Positions 1 through 57,008 of a stretch of 57,008 nt of DNA are shown piece by piece (position 1 is the first letter of the stretch; every line of letters starts with the position of its first letter). A model generated the notes under the pieces. It did not search any database. It had not been told where the DNA came from and saw only the letters and a list, made by a program, of their open reading frames with translations. The translations under genes and the position numbers were made by a program. The stretch is taken from assembly GCA_040220235.1 (NCBI GenBank), contig JAVJTO010000035.1; one strand, 5' to 3'. This DNA is from Coleofasciculus sp. B1-GNL1-01 (GTDB taxonomy: Bacteria > Cyanobacteriota > Cyanobacteriia > Cyanobacteriales > Coleofasciculaceae).

Positions 1-236
1 AAAGTCTCACGGTGTAATACTTGTAGGTTAGGTTGACGAAGGGAACCCAACTAATTAAGCGATTAAGCTAGGTTTTCTTCAAATCAAGCCAATCGCTACA
101 CATATAAGGAAAATTTATCACCTTATGTACGGGAGAGCCAAATTTTTTTCCAGTTAACTGCATAAATCGCAAAACTCGCTCCTAATAAGCCAGTTAAAGG
201 GTTTGAGGTGTTTCAATAGCACTATTTTTTTTGCAG

Positions 237-374
237 ATGAACAATTACAACGAACCAATCACCAAGACTCTCTACCTATCACTCTTGAAAATCAACGGCG
301 ATCAGTCTACTAGTTCTACTCAGGATGAAGATGATGAAGATGAAGATGATGTGCCAATTGTTCCTAATCCTTGA
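237..374 (+). CDS. Possible 45-aa small acidic peptide (MNNYNEPITK...QDEDDEDEDDVPIVPNP)
   Basis: ATG at 237 to TGA at 374, translated by hand; below the ORF-track cutoff; no family recognised. Confidence 0.3.
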   Translation: MNNYNEPITKTLYLSLLKINGDQSTSSTQDEDDEDEDDVPIVPNP

Positions 375-418
375 TCTCGAACTCTAGTACCGCTACCTTG
401 AAAGGAAAAAGCCATTAT

Positions 419-1546
419 CTATTCAGACGTTGTGGAAATATCAGCGTAATTACCTGAAGCTTTTAGGCGTTCGCGTGCCTGAAACTGCCAGAAATCTAAT
501 TCCGGAGATCTCCAAGCGACTTCTTTTTGTCTCTTGTCTCTGGTGTCATAGGTAAGGCAGTTTGCCCATGATACCAGAGCGCTTTCCTCGTCCCCTTGAA
601 TTTCTTGCACTTGTGCGAGTAAACAGTAACTAGCCGCACGTTCGCTATCTAATTCAATTGCCTTTTGCAGGTGATATTGGGCGTCAGAATAGTGCTTTTG
701 CAGCAGATACGCCCAACCCAAATTTTTGTGTACAGAGGATTTTACGGAAGCATCCTTAACTTGCGTTACTCTTGGCAAGAGCCGCTCAATCGTTGTAGCG
801 CTGTTTCCTGCCAAAATGTCTAAACGAGCCAGGTTACTCAGGGCAGCATCGGCGGCGCGTCCTTTGTGGTTGGCTGCTGCTTGGTAATGGTGGTAGGCAC
901 GCTCACTATCTTCCAACTTTTCATAGGTTGAACCCAGGTTGTAGTGAGCGCCGCCTAGGTTGGGATTAAATTCAATTGCCCACTGCAAGTAAAAGGCAGC
1001 ACGTTGAAAGTCCCCCTCTAGGTAATGTTCATAGCCAATTTTGTTGAGATTTTTAGCCATTTGCTTCCGTTTGGGTTCCTCGTTAATCAGTTGGCTGAAT
1101 GTTTTGAGGAGCTGCTCGCGGACAGGTTGGGTCATGGCGGGTAACTGCCAGATGACATCAGGTTCATTTTGAGAGTCTTCGGCTAACTTTGCTGACTCAG
1201 GGGTTTGGGCAGCCCCTATTTCAGTATCACTGGTGTCTTTGGCATTGGCTGTTTTGTGTGTCACCTGATTGGCAGTGACAGGGGTGGAGTCTGTGAGTAG
1301 TTCAGGTTTGTACTGTGCCACAAGCTTCGCGACTTCCAAGCGTTTGTAACGGCGCTCATCGGCATGGTCATTGTCTAACCCTAATGTTTGACAAATCCGT
1401 TCAATATGTTTTCTGACTGTAGCTTCTCCAATCTCCAGAGACTTGGCGATCGCTCCATCGGTTTCACCCGCCAATACTCGTCGTAACACCTGCTTGCGTC
1501 GGGGTGTTAACCGATTAAATGCTTCCTCGAACTCCTTTTGATCCAT
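419..1546 (-). CDS. LuxR-type HTH + TPR transcriptional regulator
   Basis: N-terminal LTPRRKQVL...IAKSLEIGEATVRKHIERI LuxR/GerE HTH; C-terminal TPRs (AHYNLG, VHKNLG); divergent from the exporter operon. Confidence 0.85.
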   Translation of the reverse strand: MDQKEFEEAFNRLTPRRKQVLRRVLAGETDGAIAKSLEIGEATVRKHIERICQTLGLDNDHADERRYKRLEVAKLVAQYKPELLTDSTPVTANQVTHKTANAKDTSDTEIGAAQTPESAKLAEDSQNEPDVIWQLPAMTQPVREQLLKTFSQLINEEPKRKQMAKNLNKIGYEHYLEGDFQRAAFYLQWAIEFNPNLGGAHYNLGSTYEKLEDSERAYHHYQAAANHKGRAADAALSNLARLDILAGNSATTIERLLPRVTQVKDASVKSSVHKNLGWAYLLQKHYSDAQYHLQKAIELDSERAASYCLLAQVQEIQGDEESALVSWANCLTYDTRDKRQKEVAWRSPELDFWQFQARERLKASGNYADISTTSE

Positions 1547-1704
1547 TCTGGTTCATCGCTTGCTAGCCCATCCACACTTGTGACTGTTACTTCCAAAGTG
1601 GGCTGTGACATTTATTTCTCCCCAATTCTAGCCGATATGCCTTCCCCTGTCTTTAGGGGGGTTAGTCTATTGCCGCAACTAGATTGACAACTCGCGAAAT
1701 AATT

Positions 1705-1738
1705 GTCACAATAGTGACCATTAAGTCACAAAAGTGAC
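1705..1738. promoter_or_regulatory. Tandem palindromic operators GTCAC-N4-GTGAC
   Basis: GTCACAATAGTGAC (1705-1718) and GTCACAAAAGTGAC (1725-1738), 20 bp apart, in the divergent intergenic region. Confidence 0.55.
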
Positions 1739-1835
1739 AAAAAAAGCTCACTTGTGACCGGATTGGCAAGGGGAAATCATCACCCTGATGGTTGACGCTC
1801 AGTGATTCGCCATAACTGAAATTCCATAAGGAGAG

Positions 1836-2408
1836 ATGACGGTGAAAACATCGGGTCAGTATCTAACACCATTTCAGCGCAAACTGCTGCAAAAAAGTCT
1901 GCAAGAGGATTTACCGGAAAAGTACCGCCAGCGGATTGAAATTATGTTGCTGGCAGATGAAGGGATATCTCAAGCCAAAATTTGTCAAACCTTGGGGTGT
2001 TGTCCAGCAACCGCACGACATTGGATACACATCGCCCGTGCGGGAATGGCACACCAATGGCAAGAGAGTCGGATTGGTCGCCCGAAGACGGTAAATGATC
2101 AGTATTTAGAGCGGTTGAAAGAACTGGTGAGCCATAGTCCCCGTGATTATGGCTATTCCTTTGGGCGCTGGACCGGGCAATGGTTAAGTAAGCATCTGGC
2201 GAAAGAATTGGGGATTGAGGTGAGCGATCGCAATGTTAACCTTTTGCTCAAGAAGATGGGACTCTCCACTCGACCCAAATCCGATTCAGCACCAGAGGTA
2301 ACGGAGTTGGAAACCCCTCAAGGCTCTCGAATCAGAATTGGGGACTTGCAATCGTCTTCCGAGTCCGAACTCCCGTGGTCACTCAATTTTATCAAGACCA
2401 GTAACTAA
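1836..2408 (+). CDS. Helix-turn-helix protein resembling the N-terminus of IS630 transposases (no DDE domain)
   Basis: GRPK...LKELVSHSPRDYGY...WT...L motif; stop codon 3 bp before the ABC transporter. Confidence 0.75.
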   Translation: MTVKTSGQYLTPFQRKLLQKSLQEDLPEKYRQRIEIMLLADEGISQAKICQTLGCCPATARHWIHIARAGMAHQWQESRIGRPKTVNDQYLERLKELVSHSPRDYGYSFGRWTGQWLSKHLAKELGIEVSDRNVNLLLKKMGLSTRPKSDSAPEVTELETPQGSRIRIGDLQSSSESELPWSLNFIKTSN

Positions 2409-2411
2409 CTC

Positions 2412-5165
2412 ATGGTTCAGAAGTCATCAGCCTTTTCTCAGCAACAGCTTAGTCAACAGCTTGCCCAAACCTTGGGACAAACACTTTCCGATGCGGAACT
2501 CTTAAACTGTTTTCAGCAGATTCAAATTCTAGAGCCAACCCCAGGCAAACGGTTCTGGCAGACAGCAGAGGCGACGGTGGGACTCTATATTATTTTGGCG
2601 GGTAAAGTCAGACTGCTCAATAGTACAGATGATTTAATTACGTCACTAGAGACAGGGGCGTCATTTGGTGAACTCACGCTGTTTCCAGAGGAGGAATTCC
2701 ACCCCTATGCGGCTAGGGCTTCCGTCAAGTTGAGGCTTTGCTATATTCCTGGTGATGTTTTGCGATCGCTCATTCGCCAGTATCCCTCGATAAAAGAGCA
2801 TTTGTACTCATCCGCAGTACGCCGAGATTCACAGGTGAGGGGGGCAAACGCCAGCCAATCCACTGACAACCCATCGGTTACAGAATATGCCCGTCAGTCT
2901 GAGGCGGTTGTCTTGTCTCAACGGTCTGAGGAACAAAAACCCCAGTCCCAGATAAGTCGAGCGTACTTCCCCAACCCTACCGTAAAAGTGGGTCAGTGGT
3001 GGGGGCGAATCACCCGGCGCTATCCCTTCTTTGCCCAGCAAAGTGCCTCGGATTGCGGTGCGGCTTGTCTGGTGATGGTGGGGCGTTACTGGGGGAAGCG
3101 GTTTAGTGTGAATCGCCTGCGGGATATTGCCAATGTTGACCGTAATGGGGCGTCACTGCGGGGGTTAGCCGCTGCGGCTGAGAGTATTGGGTTTACCACT
3201 CGTCCGGTAAAAGCCAGTCTGAATAAACTGGCTGAACAACGGTTACCGGCGATTGTCCATTGGCAAGGGAAGCACTATATTGTCGTTTATGAGGTGACTC
3301 GCGATCGCGTGATTGTTGCTGATCCGGCTATTGGTCAGCGTAGCCTAACTCATGCCCAATTTAAAGCGGATTGGACGGGCTATACCTTATTACTCCAGCC
3401 TACAGCGTTGCTCAAGCAGGCTCAAGAAGCCAGCACCCCCTTCTGGCAATTCTTTGAACTGGTGAAACCCCACCAACTGGTGTTGCTGGAGGTGTTGATT
3501 GCTTCGGTTCTGATTCAGATTTTTGGACTGATCACACCCCTATTTACTCAGTTGCTGTTGGATCGGGTGGTGGTACAGCGCAGCACGTTGACGTTAACCG
3601 CCGTCGGGTTAGGGTTACTCATCTTTGGCTTGTTTCGAGTCGCCATAACTGGACTGCGGCAGTACCTTTTAGATCATACCGCCAACCGAGTCGATTTAGC
3701 GCTGATTGTCGGGTTTATTAGCCATACCTTCCGGCTTCCCTTGAGTTTCTTTGAGTCTCGTTATGTGGGAGACATCATTTCCCGTGTCCAGGAAAATCGC
3801 AAGATTCAGCGTTTTCTTACGGGGGAAGCCCTATCCATTCTGCTGGATTTACTGACGGTATTTATCTATGTGGGATTGATGTTTTGGTACAGTTGGAAGA
3901 TGGCACTATTAACGTTAGTTATTGTACCACCCTTTGTGGTATTGGCGTTAATTGCCACACCGTTTTTACAGCGAGTTTCCCGTGAGATTTTTGGGGCTTA
4001 TACGGAGGAAACGGGCTACTTAATCCAATCCCTGACGGGGATTCGTACTGTCAAATCCATGGCAGTTGAGCAGACGGTGCGCTGGCATTGGGAGGATTTG
4101 TTTGGCAAGTCGATTAAAACGTCCTTTTCTGGACAGGTGATTGGCAATACACTCCAGACATTTAGCTTAACCATTGAAGCCGTCGTCACGACAGCCTTAC
4201 TCTGGTTTGGCGCGTGGCTGGTGATTCAAAATGAACTTACGATTGGGCAATTAGTCGCGTTTAATATGTTGCTGGGGAATGTAATTCGTCCCTTTCAGCG
4301 GCTGATTGTGTTGTGGAATGATTTGCAGGAAGTCGTGATTGCGGTGGAGCGAATTAATGATGTGATTGACACTGAAACCGAGGAAGATTTACACTCCTCA
4401 TCTCGTCAATTTTTACCCCCAATTCGCGGACATATTCGGTTTGAGCAAGTCACGTTTCGTTACCATCCCGAAAGTGATATGAATACGCTAGAAAATGTCA
4501 GTTTTGACGTGCACCCCGGGCAAATGGTGGCGCTGGTTGGGCGTAGTGGTTCGGGGAAAACGACGATTTCTAAACTGGTTTTGGGGCTCTATCCTGCGAC
4601 TGAAGGGAAGATTCTCGTTGATGGCTACGATGTTACCAGTTTATCCCTGCGATCGCTCCGTCAGCAAATTGGTGTGGTTGACCAGGATACGTTTCTATTT
4701 GGGGGTACAATTCGGGACAATATTACAGTGGGTCATCCAGAAGCTACGTTGGATGATGTGATTGACGCGGCTAAACAGGCGGGGGCGCATCAGTTTATTA
4801 AAGAATTGCCGATGGCTTATGAAACCCAAATCGGTGAAGGGGGAGGAATGCTATCGGGGGGACAACGACAGCGTCTTGCGATTGCTCGTGCTTTATTAGG
4901 AAATCCGCGATTGTTGATTTTAGATGAAGCGACGAGTAATTTGGATGCTGAATCGGAACGGATTATTCAGACTAATTTGAATACGATTCTCACGGATAGG
5001 ACAACGTTGGTGATTGCTCATCGTTTGTCAACAGTCCGCAATGCTGACCGAATTTTGGTGTTAGATAGAGGGGTTTTGGTGGAAAGTGGAACTCACGATG
5101 AATTAATGGCAAAGCGGGGTCAGTATTTCTATCTCAATCAGCAGCAACTGACTGTGACAGGTTGA
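2412..5165 (+). CDS. Peptidase-containing ABC transporter (cNMP-binding-like + C39 + ABC; HlyB/HetC-like)
   Basis: QQSASDCG and HWQGKHYIV C39 catalytic motifs, GRSGSGKT Walker A, LSGGQRQ signature, ILDEATS. Confidence 0.95.
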   Translation: MVQKSSAFSQQQLSQQLAQTLGQTLSDAELLNCFQQIQILEPTPGKRFWQTAEATVGLYIILAGKVRLLNSTDDLITSLETGASFGELTLFPEEEFHPYAARASVKLRLCYIPGDVLRSLIRQYPSIKEHLYSSAVRRDSQVRGANASQSTDNPSVTEYARQSEAVVLSQRSEEQKPQSQISRAYFPNPTVKVGQWWGRITRRYPFFAQQSASDCGAACLVMVGRYWGKRFSVNRLRDIANVDRNGASLRGLAAAAESIGFTTRPVKASLNKLAEQRLPAIVHWQGKHYIVVYEVTRDRVIVADPAIGQRSLTHAQFKADWTGYTLLLQPTALLKQAQEASTPFWQFFELVKPHQLVLLEVLIASVLIQIFGLITPLFTQLLLDRVVVQRSTLTLTAVGLGLLIFGLFRVAITGLRQYLLDHTANRVDLALIVGFISHTFRLPLSFFESRYVGDIISRVQENRKIQRFLTGEALSILLDLLTVFIYVGLMFWYSWKMALLTLVIVPPFVVLALIATPFLQRVSREIFGAYTEETGYLIQSLTGIRTVKSMAVEQTVRWHWEDLFGKSIKTSFSGQVIGNTLQTFSLTIEAVVTTALLWFGAWLVIQNELTIGQLVAFNMLLGNVIRPFQRLIVLWNDLQEVVIAVERINDVIDTETEEDLHSSSRQFLPPIRGHIRFEQVTFRYHPESDMNTLENVSFDVHPGQMVALVGRSGSGKTTISKLVLGLYPATEGKILVDGYDVTSLSLRSLRQQIGVVDQDTFLFGGTIRDNITVGHPEATLDDVIDAAKQAGAHQFIKELPMAYETQIGEGGGMLSGGQRQRLAIARALLGNPRLLILDEATSNLDAESERIIQTNLNTILTDRTTLVIAHRLSTVRNADRILVLDRGVLVESGTHDELMAKRGQYFYLNQQQLTVTG

Positions 5166-5343
5166 ATAAAAGGCTAATCGCTAATGGGAATTCGAGACTG
5201 TCTAGTGTATAAAATAGTGCTTTGTTTGTAGTAAGCACTTTAGTGCTATAACGCATAACTGGAGAGGGCTAAAGTTCCCTCAATGCAAAACAAATTTATC
5301 CCACAATTAACTGACAGGCTTTCCTTGGAAATTCCAATGAACA

Positions 5344-6945
5344 ATGAACAATGAACAATTAACAATCAACACTAATATGCCCAACCTATCGACACAGGAA
5401 CCAGGGAGTCGGAATGGTCACTATCCTCGTGGTCAAGAACAGACTGAAGCGATTATGACCAATAATCCGACTCAAACAGCACCGCCAAAGCTGGTAAACT
5501 CATCTGAACTGATTAATGAAGATTGGTCATCATTGACCAAGGAACTAATTGATACCTTACCGCGAGTCTGGACGCGAGGGTTGCTGTATTTCTTAGTCAT
5601 GTTTGCCGGGATTGTATTACCCTGGGCAATGCTATCTAAGGTAGATGAAACCGGGAGTGCCAGAGGGCGACTAGAGCCGCAGGGGAATGTGTTTAAAGTG
5701 GATGCACCCGTGGCGGGGACAGTAGCTAAGGTTTTAGTCAAGGAAGGTCAATTGGTAACAAACAAGCAGCCGTTACTGGAACTGGAATCTGAGGAGATTA
5801 AGAGCGAACTTCAGCAAGCTCAGACGAGATTAGAAGGGCAACAAAATCGGCTGGCGCAGTTGGAATTAATGAAAAACCAATTACTTCTGGGAGTTCGCGC
5901 TCAACAGCAACAGAATCAGGCTCAAGCATTGGAAAAACAGGCTCAAGTAGAGCAAGCACGGCAGAATTTGGAATCTCTCAGGAATTCTTACAATTTACAA
6001 AAAGAGGAGAAACTGGCGCAAGTCAATCAGGCAAAGAAAAACCTTGACTATAGCCAAACTGCCTTGAATTTAGCCGAAATTCGTTTAACTAAAGCACAAA
6101 GAGAAGTCCAACGTTACCGCCAAATTCAGGAGCAAGGTGTGGTGCCCGAAATTAAGGTGGTTGAACAGGAAGATTTGGCTCAAGAACGGCAACGATTACA
6201 GGAACAAGCGGAGTCGGATGTGCAGCAAGCGAAGCTGCGGAAGGAAGAGCAACAAAGCAGCTATCAGAGGATTATTTATCAAGCCCAGTCTGATATTGAG
6301 CAAGCTAAACTGCGCTTACAAGAGCAGCAAAAGAGCTATCAGAGTTTGATTCATTCGGGGGAACTGGCTATGCTTAGGAGTGAAGAACAGCTCAAAGAAC
6401 TGCAAACCCAAATTACGACGCTTAAAGCCGAAATTTCTCAGAGCAAAAGTCAGATTCAAGCGTGGGAATTTCAGTTAGGACAACGAGTGTTACGCGCCCC
6501 CGTGAGTGGGACAGTTTTTCAGTTGCCGATTCAACGAACTGGGGCGGTAGTACAACCGACTACCTTAATTGCTGAAATTGCGCCCAAGAATGCTTCTCTT
6601 ATCCTGCGGGCGCAGATGGCGACATCTGAAAGTGGGACGCTGCGTGAAGGGATGCCTGTCAAGATGAAGTTTGATGCTTATCCGTTTCAAGATTACGGGG
6701 TAGTCGAAGGAACGGTGAGTCAGATTTCACCTACGTCTAAGGTGACGGAAACTGAGCAGGGTCAGATAGCGACGTTTGACCTGGAAATTGAGTTGAAACA
6801 GAGTTGTATTCAAACCTCACAAGGTTGTACAGATTTAGCGGCTGGACAGACGGCAATAGCTGAGGTAATTGTCCGGCAGCGTCGCATTATTGATTTTATT
6901 CTTGATCCGTTTAAGAAGTTGCAAAAAGGGGGGTTAGAACTTTAA
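5344..6945 (+). CDS. HlyD-family secretion adaptor
   Basis: Single TM segment, lipoyl-like APVAGTV motif, long coiled coil, DAYPFQDYG; true start may be slightly downstream. Confidence 0.92.
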   Translation: MNNEQLTINTNMPNLSTQEPGSRNGHYPRGQEQTEAIMTNNPTQTAPPKLVNSSELINEDWSSLTKELIDTLPRVWTRGLLYFLVMFAGIVLPWAMLSKVDETGSARGRLEPQGNVFKVDAPVAGTVAKVLVKEGQLVTNKQPLLELESEEIKSELQQAQTRLEGQQNRLAQLELMKNQLLLGVRAQQQQNQAQALEKQAQVEQARQNLESLRNSYNLQKEEKLAQVNQAKKNLDYSQTALNLAEIRLTKAQREVQRYRQIQEQGVVPEIKVVEQEDLAQERQRLQEQAESDVQQAKLRKEEQQSSYQRIIYQAQSDIEQAKLRLQEQQKSYQSLIHSGELAMLRSEEQLKELQTQITTLKAEISQSKSQIQAWEFQLGQRVLRAPVSGTVFQLPIQRTGAVVQPTTLIAEIAPKNASLILRAQMATSESGTLREGMPVKMKFDAYPFQDYGVVEGTVSQISPTSKVTETEQGQIATFDLEIELKQSCIQTSQGCTDLAAGQTAIAEVIVRQRRIIDFILDPFKKLQKGGLEL

Positions 6946-7124
6946 TTTTTTTTTGGACTATGGATTCGGATTTACAGAAAAATTAGTCCCGTGAAATCGG
7001 CGGGTTGAAATAGACAGTCAATAACCTAATTGAGGAGCTTAGTTTTTACAGTATGTGGTGCAACGAAGGAAGGTTATTTTTAAGTAATAGTGGCGTAGCA
7101 CATCTTAATTGGTGGATTAGCATT

Positions 7125-7188
7125 GTAGGGGCGGGTTTCACTACTATCTTTTCGGTTTCCCCAAGATATGACTAAACCCGCCCCGACT
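7125..7188. repeat. REP-like palindromic element (GTAGGGGCGGGTTT...AAACCCGCCCCGAC)
   Basis: Inverted arms; related copies at about 32297-32357 and 37614-37676. Confidence 0.7.
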
Positions 7189-7234
7189 CAGGTTTATAGA
7201 CTTGCCTTGAAAACTTAGAATTGAGGAGTATATC

Positions 7235-7942
7235 ATGTTACAAGCAATTACTATTTCCCATGAGGATATTCTGCATCAAGTTAAGCTATCCTGTCAGATT
7301 CCTGACATAGTTGAGCAAATTGTTACTCGCAAGATTATTGCGAATGCGGCAGAAGAGGCAGGAATTAAAGTAGAGACGGAGGAACTCCAGAAAGCAGCTA
7401 ATAAATTCCGGTTAATGAACAAACTCCGGAGTGCTGACGATACCTGGGCATGGCTGCAAAAACATAATCTGTCTTTAGATGAATTTGAAGAAATTGTCTA
7501 CAACAGGCTCATGTCTACGAAGTTGGCTGCCCATCTTTTTGCAAATAAAATTGAACCATACTTTTTTGAACACCAGCTAGATTATGCTGGCGTGGTCATG
7601 TATGAGGTCATCCTGGATGATAAAGATTTAGCAATGGAACTCTTCTATACGATTCAGGAAGGTGAGATGAGTTTCTATGAGGTGGCTCATCAATATATTC
7701 AGGATATCGAGTTACGTCGAAAGGGGGGATATCGGGGAATAGTACGCCGCAAGGAGCTGAAGCCGGAGATTTCTGCTGTTGTCTTTGTCGCTACTCCTCC
7801 CCAGATGGTCAAACCCATCGTGACTTCTAAGGGAGTACATCTGATTTTGGTAGAGGAGTTGATTCAACCGCAATTGGATAATATGCTGCGCCATCAGATT
7901 TTTTCACATTTGTTTTCTGCCTGGGTTAAGCAACAAGTTTAG
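7235..7942 (+). CDS. PpiC/parvulin-like peptidylprolyl isomerase (bacteriocin-cluster associated)
   Basis: SurA-like N-terminus plus RKGGYRG...PIVTSKGVHLI rotamase motif. Confidence 0.85.
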   Translation: MLQAITISHEDILHQVKLSCQIPDIVEQIVTRKIIANAAEEAGIKVETEELQKAANKFRLMNKLRSADDTWAWLQKHNLSLDEFEEIVYNRLMSTKLAAHLFANKIEPYFFEHQLDYAGVVMYEVILDDKDLAMELFYTIQEGEMSFYEVAHQYIQDIELRRKGGYRGIVRRKELKPEISAVVFVATPPQMVKPIVTSKGVHLILVEELIQPQLDNMLRHQIFSHLFSAWVKQQV

Positions 7943-8043
7943 CCACTTGAGACCGTTTGATTGTTATAAAATATCCCGTATTTGCACGAGATATTTTTCA
8001 AGTTCATGTAAATTTTTAATAGGTAAATATTAAAAATTTACAT

Positions 8044-8077
8044 AAAAAACCCAAGATCAATCGAGTAATCTTGGGTT
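8044..8077 (-). terminator. Probable intrinsic terminator downstream of the precursor gene
   Basis: AACCCAAGAT-N10-ATCTTGGGTT hairpin followed by a T-run on the minus strand. Confidence 0.5.
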
Positions 8078-8264
8078 AAGGAAGATTTGCTGAATTTACT
8101 TAACGGCCTTGGCGCTCAGTCGAGGCTTTCAAACAATAAGCTGTTCGTCATTTATTTGGCACACGCCTAATATGCCATCAAGGAGCTTAACATCTCATTA
8201 ATCAAGCTAAATGAACAACTGCTTAGAAGCACCAGAGTTCCAGAATGACCGTGAATTATTATCT

Positions 8265-8450
8265 TCACCAGTAAATGCAAACGGCGCTATAGAGTAAAAC
8301 AAAGCCGCCATTGGCCTTTCCAGGCGCTATGGTATCTCCACCAAACACATCCCCAATTTCCTGATCCGTTAGCTGATGGAGAAAGCTTTCGGAATCCAGG
8401 AACAGGTCAGCACCAACGGGACGTACATCAGAAATTGTAATACTAGCCAT
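8265..8450 (-). CDS. RiPP precursor peptide with double-glycine leader
   Basis: Leader ...ESFLHQLTDQEIGDVFGG; core DTIAPGKANGGFVLLYSAVCIYW; AGGAG RBS; next to a C39 exporter. Confidence 0.85.
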   Translation of the reverse strand: MASITISDVRPVGADLFLDSESFLHQLTDQEIGDVFGGDTIAPGKANGGFVLLYSAVCIYW

Positions 8451-8893
8451 TTGGAAATATACTCCTAACTAAAGTTGTTGCAGTTGGGATTAGACTTTGA
8501 ATTGCCTCATCCCATTTATATATTATGGTATTTGTTCTAGTTTTTCAACTGTAATATAAATATTTTATGGAAATAAAATATTTATTGCTTATTTGCTGCA
8601 CTATTTAAGTATAAAGCAATCAAATAAATTAAAATAAATCTTGTTTAACAAGGTGTTTCAACGAAAAATTAATAATTTATTTTTTATGTCAACATCCATT
8701 TATTAATTTGCTTTTAACACTAAAAAAATATAAAAATTCAACCCAAACTTTATCTTGGGTTAAAGCAACCGAGTGAGTTCCTATCTGAATCTGAGAATCG
8801 TCAAAGGATGACTTATTGCTGCTGCTTGCATTACTCAAAGTCATCTGGTAGCTTTGCTTAACCAGCAGTCGGCGTCGCCACAATTTTGGAGTA

Positions 8894-10015
8894 TCAGTTG
8901 CATAAGTCTATTGGCGTGTAGATGTCTTCAGAGTTAGCATTGAGGTAGGCACGCTGCCAGTCAATTCCCAGGAGGGAGAATTGCTGAAGTATAGAGGTCA
9001 TCTTCCCCTCTGGGGAATCATCCCCTTGATGCCAAGCATCCAGCAACCCATTCGCCACAATTTGACACCGATTCATGCCAAAGCTTTCCTTTTGAGCGAA
9101 TTTTTGGTCGGGTTCCTCTGCCAACCCTAACCCCGGTGCAAGCGGCATGGTAAATAAGGGAATCTCTGGCTGAAAATACGCTTGATTCTCTCCATACAAA
9201 GCCTGTAAAACTTCTCTAACTCCCTGATAATCACTCTTGTCAAAGTACAGTACCCCTGAATCGTGACGTCCGTAGTTTTTTGGATTGTACAAAACCTTGA
9301 AATTGAAAGGAATCGCCTTCTCATTTAGCCGCCGCGTCAGGCTACCCATCACCGCAACTGCACCTTCAGAAGTCAAATTGAAGTAAATTCGCACCGTTAC
9401 CGACTCACCTTTTGAATCGTCTTGACGATTTGACCCCACATTACCAACCGCCATATAAAAGCCATTTTGCACAAAATTCTTAGGCATCCGGATAGCCACC
9501 GAATCACCCACAACAGTAGCTTGCTCAAATGATTGAAGATGCTTATCTCGCTCAATATGTAGCCTCAAACTCCCATTCGTCACCGCTAAACTGCCATCAC
9601 TTTCCTCCCTGAAAACATACCAACCTCTGTCAAAGTAGCCAGTACCGCTATTGCTTTGATGCAATCGCTGATAAAATCCCAAATCTACTCCCATAAAGGT
9701 ATTGTTCTCTAGATCTAGTGCCAAAGGATTTGCATCCGCCTCTGGTGCGAGGGCAGTTCGCATCGAGCCATTGTAATAGATACCGTAGAGAAAACTCCGC
9801 AGTTGCAAGCTCAGATATTTCTGCTGAATATCCCCAGGCATTTTCTGAAAACGGGCAACCACCTCAGCAGGCAGTTCAAAGGGTTTGTAATCAGGATGGC
9901 GAATCGAGAAATCAGACTGAATCTCAACCTTATTAACAATATCATCCAGAACATCGAGTAATCGCCCAGTTGCCTCAGTTGTTCGCTGAGTTTGAAGAGA
10001 ATCGAGTAATTGCAT
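8894..10015 (-). CDS. HopA1-like phospho-Ser/Thr lyase (LanY-like)
   Basis: VRIYFNL, FNFKVL, RHDSGVLY, PLFT..LAPGLGLAEEP, ESFGMNRC motifs. Confidence 0.85.
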   Translation of the reverse strand: MQLLDSLQTQRTTEATGRLLDVLDDIVNKVEIQSDFSIRHPDYKPFELPAEVVARFQKMPGDIQQKYLSLQLRSFLYGIYYNGSMRTALAPEADANPLALDLENNTFMGVDLGFYQRLHQSNSGTGYFDRGWYVFREESDGSLAVTNGSLRLHIERDKHLQSFEQATVVGDSVAIRMPKNFVQNGFYMAVGNVGSNRQDDSKGESVTVRIYFNLTSEGAVAVMGSLTRRLNEKAIPFNFKVLYNPKNYGRHDSGVLYFDKSDYQGVREVLQALYGENQAYFQPEIPLFTMPLAPGLGLAEEPDQKFAQKESFGMNRCQIVANGLLDAWHQGDDSPEGKMTSILQQFSLLGIDWQRAYLNANSEDIYTPIDLCN

Positions 10016-10099
10016 AATCGTTTGTCACTAAATATCTTGGAACTTACGCTTTCTTGGCGGTACGGGCGCTACCTGTAGGGGTACGGCACTGCCGTACCC

Positions 10100-11272
10100 C
10101 TAGGATATGTGGTGTTTGGTGTTTGTGCTACGCTGAGTCAATTGAACCGCCGCAGCACCAAAAATCGTCGCCATTGATTGTTCCGGACGACATAACAACG
10201 TCTTGGCAACCTGAAGCATCGCAATCCCCATATTGCCAAAAGATTTTTGATACTGAATCATTGCCTGAATCTGTTGAATTAAAGCAAAACCTGTAAATTG
10301 CACCACCCGTTGTAAGAAATCAGGGCGATGATTAAAGATATCCGAGAACGTGTCACAATACGCTTGAATTAGGGCAGCAATGGAAGGCTGAAGCTGTTCT
10401 AGGGGTGTCGCCGCTAAACGCAGAGATTCTTCGATACTGAGTGAATTACTGATCACCAAGCTACTGAGCCAAATTTGCACATAGCTGGCAAGTAGTGTTC
10501 CTAAATCAAACGCTGGATCTCCCCACGTCGATCGCTCCCAGTCAATAATACGGACAATGCTATCAGGAGTTTGCTCCCAATCCCTGTGCAGCAGGATATT
10601 ATTCAACTTCAGGTCATTGTGCGTCAGGCAACAGGGAGCAAAAGCACTGCCTAACTCCGCGATCGCACACCCCAAACTATCATACCGCTGATAAAGGGCA
10701 AAAAACTTCAACCCATCAGCAGGCACTTGACCAAAAATTTCCGGTCTAATCCGTTCCAATCCTCGAATCAATTTAGGAACTTGGTCACTCGTGAGCTGAT
10801 CCGACTGTTGAGCAAAGAAATGCTGATAGTCTTGGCAGTTAAACGTATCGCGATGGAGAGTCGCCAAGAACGTACTAATTGCCACCGCAATTTCTGGAAA
10901 AAAACGATTTTCCTTACTGTAGAACTCCATTAAATCCTGGTAATCATCCAGGTAACGGCAGACAAGAATTGAATGATCCCGATCAAAATGCAACACGTCT
11001 GGCAAAAACGGACGCAGGTGTTCAACCGCTGGAAATTGCTGCAAAAACACTTGCATCTGCCACTCTCCCCAAAACTCGCCAGCCGCTTTTCCGTCCTGAT
11101 TGTGCCGTTCCTGCTTGACCAAAAGCTTATGAGTATCGGTCAATTTTACCAATAAGTTAAAGTTTTTGGCAGCAACTGGCTCAACCTGACTGAGAGCTAG
11201 CTCTGAGGGATGGCAAAAACTATGCTCAACTAAATAATCGAAAACATTATCAGAGTTCAATAAAAATGTCAT
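10100..11272 (-). CDS. APH-family phosphotransferase (LanK-like Ser/Thr kinase)
   Basis: LLVKQE, HNDLKLNNIL, IIDWE, GDPAFDLG kinase motifs. Confidence 0.88.
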   Translation of the reverse strand: MTFLLNSDNVFDYLVEHSFCHPSELALSQVEPVAAKNFNLLVKLTDTHKLLVKQERHNQDGKAAGEFWGEWQMQVFLQQFPAVEHLRPFLPDVLHFDRDHSILVCRYLDDYQDLMEFYSKENRFFPEIAVAISTFLATLHRDTFNCQDYQHFFAQQSDQLTSDQVPKLIRGLERIRPEIFGQVPADGLKFFALYQRYDSLGCAIAELGSAFAPCCLTHNDLKLNNILLHRDWEQTPDSIVRIIDWERSTWGDPAFDLGTLLASYVQIWLSSLVISNSLSIEESLRLAATPLEQLQPSIAALIQAYCDTFSDIFNHRPDFLQRVVQFTGFALIQQIQAMIQYQKSFGNMGIAMLQVAKTLLCRPEQSMATIFGAAAVQLTQRSTNTKHHIS

Positions 11273-12110
11273 AACTTTAGTTCTCGGTTTAAGTTTTTGC
11301 TTAAGCTTCTAATTAATCCACCGTCACTATAGTTCACTCAAACGTGTAACTTCAAGGTTCAACCAGGACTTGTTTAGAAAAAAATAATGTGATTTTATCT
11401 CATTTCATTTAATGCCAACAGACAAGAAACTGATTGAATTAGGTTATCCTGTCAGCCCTATGGGATTGAACCCTATGTTAAAGCAAGCCGACTTCACCTC
11501 GCCTAACATTATTACAACCCAGAACTCGTCTATGACAGAGCCATGTTAAATGCCTAGACAGCTTCTTACTGGTGAGGACGGTAAAAGCCACTCAAGTTGA
11601 ACTGACTTTTTTCGAGAACATGGGTAATTATTGTGACAGTTTTTTCCCAGAAAGACGCTCTCACTCTGAAAACCACGACAACCGCTTCTCAATTCTGGGA
11701 AGAATTCCAAGTCTGGATCACTCAAATGCATAATTTCAAAAACCCACCCCTAATAAGTCAATCAAAGAGTTCACAAGCTAAGGCTGAAACAGAGATATGA
11801 CTTATAATACCCACTGTCGTCGCCCCAACGTTCCGTTTCCTGAAGAATTAACGAATGCCCGAATTGAAGCAGAAGACATCGAAAGCTTTGCCCCGAATTT
11901 GATTTTTGGGATTCCTCAAACGCACTATCCTGCCGGATCAGCATTAATACCCGAATTGAACTTTGGAGCATTGCCCAGTTCTTTCGATCCCCATGAATTA
12001 CTATATGCAAACTGTAATTGTTGCCCAAAATGCTGTTGTATTTTTTATATAAATAACTCAAGTATTTTGATCGGGTTTGCTTTGGTTGTGACTGGGTGAC
12101 ATTAGAGAAC

Positions 12111-12797
12111 TCAGTTGAGCGGCTTCATGGATTGCAATACCTGAATAAATTCTTCTATGCTAACAGGCTCGCACCAATCACTATAACCGGAAATCAAGGT
12201 AAAATAGTAACTGGAGGGTAGACCAACCTGTTCCCCCTTGACCCGAGCAATGATCATCGGTCTGTCCTCCACATTACCGGAATAAACAGTGACTTCACCT
12301 TGCAAAACATTCACCGAAATTTCTGATAGTCCTAACGATTCAAATGATGTACCGTCAAGAGCATCATAAAGTTCTAAACAGGTATTTTTTTCTCGTTCTC
12401 GATAAATAATTGAGTAGCTAAAAGGGTTTGAGGCGTTTATGTAATAGTTTTCAGTCGCCTGAAATTCCATCAGATAAAATCCAGAGGGAAGATAGGTTGG
12501 TTTGAAAATGGGAGCATTAAATCCCGGAATATCTACAGTTGTAACGATGGAAATAGTTTGTTGAGATAGTTGGATTTCTTGATCGGAATAACGGGAATTT
12601 CCCGTATTTTGAGCGATTGATGTTTTGGAGTCAGCCTCCCTGGTAATTGAAGGAGGCGAATTGGTTGTTGAAATGCTCAAATTGTCGGATTGAGCCGTTG
12701 GCGCTTTAGTGGCTGTGGAGTTTCTTGCACAACTGGCAAGAGAGAGCCATGTAACGGCAGCTAAGGCGCAAACGACAGTTCGATCAGGCTGGTTCAT
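12111..12797 (-). CDS. Hypothetical lipoprotein
   Basis: Lipobox LASC, Ser/Thr linker, PTYLPSGF motif. Confidence 0.7.
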   Translation of the reverse strand: MNQPDRTVVCALAAVTWLSLASCARNSTATKAPTAQSDNLSISTTNSPPSITREADSKTSIAQNTGNSRYSDQEIQLSQQTISIVTTVDIPGFNAPIFKPTYLPSGFYLMEFQATENYYINASNPFSYSIIYREREKNTCLELYDALDGTSFESLGLSEISVNVLQGEVTVYSGNVEDRPMIIARVKGEQVGLPSSYYFTLISGYSDWCEPVSIEEFIQVLQSMKPLN

Positions 12798-12908
12798 CTG
12801 AGAATTCCTTCAGTATTCGTGGTCACAAAGATAAAACTTTTACGCTGGCTCAAACGCTGCAAAATTCTTGTCCCCAAGTTGGATTAAATTTCTCAGGATC
12901 GTTTTTCT

Positions 12909-13448
12909 TTAGAAATAGATACAACACCCCTCACGCACAAAAGAAATGAGAGGGCGTTCAGGGTTACTCAAATCCAATCTATAGTCAACAAAGGGTACAC
13001 CCGTATTTTGCCCTTGTCTAACTTGGACAATAAAAATTGGACTGAGATTTGAGTTTTGCTCAATGCCTTCAATAAACTGACTACTAATTTCACTTAGACT
13101 TATACGTCTAGATTGGATAAAATTGGGTTGAGAGATACAAAACATAGCCGCTCCGTCTGTATGTGTTGCGGCGTAGAACCAGTAGGGTTGACCGTTTGCT
13201 GTAAACTTTCGACTATAGAAAATTCGTTTATAGTCAAACCAAGGAGGTTCAGATAGGTTTTCGATCACAGAGTTGGGAACATGGTGACAATCCATATCAA
13301 TATAAACATCACCTTCAGCCCTAGCCGATTTTGAGGGAAGTAACAGGAATCCTACAACTAGGGAGAGAGACGTTAGGGTTAGTCGAGTCAGGCGATCGCA
13401 AAGGTTTATCTTAGTTTTCATCTTCATGGTTAATATTTTGCAGCTCAT
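12909..13448 (-). CDS. Hypothetical secreted protein
   Basis: Signal peptide ending ARA; 179-aa ORF. Confidence 0.65.
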   Translation of the reverse strand: MSCKILTMKMKTKINLCDRLTRLTLTSLSLVVGFLLLPSKSARAEGDVYIDMDCHHVPNSVIENLSEPPWFDYKRIFYSRKFTANGQPYWFYAATHTDGAAMFCISQPNFIQSRRISLSEISSQFIEGIEQNSNLSPIFIVQVRQGQNTGVPFVDYRLDLSNPERPLISFVREGCCIYF

Positions 13449-13560
13449 TTATATTACTCCTGAAGGCGACGTAACGTCTGTAACAGTCGTTATTACATTG
13501 ACATTAGTTGCTAAATATCAATACGCTAGTTATCAGAACGAGTGTTTTCAATTGAAGCAT

Positions 13561-13863
13561 TCATGTTTCGATTAAAGCTGGTGCTAGTACAGCCAATAAA
13601 TTGAACAGTGCTATCACTCCTATAACGCAAACGAATAGAGTAATTCCTGCCAAAATTTTCACCTTTCCAGGTATAGTATACCCTTTGTTTTTACTCATTA
13701 AAACCTCGCTCATTCTGGTAAAAATGTACAACTCAATCATTAATCCAATAGTTAATACCATCACCTCTTTGACTTCGACCGTGTTAGGTCTAGCATAAAC
13801 AGTTAAAAACCAGATACCAACAGCAGTCGCATTTAAAACATTAAGCATGACATATAAATTCAA
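13561..13863 (-). CDS. Hypothetical membrane protein (about 3 TM)
   Basis: Three hydrophobic segments; start uncertain. Confidence 0.5.
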   Translation of the reverse strand: MNLYVMLNVLNATAVGIWFLTVYARPNTVEVKEVMVLTIGLMIELYIFTRMSEVLMSKNKGYTIPGKVKILAGITLFVCVIGVIALFNLLAVLAPALIET

Positions 13864-13890
13864 TAAAACTCTTATCAGTCAAAATTTCTA

Positions 13891-14112
13891 TTAGTCAAAA
13901 GTTCTCATTATACAGTCATTCCATAATGATTTTATGGATAAAAAACACCATAATAGAGTTATTAACGCAAATATTCGTATTGTAATTCCTTTAAATATTC
14001 GTACATACCAAGCTCCTAAAGACTTTTTTTTATACCCTATTATTACCTTGAACATCTGGACAATAATGTATCCTCCAATGATAAATCCTATGGTCAAATG
14101 ACCAACTGTCAC
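13891..14112 (-). CDS. Small hypothetical membrane protein (2 TM)
   Basis: Two hydrophobic segments; overlaps the upstream ORF, so a frameshift is possible. Confidence 0.35.
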   Translation of the reverse strand: MTVGHLTIGFIIGGYIIVQMFKVIIGYKKKSLGAWYVRIFKGITIRIFALITLLWCFLSIKSLWNDCIMRTFD

Positions 14113-14425
14113 TCATAAAGGACTCCAACTTGTCTCCTCTTGACAAGGTGTACCTGAAATCATTGGCTTTTTGAATTAGTCGATTGGTTGCTTCCTCAAC
14201 TGAATAGTCAGAATCAACATTCTGTTTAGAAGATTGACTAACGATTAAACTGACGGAACTAGGAGCAGGCTTTAATTGACTCCGGTATACAACTTTATTC
14301 TGAAGGTCAGGCGTCAATTTTTGGAGTTCTTCATCAGTTGTAGATGACTGAGCTTGTGCATAATTAAACTGAGTAATTGTACCTAACATGAACACGAAGG
14401 TAATGGAATGTATTAGTGTTTTCAT
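14030..14425 (-). CDS. Hypothetical secreted protein
   Basis: Likely start MKTLIHS with signal peptide ending AQA. Confidence 0.5.
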   Translation of the reverse strand: MKTLIHSITFVFMLGTITQFNYAQAQSSTTDEELQKLTPDLQNKVVYRSQLKPAPSSVSLIVSQSSKQNVDSDYSVEEATNRLIQKANDFRYTLSRGDKLESFMSDSWSFDHRIYHWRIHYCPDVQGNNRV

Positions 14426-14462
14426 TTTTAACTTACTCACAAAAATATAGGTAAAACTCTCC

Positions 14463-15704
14463 TTAGTACGCTGTAGCAAAACCCAAACAACCTTCTTCAT
14501 AATCTACTTCTGGAAGTTGACCAATAACAATCTGGGACACCTGAGTTCCATCTGTACGAAAGTGAAGGCGCAAGTTTTTGTCGCGTTGGCTTTGGGGAAC
14601 AAACGTCAGGAAATTACCGTGATGGACTGCGGGCTTCACCCGAAGCCGTTGTTTATAAATCGATTGAACTCGTTTTTCTGTATCACCAACTCCTGCGCCA
14701 CTAATCGTTTGAGGGCGAGAGTCTTCAATGTCAATTCGGGCAATACGTCCGTTACTCACTAGAAAAGAAACACCAAGTTCTTCGGGATTTTGATCCATTT
14801 GATAGTAGCTACAATCCGGATGAGGATTTGAGTCCATCGGGACTAAATCAACTCCCGCCGCCTGTGACGCCTGCTTAACAGTCATACCAATATCTACAGT
14901 TCCAAAGCCATTAATCGCAATTTTGGATCGGGGATTTAGCTTTGCCCGATTGAGTCCTTTCTCTAAACAAAGAGTCCCTTCATCGTCAGCCAGCAAACAG
15001 TTTCCGTTTTGGTCAAGGATACTCACCTCAACAATAGTCGGAAACTGTTGGAGCGTTTCCACAATTGCGCTTGTCATTCGCACTGAATCGGCAATGCCAT
15101 AGTGAATTATTTTACGACAAAATTGTACAAATGCTGTACCCTCATCGATAGAAATCGTAAAATCTTGACCACAGTTAGAACGTCCACTTAAAGGGGTAAG
15201 AGAGGAGAGTCCCTGCTGTTTTTCCGAGGAAGTGGGACCGGCGAGGAGTTGAGTGAGCGCGAATTTGGCAACACCTGGACTGGATGTGTTTCGCCAAACG
15301 GATTTGACGGTAGTAGGATCTGACGATTCGGTAACTGGAAAAAAGACTTTAACTCGGTTTTGAACGGGAGATTCAGCCGCATCTGAAACTTGAGTTTTCT
15401 GGGAACGGCGTGGAGATGATTCAGCTTGGGACAATTCAGTTTCCTGTGAATCGGTTTGGGATAACTCAGATTCAGATTTAGGTTCAGGTTGAGGTTCCTG
15501 AGTTGAACGGTCATTCTGATTGACAGGTTGCCCACAAGCACTGAGTCCTAGTAGCACAATCAGTAAACATCCTAGTGCGTTGGTCAAGAAACCAGATTCA
15601 TGTTTGGGAGATACTCTTCTAGAGTGGTTATCCTCACTCCCAACTGGATTTCTGGGAGGTATGGATTGGTTCTGTAGTCGATTTGGCTGATTTAGCTTGT
15701 GCAT
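14463..15704 (-). CDS. GerMN-domain lipoprotein
   Basis: Lipobox LSAC; ALTQLLAGPT and IVETLQQFPTI GerMN motifs; second C-terminal domain. Confidence 0.75.
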   Translation of the reverse strand: MHKLNQPNRLQNQSIPPRNPVGSEDNHSRRVSPKHESGFLTNALGCLLIVLLGLSACGQPVNQNDRSTQEPQPEPKSESELSQTDSQETELSQAESSPRRSQKTQVSDAAESPVQNRVKVFFPVTESSDPTTVKSVWRNTSSPGVAKFALTQLLAGPTSSEKQQGLSSLTPLSGRSNCGQDFTISIDEGTAFVQFCRKIIHYGIADSVRMTSAIVETLQQFPTIVEVSILDQNGNCLLADDEGTLCLEKGLNRAKLNPRSKIAINGFGTVDIGMTVKQASQAAGVDLVPMDSNPHPDCSYYQMDQNPEELGVSFLVSNGRIARIDIEDSRPQTISGAGVGDTEKRVQSIYKQRLRVKPAVHHGNFLTFVPQSQRDKNLRLHFRTDGTQVSQIVIGQLPEVDYEEGCLGFATAY

Positions 15705-15964
15705 GATTCATGTTCCTGTTATGAATCGGCAGGTATCATTGTACTTATTGCCCCTCGATTTCAGATTTATGCAAAAAGTCGCTGGGGCGATCGCATACCC
15801 CTTCTGGTCAAGATGATTTACCCTACACTGGCACAGTGGCGGCGCGATCGCTTTGTTACTTTAGTTCAATATTTTTAACAAATCGCAATCAAATGACAAT
15901 TATTTGTATCAAGCCATCCCTTGACTCGCGTGATAATATAGCTGTCAATCCAATGAGCAAATAG

Positions 15965-16198
15965 ATGAAACTCAAAACGGCTCTAATCAGCATCCCATTA
16001 ATGGCTTTATCCATTCTCCTGACTCAATCCTCAATAGGATATAGCTGTGAAGAGGAAGATAGCACTCCGGCTCAACGGTTAAAGACGATTCGTGATGACC
16101 AATCGGGTTTAGTTTTTGAAGTCGCCAGTAATTATCGAGCAGTAGCAGTCTCTAACGCTTGTATTGATAATGTAGAGCCTATGTCAAAAAGTAGTTAA
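15965..16198 (+). CDS. Short secreted protein, possibly truncated
   Basis: Signal-peptide-like N-terminus; only 77 aa. Confidence 0.35.
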   Translation: MKLKTALISIPLMALSILLTQSSIGYSCEEEDSTPAQRLKTIRDDQSGLVFEVASNYRAVAVSNACIDNVEPMSKSS

Positions 16199-16229
16199 TA
16201 TTTTGTTACTCCATACAGGTTAAAAAAAG

Positions 16230-17378
16230 ATGATTATCAAGAAATACTATTTATGGTTGTGGTTATTATTAACGTCTACAATACTGATTGGCGGTTGTAC
16301 TCAAGAATCAGCAGAAAATCTCAATCAAGAATCTACTACAGATTCAACCAATGCTGTTTCACCCAAAACTGAACCTGTCCAACCTGCTTCACAACCAGCC
16401 AGTTCAACGACAGAATCTAAGAAGGTTAAAAATAAAGTCACATCAAATTCACAGGCAACACTTGAGTCAAAGGAAGCTAACAATTCAATTTTATTAGAAG
16501 CGGTTAGGGAGCAAGACCTTGAGGGAGTGAAAGCGGCATTAGCTAATGGTGCAGATGCTAATGCTAGCAATCCAAATGCTATCACTGCCTTGATGTTTGC
16601 TGCCATGAATGGAGATATCGATGTCTTTAATGTTTTGTTAGAGGCTGATGCAGATGTTAACCTTGAAAGCGGTGAAGGAGAAACGGCTCTCATCTATGCA
16701 GCCGGAGAGGGATATCTTGCAATCGCTCAAATTTTGATTGAAAAAGGGGCAGATATTGATGTCCAAGATGCTGGAGATGTTGGCACAACGGCTCTGATCA
16801 GAGCAGCCGTAGGTGGACATATCGAAATCGTAAAATTATTACTAGCCAATGGGGCTGATGTAACAACTCAATCCCTCTACGGTGATACAGCTTTGACCAT
16901 GGCTCAACACAATGGATATACCGAAATTGTTGAACTTCTAAAAAAAGCTGATCCTCACCTGAAAAAGGATAGCATTGAGGTTAACCCAAGTACAAATCCA
17001 CCAACCTTCGACGACTATCCGGTTGATACTGTAACGTTGACACAGCACGCACCTATTGATTTTGACAGTCATCCTAAAGCTTCCACCTTCAGAGACGCTT
17101 TAAAGTATGGGATTAAAGATGGTCCTAACTTTGCCCAACACTACACAATTGCGACCTGGGGGTGTGGTACTACTTGCCAAGCATTTGCCATTGTTGATGC
17201 CTACACAGGCTCTGTCTACTTTCCCGATTTTGTTTCTTCAGTTGGATTAGATTTTCGCCTTGATAGTAATCTTCTGGTAGTTGATCCACCCGAAACTATC
17301 CAATCCACTTACGTTCCTCCTGGCGTAGAAACTCAGTATTTTATTTGGAACAATAAACAACTTGTGCTGATTGAATAA
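16230..17378 (+). CDS. Ankyrin-repeat lipoprotein
   Basis: Lipobox IGGC; TALMFAA/TALIYAA/TALIRAA ankyrin repeats; C-terminal PNFAQHY...WGCGTTC domain. Confidence 0.88.
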   Translation: MIIKKYYLWLWLLLTSTILIGGCTQESAENLNQESTTDSTNAVSPKTEPVQPASQPASSTTESKKVKNKVTSNSQATLESKEANNSILLEAVREQDLEGVKAALANGADANASNPNAITALMFAAMNGDIDVFNVLLEADADVNLESGEGETALIYAAGEGYLAIAQILIEKGADIDVQDAGDVGTTALIRAAVGGHIEIVKLLLANGADVTTQSLYGDTALTMAQHNGYTEIVELLKKADPHLKKDSIEVNPSTNPPTFDDYPVDTVTLTQHAPIDFDSHPKASTFRDALKYGIKDGPNFAQHYTIATWGCGTTCQAFAIVDAYTGSVYFPDFVSSVGLDFRLDSNLLVVDPPETIQSTYVPPGVETQYFIWNNKQLVLIE

Positions 17379-17410
17379 CTGCTTAAATCGTTCCCGACTC
17401 AGATTAATTT

Positions 17411-17518
17411 AACGGCTACCAACTTAAGACGGGACAGCCCACGGGAAAAGGCTTTCAGGCTGCAAGGGGTTCAGACAATCTCTCTGAAATTTTGTCCCGC
17501 ATTAGGTGGGTAGCCATT
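17411..17518. mobile_element. MITE-like element
   Basis: Imperfect terminal inverted repeats GGCTACCAACTTAAGACGGGACA / TGTCCCGCATTAGGTGGGTAGCC between convergent genes. Confidence 0.5.
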
Positions 17519-17523
17519 TAACT

Positions 17524-18492
17524 TTAAGGAACCCAGGGTGAGGTATCAAAATCGCAAATCTCTGGAGGAAAGACTGGGCAATTTCTGTGTGTGATTGGAT
17601 TACCTGTCAGGTTAACCAGCCTTAAGTTTTTTAGTCTGGCTAGAGGACTGATGTCTGTGATTTGGTTGTAGCTGAGGTAAAGTACCCATAAATTTGTTAG
17701 TCTGGCTAGAGGACTGATATCTGTAATTTGGTTATTGTTGAGGCGAAGATCCTTCAGAGTCGTGAGTTCAGAAAGAGGGCTAACATCTTCTATTTGGTTG
17801 TCGTTGAGATCCAGTTCAGTCAGGTTCGTGAGTCCGGAAAGAGGTCTAATATCTGCAAGTGGGTTGCTGCTGATGTAAAGCTTCTCCAGATTTGTGAGTC
17901 CAGAAAGAGGATTGACATCCGTTATTTGGTTGTTGTGGAGTCGAAGCGTCTTCAAGTTTGTGAGTCCTCCCAGAGGTCTTAAATCTGTGATTTCCTTTCC
18001 GCTAAGGTAAAGCTCAGTACGACTGGAAACATTGTTGGCAGCAAGTTTACAATCACTCGTTCCTGCTTCTTCTAACAGCACCTCTACTGTTTTTCTCGCT
18101 TCGGCTGACAAGCCGGTTCGTTGGAGACACCACTCTTCAAAAGAATTTCCCAGATTGTATTTTAATGTATTGAAGTCTATTTCGTCTATATTCCAATCAT
18201 AAACATCAAGAAAGTCTGAATGAGTAGAGCTATGGGATAACAAATACGCTTTACCGTTACTACATTTTATCGTTACAGTTGCTTCTCCATATTCACTTCC
18301 TGTGTAAATTATTTTTGGGCATTTCTGTAAATTCCATTTCAATATTCGCGCCGCATTTTCTTGGTTAGATTTTTCAGTGAAATTTATGTTGGTCGCCTTC
18401 TTTAAAGCCAAAAACATATCATCTGCTGTTAAGACAATGCCCAAGAACATTAATAAAACAACAAAACTAGCTGTCAAGCATTTTCTGTTCAT
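17524..18492 (-). CDS. Internalin-like leucine-rich repeat protein
   Basis: 22-aa LRRs (NQITDISPLxxLTNL); probable start MNRKCL. Confidence 0.88.
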   Translation of the reverse strand: MNRKCLTASFVVLLMFLGIVLTADDMFLALKKATNINFTEKSNQENAARILKWNLQKCPKIIYTGSEYGEATVTIKCSNGKAYLLSHSSTHSDFLDVYDWNIDEIDFNTLKYNLGNSFEEWCLQRTGLSAEARKTVEVLLEEAGTSDCKLAANNVSSRTELYLSGKEITDLRPLGGLTNLKTLRLHNNQITDVNPLSGLTNLEKLYISSNPLADIRPLSGLTNLTELDLNDNQIEDVSPLSELTTLKDLRLNNNQITDISPLARLTNLWVLYLSYNQITDISPLARLKNLRLVNLTGNPITHRNCPVFPPEICDFDTSPWVP

Positions 18493-18650
18493 ACAATGAA
18501 GTCCAGGGAATGATGAGTAATTGTGCGGATTAATTAGGGCTGACGTAAAAATATTACTTCCCCTCAATGGTTTTCTCTATTCAATAACCATACACTTATG
18601 GTACTATTACAGTTTACAGAGACTAATTTCAAAAATCAAGAAATATTTTT

Positions 18651-20078
18651 ATGGTTGCCAAAATGCTTAAACTATTCTGTTCGAGCCTGGTTTTGAATAC
18701 GGTATTCTGGGTAAATTTTTCCGCCTTGGCGCAACCCATACCTGAGCTGCGTCAAGGCATGATCTATGAAGATGCCAGAACATTGTTAATTGAGCAAGGG
18801 TGGCAAGCGATATTTAATATGGCTCAGTTTAATAATCCGGAGCGAGGCGCAGTCATTGACAGTTTAATTGAAAAAGGATACACCGAAGTGGTTGACTGTT
18901 CAGGTACTGGATTGGGACTTTGCTTGTTTCAATTCCAGAATGCTACGGGAGAGACATTATCCGTATCGACGACAAATAACGCTCCAGCACGGACAAGCGT
19001 AGTGTTTGGCTGGAGGCTGGAGGCTCCTGCGACAACTCATACGTTTAACTTCATAAAAAAAATTAGGGGTTTCACCTCCCGATTTGGTAATTCAGTCGCC
19101 ATAGATGGGAGTAATGCTATTATTGGCTCCGATGCAGGTGATAATTCAACGGATAGTGGTGCAGCCTATTTGTTTGATTTGACGACTGGCTCCTTACTCT
19201 GGAAATTTGAACCCACTGATGGTGATTGGGGAGACCAATTTGGTCGTTCAGTCGCTATCCATGGCAATAAAGTTTTGATTAGCTCATCCAATGGTAATAA
19301 TGGTGGTTCAGTCTATCTGTTTGACATAAACACTAAATCCCTCCTCTGGAAATTGACCGCTCCTGATGGGAATTGGGATGATGAATTTGGTAATTCGGTC
19401 GCCATAGATGGTAATTATGCTCTTATTGGTTCCTGGTTAGATGATGATAAGGGAGATGATAGTGGAGCCGCTTATTTATTCGACGTCAGGACTGGCTCTC
19501 TACTCCAGAAATTTTTGCCCCCTGATGGTTATACGGCTACGATATTCGGTCACTCATTAGTCATGGATGGTTACTATGCTCTGATTGGCTCTGGGAGTTA
19601 CGATGACGTTAGTTCGGTTTACCTGTTTAACGTAAAAACTGGCTCCCTACTCCAAAAATTTACGGCTCCTGATAGTGATCTAGGCTACGGATTCAGTCGT
19701 TCATTAGCTATAGATGGCGACTATGCTCTGATTGGTTCTTGGACTCATGATGAAATAGGTTCCGCTTACCTGTTTAACATAAAAACTGGTTCTCTGCTCC
19801 GAAAGTTCATCCCGCCGGAGGGCGATGCGATTGACGCATTTGGTCTTTCAGTAGCTATAGACGGTAATTATGCTATCATCGGCTCTTCGGATGATAATCA
19901 AATTGGTTCTGCCTACCTTTTTGACATACGATCCGGTTCACTACTCCAGCGAATTACAGCGCCTGATGGGGCTAAATTTGATGCATTTAGTAGTTCAATT
20001 GCTATAGATGGAAATAATGCTTTAATTAGCGCTCCATTCAACGAAGGTTCAGGTTCTGTATACCTGTTTAGGAAATAA
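18651..20078 (+). CDS. Secreted FG-GAP repeat beta-propeller protein
   Basis: About 7 repeats FGxSVAIDGNYALIG...GAAYLF; signal peptide. Confidence 0.88.
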   Translation: MVAKMLKLFCSSLVLNTVFWVNFSALAQPIPELRQGMIYEDARTLLIEQGWQAIFNMAQFNNPERGAVIDSLIEKGYTEVVDCSGTGLGLCLFQFQNATGETLSVSTTNNAPARTSVVFGWRLEAPATTHTFNFIKKIRGFTSRFGNSVAIDGSNAIIGSDAGDNSTDSGAAYLFDLTTGSLLWKFEPTDGDWGDQFGRSVAIHGNKVLISSSNGNNGGSVYLFDINTKSLLWKLTAPDGNWDDEFGNSVAIDGNYALIGSWLDDDKGDDSGAAYLFDVRTGSLLQKFLPPDGYTATIFGHSLVMDGYYALIGSGSYDDVSSVYLFNVKTGSLLQKFTAPDSDLGYGFSRSLAIDGDYALIGSWTHDEIGSAYLFNIKTGSLLRKFIPPEGDAIDAFGLSVAIDGNYAIIGSSDDNQIGSAYLFDIRSGSLLQRITAPDGAKFDAFSSSIAIDGNNALISAPFNEGSGSVYLFRK

Positions 20079-20131
20079 AAATGAAAGTCTTTAAAATAGG
20101 GTTATCACAATCTCACCCATCAAGCGAGTTC

Positions 20132-21733
20132 TCAAAAATAGCAAATATCTGGAGGACTGACTGGGCAAATTGGTTGCGCGTTAGCGGAGCTATCCGAAGG
20201 AATCGCATTGCCTGTAAGGTACAGCACTTCCAGACTGGTAAGTCCCGCTAGAGAACTGATATCCGTGATTTGATTGTTTGTTAGGTCAAGGCTCTCCAGG
20301 CTTGTGAGTTTTGCCAGAGGGCTAACATCTTTGATGTGGTTGTCGTAGAGGTAAAGCCAGTTCAGATTTTGTAGTCCGGAAAGAGAACTAATATCTTCGA
20401 TTTCGTTGCCGTTGAGACCAAGCTTAGTCAGGTTTGTGAGTTCTGTTAGAGGGCTAATATCTGTGATTTGATTGTCGGTGAGAATAAGATGCTTCAGATT
20501 GGTGAGTCTGGCTAGAGGACTGATATCTGTAATTCGATTGTCTGTTAGATCAAGGCTTTCTAGACTTGTGAGTCTTGCCAGAGGGCTAATATCTATGATT
20601 TGGTTGCTTTCAAGGTCAAGCCATTTCAGGTTTTGTAGTCTGGAAAGAAAACTAATATCTGTTATTTGATTGTTTGTTAGGTCAAGGCTCTCCAAGCTTG
20701 TGAGTCTTGCCAGAGGCAGAGAGCTAATATGTTTGATTTGGTTGTTATCGAGGCGAAGCCATTTCAGGTTTTGTAGTCTGGCAAGAGGACTAATATCTGT
20801 TATTTGATTGTAGGTGAGGATAAGACTCTCCAGGTTAGTGAGTCTGGCAAGAGGACTAATATCGGTGATTTTGTTATCTTCTAAAAGGAGGGCGTCCAGA
20901 TTTTTTAGTCCTGCCAGTGGCCTGACATCTGTGATTTGGTTGAGAGTGAGAAAAAGCGTCTCCAGGTTAGTGAGTTTTGCCAGAGGACTAATATCTGTAA
21001 TTTGATTGAGGGTGAGGTCAAGCTCAGTCAAGTTAGTGAGTTTTGCCAGAGGGCTAATATCTGTGAATTGGTTGTCTTCTAGGTTAAGCTTGTGCAGGTT
21101 GTGTAATCCTGCCAGAGGGCTAATATTTGTGATTTGGTTGCTGTCAAGGTCAAGCCAATGCAGATTTTGTAGTCCTGCTAAAGGACTAATATTTGTAATT
21201 TGGTTGTGGCTAAGGTAAAGCCCAGTCAGGTTTTGTAGTTCTGCTAGAGAGCTAACATCAGTGATTTGGTTACGGCTGAGGGAAAGCGATTCCAGGTTTT
21301 GTAGTTTGGCTAGTGAGCTAACATCAGTAATTATGTTGTCATCCAGGGAAAGCCGAGTGAGATTGATGAGTTTTGCTAGAGGGGTAACATCAGTGATTTG
21401 GTTGCCGCTGAGAACAAGCTCCTCCAAGTTGGTTAGTCCTGATAAGGGACTCAGATCACTCACTTCTTCCTCGTTGAGGATCAGCTTAGTACGATTTGAC
21501 AGATTTTCGGCAGCGAGTTCACAATCATTGGTGTCTACTTCTGCTAACAACACCTGTACGGTTCGTCCCGCCTCAACTGATAAAGTGGCTTGCTGTTGAC
21601 ATAACTCTTTAAAAGAACTCCCCTGACTAGGTTCAGCCGCTTGAGTGACTTCCCATCCCCAACTACTGAATGCCCATAAATTTATCAGCAGAGCCATTGT
21701 GCTAGTCAATTTCATCGTTAGTAAACTTCTCAT
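20132..21733 (-). CDS. Internalin-like leucine-rich repeat protein
   Basis: About 19 tandem 22-aa LRRs (66-bp DNA period); signal peptide. Confidence 0.92.
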   Translation of the reverse strand: MRSLLTMKLTSTMALLINLWAFSSWGWEVTQAAEPSQGSSFKELCQQQATLSVEAGRTVQVLLAEVDTNDCELAAENLSNRTKLILNEEEVSDLSPLSGLTNLEELVLSGNQITDVTPLAKLINLTRLSLDDNIITDVSSLAKLQNLESLSLSRNQITDVSSLAELQNLTGLYLSHNQITNISPLAGLQNLHWLDLDSNQITNISPLAGLHNLHKLNLEDNQFTDISPLAKLTNLTELDLTLNQITDISPLAKLTNLETLFLTLNQITDVRPLAGLKNLDALLLEDNKITDISPLARLTNLESLILTYNQITDISPLARLQNLKWLRLDNNQIKHISSLPLARLTSLESLDLTNNQITDISFLSRLQNLKWLDLESNQIIDISPLARLTSLESLDLTDNRITDISPLARLTNLKHLILTDNQITDISPLTELTNLTKLGLNGNEIEDISSLSGLQNLNWLYLYDNHIKDVSPLAKLTSLESLDLTNNQITDISSLAGLTSLEVLYLTGNAIPSDSSANAQPICPVSPPDICYF

Positions 21734-21915
21734 AATTACTGTCTATATTGTTATCGAATTGCCAAGCAACTATCTGAGTTGTACAACTGAATTAGACGTG
21801 CTATTGTACCTATTACTGTTTAACACAACAAGAAAGATACTGTATGTCTCCCTGACCGATGAAAGATAGATAATTGACCAGCCATCTGCACTTTCCCGTG
21901 ATCGAGGACTGAACC

Positions 21916-24774
21916 ATGCGTCTAAATCTAGTCAGTTTCAGCTTTGCCACGCTGCTGCTTACGCTAACTTCTGCCTTCTTACTACCTACCTTGAGTCTTC
22001 CGCCTTCAGTCGCACAGACTCTTTCCGAGCAAGACCAAGATAAGAAAAATCAAGCTGATCGACTGTTTAGAGAAGGGTTCCATCGCCAGACCAGGGGTAA
22101 CTTTGAAAGAGCATTAGGCAGCTTCGAGGAAGCCTTATTAATTTATCAAGAAATAGGCGACAAGGCGGGTATAGAAGAAACCCTTTACCATATTGGAGAA
22201 GTTTACGAACGGATAAAAGAATATGATCAGGCGTTGAATTACTACCAGCGATTTTTGCTAATTAGTAGCGAAGTCGGAAGTGACTCTAGGGAAAGATATG
22301 CCCTCATTGTGATATCAAATCTGTATTATACCCAAGCTCGCCAGCTCATCGAGAAAAATCAATATCGAGAAGCCCTAGATCAATTCCAACAAGCTTTGAC
22401 TATTGAGAGAAAACTTCGTCGAAAGGAATCGGAAGGCTACATTCTCTATCGAATGGGCTTTGCTTACAGAAGCTTAGGAGAGTATAAATTAGCGTTGGAA
22501 TCCTATCAGCAATTGTTGTCAATTCGTAATGAATTTGCTTTGTGGGGTTTGCCGAACGTCAATTTCGAGGTCGGAGAGATTTATGAGTTACTCGGACAAT
22601 ATGACCTAGCTTTGGAGTCTTATCAGAAAGCCCTAGAACTTGCCAAAAGCACAAGCTATAAATTACCTAACGGTAGGGTTGTTAACTATCCGGATGCAGT
22701 GAAAGCACTCAACGCTATTGGGGATGTTCACTTCCAGCTCAAACAGTACGAATTAGCCTTAGATTTTTACCAGCAAGCTTTAGCCGACCTCAAAACAGTT
22801 AGCGACAGGGATAAAGAAGAAAAAAAATTGCTGGAAGGATTGACTCTCAATAATATTGGGATGGTTTATCTCAAACAGGGAAACTATGAATTAGCTTTGG
22901 AGTTCTTACAGCAAGCTTTAACCATTAGCCAGTCATTTGAGAACAAGCCATTAAAAGAGTTGTTTCTCCGCAATATGGGAATAGTTTACTTTGAACTAGA
23001 GCAGTACGAATTATCCTGGGATTTCTATCAGCAAGCTTTGGTCATTGCTCAGGAAACGGGTGACAAAAGAGGTGAAGGACATACTCTCAATAATATTGGT
23101 TACTTGCTAGAGGCACAAAACCAGCCAGAATTAGCGATTATCTTCTTCAAGCAGGCAGTCAATGTTAGAGAAGCGATTCGGGATAATATCAAAGGACTTT
23201 CCCAAGACCAACAGGAATCCTACACTGAAACCATTGCTGAGGATTATCGCCATTTAGCTGACTTATTATTACAACAAAACCGTATCCTCGAAGCCCAACG
23301 AGTCCTCGATTTACTCAAAGTACAAGAACTCGACGATTACTTGAACAACGTGCGCGGTACAGGAAATACAGCTAAAGGCGTACCCAATTTACCCCCAGAA
23401 CAACAAGTTACAGAAAACTACCAAGCCATTCTTGATCAAGCCATTACTCTGGGGAAAGAACTGACCCAATTGCGACAGAAAAGTAATCGTACTCCCGAAG
23501 AGGAACAGCGCATCGCTCAACTCGTGGAAACTCAAGAAACCATTCTCGCCGATTTCAACACCTTTATCGAAAGTGACGAAGTAGAAGCACTAATTTCTAA
23601 ACTCACTCCAAAGACACGCAAACCTGATTTAGTAGACGAATTAGAAGATTTTATCGGCTTACAAGATAACCTCAAAAATCTCCACCAGAATGCCGTCCTT
23701 CTCTATCCCCTAATTCTAGATGACCGCATTGAACTTATCCTTGCCACCCCTGACTCTCCCCCTATTCGCCGTACTGTTACCGTTACTAAAGAACAACTTA
23801 ATCAAGCAATTGTTAGTTTACATCAAGCCTTACGAAATCCTACCTATAATGCCAAAACCCCAGCTCAAAAACTCTACAACTGGTTGATTAAACCCTTAGA
23901 AAATGACCTTACCGCAGCAGATGCCAAAACCCTGATCTACGCCCCCGACGGACAACTCCGCTACATTCCGCTTGCGGCTTTGCACGATGGTGAACAATGG
24001 TTAGTTGAACGCTACCGCATCAATAATATTACGGCGGCTTCTCTGACTGAACTCAACACAAAACCCCAATCCCAACTCAAGATTCTGGCGGGGGCATTTA
24101 CGGAAGGACACTACAGCTTTACAATTGGTCAAGAACAGTTTGAATTTGGTGGTTTACCCTATGCCGGTGTGGAAGTGGAAACGTTAGCCGCAACGGTTCC
24201 CAATACCACTCAACTCTTTGATAACGCCTTCAACCCGGAAGACACAAAACCGAAAATGGGCGACTATAACGTCTTGCACTTTGCCACCCATGGGGCAATT
24301 GTGGTAGGGACACCCGAAGATTCTTTTATTCTTTTTGGCGATGGGACTCCGGTTACCATTGCTGATGTCCGCAATTGGAACCTAAATAACGTGGATTTAG
24401 TGGTTCTTTCTGCCTGCGAAACTGGACTTGGTGGCAATCTGGGTACAGGTGCAGAAATTCTCGGTCTAGGCTATCAGATGCAAAGGGCTGGTGCTAGGGC
24501 TTCTCTTGCTTCATTATGGACGGTGGATGATGGCGGCACTCAAGCGTTGATGAATGCCTTTTATGCGGCATGGCAAGGTGAGGCTATCACGAAAGCTGAA
24601 GCCCTGCGACAAGCCCAAATTGCTCTGATTACGGGTGATTATACGGCTTTGGGAGAACAACGAGGTGCGAGGGTAGCCGTGCGGGTGCGGAATGGGCTAA
24701 AACCTGAAGTTATGAATCATCTTAATCATCCTTATTATTGGGCACCGTTTATTCTCATTGGCAATGGTTTATGA
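21916..24774 (+). CDS. TPR + CHAT (caspase/HetF-like) domain protein
   Basis: TPRs; HFATHG and VLSACETG catalytic motifs; HPYYWAPFILIGN end. Confidence 0.93.
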   Translation: MRLNLVSFSFATLLLTLTSAFLLPTLSLPPSVAQTLSEQDQDKKNQADRLFREGFHRQTRGNFERALGSFEEALLIYQEIGDKAGIEETLYHIGEVYERIKEYDQALNYYQRFLLISSEVGSDSRERYALIVISNLYYTQARQLIEKNQYREALDQFQQALTIERKLRRKESEGYILYRMGFAYRSLGEYKLALESYQQLLSIRNEFALWGLPNVNFEVGEIYELLGQYDLALESYQKALELAKSTSYKLPNGRVVNYPDAVKALNAIGDVHFQLKQYELALDFYQQALADLKTVSDRDKEEKKLLEGLTLNNIGMVYLKQGNYELALEFLQQALTISQSFENKPLKELFLRNMGIVYFELEQYELSWDFYQQALVIAQETGDKRGEGHTLNNIGYLLEAQNQPELAIIFFKQAVNVREAIRDNIKGLSQDQQESYTETIAEDYRHLADLLLQQNRILEAQRVLDLLKVQELDDYLNNVRGTGNTAKGVPNLPPEQQVTENYQAILDQAITLGKELTQLRQKSNRTPEEEQRIAQLVETQETILADFNTFIESDEVEALISKLTPKTRKPDLVDELEDFIGLQDNLKNLHQNAVLLYPLILDDRIELILATPDSPPIRRTVTVTKEQLNQAIVSLHQALRNPTYNAKTPAQKLYNWLIKPLENDLTAADAKTLIYAPDGQLRYIPLAALHDGEQWLVERYRINNITAASLTELNTKPQSQLKILAGAFTEGHYSFTIGQEQFEFGGLPYAGVEVETLAATVPNTTQLFDNAFNPEDTKPKMGDYNVLHFATHGAIVVGTPEDSFILFGDGTPVTIADVRNWNLNNVDLVVLSACETGLGGNLGTGAEILGLGYQMQRAGARASLASLWTVDDGGTQALMNAFYAAWQGEAITKAEALRQAQIALITGDYTALGEQRGARVAVRVRNGLKPEVMNHLNHPYYWAPFILIGNGL

Positions 24775-24788
24775 AAATAGAAAATTAG

Positions 24789-25868
24789 CTAACGGTTAGG
24801 ATTCTGAGTTTGCTGCAAGAGTTGTTCAGCCCGGATTGCCCATTCCTCATTTCCCTGGTTTCTGTACAGATTTCGGGCATATTCGAGAACTTGCTGGGCA
24901 TCGCGTAATCGATTTTGGCGCAGAAAGACTAACCCCGCCCCATAATAAGCATTGGCATAATTCGAATTACTTTCAGCAGATTGGCGGAATGCTTCTAGCG
25001 CTCCGTCTAAATCTCCCTGTTCAAATAAAATTGACCCTAGATTATAGTAAGCTTCGGGGTATTGGGGACTAATTTTGATGGCTTGCTCAAATGCGGCTTT
25101 CGCCTGCTCCAGCTGCCCCTGTCGCAGATAAACCAGTCCCAAATGATACGCAGGTTCTGGCGCATTGCTGCTCAACTGTATCGCATTCTGGAATGCCGCG
25201 ATCGCCACGTCATACTCCCCCAATTCAGACAGCACCAACCCATAATTATAATGGGCAACCCCCAACTCCGGATCAAGTTCGATCGCCTGTCTCAACGCCT
25301 CCCGTGCTTGGGGTAAATTATTCCCTTCCAACAACGCTGCGCCTAAATTCGCGTAAGCTAGAGCAAACTTGGGATCGATCTGAGCCGCCTGGTAAAATGC
25401 ATTGGCGGCAGCTTGTAACTGTCCCGCTTGGCGCAAGGCTAGCCCTAAATTATAGTGCGCTGGGGCAAGCTGGGGGTTCAGTTGTGCCGCTTGACGAAAC
25501 GCCGCGATCGCTTCGGCGACATTCCCTTGCTGAATTAACCTCAATCCCTGGTTTAGCTGTTCGAGTGCGGCGGGTTGGGTTGGCTTCAGGGGAGGGATAG
25601 ATTGAGCAAGATAGTCAGTTAGTTCGCAGGGGTGCAGGGGGGCAAGTAGGCATGTAGAATCATGCCATGGCACGTCTGAGTTCAGGGAAAGTTTTCCTTC
25701 CCGATTCGATGCGAAGGAAGGATTAGCGGCAATTGCATTGATACTAATACTTAGCAACAGTAAGCTCAATTTATAGCAAAAGGCAGAAGACAGACGTATA
25801 CCCTCGCAGGTCGTGAAAGGACAGAGGACAGACGGTTTTTTAGGGGTACGTGGGTGTTTCATAGTCAA
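24789..25868 (-). CDS. TPR protein
   Basis: Repeated AHYNLG/AYANLG TPR units. Confidence 0.88.
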   Translation of the reverse strand: MTMKHPRTPKKPSVLCPFTTCEGIRLSSAFCYKLSLLLLSISINAIAANPSFASNREGKLSLNSDVPWHDSTCLLAPLHPCELTDYLAQSIPPLKPTQPAALEQLNQGLRLIQQGNVAEAIAAFRQAAQLNPQLAPAHYNLGLALRQAGQLQAAANAFYQAAQIDPKFALAYANLGAALLEGNNLPQAREALRQAIELDPELGVAHYNYGLVLSELGEYDVAIAAFQNAIQLSSNAPEPAYHLGLVYLRQGQLEQAKAAFEQAIKISPQYPEAYYNLGSILFEQGDLDGALEAFRQSAESNSNYANAYYGAGLVFLRQNRLRDAQQVLEYARNLYRNQGNEEWAIRAEQLLQQTQNPNR

Positions 25869-26262
25869 CTGAACCAGATCTCATATATCTTCCCCGGCTT
25901 GCCTACCCAGCCAGCTATCATTGTTAAAAAAATATTAAGTTTATGTGGCGCTAAAATTATACCATTTTTAGACAAAATTAACTGTTAAACCAGAGAATAT
26001 ACAGAAAAATTAGAACTCATTGATGGAAAGCAACGTTACTTTAACCTCAATAGTAATTTTCCTGACCCAACTGGGCTGAGATTATCAAATTGAGGACAGA
26101 ACGCGCTAATTTGATAAACAGAGAGTTACTGATCTGCTCTTCATAGCGATAAATGCCACAAATGAGCAGATGAAGAGGTGAGCCAATCGCTTCATTGAAA
26201 GAGCAGACAAGACCTCACTCCCTTAACCGATCACCTGATTACCCGTAGTCTGGGGGAAAATC

Positions 26263-28323
26263 ATGAACCAAAACGCTGTAACAGCTATCCGTAATGTGGC
26301 AATTGTTGGTCCCTATTTGAGTGGTAAAACCAGCCTGTTAGAAAGTTTGTTGTTCGTTAGCGGGGCGACATCTCGCAAAGGCAACATCAAAGATGGGAAC
26401 ACCGTTGGTGATGCCATCGCCGAAGCACGCGATCGCACGATGACGGTGGAGATTAATGTCGCCAGTAGCGAATATCAGGGCATTCGCTTTAACTGGATTG
26501 ACTGTCCGGGTTCGATTGAGTTTGCCCAAGAAACCTATAATGCGCTCATGGGTGTCGATGCTGCCGTTGTCGTCTGTGAACCCACGAGCGATCGCGTCTT
26601 GATGCTCGCCCCTTTATTCAAGTTTCTGGATGACTGGAAAATCCCTCACCTCGTCTTTATCAACAAAATTGATCAACTCTCCTGCCAGGGGGGAGCCTGC
26701 GGTCAACCCTATCGCCAAATTTTAGACGCCTTGAAAGGGATATCCTCCCGTCCCATTGTTCCTCATCAGTACCCGATTGGCAAAGCAGAACAGCTAATCG
26801 GGTTTATTGATTTAGTCACCGAACAAGCGTTTCATTATCATACAGGCGCTCCGGCTGACCCTGTACCCCTGCCCGATTCCCTGAAAGACGCTGAACATGC
26901 CGCACGGGAAGAAATGCTGGAAGCCTTGGCAGATTTTGATGACCACTTACTTGAAGAACTCCTAGAGGAAATTGAACCGCCCCAAGAGGAAATTGTCAAA
27001 GACCTGAAAATGGAATTAGGGGCGGATTTAATTGTGCCTGTCTTTATCGGCGTGGCGGAACAAGATTATGGGGTGCGCCACCTGATTGATGCCCTATTAC
27101 GGGAAGCCCCCGCCCCAGAAGCCACAGCGGAACGTCGGGGATTGACGGGTAAAGGTGGCACAACCGTAGCCCAGGTGCTGAAAACCTATTACACTCCCCA
27201 AGGAGGCAAACTGTCCTTGGCGCGAGTTTGGGCAGGTCAACTCACCGATGGTGCGGTTCTGAATGGAATTCGGGCTGGTGGACTATACCATATCTTTGGT
27301 CAACAACAGCAGTCTACCCAAGCCGCCCAAGCAGGTGATATTGTTGCGATCGGGCGATTAGAAGGGATTCAAACGGGTGACACTCTGAGTACAGAGGAGA
27401 AAGGGGCAAAAGAATTACCCAAAGCCCCAGCCATGAAACCCGTCTATGGTTTAGCGATTACCGCCGAAAAGCGCAAGGATGAAGTTAAACTCAGTGGGGC
27501 GCTGACGAAGCTTTTAGAAGAAGATCCGTCATTAACGTGGGAGCAACATGAGGACACTCATGAAATTATCCTCTGGGGACAAGGTGAAATACACCTAAAA
27601 GTGGCATTAGACCGACTGCGGCGCAAATATAACTTGCCGATGGATACTCACCTTCCCCGGATTCCTTATAAAGAAACGATTCGTAAATCTACGTCCTCTC
27701 ACGGGCGCTATAAGCACCAAAGTGGTGGTCATGGGCAATTTGGGGATGTTTACCTCGATATTAAGCCCATGGAGCGTGGTGAAGGCTTTAGCTTCTCGGA
27801 AACCATTGTCGGTGGTGTTGTGCCAAAACAGTATATTCCGGGCGTTGAGACGGGGGTGCGGGAGTATTTGTCCCAAGGTCCTTTAGGCTTCCCGGTTGTC
27901 GATGTGGCGGTTACGTTAACCAATGGGTCGTATCATTCTGTCGATAGTTCTGAACAGGCGTTTAAACAAGCCGCACGAGTGGCTATGACGGAAGGAATGC
28001 CCAAGTGTAATCCGGTACTGTTGGAACCGATTATGGCAATTCAGGTGTCTGCACCAACGGAGTTTACCTCGAAAGTGCTGCAACTGATATCCGGGCGTCG
28101 GGGACAAATTCTCAACTATGAACCGGTGTCGGGTTGGAACGGATGGGACTGTATTTCTGGGTATTTGCCTCAGTCCGAAATGCATGACTTTATCATAGAG
28201 TTGCGATCGCTCACGTTGGGGATTGGCTTCTTTAACTGGGAATATGACCATCTCCAGGAAGTTCCGGGTAAGGTGGCTGATAATGTACTCGCGGCTACCG
28301 GAAATGGAAATGGCAACGGATAA
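26263..28323 (+). CDS. Elongation factor G-like protein (divergent EF-G paralog)
   Basis: GPYLSGKT, DCPG, NKID, GQGEIHL, KHQSGGHGQFG, HSVDSSE; G1 motif differs from canonical AHIDAGKT. Confidence 0.9.
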   Translation: MNQNAVTAIRNVAIVGPYLSGKTSLLESLLFVSGATSRKGNIKDGNTVGDAIAEARDRTMTVEINVASSEYQGIRFNWIDCPGSIEFAQETYNALMGVDAAVVVCEPTSDRVLMLAPLFKFLDDWKIPHLVFINKIDQLSCQGGACGQPYRQILDALKGISSRPIVPHQYPIGKAEQLIGFIDLVTEQAFHYHTGAPADPVPLPDSLKDAEHAAREEMLEALADFDDHLLEELLEEIEPPQEEIVKDLKMELGADLIVPVFIGVAEQDYGVRHLIDALLREAPAPEATAERRGLTGKGGTTVAQVLKTYYTPQGGKLSLARVWAGQLTDGAVLNGIRAGGLYHIFGQQQQSTQAAQAGDIVAIGRLEGIQTGDTLSTEEKGAKELPKAPAMKPVYGLAITAEKRKDEVKLSGALTKLLEEDPSLTWEQHEDTHEIILWGQGEIHLKVALDRLRRKYNLPMDTHLPRIPYKETIRKSTSSHGRYKHQSGGHGQFGDVYLDIKPMERGEGFSFSETIVGGVVPKQYIPGVETGVREYLSQGPLGFPVVDVAVTLTNGSYHSVDSSEQAFKQAARVAMTEGMPKCNPVLLEPIMAIQVSAPTEFTSKVLQLISGRRGQILNYEPVSGWNGWDCISGYLPQSEMHDFIIELRSLTLGIGFFNWEYDHLQEVPGKVADNVLAATGNGNGNG

Positions 28324-28553
28324 ATACTGAGTTTAAGCTAGGTTTGTAGTTGCGCTTTAGCGCCATAAGCACTTAAGCGCCGACTACAAACGCCAAAGAG
28401 TGTAGTAATATGCTTGATATATTAAGCTTTGTAAAAAAAATAGGTCTTCTGCGTAGAATTCAGGCGTGAAGCCAGAGTGATCGGTATCAAATCGCTAGTG
28501 ACGGTTGTTCCCAAAACCAGAACTGACGACACAATCACTCAAACCAAAAGCTT

Positions 28554-29447
28554 ATGTCATTCATTGCTTCACTCTTAACCACCCTCGTAGCAATCCTTGT
28601 CTTTTTAACAAGTTCCAAATTTCCAGACAAACGGACAAGTTTAACCGTGCGAGCCGTAGCATTACTCGTTGGTGTCGTTGCTGTCATTGCTTCCGTTTTT
28701 AGGACTTTGATTATTATCCCGGCGGGGAATGTTGGTGTGGTTGAATTATTCGGACAAGTTTCTCAACGTCCCCTGAATCCGGGTGTCCATTTAGTTAACC
28801 CGTTCGCTGAGGTTGAAGATTTTTCCACGCGACTGCGAGATATCAAGGAAACCATTGAAGCAACATCCCAGGAAGGGTTAGCGTTTAACATTGATGTCTC
28901 TCTTCAGTACAGACTTGAGCCAAATAAAGCCGTTAATGTGTATAAAACGATTGGCACCGAGGAAACAGACATTATCATTTCCCGATTTCGTTCCTTGGTG
29001 CGGGAAACGACCGCTAGCTATCCAGCCGAAGCCATTTACTCGTCGAAACGCCAAGAGGTTGCCAATCAGCTACGTCAACGGCTCAGTGAACAGTTGGCTC
29101 CCCTCGGTTTTGTGGTTGAGCAGGCTCTGTTGAGAGAAGTTCAATTACCGGAAACGCTGCAAGCGGCTGTACAGCAGAAGCTGGCGACAGAGCAAGAAAG
29201 CCAGCAAATGAAATTTACGTTGGAAAAAGAGCGTCAAGAGGCAGAACGCAAACGGATTGAAGCTAGAGGGACGGCGGATGCTCAAAAGATTATCTCTCAG
29301 GCTCTTAATCCCCAATTTCTCAGGTTAAAGGAAATTGAAGCGATGGAAAAACTGGCAGGTTCCAACAATGCTAAAGTCGTGATTATGGGCGGTGAATCGG
29401 GGGGAACACCAGTCATGTTCCAGCTTGATTCGGCTCAAAGTCCGTGA
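28554..29447 (+). CDS. SPFH/prohibitin (band 7) protein
   Basis: N-terminal TM segments, PGVHLVNP, EAERKRIEARG coiled coil. Confidence 0.9.
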   Translation: MSFIASLLTTLVAILVFLTSSKFPDKRTSLTVRAVALLVGVVAVIASVFRTLIIIPAGNVGVVELFGQVSQRPLNPGVHLVNPFAEVEDFSTRLRDIKETIEATSQEGLAFNIDVSLQYRLEPNKAVNVYKTIGTEETDIIISRFRSLVRETTASYPAEAIYSSKRQEVANQLRQRLSEQLAPLGFVVEQALLREVQLPETLQAAVQQKLATEQESQQMKFTLEKERQEAERKRIEARGTADAQKIISQALNPQFLRLKEIEAMEKLAGSNNAKVVIMGGESGGTPVMFQLDSAQSP

Positions 29448-29843
29448 TTGTTATTGGTTTTTGCTAGCAGAGTCTGTCGTTCTAAATCCCTATGTCTGAT
29501 ACACGAAACTGGTATATTGTCAAGCAAAAAAATGGACAATGCGAAATTGTTCCCAGCACTCAAGTAGAAGGTGAAGAAACCTCAGAACGCTGGGGACCTT
29601 TTTCATCTCAGCAAGACGCGATCGCACGTCGAATTGGACTGATTCGGGCAGGCAAATGCCAACCTGCCTAAAACAATGATTTCACGGAGTAGAGAGAGAT
29701 TAGAGTGGGGGATTTTGATTGCACTGATGACACTGAGAGGTTAGCCGTCAATGGGTAGAGGATGATCAGATTGACATGACTTTCGTTGTCGCCAGATGTG
29801 TCATGGCACGTCTAGAACATGCATCGTCTACATCCCCTACTAC

Positions 29844-31136
29844 CTATGGAGTTTGAACTGATGCCCGATCATTGGGTTCCTCGGCAATTGCCTGGTTGAG
29901 AACGTCTAGGGCTTTTACATATTGGGGATCGTCTGGCGTACCAATTTTAGTTCGATCCTTCTGTAATTCCTTGCGTTGTTCCTCAGTCAGTTCTATAACA
30001 ATATCTGGCGGAATCCCTTCCTTATTAATATCACGACCACTGGGCGTCAAATACTTCGCAATGGTCACCGCCAAACCCGAACCATCTCCGAGTCCGCGTA
30101 CCGATTGTACCAAGCCCTTGCCAAAGGTCTGAGTTCCGACTAATGTGGCTCGTTCGTTATCCTGCAAAGCGCCCGACAGAATTTCACTCGCACTGGCTGA
30201 ACCGCCATCAACTAGGACAACTAACGGTTTATCGGTCAAAGCTCGATTCCTGGCAATCTCTTCATTTGAGCTACCCTGACGATTCACCGTAGACACAATC
30301 TTGCCTTTATCCATCCACATACGGGCAATTTCAATACTGGAGTAGAGTAATCCGCCCGGATTAGAGCGCAAGTCTAAGATATAGCCATTAACCTCCTGCG
30401 TCTCTAACTCCTTAATCGCCTCGCGCATTTCCTGTGCCGCGATCGCGCTAAACTGATTCAAGCGAATATAACCAATCCCACCCGTGGGTGTACTCCGATA
30501 ACTGTAGCGTACTGGATGAATTTCAATCCGCGCCCGTGTGATTGTATAGTCGATTTCCTCCTCGTCGCGTTGAATGGTTAGTGTTACCTCTGTACCGGGT
30601 TTCCCACGAATTAGTTGCACGGCGTCATTCACATCCATGCCTTCGGTACTCTGACCATCAATCTTGGCGATAATATCCTTCGCTAGGATACCAGCCTTAA
30701 ACGCTGGTGTATCCTCAATTGGCGAAATCACCACCAACTTTTTCGTGTCCTCATCCTGGGCGATTTGAATTCCCACACCCGTTAATTCCCCAGAGGTATC
30801 AATTTGCATATTTTTGAACTCTTCGGGGTCCATGAATCGGGTATAGGGATCATCCAGCGTCTCGAGCATTTCCCGAATGGCTTCGTAAGCTTCTTCCTTG
30901 TCAGAATACTCACGGTTTAAATACTCATTCCGAATGGTTCGCCAATCCACCTGGTTGAAGGTCGCATCTACATACTGGCGATCGATAATTTGCCAGACTT
31001 CATCGACTAGCTCTTTGGGGCTTTCCTGAAAGAAAGCTTGACTTTGAGATAAATGCAGACCAGCCCCTGTAACTGCAACCGTTGTTAAGACTACTGCGGT
31101 CGCCCCGACCACGAGGCTACGTTTTGTAATTACCAT
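29844..31136 (-). CDS. S41 carboxyl-terminal processing protease (CtpA/CtpC family)
   Basis: LDDPYTRF, PDZ, DLRSNPGG, SASASEI, TFGKGLVQ. Confidence 0.95.
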   Translation of the reverse strand: MVITKRSLVVGATAVVLTTVAVTGAGLHLSQSQAFFQESPKELVDEVWQIIDRQYVDATFNQVDWRTIRNEYLNREYSDKEEAYEAIREMLETLDDPYTRFMDPEEFKNMQIDTSGELTGVGIQIAQDEDTKKLVVISPIEDTPAFKAGILAKDIIAKIDGQSTEGMDVNDAVQLIRGKPGTEVTLTIQRDEEEIDYTITRARIEIHPVRYSYRSTPTGGIGYIRLNQFSAIAAQEMREAIKELETQEVNGYILDLRSNPGGLLYSSIEIARMWMDKGKIVSTVNRQGSSNEEIARNRALTDKPLVVLVDGGSASASEILSGALQDNERATLVGTQTFGKGLVQSVRGLGDGSGLAVTIAKYLTPSGRDINKEGIPPDIVIELTEEQRKELQKDRTKIGTPDDPQYVKALDVLNQAIAEEPNDRASVQTP

Positions 31137-31453
31137 AATCCTTTCACAAGCTGGAGGAAAACGACTGCAAAGGAATTACGCTCACTCTAACACAGGCTAT
31201 GCCAGCACGCTCCTGTTGCACATCTTTGTTATCCATCCTAACTTGCTTACAGTCCGGATGATAAGGTTGTTGAGTTTTAAATCGGGACGGCTGAAGGGAA
31301 ATGCGGCTGTATTTGCCCTGATCCAATCGCTACAGTAAATACCCAGTAAGGCTTACAGGTGTCCAATAGGTCACCGTTTCCCCTGCGAGTCGCCCCACAA
31401 TGGTATCCAATGAGGTAGGGTCACGGCAATGTCGTCCCCTTATTTTGATTCAA

Positions 31454-32251
31454 TCAACGAAATAACTGGGGATAAATCTGTCGCCAAGCCAACCCGGAAA
31501 AAATAGCGATCCCTAGAACCAGCCCAATTAACTCCAAAAACCAGAATTTTGGTAACCCTAGAGACCAACGCAATAGGTCAACCAAAGCAGCCAGGGGTAA
31601 TAGATTGGCGATCGTCCCCAGTATAGGCGGTAACGTTTCGCGGGGAAAGTAGGTTCCACAGAAGGTAAACATGGGAACGATGAACAAGAAAAGTGGCACG
31701 TTAATTTGGTCAATCGTTCGCATTATACCCGCCGTAAACAGTCCCATAACGCCAAATAGCATACTGCCCAAAATAATTAGGGGTAATGATATCAGTAAAT
31801 GCCAGCCTGAATAGAGTCCCCACACCACCGCCACTAATCCTGTCAAGCTACCCGCGATAGTTCCTTTGGTCGTTGCCCATAGCCAGTCCCCCAAAAACAC
31901 TTCTGTGAAGCTTAACGGCGCTGTGAGTAAAGCTTGCCATGTTTTTTGGAATTTGAGGCGAATAAAACTGCCAAAAGCCCCTTCAAAAAAAGATTGGAAT
32001 AGCACGCCAATGGCGATCATACCGGGAGCAATAAATTTTAAGTAGGGAACCGTTTCACCGTGGTAGGTGACATCGCCGACTAAGGGACTAAGCCCATAGC
32101 CAAAAGCGACGAGATAAATAATCGGTTCAGAAAGCGGTGGTAAGCTATTCACTAACCAAGTTTTCTGATAAACCCTAGCATGACGATGCCAGACTGAGTA
32201 GACTCCCCAAGGGGTAACAGAAATGCCTTTCATTGTGATTTGCGATTTCAA
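31454..32251 (-). CDS. ABC-2 permease (NodJ-like)
   Basis: YLKFIAPG, six TM segments, GTYFP. Confidence 0.88.
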   Translation of the reverse strand: MKSQITMKGISVTPWGVYSVWHRHARVYQKTWLVNSLPPLSEPIIYLVAFGYGLSPLVGDVTYHGETVPYLKFIAPGMIAIGVLFQSFFEGAFGSFIRLKFQKTWQALLTAPLSFTEVFLGDWLWATTKGTIAGSLTGLVAVVWGLYSGWHLLISLPLIILGSMLFGVMGLFTAGIMRTIDQINVPLFLFIVPMFTFCGTYFPRETLPPILGTIANLLPLAALVDLLRWSLGLPKFWFLELIGLVLGIAIFSGLAWRQIYPQLFR

Positions 32252-32415
32252 AGATTGTATTTTGTATGAATCCCTTGTGGCAGCAGATTAGCAACTGTAA
32301 GGGGGGTTTCCCCTAACCCTTTGTTGCCCCCCAGATGCTCATAAACCCGCCCCGACTCAATGCGATAATTCTTTTTTCTTTTACAAATGACAAATGGCGA
32401 AGGACAAATGAAAAA

Positions 32416-33360
32416 TTAGTCAAGTGACGTACCTGTCAGGCGCAAAAATACATCGTCTAAATTGGTATGGCGACGGGTTAAGCTAACAGGATGCGTATCA
32501 CTCAGATAGTCCCAAAGAGGGTGGGGATTGTCGGCTGGTAAGCCAATCAGGTAACCATTGCCAAAAGAGCGATACCATGTTTGATACTGATGGGCGAGTT
32601 GTTGGAGGATTTCTGCGGAAATACCCTCAATTTCTATCACCTCTGTGCCAACAGTACGCTCAATCAGTTCCTCAGGTGTGCCTTGATCAATCATTTTACC
32701 CTGTTGGAGTAAAATCAGGCGATCGCACAATCGTTGGGCTTCATCCATATAGTGGGTTGTCAACAGCACCCCACAGCCTTTTTGCTTAAGCTGACTGACC
32801 AACTTCCAAAAATCTTGCCGCGCATGGGGATCAAGCCCAGTTGTCGGTTCATCCAGAAACACCACTTGCGGCTGATTAATCAACGCCCGTGCCAACACCA
32901 GACGCCGCTTCATACCGCCAGAGAGTTGATCAACCCGATGTTTAGCATAGTCTTGCAACCCCACTTGTGCCAGTAACTCCCCTGCCCGTTTTCGGGCAGT
33001 TTTGCCAACAATCCGGTAGTGATGGGCAAAGAAAATCAAGTTATCGAAAACACTAAAATCGGGGTCAAGATTATCGTCTTGAGTCACAATTCCCATCGAG
33101 GAACGCGCCAAACGTCCTTGAGATTGGATTTGATGCTGTCCAAGTTGAACAAAACCCCGACTGGGAATTACTGCACCATAAAGCATTCCCACTGTAGTAG
33201 TTTTCCCAGCACCATTGGGACCAAGCAGACCCAAAATTTCTCCAGAATTCAGCGTAAAATTGACACCTTGAACAACATGGTTGGAACCATAAGATTTCCA
33301 CAAGTCATAAGCCGTGAGTACCACGGATTGGGTTTGAGGTTGAGCCGTTGTTAGAGTCAT
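32416..33360 (-). CDS. ABC-2 ATP-binding protein (NodI-like)
   Basis: GPNGAGKT, LSGGMKRR, LDEPTTGLD. Confidence 0.92.
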   Translation of the reverse strand: MTLTTAQPQTQSVVLTAYDLWKSYGSNHVVQGVNFTLNSGEILGLLGPNGAGKTTTVGMLYGAVIPSRGFVQLGQHQIQSQGRLARSSMGIVTQDDNLDPDFSVFDNLIFFAHHYRIVGKTARKRAGELLAQVGLQDYAKHRVDQLSGGMKRRLVLARALINQPQVVFLDEPTTGLDPHARQDFWKLVSQLKQKGCGVLLTTHYMDEAQRLCDRLILLQQGKMIDQGTPEELIERTVGTEVIEIEGISAEILQQLAHQYQTWYRSFGNGYLIGLPADNPHPLWDYLSDTHPVSLTRRHTNLDDVFLRLTGTSLD

Positions 33361-33527
33361 AAGTAATGGTGATTACACCGCCGATTGTTTACGTTGTTGC
33401 CCCTGAAAATAGAGTCAGATCGAACAGTCCCAAGGTAAGCTTCATGAATATGTAGTATATTGTATTATGTGCTTAAGTCAAGCTATCACAGGCGGTGAAG
33501 ACTGCACCTCACCCAATCAGGTTATTG

Positions 33528-33558
33528 GTCTTATGTCTTATGTCTTATGTCTTATGTC
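33528..33558. repeat. Heptamer tandem repeat (GTCTTAT)4
   Basis: Direct reading; STRR-like. Confidence 0.85.
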
Positions 33559-33592
33559 ATCCGTTATTTAATTTGAATGTATGTTATAGTTA

Positions 33593-33645
33593 ATGCCTGT
33601 TGTATTAGATGCCAATTTTTTATTCGCTTTGATATACCCGGAAAC
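33593..33645 (+). pseudogene. N-terminal remnant of a PIN/VapC toxin
   Basis: MPVVLDANFLFALI resembles a PIN N-terminus; interrupted by a REP-like GTAGGGGCGCAC...GTGCGCCC. Confidence 0.4.
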
Positions 33646-33695
33646 TGTAGGGGCGCACAGACGTGCGCCCAATTTAATCGGTCACACCACTACAA

Positions 33696-35225
<1,530 letters not shown>

Positions 35226-35237
35226 CTAAAAAATAGT

Positions 35238-35312
35238 GCCGCACAAGTTTAGAAAGCTGTTGGGTTTACCGTGACAGGGTAAGTATGTAAGCTTTCCCAA
35301 TTAGGGCGCGGC
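35238..35312 (-). ncRNA. Scaffold RNA cassette 1 carrying only an anticodon stem-loop (GUC, Asp-like)
   Basis: CGCGCCCTAATTGGGAAAGCTTACATAC-TTACC CTGTCAC GGTAA-...CAGCTTTCTAAACTTGTGCG. Confidence 0.75.
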
Positions 35313-35353
35313 GACAACTGCCATTTGTTTTTGCAAAGATGGGGTTGAGGAAA

Positions 35354-35410
35354 GGGCGACCCGAGCCTATTAAGCGGACAACGGTGTTACGTTGTGCAAG
35401 CGGGTCGCCC
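35354..35410. other. Strong hairpin between the L7/L12 paralog and cassette 1
   Basis: GGGCGACCCG...CGGGTCGCCC 10-bp stem with inner ACAACG/CGTTGT stem. Confidence 0.55.
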
Positions 35411-35513
35411 CTACATCCGAACCAAAGGTGACATTCTAAAATACTTGAATCAGAGCTTCGATCTCTGGAAATGTCCAAGATTTATTAATGCGATCGCGCA
35501 TACTCAAAATCTC

Positions 35514-35903
35514 CTACTGAACCGAAACCCCAGCCCCAGCAAGTTCTAACTGTTGCTTGATTTCTTCAGCCACTTCTGGCGTAACAGCTTCCTTCACCAC
35601 TTGGGGTACTGACTCAACAAAATCCTTGGCTTCCTTTAATCCTAATCCCATTAGCGTCCGTACCACTTTGAGAATGGCGATTTTTTTCTCTGCGGGAACA
35701 TGATCTAAAATCACATTAACCTCAGTCGGTACGGGTGGTAGTGGTGAATGGTCATCACTTAGGTGGGTTATGCTGTTATAAAATAGGGGTTTTGGAGAAG
35801 CATCGACGCCAAATGTGACTTCAATTTGCTTGACCAATTCAGAGGTTTCCAGGAGAGTTAACGATTTAAGTTGTTCTAGAATTTCAAACGTTTTGACTGA
35901 CAT
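35514..35903 (-). CDS. rplL: Ribosomal protein L7/L12 paralog
   Basis: LKSLTLLETSELVKQIE..FGV N-domain and KIAILKVVR..GLGLKEAKDFVE C-domain; atypical hinge; not in an rplKAJL context; ATG at 35903 with GGGGA RBS. Confidence 0.88.
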   Translation of the reverse strand: MSVKTFEILEQLKSLTLLETSELVKQIEVTFGVDASPKPLFYNSITHLSDDHSPLPPVPTEVNVILDHVPAEKKIAILKVVRTLMGLGLKEAKDFVESVPQVVKEAVTPEVAEEIKQQLELAGAGVSVQ

Positions 35904-35927
35904 CGACGTTTCCCCCGTAATATTAAA

Positions 35928-36053
<126 letters not shown>

Positions 36054-36089
36054 GCTCTTTATTTCTGCGGGCAAAATTGAATGGATGAA

Positions 36090-36217
36090 TCACTTCGCGC
36101 AAGTTTAAAAAGCCGTGAGTCATACGCAGGATTTGAACCTGCATGATCTTGAGCCTAAATCAAGCGCCTTTTCCATTTGGCTAGTATGTAAGCTTTTCCG
36201 GTTGGGGCGCGAAGTGA
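36090..36217 (-). ncRNA. Scaffold RNA cassette 3 with normal-order tRNA mimic (UAG, Leu-like)
   Basis: TAGCCAAATGGAAAAGGC D arm, CTTGA TTTAGGC TCAAG, GCAGGTTCAAATCCTGC T arm; closing stem TCACTTCGCGC. Confidence 0.85.
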
Positions 36218-36240
36218 ATTTCAACACTTGCAAATAAGAG

Positions 36241-36417
36241 ATATCCCGCGCAAGTTAGCAAAGCCGTATTACTTGGCGCTCTATCCATTTGAGCTATAGC
36301 TGCATTGAGTGCAGCTAGTAGGACTCGTTCGCCGTAGGCGTTCCCGAAGGGTACCTACAACCTCCCGCTTCGTAGGCGGAACAGTATGTAAGCTTCACAA
36401 GTAAGGGCGCGGGATAT
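36241..36417 (-). ncRNA. Scaffold RNA cassette 4 with circularly permuted tRNA mimic (ACG, Arg-like), T loop interrupted
   Basis: Order: anticodon arm (TCCGC CTACGAA GCGGG), T arm, closed acceptor TAGCTGC-loop-GCAGCTA, D arm GCTCAAATGGATAGAGC. Confidence 0.85.
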
Positions 36418-36500
36418 TAAGTGCTGAATTTTAGATTTTGGATTGAAGGGAATTCGGTAAAATTACCGTTATCTGTACTGATCCAAAATCTGAGTGGATT

Positions 36501-36640
36501 GGTGCGATCGCGCAAGTCAAAGCAGCTTGTTTTTTTACACCTCTCCCAGAGGCGGAGAGGGCAGGAATCGAACCTACAATCTGAGTTTAAGTCAGACGTT
36601 ACCAGTTTGTAAGCTTCTTCAGTTGGGGCGCGATCGCACC
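36501..36640 (-). ncRNA. Scaffold RNA cassette 5 with circularly permuted tRNA mimic (UAA loop, Ser-like acceptor)
   Basis: TCTGA CTTAAAC TCAGA, GTAGGTTCGATTCCTGC, closed acceptor CCTCTCC-GCCTCTG-GGAGAGG; closing stem includes HIP1 on both arms. Confidence 0.8.
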
Positions 36641-36661
36641 CGTAAATCTCGCGATGTATTG

Positions 36662-36814
36662 AGTGGGAATTCGCGCAAGTTCAAAAAGCGGTTTGTGTTT
36701 CTGAGCTACTCCCCCAAATAGTGGGGGAGAAAGGATTTGAACCTCTGACAGTTCGATTATCAATCGAATGCTCTACCGTTTGTATGCTTTTCCAGTTAGG
36801 GCGCGAATTCCACT
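36662..36814 (-). ncRNA. Scaffold RNA cassette 6 with circularly permuted tRNA mimic (GAU, Ile-like) opened in the D loop
   Basis: GGTAGAGC, TTCGA TTGATAA TCGAA, AGAGGTTCAAATCCTTT, CTCCCCC-ACTATTT-GGGGGAG, TAGCTCAG. Confidence 0.85.
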
Positions 36815-36833
36815 AATTTCTGATGCAAATACT

Positions 36834-37046
<213 letters not shown>

Positions 37047-37484
37047 TCAAATTTGATTCGATTGGTGTTCATCTTATCTATTTCTGGAGCGAACATCTTC
37101 ATTTTGTTAAAACGACCAGCATTGAGTTAGGTTCACAAACACTGATAGTTCTTAGAGTAAGAAGCGCCGCTCTAAAGAATAGAGGGTTTGGCTATAACGG
37201 ATTTGAGCAGTCATTTGATTTTGACTATTATCATTTGACTCTAAATGTTCTTTTGCCGTCATAGATGGGGTTGAATTTCGCTGATTCGGTTTAGTATCCC
37301 ACTCGATAGGCGTGAGAACATGACGAACCAGGGGGGTATACAGGAATAACATAATGAACCGATTCCGATTACAAAAATCCTGATTGACCTTCGTGAAAAT
37401 TCCCGACGTTTTATTCAATTTTCAAGGTTCAGACTGGACGTTTGAGGTTAAGAGTTGTGCCTCTCATTTCTCTGTCATGTATTT

Positions 37485-37513
37485 ATACTACATATATACT
37501 ACAGACTTGTCAA
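37485..37513 (-). promoter_or_regulatory. Sigma70-type promoter overlapped by a TGTAGTA-N4-TGTAGTA direct repeat
   Basis: TTGACA-17 bp-TAGTAT on the minus strand, pointing into the RNA-array locus. Confidence 0.7.
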
Positions 37514-37747
37514 GAGACTGGACAAAAATTTTTTTCGGGGAGTTCCTGGGGCAGAGATGTGGGGGCGGGGGAAGCCTGTAGAGACGTTGCACCGGAACGT
37601 CTGCAACATATTGGTCGGGGCGGGTTTAGTCACTTATAGGTAAAGCTAGAAACGATAATAGTAAAACCCGCCCCTACACACCGTACTACACCTGACTAGC
37701 GAAGCGAAGAGTCTGCCCAATCAACAGACGCTCCTCACCCTTAACTT

Positions 37748-38719
37748 TCAGCCGACTGCTTGCAACTGTTTAACCAAGCTAATATGAGTCCTTACCGTAC
37801 TAAAGCCAACAGATTCATAAAGCCGCAGCGCCCCCGACAGGTTTTTCGCATCAACACCCAGTTTGGCTGTTTCCACACCAGCCGCCTTGAGTTGTTGCAT
37901 CCCAGCCAGTAACATGGCTCGTCCTAACCCTTGCTTGCGAAAGCCTCGCCTGGTTCCTAGAACAGCAATCTCGCCTTCACTGCGTCCGTTGCGTTGATTC
38001 TCTTCAGGATTCACACGACAGTAGCAGAACGCCGCATACGTTCCATCTGGAGCCATCGCCAGTAGACTCAATTCCGGTTTGTAGTATGGATCTTGCAATT
38101 CATGTAATATGCGCTCAACGGTTAACTCATGATAATTCCAGTGATCGATAAATGTCTGGTTATACAGTTCTACATACGCCTCAACATCTTCTTTTCCTTT
38201 GCTGTAACCCAGAGTGAAACCGTCTGGAAGTTTGGGTTCTGGGATAGGTTCCTGGAGACTTCGCGTCATGGTGAAGAAATAGCGATCGCGCTTAAAACCA
38301 CAACGTTCTAAAATAGTAATCCGGTCAGTTTGATCAGCGCGAGAACCACAGCGCACGTTTACAGGTAAACCTCGTTCTTGACTCACCTGGCGCAAGCGTT
38401 CCTCAGCCCAAGTGATAATCTGTTCCTGCAAATCACCGCTTCGTGCTGTCGGATGAACCCGAAACCCCAGAAATCCATCAATCACTGTATCAGTCGGAAC
38501 AATCCACAGCCGACCAAAACCAATAAGCTGATCATCGGCATCTTGCCAGAGAAAGAGATCCCGTTCTTTATCGATAAAGGGGTCATCAAAGGATTGCTGG
38601 AGTTCCGTGACGGATGTGCCTTCCTCAAGCTGATCAACAGTTTCACAGGTATTGATTAAATTCGCGATCGCGTCTAAGTCGATTTCCCCACGATAGGGAC
38701 GTCGGGTAATACTATTCAT
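37748..38719 (-). CDS. Tandem-domain GNAT acetyltransferase
   Basis: LGTRRGFRKQGLG acetyl-CoA motif, ALRLYESVGF. Confidence 0.9.
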   Translation of the reverse strand: MNSITRRPYRGEIDLDAIANLINTCETVDQLEEGTSVTELQQSFDDPFIDKERDLFLWQDADDQLIGFGRLWIVPTDTVIDGFLGFRVHPTARSGDLQEQIITWAEERLRQVSQERGLPVNVRCGSRADQTDRITILERCGFKRDRYFFTMTRSLQEPIPEPKLPDGFTLGYSKGKEDVEAYVELYNQTFIDHWNYHELTVERILHELQDPYYKPELSLLAMAPDGTYAAFCYCRVNPEENQRNGRSEGEIAVLGTRRGFRKQGLGRAMLLAGMQQLKAAGVETAKLGVDAKNLSGALRLYESVGFSTVRTHISLVKQLQAVG

Positions 38720-38721
38720 CC

Positions 38722-39663
38722 TTAAATATCCTTAACATAAGCGATTTGACTGTGTGTGGTCTGGAAACCCACCGATTCGTATAACCGCCGCGCCCCAGAA
38801 GGATTTTCCGCATCGACATACAGCATGGCGGTTTCCATACCTTCTAGGTTTAACTGTTGCATCACTGCTTGTAACATGCTTCGTGCTATACCCTGCTTGC
38901 GGTAACCGCGCCGAGTACCCAGCAGATTAATCCAGCCCTGATTCCCTTGTTTGGGAATGTAGCAGTCGCAAAATCCAGCCCAAGTACCATCAGGCGCGAT
39001 CGCAACTACAGATAAGTCCGCTCGAAAGTCTGGATGCTTCAGCTTGTGCTTAAAGGCTTCAACGGTATCTGGGTGATAATTCCAGTGATCAATAAACGTA
39101 TCGTTACATAGTGCCACCCAAGCTTGAGCATCCGGTTCACCTTGAATCGGGCGTAAGGTAAAACCATCGGGTAACTGGGGTTCTGGTATCGGTTCAGACA
39201 GTGAACGCATCATCGTGAGAAAGTAGCGCTCAATCCGGAAACCATAGTTTTCCAGAAGAGTCATGCGTTTAGCTTGTTCAGCGCCAGCACCAGCCAGCAG
39301 TTTGACCGCCAGATGACGTTCTTGACAAACTTCCTGCATTCGTGCTTCTGCCCAAGCGATAATGTTCCTGTATAGAGACTCAACCCGTTGCGTGGGATGA
39401 ACACGAAACCAGAGAAAACCATCAAGGACATCGCCCTCTGTGGGAGTCATCAACCCCGCTAATGCAATTAATTGACCCTCTGCATCTTCCCACAAGCGAA
39501 TATCCCGTTGCTGATCCACTGAGGGCGCATCAAATTGCATTAATATGTCGGATACTGGGGGGTACTCGTCGGGCGGATCAACGGCGGCACAGGTTTTCAG
39601 GAGGAGTGCGATCGCATCTAAGTCGGCTTTACCCCTGTGGGAGCGCATGGTTAGAGTTGTCAT
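38722..39663 (-). CDS. Tandem-domain GNAT acetyltransferase (paralog of the neighbour)
   Basis: LGTRRGYRKQGIA, ARRLYESVGF; probable start MTTLTMR by alignment with the paralog. Confidence 0.9.
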   Translation of the reverse strand: MTTLTMRSHRGKADLDAIALLLKTCAAVDPPDEYPPVSDILMQFDAPSVDQQRDIRLWEDAEGQLIALAGLMTPTEGDVLDGFLWFRVHPTQRVESLYRNIIAWAEARMQEVCQERHLAVKLLAGAGAEQAKRMTLLENYGFRIERYFLTMMRSLSEPIPEPQLPDGFTLRPIQGEPDAQAWVALCNDTFIDHWNYHPDTVEAFKHKLKHPDFRADLSVVAIAPDGTWAGFCDCYIPKQGNQGWINLLGTRRGYRKQGIARSMLQAVMQQLNLEGMETAMLYVDAENPSGARRLYESVGFQTTHSQIAYVKDI

Positions 39664-39857
39664 AGAATTAAGCAGATGAGTGAGTTGCTGCAATTTGTGC
39701 AACTCCATAAGAATTTTACTACATGTATACTACAAGCTGGAGCAGAAATAGCACTTCATCCTGTCGATTCACCCAATTGGGTGAACTCATCGCCTAATCT
39801 GAAGCGGTTTCTATCCTCTAATAAATTGGCTACTAATCAACTTGTAAGTTAAGGATT
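39608..39857. repeat. ~250-bp direct repeat, copy 1 (GNAT 5' end and upstream region)
   Basis: Aligns by eye with 47232-47479; both copies start at HIP1 GCGATCGC. Confidence 0.9.
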
Positions 39858-39873
39858 AATTCCGTATTAAGGA

Positions 39874-40011
39874 TATAAGTAGGTGGACACAATTAAAGTT
39901 TAACGGTTGAGATTAGGCAACAGGCAACAGGCAACAGGCAATAGTAAGGGTTTGAGGGCGATTTACTTGCACTTAATGAGCGTGCCGTTTTCTTTTGTCC
40001 GACTACTTATA
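39874..40011. mobile_element. MITE-like element
   Basis: TATAAGTAGGTGGACA...TGTCCGACTACTTATA imperfect TIRs, internal (GGCAACA)n; a related end lies near 49224. Confidence 0.55.
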
Positions 40012-40234
40012 ATCTTAATAGTCAACAGGTATCGTGTTATTTTTTATAAAAATGCTCTTGATTAATCGATTTTATTGATGTAATTTAACTTATTATAAAA
40101 AATGTAATACCTAGGACTAATAATCAACAAAAAGCATTTAACAAATAAAAAATAAAGTTAATTCGGGGTTTACAAAAAAGCCTTGACAGGGTATATTTGT
40201 ACTAAGCTGTATAATTAATCAAGAAATAGTCACA

Positions 40235-41149
40235 GTGACCCTAATATCCCAAGCAGAGACTTCACCAAAAGAAGTTGCCCCTATTTTTGCCCGCCATGAA
40301 ACCTTTCACCCAAGGTTTAGTTGGCTCAAAAAAGGATTTGATGCTGCTCGTCAAGACTCCAGCGTATTTCTAAAAGACGATGCCCCCGTTATTTTAGGGG
40401 TGGGGAAGAACATGGTACGTTCTATTCGCTACTGGTGTCAAGCGTTTAAGGTTCTAGAAGAAGACCAGCCGACTGATTTCGGGTGGAAAGTTCTCGATGA
40501 TAGGGGTTATGATCCATTCCTTGAAGATCCAGCTTCGTTATGGTTACTTCATTGGTATCTGCTAAAACCGCCTTGTGAGGCTGCGGCTTGGTACTACGCT
40601 TTTAATGTATTCCGTCAAGTTGAATTTACATCTGAAGATTTGCTCAGAGGACTCAAAAACTATAGAACTGAATTAGGAACTCGTACCGCTGAATCGTCTC
40701 TCAAGAAAGATGTAACCTGTATTCTCCGCATGTATAGTCAGCCAGAAGGGAAAACGAAATTAATAGAAGACTCTATTGATTGCCCTTTTGCTGAACTTGG
40801 AATTATCCGGATGACAGTAGACGCTAAATACTATACCTTCCGCATTGGACAAAAAGTGAATCTTCCGGCTGAGATTATTGTTACGGCTTGTTTAGATTAT
40901 GCCCAAACTCGTGGCAGTTCAAAAACCATTTCAGTTTCCAGTCTGACTTACGACACGGGGAGTCCTGGGGTCGTCTTTAAACTCCCCGAAAGTGCAATTG
41001 CCGAAGCGATTGAGAAGACATCTCGTAGCACGAAAGGACTTGCCCTTTCTGATACCGCTGGATTAGTTCAATTTTCGTTTACTCAAGACGCTACTGTACT
41101 TATAGAAGAGATATTAAATCAGTATTACCGAACGAGAGGTCATCAATGA
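40235..41149 (+). CDS. DUF4007 protein (SspB-like)
   Basis: FARHETFHPRFSWLKKG, LGVGKNMVRSIRYW, DPFLEDPASLWLLHW. Confidence 0.9.
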   Translation: MTLISQAETSPKEVAPIFARHETFHPRFSWLKKGFDAARQDSSVFLKDDAPVILGVGKNMVRSIRYWCQAFKVLEEDQPTDFGWKVLDDRGYDPFLEDPASLWLLHWYLLKPPCEAAAWYYAFNVFRQVEFTSEDLLRGLKNYRTELGTRTAESSLKKDVTCILRMYSQPEGKTKLIEDSIDCPFAELGIIRMTVDAKYYTFRIGQKVNLPAEIIVTACLDYAQTRGSSKTISVSSLTYDTGSPGVVFKLPESAIAEAIEKTSRSTKGLALSDTAGLVQFSFTQDATVLIEEILNQYYRTRGHQ

Positions 41150-44100
41150 ATCGTCAAACGCTTGAACAATATTTTAGTCTCAACCGTCGTTACTCTCGTT
41201 CAGTGAACGTAGAGCGAGATTTAACTCGAATAGAGGCTTTAAAGGGTTATGTTTTAACGGAACGGGCAGTCGATGCTTTGCGACGGATTTTAAAAGGCTT
41301 AACCACGGCTGAAGCCAATCATGCTTGGACATTAACCAGTGTTTATGGCACCGGAAAGTCTGCGTTTACCCATTATCTTACCTCCGTCTGCGCTCCTGCT
41401 CAGAGCCAAATGCGTTCCTCTGCTTTAGAAATTGCTCGGCATACATTAGGTACAGAAAGTAGTGACTATCAAGCGTTAACCCAACTTCCGGAAAAGGGTT
41501 TATTTCGAGCTGTAGCCACAGCAGCAAGAGAACCGATTAGTCATACAATTGTGCGGGGATTGCTGCGAGGAGCAGAGACGTTTTGGAAATCTCCTGCTAA
41601 GCGGAATCAAATCCCTGTTGTGGCTAGGTTGGTGGACTTAGATACAGAAATAGAGTCTGGAGAAATTATTGACAACCGAGAAATACCGAAGTTAGTCCAA
41701 GACGTGGCTAAGGCAGCGAATACAGGAGTCTTTCTGGTTATTGATGAATTAGGGAAAAATCTGGAATATGCCGCTTATAACCAAGGGACAGAAGACCTCT
41801 ATGTCTTACAACAATTAGCGGAACTTCCTGGAGATAGCAAAACGCCGATTTATATTTTAGGCATTCTCCATCAAGCCTTTGCCGAATACGGACAACGATT
41901 AGCCACAGTTCAGCGGAATGAGTGGGCGAAGATTCAGGGGCGATTTGAGGATATTCCGTTTACTGAATCGGCTGGACAAATGATGCGGTTAATCGAGAAC
42001 GTGATTAACCTTGAATCCCCTGATAAAATTGCCTGTCAACTTAATAGTTATGGTAATGAGTGGTCAGAGGGATTAGCAAGGGTTTTGACAGGAGAGGAAT
42101 TGCCAACTAATATCTTTAAGGGGGTTTATCCGCTACATCCTCTATCCGCCTTAGTGTTACCGACACTCTGCCATCGTTATGCCCAAAATGACCGTTCCTT
42201 ATTTACGTTTCTCACCAGTGCTGAACCTTATGGGTTGAGAAACTTTCTCCAAACGGTTAGTCTTGACGGGGAAAGTTTCAGTTTACCGACTCTAAAATTA
42301 GATTGGATTTACGACTATTTCATTGAAGCGGCGGGGATGGGACTGGCATCTCGTCCTAATCTACAACGATGGGTGGAAATCCAAGATTTGATTGCTGATG
42401 CGAGGTATTTAGAACCCGATTATCTCAAGGTGCTCAAAGCGATTGGTATTTTGAATCTGGTGACGACAACGGGGGCGACTCGGGCGACAAAGCGGTTAGT
42501 CACGTTGGCAATGTGTGACTTTCCCAATAACCCGGATCAAATTGCCTATTGGGAAACCGTTATTGAGGGTCTTTTGCGAAGGGGAGTAATTACCCATCGT
42601 CGCACCATGGATGAACTGCGAATTTGGCAGGGATCTGATTTTAATGTGGATCAAGCCCTGTCGGAGTATTTGGAAAAAGACCGTTATTCTTTGGTCAATT
42701 TGTTAGCATCCCTGCGTTCATTGCCACCAATCGTGGTACAACGGCATAGTTATAAAACAGGGACATTACGCTATTTTGAACGGCATTATTTAGATAGCAC
42801 ATCGGATTTAACTCAACTCCAGTGCGACAGTGCTGATGCGGATGGTTATGTGGGATATTGGGTGGATGATGAGTCGCCAACTCAGGTTCCCGCCGTAACT
42901 GACGATGGCAAACCTTTGGTTTTACTGGGTGCAGCAAAATTAGATGTTCTTCGCTTACGTAGCCGAGAATATGCGGCTTTGAAAGCGATTCAAGATACGG
43001 CATCAGAATTACAATCGGATGGGGTAGCCCGCAAAGAAGTGCGCTTTCGGGTAGTTCAAGCCGAACAGCTTTTGGATGAAACCCTGGCGCAAGCGTTTGA
43101 GATGACTGGGAATGACCAGCAATGTTGGGTACAGGGGGAAGCAGAACGGATTGGTCACATTACGGATTTTAATGCCAAGCTGTCCGAGGTGTGCGATCGC
43201 GTCTATGATCAAAGTCCGATTCTGTGGAATGAATTGATTAACCGTCGGGATCTCACCTCCCAAGGCGCAAAAGCCAGACGGGAACTGATTACAGCAATGG
43301 TTGAACGGGGGAATCAGGAAAGGTTAGGACTAAAAGGCTATGGTCCGGAAGTGAGTATGTACTATTCCCTGTTAGGGGAAACAGGTATTCACCGTCAAGA
43401 GGAGGGGGAGTGGGACTTTTACCCACCCTCGGAAGGGTCTAACGTGGGTTCCTTTTGGCAAGCGATTGAGGACTTTTGTTTATCCGCTAAGGAGAAACCC
43501 AAAAGCCTTGACCAAATTTATCAGCGTTTAGCGGCTGCACCCTACGGTATCAAACCTGGGGCAATTCCGGTGATGTTAGCGGCGGTTCTGCTACACCATG
43601 TTGATGATCTGGGGGTTTATCGAGATGGAACGTATATTCCAATTTTGGGTTCAGAACATTTTGAGTTATTGGTCAAAGATCCCTCGCGGTACGCGGTGAA
43701 GTATTTTGAAGTGGTGGGGTTGCGATCGCAAGTCTTTAAGGAACTCGAAGCGATTTTACGCCAATCAAAGCTTAAGAAAGGGAAAATCCGGAATGCTACG
43801 CTGTTAACGGTTGTGACTCCTTTATATCAATTTGTTAATCGGCTTCCGGCTTATACGAAGCAAACCAAGCGAATTAGTCAGGAAGCGCAGAGGGTTTTGA
43901 CCGCACTCAAGGAGACAACTGAACCGGATGAGTTGTTATTTACCCAGTTACCCAGGTCCTTCAATTTACCGCCGATTGAGACAGAAGCCGGGGATGATGG
44001 GACAATTGCCAAAAGCCTGCGTTCGCAACTGGTGCAGGTACTACGGGAGATTAATACAGCTTACAAAGGCTTGTTGAGTGAATGTCAACGCTTGCTGCAC

Positions 44101-44571
44101 AATGCGTTTGGGGTCAGTAGTCGGGAACAAAAACTACGGGAAGAATTGCGGGTGCGATCGCGTCCTTTGGTGGGGAAATGTGTCGAACGAACGTTGCGAA
44201 GTTTTACCCAAGCGGCGGTGGATGAGGAGAAGACAGACAGGGAGTGGTTAGCAGCTTTGGTAATGATTGTCGCCGATAAACCGGCGGAGTCATGGACGGA
44301 TGAAAATGTCACGGGGTTTGAAATTAAACTGTCGGATTTAGCGCGGCGGTTTAAGAATCTGGAAGCGTTAGATCATGAAACTCGCGACCAAGGGGAAGGG
44401 TTTGATGCGCGTCGCATTACGGTAACGCAACCGGATGGAAAGGAAACCCACCGTTTAGTCTGGGTTGAGCGTGATCAATCCCAGAAGCTGGATCAGTTGG
44501 TCAATAAAGTCTTGCAGGAGGAGATTTTGCGGGATAATCCTCAACTTAACAAAACCTTAGTTTTAAATTGA
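41146..44571 (+). CDS. Large P-loop ATPase (SspC/BrxC-like)
   Basis: RSVNVERD, YGTGKS Walker A, VIDELGK Walker B, EWAKIQGRF, YPLHP, QNDRSLF; ATGA overlap with DUF4007. Confidence 0.88.
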   Translation: MNRQTLEQYFSLNRRYSRSVNVERDLTRIEALKGYVLTERAVDALRRILKGLTTAEANHAWTLTSVYGTGKSAFTHYLTSVCAPAQSQMRSSALEIARHTLGTESSDYQALTQLPEKGLFRAVATAAREPISHTIVRGLLRGAETFWKSPAKRNQIPVVARLVDLDTEIESGEIIDNREIPKLVQDVAKAANTGVFLVIDELGKNLEYAAYNQGTEDLYVLQQLAELPGDSKTPIYILGILHQAFAEYGQRLATVQRNEWAKIQGRFEDIPFTESAGQMMRLIENVINLESPDKIACQLNSYGNEWSEGLARVLTGEELPTNIFKGVYPLHPLSALVLPTLCHRYAQNDRSLFTFLTSAEPYGLRNFLQTVSLDGESFSLPTLKLDWIYDYFIEAAGMGLASRPNLQRWVEIQDLIADARYLEPDYLKVLKAIGILNLVTTTGATRATKRLVTLAMCDFPNNPDQIAYWETVIEGLLRRGVITHRRTMDELRIWQGSDFNVDQALSEYLEKDRYSLVNLLASLRSLPPIVVQRHSYKTGTLRYFERHYLDSTSDLTQLQCDSADADGYVGYWVDDESPTQVPAVTDDGKPLVLLGAAKLDVLRLRSREYAALKAIQDTASELQSDGVARKEVRFRVVQAEQLLDETLAQAFEMTGNDQQCWVQGEAERIGHITDFNAKLSEVCDRVYDQSPILWNELINRRDLTSQGAKARRELITAMVERGNQERLGLKGYGPEVSMYYSLLGETGIHRQEEGEWDFYPPSEGSNVGSFWQAIEDFCLSAKEKPKSLDQIYQRLAAAPYGIKPGAIPVMLAAVLLHHVDDLGVYRDGTYIPILGSEHFELLVKDPSRYAVKYFEVVGLRSQVFKELEAILRQSKLKKGKIRNATLLTVVTPLYQFVNRLPAYTKQTKRISQEAQRVLTALKETTEPDELLFTQLPRSFNLPPIETEAGDDGTIAKSLRSQLVQVLREINTAYKGLLSECQRLLHNAFGVSSREQKLREELRVRSRPLVGKCVERTLRSFTQAAVDEEKTDREWLAALVMIVADKPAESWTDENVTGFEIKLSDLARRFKNLEALDHETRDQGEGFDARRITVTQPDGKETHRLVWVERDQSQKLDQLVNKVLQEEILRDNPQLNKTLVLN

Positions 44572-44575
44572 AACT

Positions 44576-45976
44576 ATGGGAAAAGCAGGTCAAGCACTCA
44601 AACAAGTTTTAACGTCTTACGACATCAGCCAAAGCCAACTGGCGACAGAGTTGGGGGTTGAGCGTCCTATCGTCTTTCGTTGGTTTCATGAGCAGACCGA
44701 TCCTACCGCTGAAACCGTTGCGGAGATTGTCAGAGCTATACAAGCCATTGATCCAGAAGCCTCTAGAGAGTTTGTTGAGCTTTACTTAGGTCATCTGACA
44801 ACCAACGCACCTATGAACTTGATCAGACTTGACTCTGAACAGCTACCCGAATCAGATCAAGTTGATGTAGTTGCGCTATCTCGCCTCTTTTCAAACACCA
44901 CCACATCTTATAAATACCTCTTTTTCCTGTCTCTTCTTGACATTCTTAAACGACGACAGTTTGAAGTGCTTTCTTCAATCAGCTTTAAAGAAATAATCGT
45001 CGAAATGTTGGCAAATGCTTGGTATCCTCACACTTACTTTAAGCTGTCCTTTGGAACGCAAGATAAAATTGCTCAAAAACTGGACTCTTTAACGTTAGAG
45101 ATTACCGAGCCAATACTAAAGTTTACAGACACCAACAAAAAGTTATTACGGAAAACAATTGTATCTCAAGACTTGATCAATTTAATTATTGATCTTAAAC
45201 GCTATGTTCCCTTTCGCCTCATTGCCCCTTTCTTAGATGCGGAACTCAAAGCAGCAAAGGTTAGTAAAGGTAGAGGTAATGATTTAGAAAAGGCTATTCC
45301 TGCCATTGCTGATCAATATTTTGACTCCCAAAAACCTTTATATAAATTTGACCAAACAGATTACAACGATTGTGAATCCATTTTCATTCATCCCGATTGG
45401 GCGACTTATTTAGAAAAACACTATGCCATTATTCGGGGTTGGGCATCCTGGGAATGGGTGAAGTATATGCAGCAACGTAATCCCAACGCGCCCAACATCG
45501 TCAGTAAAATATTTATGCCTCAGCAAAGAGGCTCTTTATCCTCACAGACGAAATACTGGAAACAGGTTTTAGCGGTTCAACCGATTAGCTGTATTTATTC
45601 AGGACAACTTTTAGATCAAAAAAATCTCAGTTTGGATCATTACTTGCCTTGGTCATTTGTTGCCCATGATCAGCTTTGGAACTTAATTCCAACTCATCCA
45701 AGTGTCAACGCTTCTAAATCTAATAACTTACCTTCAGTAACCTACTTTAACGATTTTGTTAAATTACAATATTTGGGCTTGACTGCTTCTTGCCAAGTCC
45801 TGAGTCATCAAAAATGGTTAAAAGCCGTTGAATCCCATATTTCTGAGTTAAAGATGAGCGATGCTGAAGATCTACTCGACATCGAAAAATTAAGGAAGGC
45901 ATACGAACTAACAATTAATCCTTTGATGTCTTTAGCTACTATTCAAGGCTTTAGCCCCGATTGGTCATATCACTGA
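44576..45976 (+). CDS. XRE-HTH + HNH endonuclease
   Basis: N-terminal ISQSQLATELGV HTH; CIYSG...SLDHYLPWS...WNL...NASKSN HNH. Confidence 0.85.
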   Translation: MGKAGQALKQVLTSYDISQSQLATELGVERPIVFRWFHEQTDPTAETVAEIVRAIQAIDPEASREFVELYLGHLTTNAPMNLIRLDSEQLPESDQVDVVALSRLFSNTTTSYKYLFFLSLLDILKRRQFEVLSSISFKEIIVEMLANAWYPHTYFKLSFGTQDKIAQKLDSLTLEITEPILKFTDTNKKLLRKTIVSQDLINLIIDLKRYVPFRLIAPFLDAELKAAKVSKGRGNDLEKAIPAIADQYFDSQKPLYKFDQTDYNDCESIFIHPDWATYLEKHYAIIRGWASWEWVKYMQQRNPNAPNIVSKIFMPQQRGSLSSQTKYWKQVLAVQPISCIYSGQLLDQKNLSLDHYLPWSFVAHDQLWNLIPTHPSVNASKSNNLPSVTYFNDFVKLQYLGLTASCQVLSHQKWLKAVESHISELKMSDAEDLLDIEKLRKAYELTINPLMSLATIQGFSPDWSYH

Positions 45977-45986
45977 CTTAAATTCA

Positions 45987-47189
45987 ATGGTGCAGGACTT
46001 CGGGAAAGGCAAATCTTACTTTGCACTCACTGTCCTGATTTATTTAGATTATCACACCACCACTCCGACTGATCCGAGAGTTGCTGAAAAAGTCTTAGCA
46101 TCTATGACGTCTCAGTTTGGCAATGCCAGCAGTACGGATCATATTGTAGGCGATCGCGCCGCCCAAGCCGTTTCCCAAGCTGCTCAACATCTAGCTCAAT
46201 TAGTGGGCGCATCCCCGAAAGAAATTATCTTTACATCGGGGGCAACCGAAAGTATTAATCTTGCAATTCAAGGCACTATCGCCGCCAGTCATGACTCTTT
46301 ACCTCGCATTGCCATCTCTCCGGTAGAACACCAAGCGGTTTTAGATACCTGTAAAGCATTAGAGAAAAGAAGACGGGCGGAAATTATTTACCTTCGCGTT
46401 GATTCCCAAGGCAGGTTAGATTTAAACCACCTCGAACAAATCTGTCGGGATGGGGTTTCCTTGCTCTGTGTCATGGCAGCTAATAACGAGATTGGGAACA
46501 TCTATCCCCTTGAAAAAATTGGTCGTATTGCCCAGAATCATAATATTCCTTTCTTATGCGACGGTTCCCAAGCCGTAGGTAAGATTCCGATTAACGTTGC
46601 TGAATGGGGAATCACTTATTTAGCGGTGTCAGGACATAAATTTTATGCTCCCCAAGGGGTTGGCGCTTTGGTGGTTAAACGTGGTTATACCCTAGAGCCA
46701 ATCTTGTTTGGAGGAGGACATCAAAAAGGATTACGATCGGGTACGTTAAATCTGCCTGGAATTGTCGGTTTAGGGGAAGCCTGTCGATGGCGACAGTTGG
46801 AGATGGTACAAGATGAGAGTGCGATCGCCGCTAAACGCGATCGCCTGCAAGCTCAATTGCAAGCAAAAATTCCCGAACTTATCATTAATGGAGATATTAA
46901 CTCCCGTCTAGCTGGAAACCTGCATATCTCCATTCCAGGTATCCCCAACAGTGCCATGATCGCCAGAGTACGTGGAAAATTAGCCATTTCCAGGGGATCA
47001 GCTTGTTCATCGGGCGTAGAAGCCCCTTCTCATGTTCTGCGTGCGATGAATCTTCCTGAAAATGTTATTGAGGGAGCATTCCGAATCGGAATCGGGAAAT
47101 TTACGACAGAAGCTGAAATTGACCAAGCGGCGGATATTTTAGCGAGTACTGTTAAAGACATTTCTCGTTTACTCACTGAGAACGCCTAA
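45987..47189 (+). CDS. Cysteine desulfurase (IscS/DndA/SspA-like)
   Basis: IYLDYHTTTP, FTSGATES, SGHKFYAP, GSACSS. Confidence 0.92.
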   Translation: MVQDFGKGKSYFALTVLIYLDYHTTTPTDPRVAEKVLASMTSQFGNASSTDHIVGDRAAQAVSQAAQHLAQLVGASPKEIIFTSGATESINLAIQGTIAASHDSLPRIAISPVEHQAVLDTCKALEKRRRAEIIYLRVDSQGRLDLNHLEQICRDGVSLLCVMAANNEIGNIYPLEKIGRIAQNHNIPFLCDGSQAVGKIPINVAEWGITYLAVSGHKFYAPQGVGALVVKRGYTLEPILFGGGHQKGLRSGTLNLPGIVGLGEACRWRQLEMVQDESAIAAKRDRLQAQLQAKIPELIINGDINSRLAGNLHISIPGIPNSAMIARVRGKLAISRGSACSSGVEAPSHVLRAMNLPENVIEGAFRIGIGKFTTEAEIDQAADILASTVKDISRLLTENA

Positions 47190-47231
47190 ACTCAAGTTCC
47201 AACATGGCTACGGGATTGAGAAATAATCAGG

Positions 47232-47479
47232 GCGATCGCGTCTAAATCAGCTTTACCCCGATGAGGGCGCATGGTTAGAGTTGTCATAGAATTAAGCAGA
47301 TGGGTCAGTTGCTGCAATTTGTGCAACTCGATCCTTAATTTACTACAGGTATACTACAAGTTGGAGCAGAAATAGTACTTCATCCTGTCGATTCACCCAA
47401 CCGGGTGAACTCATCGCCCAATCTTAAGCGGTTTCTGTCCCCCAATAAATTGACGACTAAAACTTGTACGTTAAGGATT
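47232..47479. repeat. ~250-bp direct repeat, copy 2 (truncated GNAT 5' end)
   Basis: Aligns by eye with 39608-39857. Confidence 0.9.
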
Positions 47480-47920
47480 TATTAGCTCTTGAGGATGTAC
47501 AATAATGATGTTCTGTGCGACTGTAAAATCCTTGGGATTAAACGTCAACAGATGTGTAATGGCGTGGGTCAACATTACGGCAACAATTCGAGCATCATGG
47601 GTACGTTTACCCATTACCTTGTTGGCACTGACTAAACTTAACCAGTTGGGAAAAATGTCTGGAGACTCTTCCAATAAGGGAAATTGAACTAAAAGTTGTT
47701 GGATTATGTCATGGACTTGCTCTGTTGTCCATCCTAAACCATTAACCTCAACTGGACGGGTAGCAACTACCCAAAATTCAATCAAGATTTGTGCTGTAAT
47801 AAAACACTCGTCACCCTGGTTCAGCAATTGAGTAACGGCATCTACAGCTAGAGTGTGATCTAAATCCGAACGATTACAGAAGCGCAGGATGATATTAGTA
47901 TCTAGCAGGTATCGCGTCAT
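47471..47920 (-). CDS. PIN-domain VapC-like toxin
   Basis: YLLDTNI, E, HDARIVA, TFN..DF. Confidence 0.9.
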   Translation of the reverse strand: MTRYLLDTNIILRFCNRSDLDHTLAVDAVTQLLNQGDECFITAQILIEFWVVATRPVEVNGLGWTTEQVHDIIQQLLVQFPLLEESPDIFPNWLSLVSANKVMGKRTHDARIVAVMLTHAITHLLTFNPKDFTVAQNIIIVHPQELINP

Positions 47921-48159
47921 TCCTCATAAATGCTATCTCGACTCATCGCTTCTATTGATAAGCTTGGACTATTTTTAGGTAGTTGCGATACCCATTCCCG
48001 AAAATATCTCGCCCGTTCCGTTGGTGTTGCTTTTTGCCAGATAGGAGTTGATACGCTGACTCGCCCAAGCTGATAGTTAATGAAAGCAGCGACGACTTCT
48101 AGTTGCTCCTCACTCAGCTTGTCTATTTCATTTTTCAGGGTTTCTCGCCGTGTAACCAT
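47917..48159 (-). CDS. Putative antitoxin
   Basis: 80 aa; ATGA overlap with the PIN gene; LSIEAMSRDSIY end. Confidence 0.75.
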   Translation of the reverse strand: MVTRRETLKNEIDKLSEEQLEVVAAFINYQLGRVSVSTPIWQKATPTERARYFREWVSQLPKNSPSLSIEAMSRDSIYEE

Positions 48160-48163
48160 TGCT

Positions 48164-48520
48164 TTATTGAGTTCTTAGATAATTAACTGCTTCCACATCT
48201 AATATACCTAAAATTTTATCTTGATCTTCAGATTGACTGAGTATCTGCTCAATATGAATTGCGTTTCTGTCAAAAATCAAAATAATGGTGATTGCTGTAA
48301 TCAAAAATAAAAAAATAGCAATCCCAAAAAGGACAGCTTGTCGGATGGTTGAGACACCACCTATCTTGAGCAAAGTGACCAGTAATCCGATAGCCGTGAC
48401 CGACAAGCTTAATAGCTGTTTATCCCGCTCAAGTTTTGTCGTAAACCAAGCGCTGAGCGCAGCGCTGTAGTATGCTTTGTCTTTTGCATCGTATTCTTCC
48501 TTGTCTGAAGTATTTATCAC
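48164..48520 (-). CDS. Hypothetical 2-TM protein, possibly truncated
   Basis: Two hydrophobic helices; start uncertain. Confidence 0.5.
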   Translation of the reverse strand: MINTSDKEEYDAKDKAYYSAALSAWFTTKLERDKQLLSLSVTAIGLLVTLLKIGGVSTIRQAVLFGIAIFLFLITAITIILIFDRNAIHIEQILSQSEDQDKILGILDVEAVNYLRTQ

Positions 48521-48588
48521 GGCAGAAATCAGACACTGTTTTAGACTCTAAGGATTTAATAGTAGCATAAGGTGGGTTAGAGCCGTCA

Positions 48589-48858
48589 CTACAACTGAGA
48601 TATAATTTTATCATAATCTGCGTGTGAACCAATCCAAAACCAAACAATATCGTTCTCGTTATACACACCAACAGCACGATAGCTCTTGCTAACACGAGCC
48701 GAGTAGATAGGAAGTTTTGGATGTACTTGTTTGAAGCGGAGACTGGAATGCCAAGGGTCTTGCTTAAATTGTCTATAAGCCGTGCGAGCTTGTTCCTGAA
48801 CTTGCTTTGGCAAGTCAGCAAACGCTTTGCGAAATTGAGCTGTCGTTCGTGATTTCAC
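48589..48858 (-). CDS. RelE/ParE-like toxin
   Basis: SLRFKQV...YSARV...YRA...WFWIGSHADYD. Confidence 0.82.
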   Translation of the reverse strand: MKSRTTAQFRKAFADLPKQVQEQARTAYRQFKQDPWHSSLRFKQVHPKLPIYSARVSKSYRAVGVYNENDIVWFWIGSHADYDKIISQL

Positions 48859-49073
48859 AATGTTTCTGGATCTAACTCCTGAGTTTTGCCTGCACGATCC
48901 TCAGCTAACGCTGCTTCTGCAAGTTGGGCAAGTGCATGTTGAGACTGGTAAAATGTTTGATCCCAGCGAGTTTCATCTTCGAGTTCTTCCAGAATGAGTG
49001 CAGCGATCGCATCTTGGTCAGTCTCAGGGAGTGTTTTTACCTTTTCTATCGCTTGCTCAAGCAACTTAGTCAT
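48855..49073 (-). CDS. Antitoxin partner of the RelE/ParE-like toxin
   Basis: MTKLLEQAI...QDAIA...EDETRWD; GTGA overlap. Confidence 0.75.
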   Translation of the reverse strand: MTKLLEQAIEKVKTLPETDQDAIAALILEELEDETRWDQTFYQSQHALAQLAEAALAEDRAGKTQELDPETL

Positions 49074-49489
49074 AGTCACTACAGAAAAAAACTTTACCAA
49101 TTATGGTAACGCAATTGGGCTGTGATCTACGGTATTGGGCAGCAGCTCACTCGTGTAGTATCGGGGAATGCTAGTCTTCGGCAACGCTCATGCCTTGCTG
49201 ACGCTTATTTCTGGCAATCCTGTTAAGTAGTCGGACATAAATAAACGGCTCTGTGTTAAGAAATGTAAAAGCCAGCCAAATTTAACCGATTACTCAAACA
49301 GCATCACATTGAAGCTAGACGCTGGAGAGATATTAAACCTTGGCTAAACAGTTGAACGTTGAAGTTCTATCTAAAGATAGAGGTGATTTTGATCCATTAG
49401 CCTTCTATTTGTAGGGGCACCATCCTTGCGCCCAAAAAACTGGCATGAAACTGTAAAACTTCTTTACAAACTGCTAGAGATTACAAAAA

Positions 49490-49503
49490 TTGACTTAAGT
49501 CAA
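49490..49503. promoter_or_regulatory. CRP/FNR-family-like palindrome TTGAC-N4-GTCAA upstream of hcp
   Basis: Perfect palindrome TTGACTTAAGTCAA about 65 bp before the ATG. Confidence 0.6.
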
Positions 49504-49568
49504 AGCGTTATCTGCCAAAAATTTCCTAGAGTAGAGACATAGAGACGAAATATAGGAAAAAGTAACTT

Positions 49569-51218
49569 ATGTTTTGCGAACAGTGCGAACAAACTGCCAG
49601 TGGTAATGGCTGTCATCAGTGGGGCGCATGTGGTAAAAGTCCCCAACTCAACGCCGTTCAAGATTTATTAGTCTACTGCTTGCGCGGACTTGCGCCAGTG
49701 GTGATTAAAGCCCGTCAGTTAGGCATTTCTACTCACGATGAAGATGTCTTCACCTGCGAATCGTTATTCGCCACGATGACGAATGTCAATTTTGACCGAA
49801 AACGCTTTACGAAGTACGTTCGTGAGTGTATCGAGAAGCGAGATAATTTAAAAGCTAAAGTCAAAGAAGTTAGTCCCGAACCCGTCAAATGGACAAGAGT
49901 GTCTGGGTATCATCCTGACTTTAATGAGAGTTTAGTCGAACAGGGTCAAGATTTAGCATTGGGCTTCATTAGTGAATCGGCGCGTGATGTTGACATTTTC
50001 TCCCTAAAACTCACGGTTCTCTATGGAATTAAGGGCGCTGCTTCCTACACCTTTCATGCTCAAGAATTGGGACAGGAAGATGAGCAGGTGTATCACTTCA
50101 TTCAAGAAGCATTAGATGCCCTGAATCATCAAGATTTCACCTTGGATGATTGGGTGAATTTAGCCTTAAAGGTAGGAGAAATGAACCTGCGGGCGATGGA
50201 ATTATTGGATGCGGGACATACCAATACTTATGGACATCCCACGCCAACACCTGTTCCCCTCAATCCGCGAAAGGGCAAAGCTCTCCTGGTTTCGGGACAT
50301 GATATCAGACAACTGGAAGCCATCCTGAAACAGACGGCGGATACAGGGATTACCGTTTACACCCACGGCGAACTTTTACCGGCTCACGGTTATCCTTTAC
50401 TCAAACAGAATTATCCCCATCTGTACGGGCATTATGGTACAGCTTGGCAGAATCAAACCAAAGAATTTGGTAAGTTTCCAGGGGCGATTATTGTTACCAC
50501 CAATTGTTTAATGCCGCCTCATGACACCTATGATGAGAAATTGTTTACGATTGGTCCTGTTGGCTTTTCTGGCATCAACTATATTCCGGCGGAGGAGGGT
50601 AACATTCCCGACTTTAGCCCAGCGATTCAAAAATCCTTAGATATGCCTGGGTTTGTGGAAGAGCAACCGCCGCGTCAGGTGATGGCAGGATTTGCCCGGA
50701 ATGCGGTGTTAAATGTTGCGGATCAAGTGATTGATGGGGTTAAACAAGGCAAAATTCGTCACTTCTTCCTAGTTGGTGGTTGTGATGGCGCGAAACCCGA
50801 ACGCAATTACTACACTGAATTTGTGGAAAAAGTACCGGAAGATTGTATCGTTCTCACCCTAGCTTGTGGGAAGTTCCGTTTCTTTGACCAACAGTTGGGA
50901 GAAATTGGTTCTCTACCTCGGTTGATGGATGTGGGACAATGTAATGATGCCTATTCCGCGATTCAAATTGCCTTGGGATTAGCGAAGGCGTTTGATATGG
51001 ATGTGAATCAATTGCCTTTGTCGATGATTCTGTCGTGGTATGAACAGAAAGCGGTTGCTGTGTTGTTGACGCTGCTGTATCTGGGAATTAAGGATATTCG
51101 TTTGGGTCCGACGTTACCCGCGTTTATTTCTCCGAATGTTTTCAAATTGTTATCGGAGAAGTATCAGTTGAAGGCGATTACGACACCGGATGAGGATTTA
51201 GCGGCTTGTTTAGGTTGA
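49569..51218 (+). CDS. hcp: Hybrid cluster protein / hydroxylamine reductase
   Basis: MFCEQCEQT...GACGK, SGHD, THGE, GGCDG, GQCNDAY, SWYEQKA. Confidence 0.96.
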   Translation: MFCEQCEQTASGNGCHQWGACGKSPQLNAVQDLLVYCLRGLAPVVIKARQLGISTHDEDVFTCESLFATMTNVNFDRKRFTKYVRECIEKRDNLKAKVKEVSPEPVKWTRVSGYHPDFNESLVEQGQDLALGFISESARDVDIFSLKLTVLYGIKGAASYTFHAQELGQEDEQVYHFIQEALDALNHQDFTLDDWVNLALKVGEMNLRAMELLDAGHTNTYGHPTPTPVPLNPRKGKALLVSGHDIRQLEAILKQTADTGITVYTHGELLPAHGYPLLKQNYPHLYGHYGTAWQNQTKEFGKFPGAIIVTTNCLMPPHDTYDEKLFTIGPVGFSGINYIPAEEGNIPDFSPAIQKSLDMPGFVEEQPPRQVMAGFARNAVLNVADQVIDGVKQGKIRHFFLVGGCDGAKPERNYYTEFVEKVPEDCIVLTLACGKFRFFDQQLGEIGSLPRLMDVGQCNDAYSAIQIALGLAKAFDMDVNQLPLSMILSWYEQKAVAVLLTLLYLGIKDIRLGPTLPAFISPNVFKLLSEKYQLKAITTPDEDLAACLG

Positions 51219-51232
51219 GTTAGTTAGGTGAG

Positions 51233-51260
51233 GGGGTGTGGCTTTTGTCGCGCCCCTTTT
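51233..51260 (+). terminator. Intrinsic terminator after hcp
   Basis: GGGGTGTGGC-TTTT-GTCGCGCCCC followed by TTTT. Confidence 0.6.
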
Positions 51261-51342
51261 ATCTGGTTTTTGGGTTTTGTGGTGTTAATTTAAAGTGGAG
51301 GATTACCAATGGCAGGAGTTAACATATATATATATAGAGGAA

Positions 51343-52467
51343 TTATTCTAAGGTACGCATCTCGATAATATCTTCTTCGGTAAATACAGGAGTTTTCGGT
51401 TTTATAGGAGAATACTTAACGAGATCTGTTGCTAGCTGAGTAAGATTTGCATTAGCCAAGCAGCAATACTCTAAAGCATCTGTTGCAAGTTTGCTCTCCT
51501 CAGCATCTTTTTGTACTGCTGCCAACCATTCATCAAAACTGGAAAAGTAAATACCTTTAGAGCGCTTTGCAGAAATATTACCAGGATTAGCTGGTAACGG
51601 AAGTGCAATAGATGGGAGACATTTGTCATCACCAAGGTGGCTAAGTTTCTGAACTAAAAATGATCTAGTACTTGCTTGTTCAAGTGGAACAGAATGTACA
51701 ACTAAATCTCTGTACTCACCTAGCTTGGCTAGCCAGCCATCTTCTGAGTCTGGATCTGTTGCTTCATACAAATTTTTAGCCAAAACGTCATACTCATGTT
51801 CTTTTTTCAGGATTTTCTTCCTTAGCGCACCCATCGTAGATACTTGTTCATTCCCATACTTTTGATGAAATACATAAAGTCGCATAAACTCAGCTAGATA
51901 GTCTCTTAGAGAGCAAGACTCAACTAAAAAAGAATGTACGGCTAGATAAATATTAAATGAATTTAAAGTCTTAAATCTTTTTCCAACTTCAAAGGTATTT
52001 TGATTGCACAAACCTAAAAGCTCTTTATAGTAGCTCTCTGACAAGTCACGTAACCGTAATTCACATGCATTTAGCTCAAAACTGATTCTTCCGGTAATAT
52101 CTGCAAGGCAGTAATTCTGCTGTCTATAGGCGTAAAAACTTATGTTGTTCCAAGCTCTAACTGGATCATTCAGTGGCTCACTTGTACTCATAATACGGCT
52201 GAATGAATACCATTCGGGAGGATAAATTCCTAAAATCTCTTGAGAACTTGTATAAAAATCAATGCCTATTAACTCTAGCTTTAACTCTCTCAGTTTAGCA
52301 ATAAAGTCATGATAACTAGAAATGTTAAATCTTTCATGTTTTTTGTTTGAGATGATATTCGGAACAATTACAGCAACTCTTGAGCCAGACTTATTGATAG
52401 CTCTCAAACCACCTAGCAAGTGAGCTTCACGAGCTACATTGATCAAGTTATCCACAGATCCTACCAA
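51343..52467 (-). CDS. Hypothetical protein (AT-rich)
   Basis: 374-aa ORF; YRDLVVH resembles the HEPN R-x4-H motif (weak). Confidence 0.65.
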   Translation of the reverse strand: MVGSVDNLINVAREAHLLGGLRAINKSGSRVAVIVPNIISNKKHERFNISSYHDFIAKLRELKLELIGIDFYTSSQEILGIYPPEWYSFSRIMSTSEPLNDPVRAWNNISFYAYRQQNYCLADITGRISFELNACELRLRDLSESYYKELLGLCNQNTFEVGKRFKTLNSFNIYLAVHSFLVESCSLRDYLAEFMRLYVFHQKYGNEQVSTMGALRKKILKKEHEYDVLAKNLYEATDPDSEDGWLAKLGEYRDLVVHSVPLEQASTRSFLVQKLSHLGDDKCLPSIALPLPANPGNISAKRSKGIYFSSFDEWLAAVQKDAEESKLATDALEYCCLANANLTQLATDLVKYSPIKPKTPVFTEEDIIEMRTLE

Positions 52468-52589
52468 ATATTTGGAACTCCTATTACACTTGTAATTAAT
52501 TATAATACATATAATACATTGTGGTGAGCTTCACAGACTGCACCTCAATACTGAAACATTTTAGGAATTTTTCGAGATTTTAGGATAAC

Positions 52590-53018
52590 TCAGATGACTG
52601 GTGGCTGTTTTGGACTCAACTCAAATGCCATCTGTGATCCATAAAAGCAAACATCAAACTCCACCAAGAAATTCATGCGCCCTAACAGCAATGGCACATC
52701 ATTAGATTGACTCCACGCAAAAACTAAGCGCACCGGAGAGAAAGACCCTATTTTTGCAGATACCATCAAACCTCTTGCCTCGACAGGTGCTAAATTTCCA
52801 GCAAGTGTTACAGATGTCATCTGATCTTGCCAAACTGCTCCAAGGTGAACGCCAACACTATAGGGTAGGACATTGACACTAGCACCAGTATCCACTAAGC
52901 CTGTAACTTCTACAGAAGCATCGCCATGTGTAAGAGTAAGAGGCAAGAGTGGAACTAGATCGGTAATGCCACAAGTATCCTGTGTTTCTGTGAAGGGGAA
53001 ACGCTGCGAGTTAAGCAT
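52590..53018 (-). CDS. Retropepsin-like aspartyl protease
   Basis: LVDTGAS and LLGRMNF motifs. Confidence 0.8.
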   Translation of the reverse strand: MLNSQRFPFTETQDTCGITDLVPLLPLTLTHGDASVEVTGLVDTGASVNVLPYSVGVHLGAVWQDQMTSVTLAGNLAPVEARGLMVSAKIGSFSPVRLVFAWSQSNDVPLLLGRMNFLVEFDVCFYGSQMAFELSPKQPPVI

Positions 53019-53226
53019 TACTTGTTCCCTTATCCTCTTCTAGCAACTCAGCGAGTTTGTGGGCAGCTTCATGTGAATTATACGGAGACCAAACAGTATA
53101 GGTTGCTCCGGGTTGTAAAAGCGAATCTTCCTCCTTGGCTAGCTCAATGACTAAAAACTGCATAATCCTTAGTTTATCGGCGCGGGAGAGATTTTTTAGT
53201 GTCGGAAGAAGCTCTGTTACAGTCAT
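53011..53226 (-). CDS. Small protein coupled to the aspartyl protease gene
   Basis: MTVTELLPTLKNLSRADKLRIMQFL; overlaps the protease start. Confidence 0.65.
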   Translation of the reverse strand: MTVTELLPTLKNLSRADKLRIMQFLVIELAKEEDSLLQPGATYTVWSPYNSHEAAHKLAELLEEDKGTSNA

Positions 53227-53546
53227 ATTAGTTAAACCTAGCCTATTTATTCCAATTTTAACTTTGTCGGTCAACAGCATCCTGCGAGGAAACACGATCG
53301 CGTACAATTTCAAGATGCCATTCACCGAACAGGTATCTGCTCAGGTACAGCAATTATTAAATCCCAAAGTTGCTCAACATAATCAATTTGCTGCTCCTTG
53401 CTTAACTGCTCGAATCCAGGTGGAAGAGCTAAAGGATCAGAGATAGACATAGGTGACACAAACTAAGGGCTAGTCACCACCATAATAGCTTGGCAGACCG
53501 TCTACGGTGCGATTGGACAAGTTCCAGCATCTGAGACGCGATCGCA

Positions 53547-53690
53547 CTACAACCTTTGAAGCAGCTCATCATACTCTGCATGACTCCCAATCCAAAACCA
53601 GTAAATAGGGTCTTTCTCCAGTAAACCCAAAACTCGGTAGTTCAATCCAATACGAGCCGAGTAGATTGGTTGACGTTGACTAACCCGTTT
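53547..53690 (-). pseudogene. 3' remnant of a RelE/ParE-like toxin
   Basis: Hand translation QPIYSARIGLNYRVLG...YWFWIGSHAEYDELLQRL*, paralogous to 48589-48858; 5' part missing. Confidence 0.75.
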
Positions 53691-53911
53691 AAACCGAAGG
53701 CTGTTGTGATAACGATCAGATCGCCAGCCGCAATTTCCTGACGAACCATTTGGGCTAGCTTATCCCATTGCTCGTTGGTCGTGGATTCAAAACGAATTTT
53801 CCATGCGCGTTCATCTTCTAATTCGGCTAAAAGACGAGTAGCGATCGCATCTTGTTCTTCTTCTGGCAATTTCTCAAGCTGTGCAATAACGCGCTCAAGT
53901 AATTCAGTCAT
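53642..53911 (-). pseudogene. Antitoxin (paralog of 48855-49073) with altered 3' end
   Basis: MTELLERVI...QDAIA...EDERAW; reads out of frame into the toxin remnant. Confidence 0.65.
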
Positions 53912-54105
53912 CTTTCCTAACTGTAGATAGTCCTCTACAAAGCATCATAGCAGTACGCTGTAAACGTCTGGTTGAAAAGCTAACGACTGTGGCGCGATCG
54001 CAAGGGGGCTACAGATAAACTAGAGGTTAAGTTTCCTGTCGTTTTCCCAACCTACGACGATCAGCGATCGCACTGGCTTGTGTCCGGTATACCAATCGGT
54101 TAGGC

Positions 54106-54378
54106 TCAGTGCTTGTCGCCATTGCTTTCAATGTAGCGACGTAGAACAGTATTAATGAGTCTCTTGTATTCTATATCTTGGGCTTTGAACCAAGCTATTA
54201 CATCTGGGTCGATCTGAATCAGATGGCGTGCTTTATCTGCTGGAATTCGCCGTATCGCGCCCTCAAAGAATTCATCGGTCAACGGTGGGATGTCAGAATA
54301 ATCAATATCTTCATCAGACATTGATTCGAGTGTTTCCCAATTAGTACGTGAGGTATTGTTCAAATCGTTTTCGCTCAT
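54106..54378 (-). CDS. BrnA-like antitoxin (orphan)
   Basis: DIDYSDIPPL, IDPDVIAWFK, INTVLRRY. Confidence 0.8.
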   Translation of the reverse strand: MSENDLNNTSRTNWETLESMSDEDIDYSDIPPLTDEFFEGAIRRIPADKARHLIQIDPDVIAWFKAQDIEYKRLINTVLRRYIESNGDKH

Positions 54379-54414
54379 ATCGAGAGAGCCTTTCGTGCAA
54401 TGTCAAGATGCTAT

Positions 54415-55278
54415 TTATGAACAAGCATCCGATAACTTTTGATAAATCTCATTGTATACTGGATTGATTATTTTTTCTTTGTTTAAAGACATTAATATGT
54501 TTTCATTAAAATCTATAATAGAGATATTATCACCTTCTACTTGCAGGAGTTTAGATATAAGTTCATTTTCCCTAGATTCATCTAAAATTGTAGCTTCTTC
54601 ATCAAGTTCTTTTGGCAGCGATGGCTTAAATGAACTTCCAGATAAAAGTTCTTTTAAAGAAATATAAACTAATTGACACTCTATACTATATATTTTTTCA
54701 ACCATCCATTTTCGGAAAACAGCTTTCTTGAAGTGCCATGTATAACTTGCATCAATGTTATCAACTTTCTTGTCAAATCCTCTTGTTGACTCAACAATGA
54801 TATACTTATCTTCGTTTGTGCAAGCAAAAACATCAAACTCATGAGTATCTCTACCCAGTTCAGTTATATAAGTATTAGGAAATATAAATTTACAAGGTTT
54901 GATACTTCCAAGACAAACACAAATTAGTGCATTAAAAGCATTTTCATAATCAGCGTCATCTTCTTTTGTTATTAGGATTGTCAAAATTTCTAGTGCTTCA
55001 CTTGATAGGTCTTCAAGTATATATCCAATATTATTACCCTTCAAAATTATTTGTTGAGTTTCTTTGCACAACACAATATTGCTTATATCTGGCGTTGAAT
55101 ATTGTAAAAATATGATTGAAAAAATTTCATAAAACACGTCCACTTTCTGGATTTCAACTTTGTATGCAGAGTCAATTTTACCTAAATTAATTACACCTGT
55201 CGTGATTAAATTGTCAATTAACCTATCAAACTCAGTGTTTCTATGAACCGTAAAAGGAAAGCGTTGTTTGGCATTCAT
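54415..55278 (-). CDS. Hypothetical protein, possible PD-(D/E)xK nuclease fold
   Basis: HEFDVF...IIVES motif; ATGA-coupled to the upstream gene. Confidence 0.55.
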   Translation of the reverse strand: MNAKQRFPFTVHRNTEFDRLIDNLITTGVINLGKIDSAYKVEIQKVDVFYEIFSIIFLQYSTPDISNIVLCKETQQIILKGNNIGYILEDLSSEALEILTILITKEDDADYENAFNALICVCLGSIKPCKFIFPNTYITELGRDTHEFDVFACTNEDKYIIVESTRGFDKKVDNIDASYTWHFKKAVFRKWMVEKIYSIECQLVYISLKELLSGSSFKPSLPKELDEEATILDESRENELISKLLQVEGDNISIIDFNENILMSLNKEKIINPVYNEIYQKLSDACS

Positions 55279-55730
55279 AATTTAACTTCTTCACCAAATT
55301 GAGTATTCTCAAATTCTTTTGTACTGTACGCTAACTCTAATAATTTTTCCCGTTCTAGCTCTACTAATTGAAAAGTATATTGACTTATCTCATTTTTTTC
55401 ATTCTGACTTAACTCACCAAAATAAGGTGTATCTTTTAATTGAAATGTATAGTAAGTGTTACCATTGACACTGGTTTTTTTGCCAACTTCTACATAGCCA
55501 AAATTATCCAGTAAATTTATTGCTTCTTCTATATCATCTGAATAAGGTCCGTAGTAATAACTTTTATAAGTTGCTGTACTAAAATGTTTATTTCCTTTTC
55601 TGGATTGTATTATATCTAGCAAATAAACTAGTTTGACGAGTTTCGTTTTTGAATAGGCATAACCTCCCATTAACCGTAATACAAGAGCAATAATTTCAGC
55701 TATTCTTTTTATGTTTGACTGATTTTTCAT
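55275..55730 (-). CDS. Panacea/SocA (DUF4065)-like antitoxin
   Basis: TKLVKLVYLLD...YYYGPYS motif; probable start MKNQS. Confidence 0.75.
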   Translation of the reverse strand: MKNQSNIKRIAEIIALVLRLMGGYAYSKTKLVKLVYLLDIIQSRKGNKHFSTATYKSYYYGPYSDDIEEAINLLDNFGYVEVGKKTSVNGNTYYTFQLKDTPYFGELSQNEKNEISQYTFQLVELEREKLLELAYSTKEFENTQFGEEVKL

Positions 55731-55813
55731 TTTTACTATTTCCTTGTAAAGTGATACAGATAAAGTAGGCGTTAGGTTTCCCAGCATTTTCCTAACCTAC
55801 AGGGATAAGCCAA

Positions 55814-56212
55814 CTAAACAATTGCATGATCAGCAAGATTAGAGAGGTTATTATCAAGGCTGAACTCAACTTGGAAATCTGTAGCTTTAACCTTGGGAAT
55901 AACTTTGCCTTTATCTTTGAATAGCTCAACTATTCCATATCTTTCTAAAGTTTTTAGTGTTCTAGACAGGTTAGACTTCTTTCGATGGGTTAGCTCTTCA
56001 AGCTCTGAAATAGAACGTGGCTCATGATCAATGATTATTCTCAGCAAGTCTTGATTTTCATTACTCAAGACTTGAGCTAGTGATTTCATCGATTCAAACC
56101 ATACTTTAGGTTCATCGTCTTGCGGTTTGTATTGCCCCTTGGCAATCGCTATAGTTCTTTTTATGTAATCTTCTTTAGAGATAATACCTATTTTCATAAC
56201 TTTATTTTCCAT
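55814..56212 (-). CDS. HTH transcriptional regulator/antitoxin (HVO_A0114-like)
   Basis: WFESMKSLAQVLS, PRSISEL..RKKSNLSRTLKTL. Confidence 0.75.
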   Translation of the reverse strand: MENKVMKIGIISKEDYIKRTIAIAKGQYKPQDDEPKVWFESMKSLAQVLSNENQDLLRIIIDHEPRSISELEELTHRKKSNLSRTLKTLERYGIVELFKDKGKVIPKVKATDFQVEFSLDNNLSNLADHAIV

Positions 56213-56754
56213 GGGGAATATTTACCCATCTAGGTCAAGTAAGGTTTCAAGTCCGTAGTCCCTATCTTCTTGGCTCAAAATATACTTGTCTTTATATTCC
56301 GTAGAGATAGTTATCATCAGATCATAACTTGATTATATCTCCTTTGTCAATCAACATCTGTGAAAGGGAAACGCTGCCAGTTCGTGCTACAGTCTGATTG
56401 AACAAGTCCAGAGGTGGAAAAACCTAATCAAGTGGAATGATATCGCCAGCCACAATTTCCTGACGAACCATTTGGGCTAGCTTATCCCATTGCTCGTTAG
56501 TAGTGGATTTGAAACGAACGGGAGCATGTCAGGGAAAGCACGCAATATTCCAGCTAACCGGATAAGTTGGGTTTCGTTCCAAGGGCGCAACCTACTTGCG
56601 TTGACATGCACCCAACTTAAATGGCACGCTCAGATGAGGCTGGTGGGCAATGCCCACCCTACGGTAGATCAAGGGTTTCGGTGATACCCAAATGCTTAAA
56701 CCGTTCGGCATTTAAACCTTAATATTAATCATGGCGAAATCCTTGCCGTAGTGC

Positions 56755-56856
56755 GAGCATCTTGCTCGCTACATTGAGCATCTTGCTCGCTACATTGAGC
56801 ATCTTGCTCGCTACATTGAGCATCTTGCTCGCTACATTGAGCATCTTGCTCGCTAC
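56755..56856. repeat. 21-bp tandem repeat x5 (GAGCATCTTGCTCGCTACATT)
   Basis: Head-to-tail identical units with an internal palindrome GAGCA-TCT-TGCTC; no spacers. Confidence 0.92.
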
Positions 56857-57008
56857 TCATACCCAATTTATATCGAATCCGGTTGATTGCACATGGTATG
56901 ATAGTCCACAGGTGCAATTATCGCTGGTGGTTATGCCAAAACGGATTACGATTGCCCCCCACTTAAGCTTGGAAGAGCTAGAAAGAGGTTATCGTCAAAC
57001 AACTCAGG

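Follow-up and report, generated by a model that had tools for sequence, protein, structure and literature searches.

What role can a bare anticodon arm play in an RNA that lacks the rest of a tRNA? The question is raised by a small cassette at 35238..35312 (minus strand) of a 57,008-nt stretch of Coleofasciculus sp. B1-GNL1-01 (GCA_040220235.1, contig JAVJTO010000035.1), the whole of which is called the window here. The cassette consists of a 7-bp closing helix (35306-35312 with 35238-35244), a conserved internal loop (CCYRAY / ACUU), an inner helix (35290-35299 with 35250-35258), a conserved, unpaired linker, UACAUAC (35283-35289), and an anticodon-arm-like hairpin, TTACC-CTGTCAC-GGTAA (35266..35282), all on the minus strand. 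A sequence-only reading had taken this hairpin to be the entire insert; the hairpin and its coordinates are confirmed on the minus strand, and an unpaired 3' tail of 8 nt, omitted there, also belongs to the insert. The same reading correctly recognized CUGUCAC (35271-35277) as the anticodon loop of tRNA-Asp(GUC). An 11-nt segment, made up of the loop and the two base pairs next to it, is identical to the housekeeping tRNA-Asp(GUC) on host contig C63; the remaining stem differs. A gap of 60 nt separates the end of the cassette from the start codon of a vWA gene (ATG at 35177), in agreement with the distance of about 60 nt given earlier.

The hairpin alone is weak evidence, because chance stem-loops of that type recur in the window: across both strands, 5-bp Watson-Crick stems close a real host anticodon loop four times and CTGTCAC once. 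The exact 17-mer of the hairpin has a single occurrence in the 8.66-Mb genome. The cassette is judged real because the hairpin sits within a scaffold present in six copies, of which it is the shortest and last in one operon. Positions 35232-35322 fold into the proposed structure at -27.9 kcal/mol (z -2.7), and 4 of 200 shuffles fold equally well. Neither ARAGORN nor Rfam calls the cassette, and it has neither the cloverleaf nor the acceptor stem of a tRNA gene. The lack of an acceptor stem excludes aminoacylation for this cassette, as the sequence-only reading had supposed in favouring another role. A 70-aa ORF with a TTG start (35266-35478) overlaps the cassette region. Genome-wide scans reveal no further complete cassette outside the window; a candidate seventh copy on contig C100 of the same genome (G000; C100:978-1005) was rejected as a 5' scaffold half for which no 3' half was found. 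This half lies directly after a tRNA-Arg gene, about 6 kb downstream of a tRNA array.

Comparison across loci shows that the cassettes form a modular non-coding RNA family in which a conserved two-helix handle carries exchangeable inserts. The set of 79 loci comprises the window, 38 loci and 40 stretches from 39 of the 46 genomes that encode the vWA protein; 30 short loci, mostly superseded, were omitted, and because the loci share descent, the counts overstate independence. A search by motif plus pairing finds 263 cassettes at 68 of the 79 loci, and 260 of these are distinct. In the closing helix, pairs one to six are kept in 98-100% of the distinct cassettes and have changed on both sides; the search itself partly demands this pairing. 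The bases of the internal loop and the linker are nearly invariant. A single locus can hold up to seven cassette RNAs, all with one common handle. An independent pattern of the scaffold's 5' half is present in 49 of 401 genomes sampled from the cyanobacterial phylum. It separates sharply by gene content, since the handle motif occurs in 44 of 46 genomes with the protein versus 5 of 355 without it, with one copy in each of those five; in the two protein-bearing genomes that lack the motif, the gene is partial or interrupted. At least 18 of 29 phage loci have similarly built cassettes next to the homologue. The exact minimal-cassette pattern has no match in viral contigs, and a metagenome scan returned seven short loci, none with cassettes. 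Contigs from four RNA-library sets show the locus in a related strain; coverage of the stretch is even and may stem from DNA.

The protein that accompanies the handle is 493 aa long (33696..35177, minus strand) and combines helical repeats with a vWA domain bearing an invariant DxSxS..D motif; its MIDAS residues D300, S302, S304 and D403 are invariant in 65 sequences. The protein itself has no Pfam match, and Pfam and NCBIfam yield no useful name. Pfam vWA_Ro60 is matched by 15 of the 65 homologues, and Pfam TROVE (PF05731) is matched by none of them and by no protein of the window's genome. The predicted structure is of middling quality (pLDDT 72, pTM 0.48); the 11 best of the listed fold matches are all Ro60/Rsr (E 4.6e-9 to 4.3e-7; next listed, 0.019), with TM about 0.5-0.6 over about 510 columns. 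Solved TROVE proteins are no more than marginally similar in sequence (E 0.018 and 0.22); a profile alignment with a phage TROVE protein is collinear, at an E of only 0.22. The protein is read as a divergent Ro60-like family. It is found in 46 of the 401 sampled genomes and, near full length, at 29 viral loci on contigs of up to 572 kb; its nearest relatives (97-99%) belong to Coleofasciculus. At one locus (L105), a deletion has probably joined the start of a gene for a small ubiquitin-like protein, in frame, to the vWA-coding part of the Ro-like gene. Like the terminal stem of Y RNA for Ro60, the handle is probably the binding site of the Ro-like ring.

The inserts displayed on this handle are diverse. 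Among the 260 distinct cassettes, 66 carry a tRNA in normal order, 58 a permuted tRNA in the order T arm, looped acceptor and D arm, and 31 a tRNA opened in the D loop; 44 have short inserts, 17 hold H69-like pieces and 11 sarcin-ricin plus L11-site pieces, and the remainder have an insert of no assigned kind (8) or are unclassified (25). The other cassettes of the window, all on the minus strand, represent the three tRNA forms. Two contain a normal-order tRNA, one with a GUA loop, in which the scaffold linker supplies the 5' acceptor strand (35933..36048), and one with a UAG loop (36096..36211). A third carries a permuted tRNA made of an anticodon arm, T arm, looped acceptor stem and D arm (36247..36411), and two carry a tRNA opened in the D loop, with a UAA loop (36509..36632) and a GAU loop (36672..36805). 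Short palindromic insertions break T loops and other loops in several cassettes (window 36328-36352; L003, L009, L014, L024 and L082).

Ribosomal RNA is copied as well. Tested against a real cyanobacterial 23S gene, insert profiles match positions 1895-1925 (E 5.6e-8) and 1057-1133 (E 2.4e-12), an insert matches the sarcin-ricin loop (2637-2649) at 13 of 13 bases, and another match covers Rfam LSU positions 1093-1148 (51.2 bits). We take the sites represented to be H69, the sarcin-ricin loop and the L11-binding region. In total, 53 of 225 inserts match 23S versus 5.4 shuffled, many of the matches being trivial (12 nt). The 3' half of H69-type cassettes (e.g. L006, L033, L099) weakly matches 23S 1814-1826 and 1883-1901 (E 0.09-0.18), and no 16S match was found for it; as these weak matches precede H69 in the ribosome, the insert is possibly a circularly permuted rRNA piece. 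The window's own assembly contains no intact rRNA-type cassette. Cassettes with sarcin-ricin plus L11-site pieces can be separated from the Ro-like gene by tens of kb (in genome G029, L159, by 57 kb), and at L099 the L11-site match falls inside a tRNA array. Among the phage contigs (such as L112, L121, L122 and L126), L121/L122 have a short cassette 84 nt upstream of the gene, L123 has an H69-like piece and L126 an L11-site-like piece; other phage cassettes hold non-tRNA inserts of no assigned kind. A conserved two-hairpin insert of 64-93 nt, mostly gene-proximal (L006, L033, L088, L091, L093, L094, L097, L098), was considered as a 23S piece and set aside, since its profiles find no match in 23S or 16S and Rfam gives none either. 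The sequence-only reading had favoured a decoy or sensor for anticodon nucleases, and the sister cassettes with 23S rRNA pieces favour that idea of a possible decoy.

Among the short inserts, the shape of the anticodon arm is conserved across species, and the triplet is not. Of 39 distinct short inserts, 28 have a stem of at least 4 bp that closes a 7-nt YU....(A/C) loop; 2000 shuffles average 0.42 such inserts and never exceed 4. A purine at position 37 is found in 19 of these arms (shuffles, 0.22). The best hairpins have 7-nt loops in 26 of the 39 inserts (shuffles, 2.1). The stems vary in sequence yet stay paired, and the arm form appears on several separate branches of the Ro-like protein tree, for which the full gene is present at 47 of 52 gene-proximal loci. 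The GUC triplet, by comparison, is found in 6 of 41 short gene-proximal cassettes, five of them in one genus-level clade, and ten different triplets occur among the short inserts; these counts do not support selection on the Asp anticodon itself. Because the triplet varies while the arm shape is kept, Asp is not the point. The earlier claim that the anticodon loop is under selection is thus upheld for its shape and abandoned for its Asp triplet; the loop is far from random across orthologues in form, and largely random in triplet.

A role specific to Asp, in which selection would keep the GUC loop for reading or sensing either Asp codons or a nuclease specific to Asp, is accordingly very improbable. 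The 11-nt identity with the host tRNA-Asp speaks for it, as do the same loop on a changed stem in a distant lineage (L095) and the retention of the loop in five of six Coleofasciculus-clade proximal cassettes on the tree. It is opposed by the low share of GUC and the range of triplets, and by a near-identical relative (L004) that has GCC. Exact host loops of other tRNAs are also found: on differing stems, the host loop for Asp, Asn, Tyr or Lys recurs unchanged in 10 of 22 distinct arms. Counted by distinct loops, exact host loops number 4 of 15 versus 1.1 expected under uniform triplets (P=0.014), an excess that disappears when triplets are permuted among loops (P=0.23). The tRNAs for Asp, Asn, Tyr and Lys are commonly cut by anticodon nucleases, which serves here as a lead only.

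The full-length cassettes extend this picture to decoding. Their 135 loops include 34 triplets, and 14 loops would read stop codons. The anticodon triplet differs at 18 of 75 sites (0.24) versus 0.17 at four-fold sites (P=0.076), and cassette sequence outside the loop diverges at 0.048 versus the same 0.17. Diversifying selection or an arms race on anticodons was rejected as undemonstrated, the excess over four-fold sites not being significant. Since triplets drift, stop-readers occur and the rest of the cassette is conserved, the cassette RNAs probably do not decode, conserved though they are. A codon-reading role, which had been offered beside the decoy, is unlikely given the number of triplets, the stop-readers and a triplet divergence close to the neutral rate. 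The drifting triplets with their stop-readers would also suit decaying tRNA pseudogenes or a small functionless repeat element, as would the interrupted or truncated cassettes (L014, the C100 remnant) and a host that already has a broad normal tRNA set. This explanation is largely refuted by the low divergence outside the loop, by helices that covary and by a motif nearly confined to protein-bearing genomes, and it is the least probable of those considered.

The position of the minimal cassette points to a second function. The 10 nt upstream of it (35313..35322, minus strand) form a 5' flank typical of the gene-proximal cassette; it is found in 44 of 263 cassettes, nearly all gene-proximal, and pairs with a leader element at 35202..35220 (minus strand). 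This element is also complementary to the Ro-like gene's Shine-Dalgarno sequence (35182..35187, minus strand). Pairing between flank and element is significant in 28 of 39 leaders, pairing between element and Shine-Dalgarno sequence in 23 of 39, and both in 21. In 12 sequences, the flank-element helix is 98% paired with both-side changes at 3 of 10 pairs, and none of 500 shuffles reaches as high a covariation score; over 37 leaders, both-side changes occur at 4 positions. The helix persists despite insertions of more than 100 nt between scaffold and element. The alternative helix of the element with the Shine-Dalgarno sequence is 97% paired, shows no both-side change and is absent from one clade.

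These pairings make a feedback switch in the leader likely. The sequence-only reading had raised an autoregulatory leader: the covarying flank-element helix favours it, while in the window the Shine-Dalgarno core stays mostly paired in every state modelled, both in the unconstrained ensemble and under either enforced helix. With the flank masked, the Shine-Dalgarno sequence becomes costlier to open in nearly all loci (in the window, 9.0 instead of 4.8 kcal/mol), an effect that is partly built into the calculation. Protein binding, or RNA processing that removes the 5' flank, would free the leader element to pair with the Shine-Dalgarno sequence, so that output of the ring would match the supply of partner RNA; this step is rather likely. 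Alternatively, the flank-element helix may be a processing signal.

Given its place in the leader of the Ro-like gene, the minimal cassette could in principle be nothing but an operator for Ro-like autoregulation, with the anticodon arm a capping hairpin left over from a deleted permuted tRNA. One locus (L005) does contain a fresh deletion product of a permuted cassette in which the arm alone is left. The flank-element helix is specific to the proximal slot, and that slot accepts other contents: the anticodon-arm form is missing from 14 of the 41 short inserts found there, and some gene-proximal copies hold the unrelated 64-93 nt insert, so the arm is dispensable there. Yet a cap needs no 7-nt YU loop, and the arms keep 7-nt loops far above the shuffled level while their stems change on both sides; moreover, arm-only cassettes occur away from the leader in L077, L094 and L097. 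A purely regulatory role is therefore unlikely, and the preferred reading is that the arm also acts as bait, as set out below.

The operon's promoter suggests when the RNAs are made. The best promoter match of the region, TTGACA-17-TAGTAT (37485..37513, minus strand), is overlapped by tandem TGTAGTAT, a TrcR-type box, and no minus-strand terminator was found downstream of it. In Anabaena, TGTAGTAT repeats over the -10 box constitute the TrcR site (PMC10272220, PMC8421152), and the operon has the same arrangement in its sequence. The 8-mer lies within 600 nt upstream of the ubiquitin-like gene at 48 of 58 loci and on the opposite strand at 2 of 58, with a chance expectation of 0.0055 per search interval. 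The same box heads the host's tRNA array, and L094 and L099 lie directly behind a tRNA array. The operon is probably induced by translational stress; it would be silent in normal growth and switched on together with the spare tRNA array when translation is impaired. Its first ORF (37152..37352, minus strand), between the promoter and the ubiquitin-like gene, encodes 66 aa with conserved MLLLYT and LERRF ends at 21 loci and could be a regulatory peptide. Elsewhere in the window, a repeat pair (39605-39836 and 47229-47460, 88% identical) carries a TrcR-type tandem box in each copy on the minus strand (39734 and 47358); the box at 39734 heads two GNAT genes, and that at 47358 points into the end of a plus-strand aminotransferase gene.

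Taken together, the preferred explanation, held at somewhat better than even odds as a whole, combines a handle for the Ro-like ring, baits made of translation RNA and control through the leader. The inserts would draw nucleases that cut tRNA or rRNA, and other proteins that bind translation RNA, to the ring, and the bait of the minimal cassette would be the anticodon arm alone, with shape mattering more than triplet. This part of the explanation is about as likely as not. Structure, conservation, linkage and promoter motif are read directly from the sequences; binding, induction, baiting and regulation are inferred.

The partner genes allow a more elaborate proposal. The operon encodes a ribosomal protein L7/L12 paralogue (35514..35939, minus strand), whose housekeeping-like copy is on contig C168, and a probable ubiquitin-like protein of 66 aa with Gly at its C-terminus (36834..37034, minus strand), its fold being inferred. 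No family library (Pfam, NCBIfam) names the latter; for it, the Ro-like protein and the OB-fold protein, the Atlas gives unnamed clusters or nothing. This 66-aa Gly-ending protein is present at 58 of 79 cyanobacterial and 17 of 29 phage loci, and 59 of 63 small proteins have the terminal Gly; several phage versions extend beyond it, and the cyanobacterial ones stop there. An E1 resembling the ThiF/MoeB/TcdA families accompanies 29 of 79 cyanobacterial and 21 of 29 phage loci, and an OB-fold protein with an invariant Cys 31 of 79 and 26 of 29. The L12 paralogue is restricted to cyanobacterial loci (21/79 versus 0/29) and a JAB-like gene to phage loci (0/79 versus 23/29). Contig C133 of the window's genome carries both the OB-fold gene and the E1 gene.

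Fold comparison yields nothing clear for the OB-fold protein (no match above Z 6.3 or below E 0.001) and reveals no E2 fold in it, and Pfam and NCBIfam give it no useful name. Complex prediction pairs it with the Ro-like protein at a score of 0.57, against 0.00 for the best control; by the tool's own rating this is weak support, with at least 54% of contacts common to the runs and a partner pLDDT of at least 72. For calibration, 18 of 157 solved complexes passed at 0.60 or less, and passing mismatches numbered 2 of 215, both at or below 0.60. Further unnamed families recur among the cassettes, one of 154 aa at 22 of 79 loci (e.g. L089:6242-6706) and one of 235 aa at 21 of 79 (e.g. L020:3387-4094). 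Outside the operon, plus-strand positions 40235-47189 of the window consecutively hold a DUF4007 gene, a 1141-aa protein without Pfam match, an HTH-HNH protein and a class V aminotransferase, a row that we presume to be a defence-type cluster.

In this tentative proposal, which we consider possible and rather doubtful, the ring would present look-alikes of translation RNA, and the attackers they attract would be marked with the ubiquitin-like protein by the Cys-bearing OB-fold enzyme. The kit would comprise anticodon arms, whole and permuted tRNAs, H69, the sarcin-ricin plus L11 factor-binding centre and a spare L12; the targets would be nucleases, toxins or phage proteins that go for these baits. 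The anticodon-arm cassette in the leader would then serve as bait and at the same time set the amount of ring, and in large phages the system would shield the phage's own translation from host RNases.

The same genes can be interpreted, in place of protein tagging, as a relay of sulphur or adenylate that serves to modify or repair RNA, with the small Gly-ending protein and the E1 as carriers and the cassettes as substrates, guides or quality-control templates on the ring. The families that the E1 resembles are compatible with such chemistry, as is a partner with an invariant Cys and an OB fold like those in RNA-binding proteins, and the TrcR regulon includes the RNA ligase RtcB (PMC10272220). 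Against this, the JAB-like gene at phage loci and the phage small proteins that run past Gly fit the processing of a conjugated modifier, though sulphur carriers can undergo processing too, and no ligase or thiolase family is present among the 28 commonest neighbour clusters. The relay is improbable.

Among the closest known systems is the bacterial Ro60 (Rsr)/YrlA pair. According to the parts of PMC4201824 used here, it shares with the present family RNAs encoded on the same strand within a few kb of a gene for a helical ring plus vWA, a terminal stem with an internal loop, and a distribution over bacteria and phages. If the neighbouring gene counts as Ro60, the minimal cassette conforms in being 60 nt upstream of a Ro60-fold gene on the same strand, well within 4 kb. 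The YrlA domain of T arm, looped acceptor stem and D arm (PMC4201824) recurs in the 58 permuted cassettes among the 260 and is absent from the minimal one. Unlike YrlA, the family has the GNCGAAN0-1G motif near the 5' end in only 3 of 260 distinct cassettes, the handle having CCYRAY instead. The minimal cassette has no match to RF02553 (gathering score 69), and sister cassettes reach 17.4 bits (36247-36411) and 37.1 bits over model positions 24-84 only. Four insert classes, namely normal-order tRNA, D-loop-opened tRNA, the anticodon arm and 23S pieces, are without counterpart in the portion of PMC4201824 consulted for this comparison, and the protein here escapes the TROVE model, unlike bacterial Ro60. 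The cyanobacterial YrlA RNAs described there have GNCGAA-type 5' ends and lie beside TROVE proteins of 531-534 aa (PMC4201824); G029 carries a classical YrlA-type TROVE gene elsewhere in addition to the present system.

Thermus phage phiLo offers a second parallel, with a phage-borne Ro60 and short stem-bulge-stem RNAs, Yrl1 and Yrl2, upstream of the gene (PMC12135203). The phiLo Ro60 structures 9KOP and 9L5Y are also the nearest solved sequences to the Ro-like protein. Yrl1 and Yrl2 use a CGAA motif and recruit PNPase, and in contrast to the present family, neither tRNA or rRNA cargo nor ubiquitin-like partners are described in the part of that paper drawn on here (PMC12135203). On the transcriptional side, the TrcR regulon and the cyanobacterial tRNA L-array have the same TGTAGTAT repeats over the -10 box (PMC10272220, PMC8421152). 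Array tRNAs, unlike the cassettes, are charged, normal tRNAs (PMC10272220, PMC8421152) and have been suggested as sponges of toxin RNases (PMC8421152); the main texts of both papers mention neither vWA nor TROVE. The partner genes resemble prokaryotic ubiquitin-like conjugation operons as presented in the text available for PMC1779556, with a small Gly-ending protein, an E1, a JAB-like protein in phages and a Cys-bearing partner. They differ in that no E2 fold was found for the partner and the module is tied to an RNA array; vWA and TROVE are absent from that same text.

PRTRC-type operons are likewise prokaryotic ubiquitin-like conjugation operons. Permuted tRNA genes of red algae and Thermofilum have a circularly permuted order, which the permuted cassettes share; the cassettes differ by drifting anticodons and by closure with a protein-type handle rather than a splicing motif. 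Ribosomal-protein leaders mimic the protein's normal RNA site for feedback control, and in the same way the leader of the Ro-like gene would copy its protein's usual RNA site. ROT/TROVE proteins with tRNA-like partners in jumbo phages have been mentioned in general terms (PMC7824862), and Ro60 and E1-like genes have been noted, with no connection drawn between them, in one virus group (10.1101/2021.07.29.454249), both as stated in the excerpts considered here; the consulted portions of PMC7159879 and PMC1779556 give no description of the present system. The literature searched holds no account of a Ro-linked RNA set with rRNA mimicry and three tRNA topologies on one handle, and supplementary TrcR target lists could bear on novelty. 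The locus is thus best described as a Ro60-Y RNA-like pair that falls outside YrlA, a novelty that is provisional.

With this system, the function of Ro60 RNPs in bacteria and phages, and that of spare tRNA arrays, can be tested directly, as can the idea that decoy RNA shields translation from toxin RNases. For binding and cleavage assays, the minimal cassette offers the simplest construct. By its gene content and promoter, the locus links Ro-type RNPs to a ubiquitin-like module and the TrcR stress regulon. Known Y RNAs mimic tRNA. What appears to be new here, by the literature searched, is that Ro-linked RNAs also copy rRNA sites and present tRNA in three topologies, with the cargo swapped on one handle.
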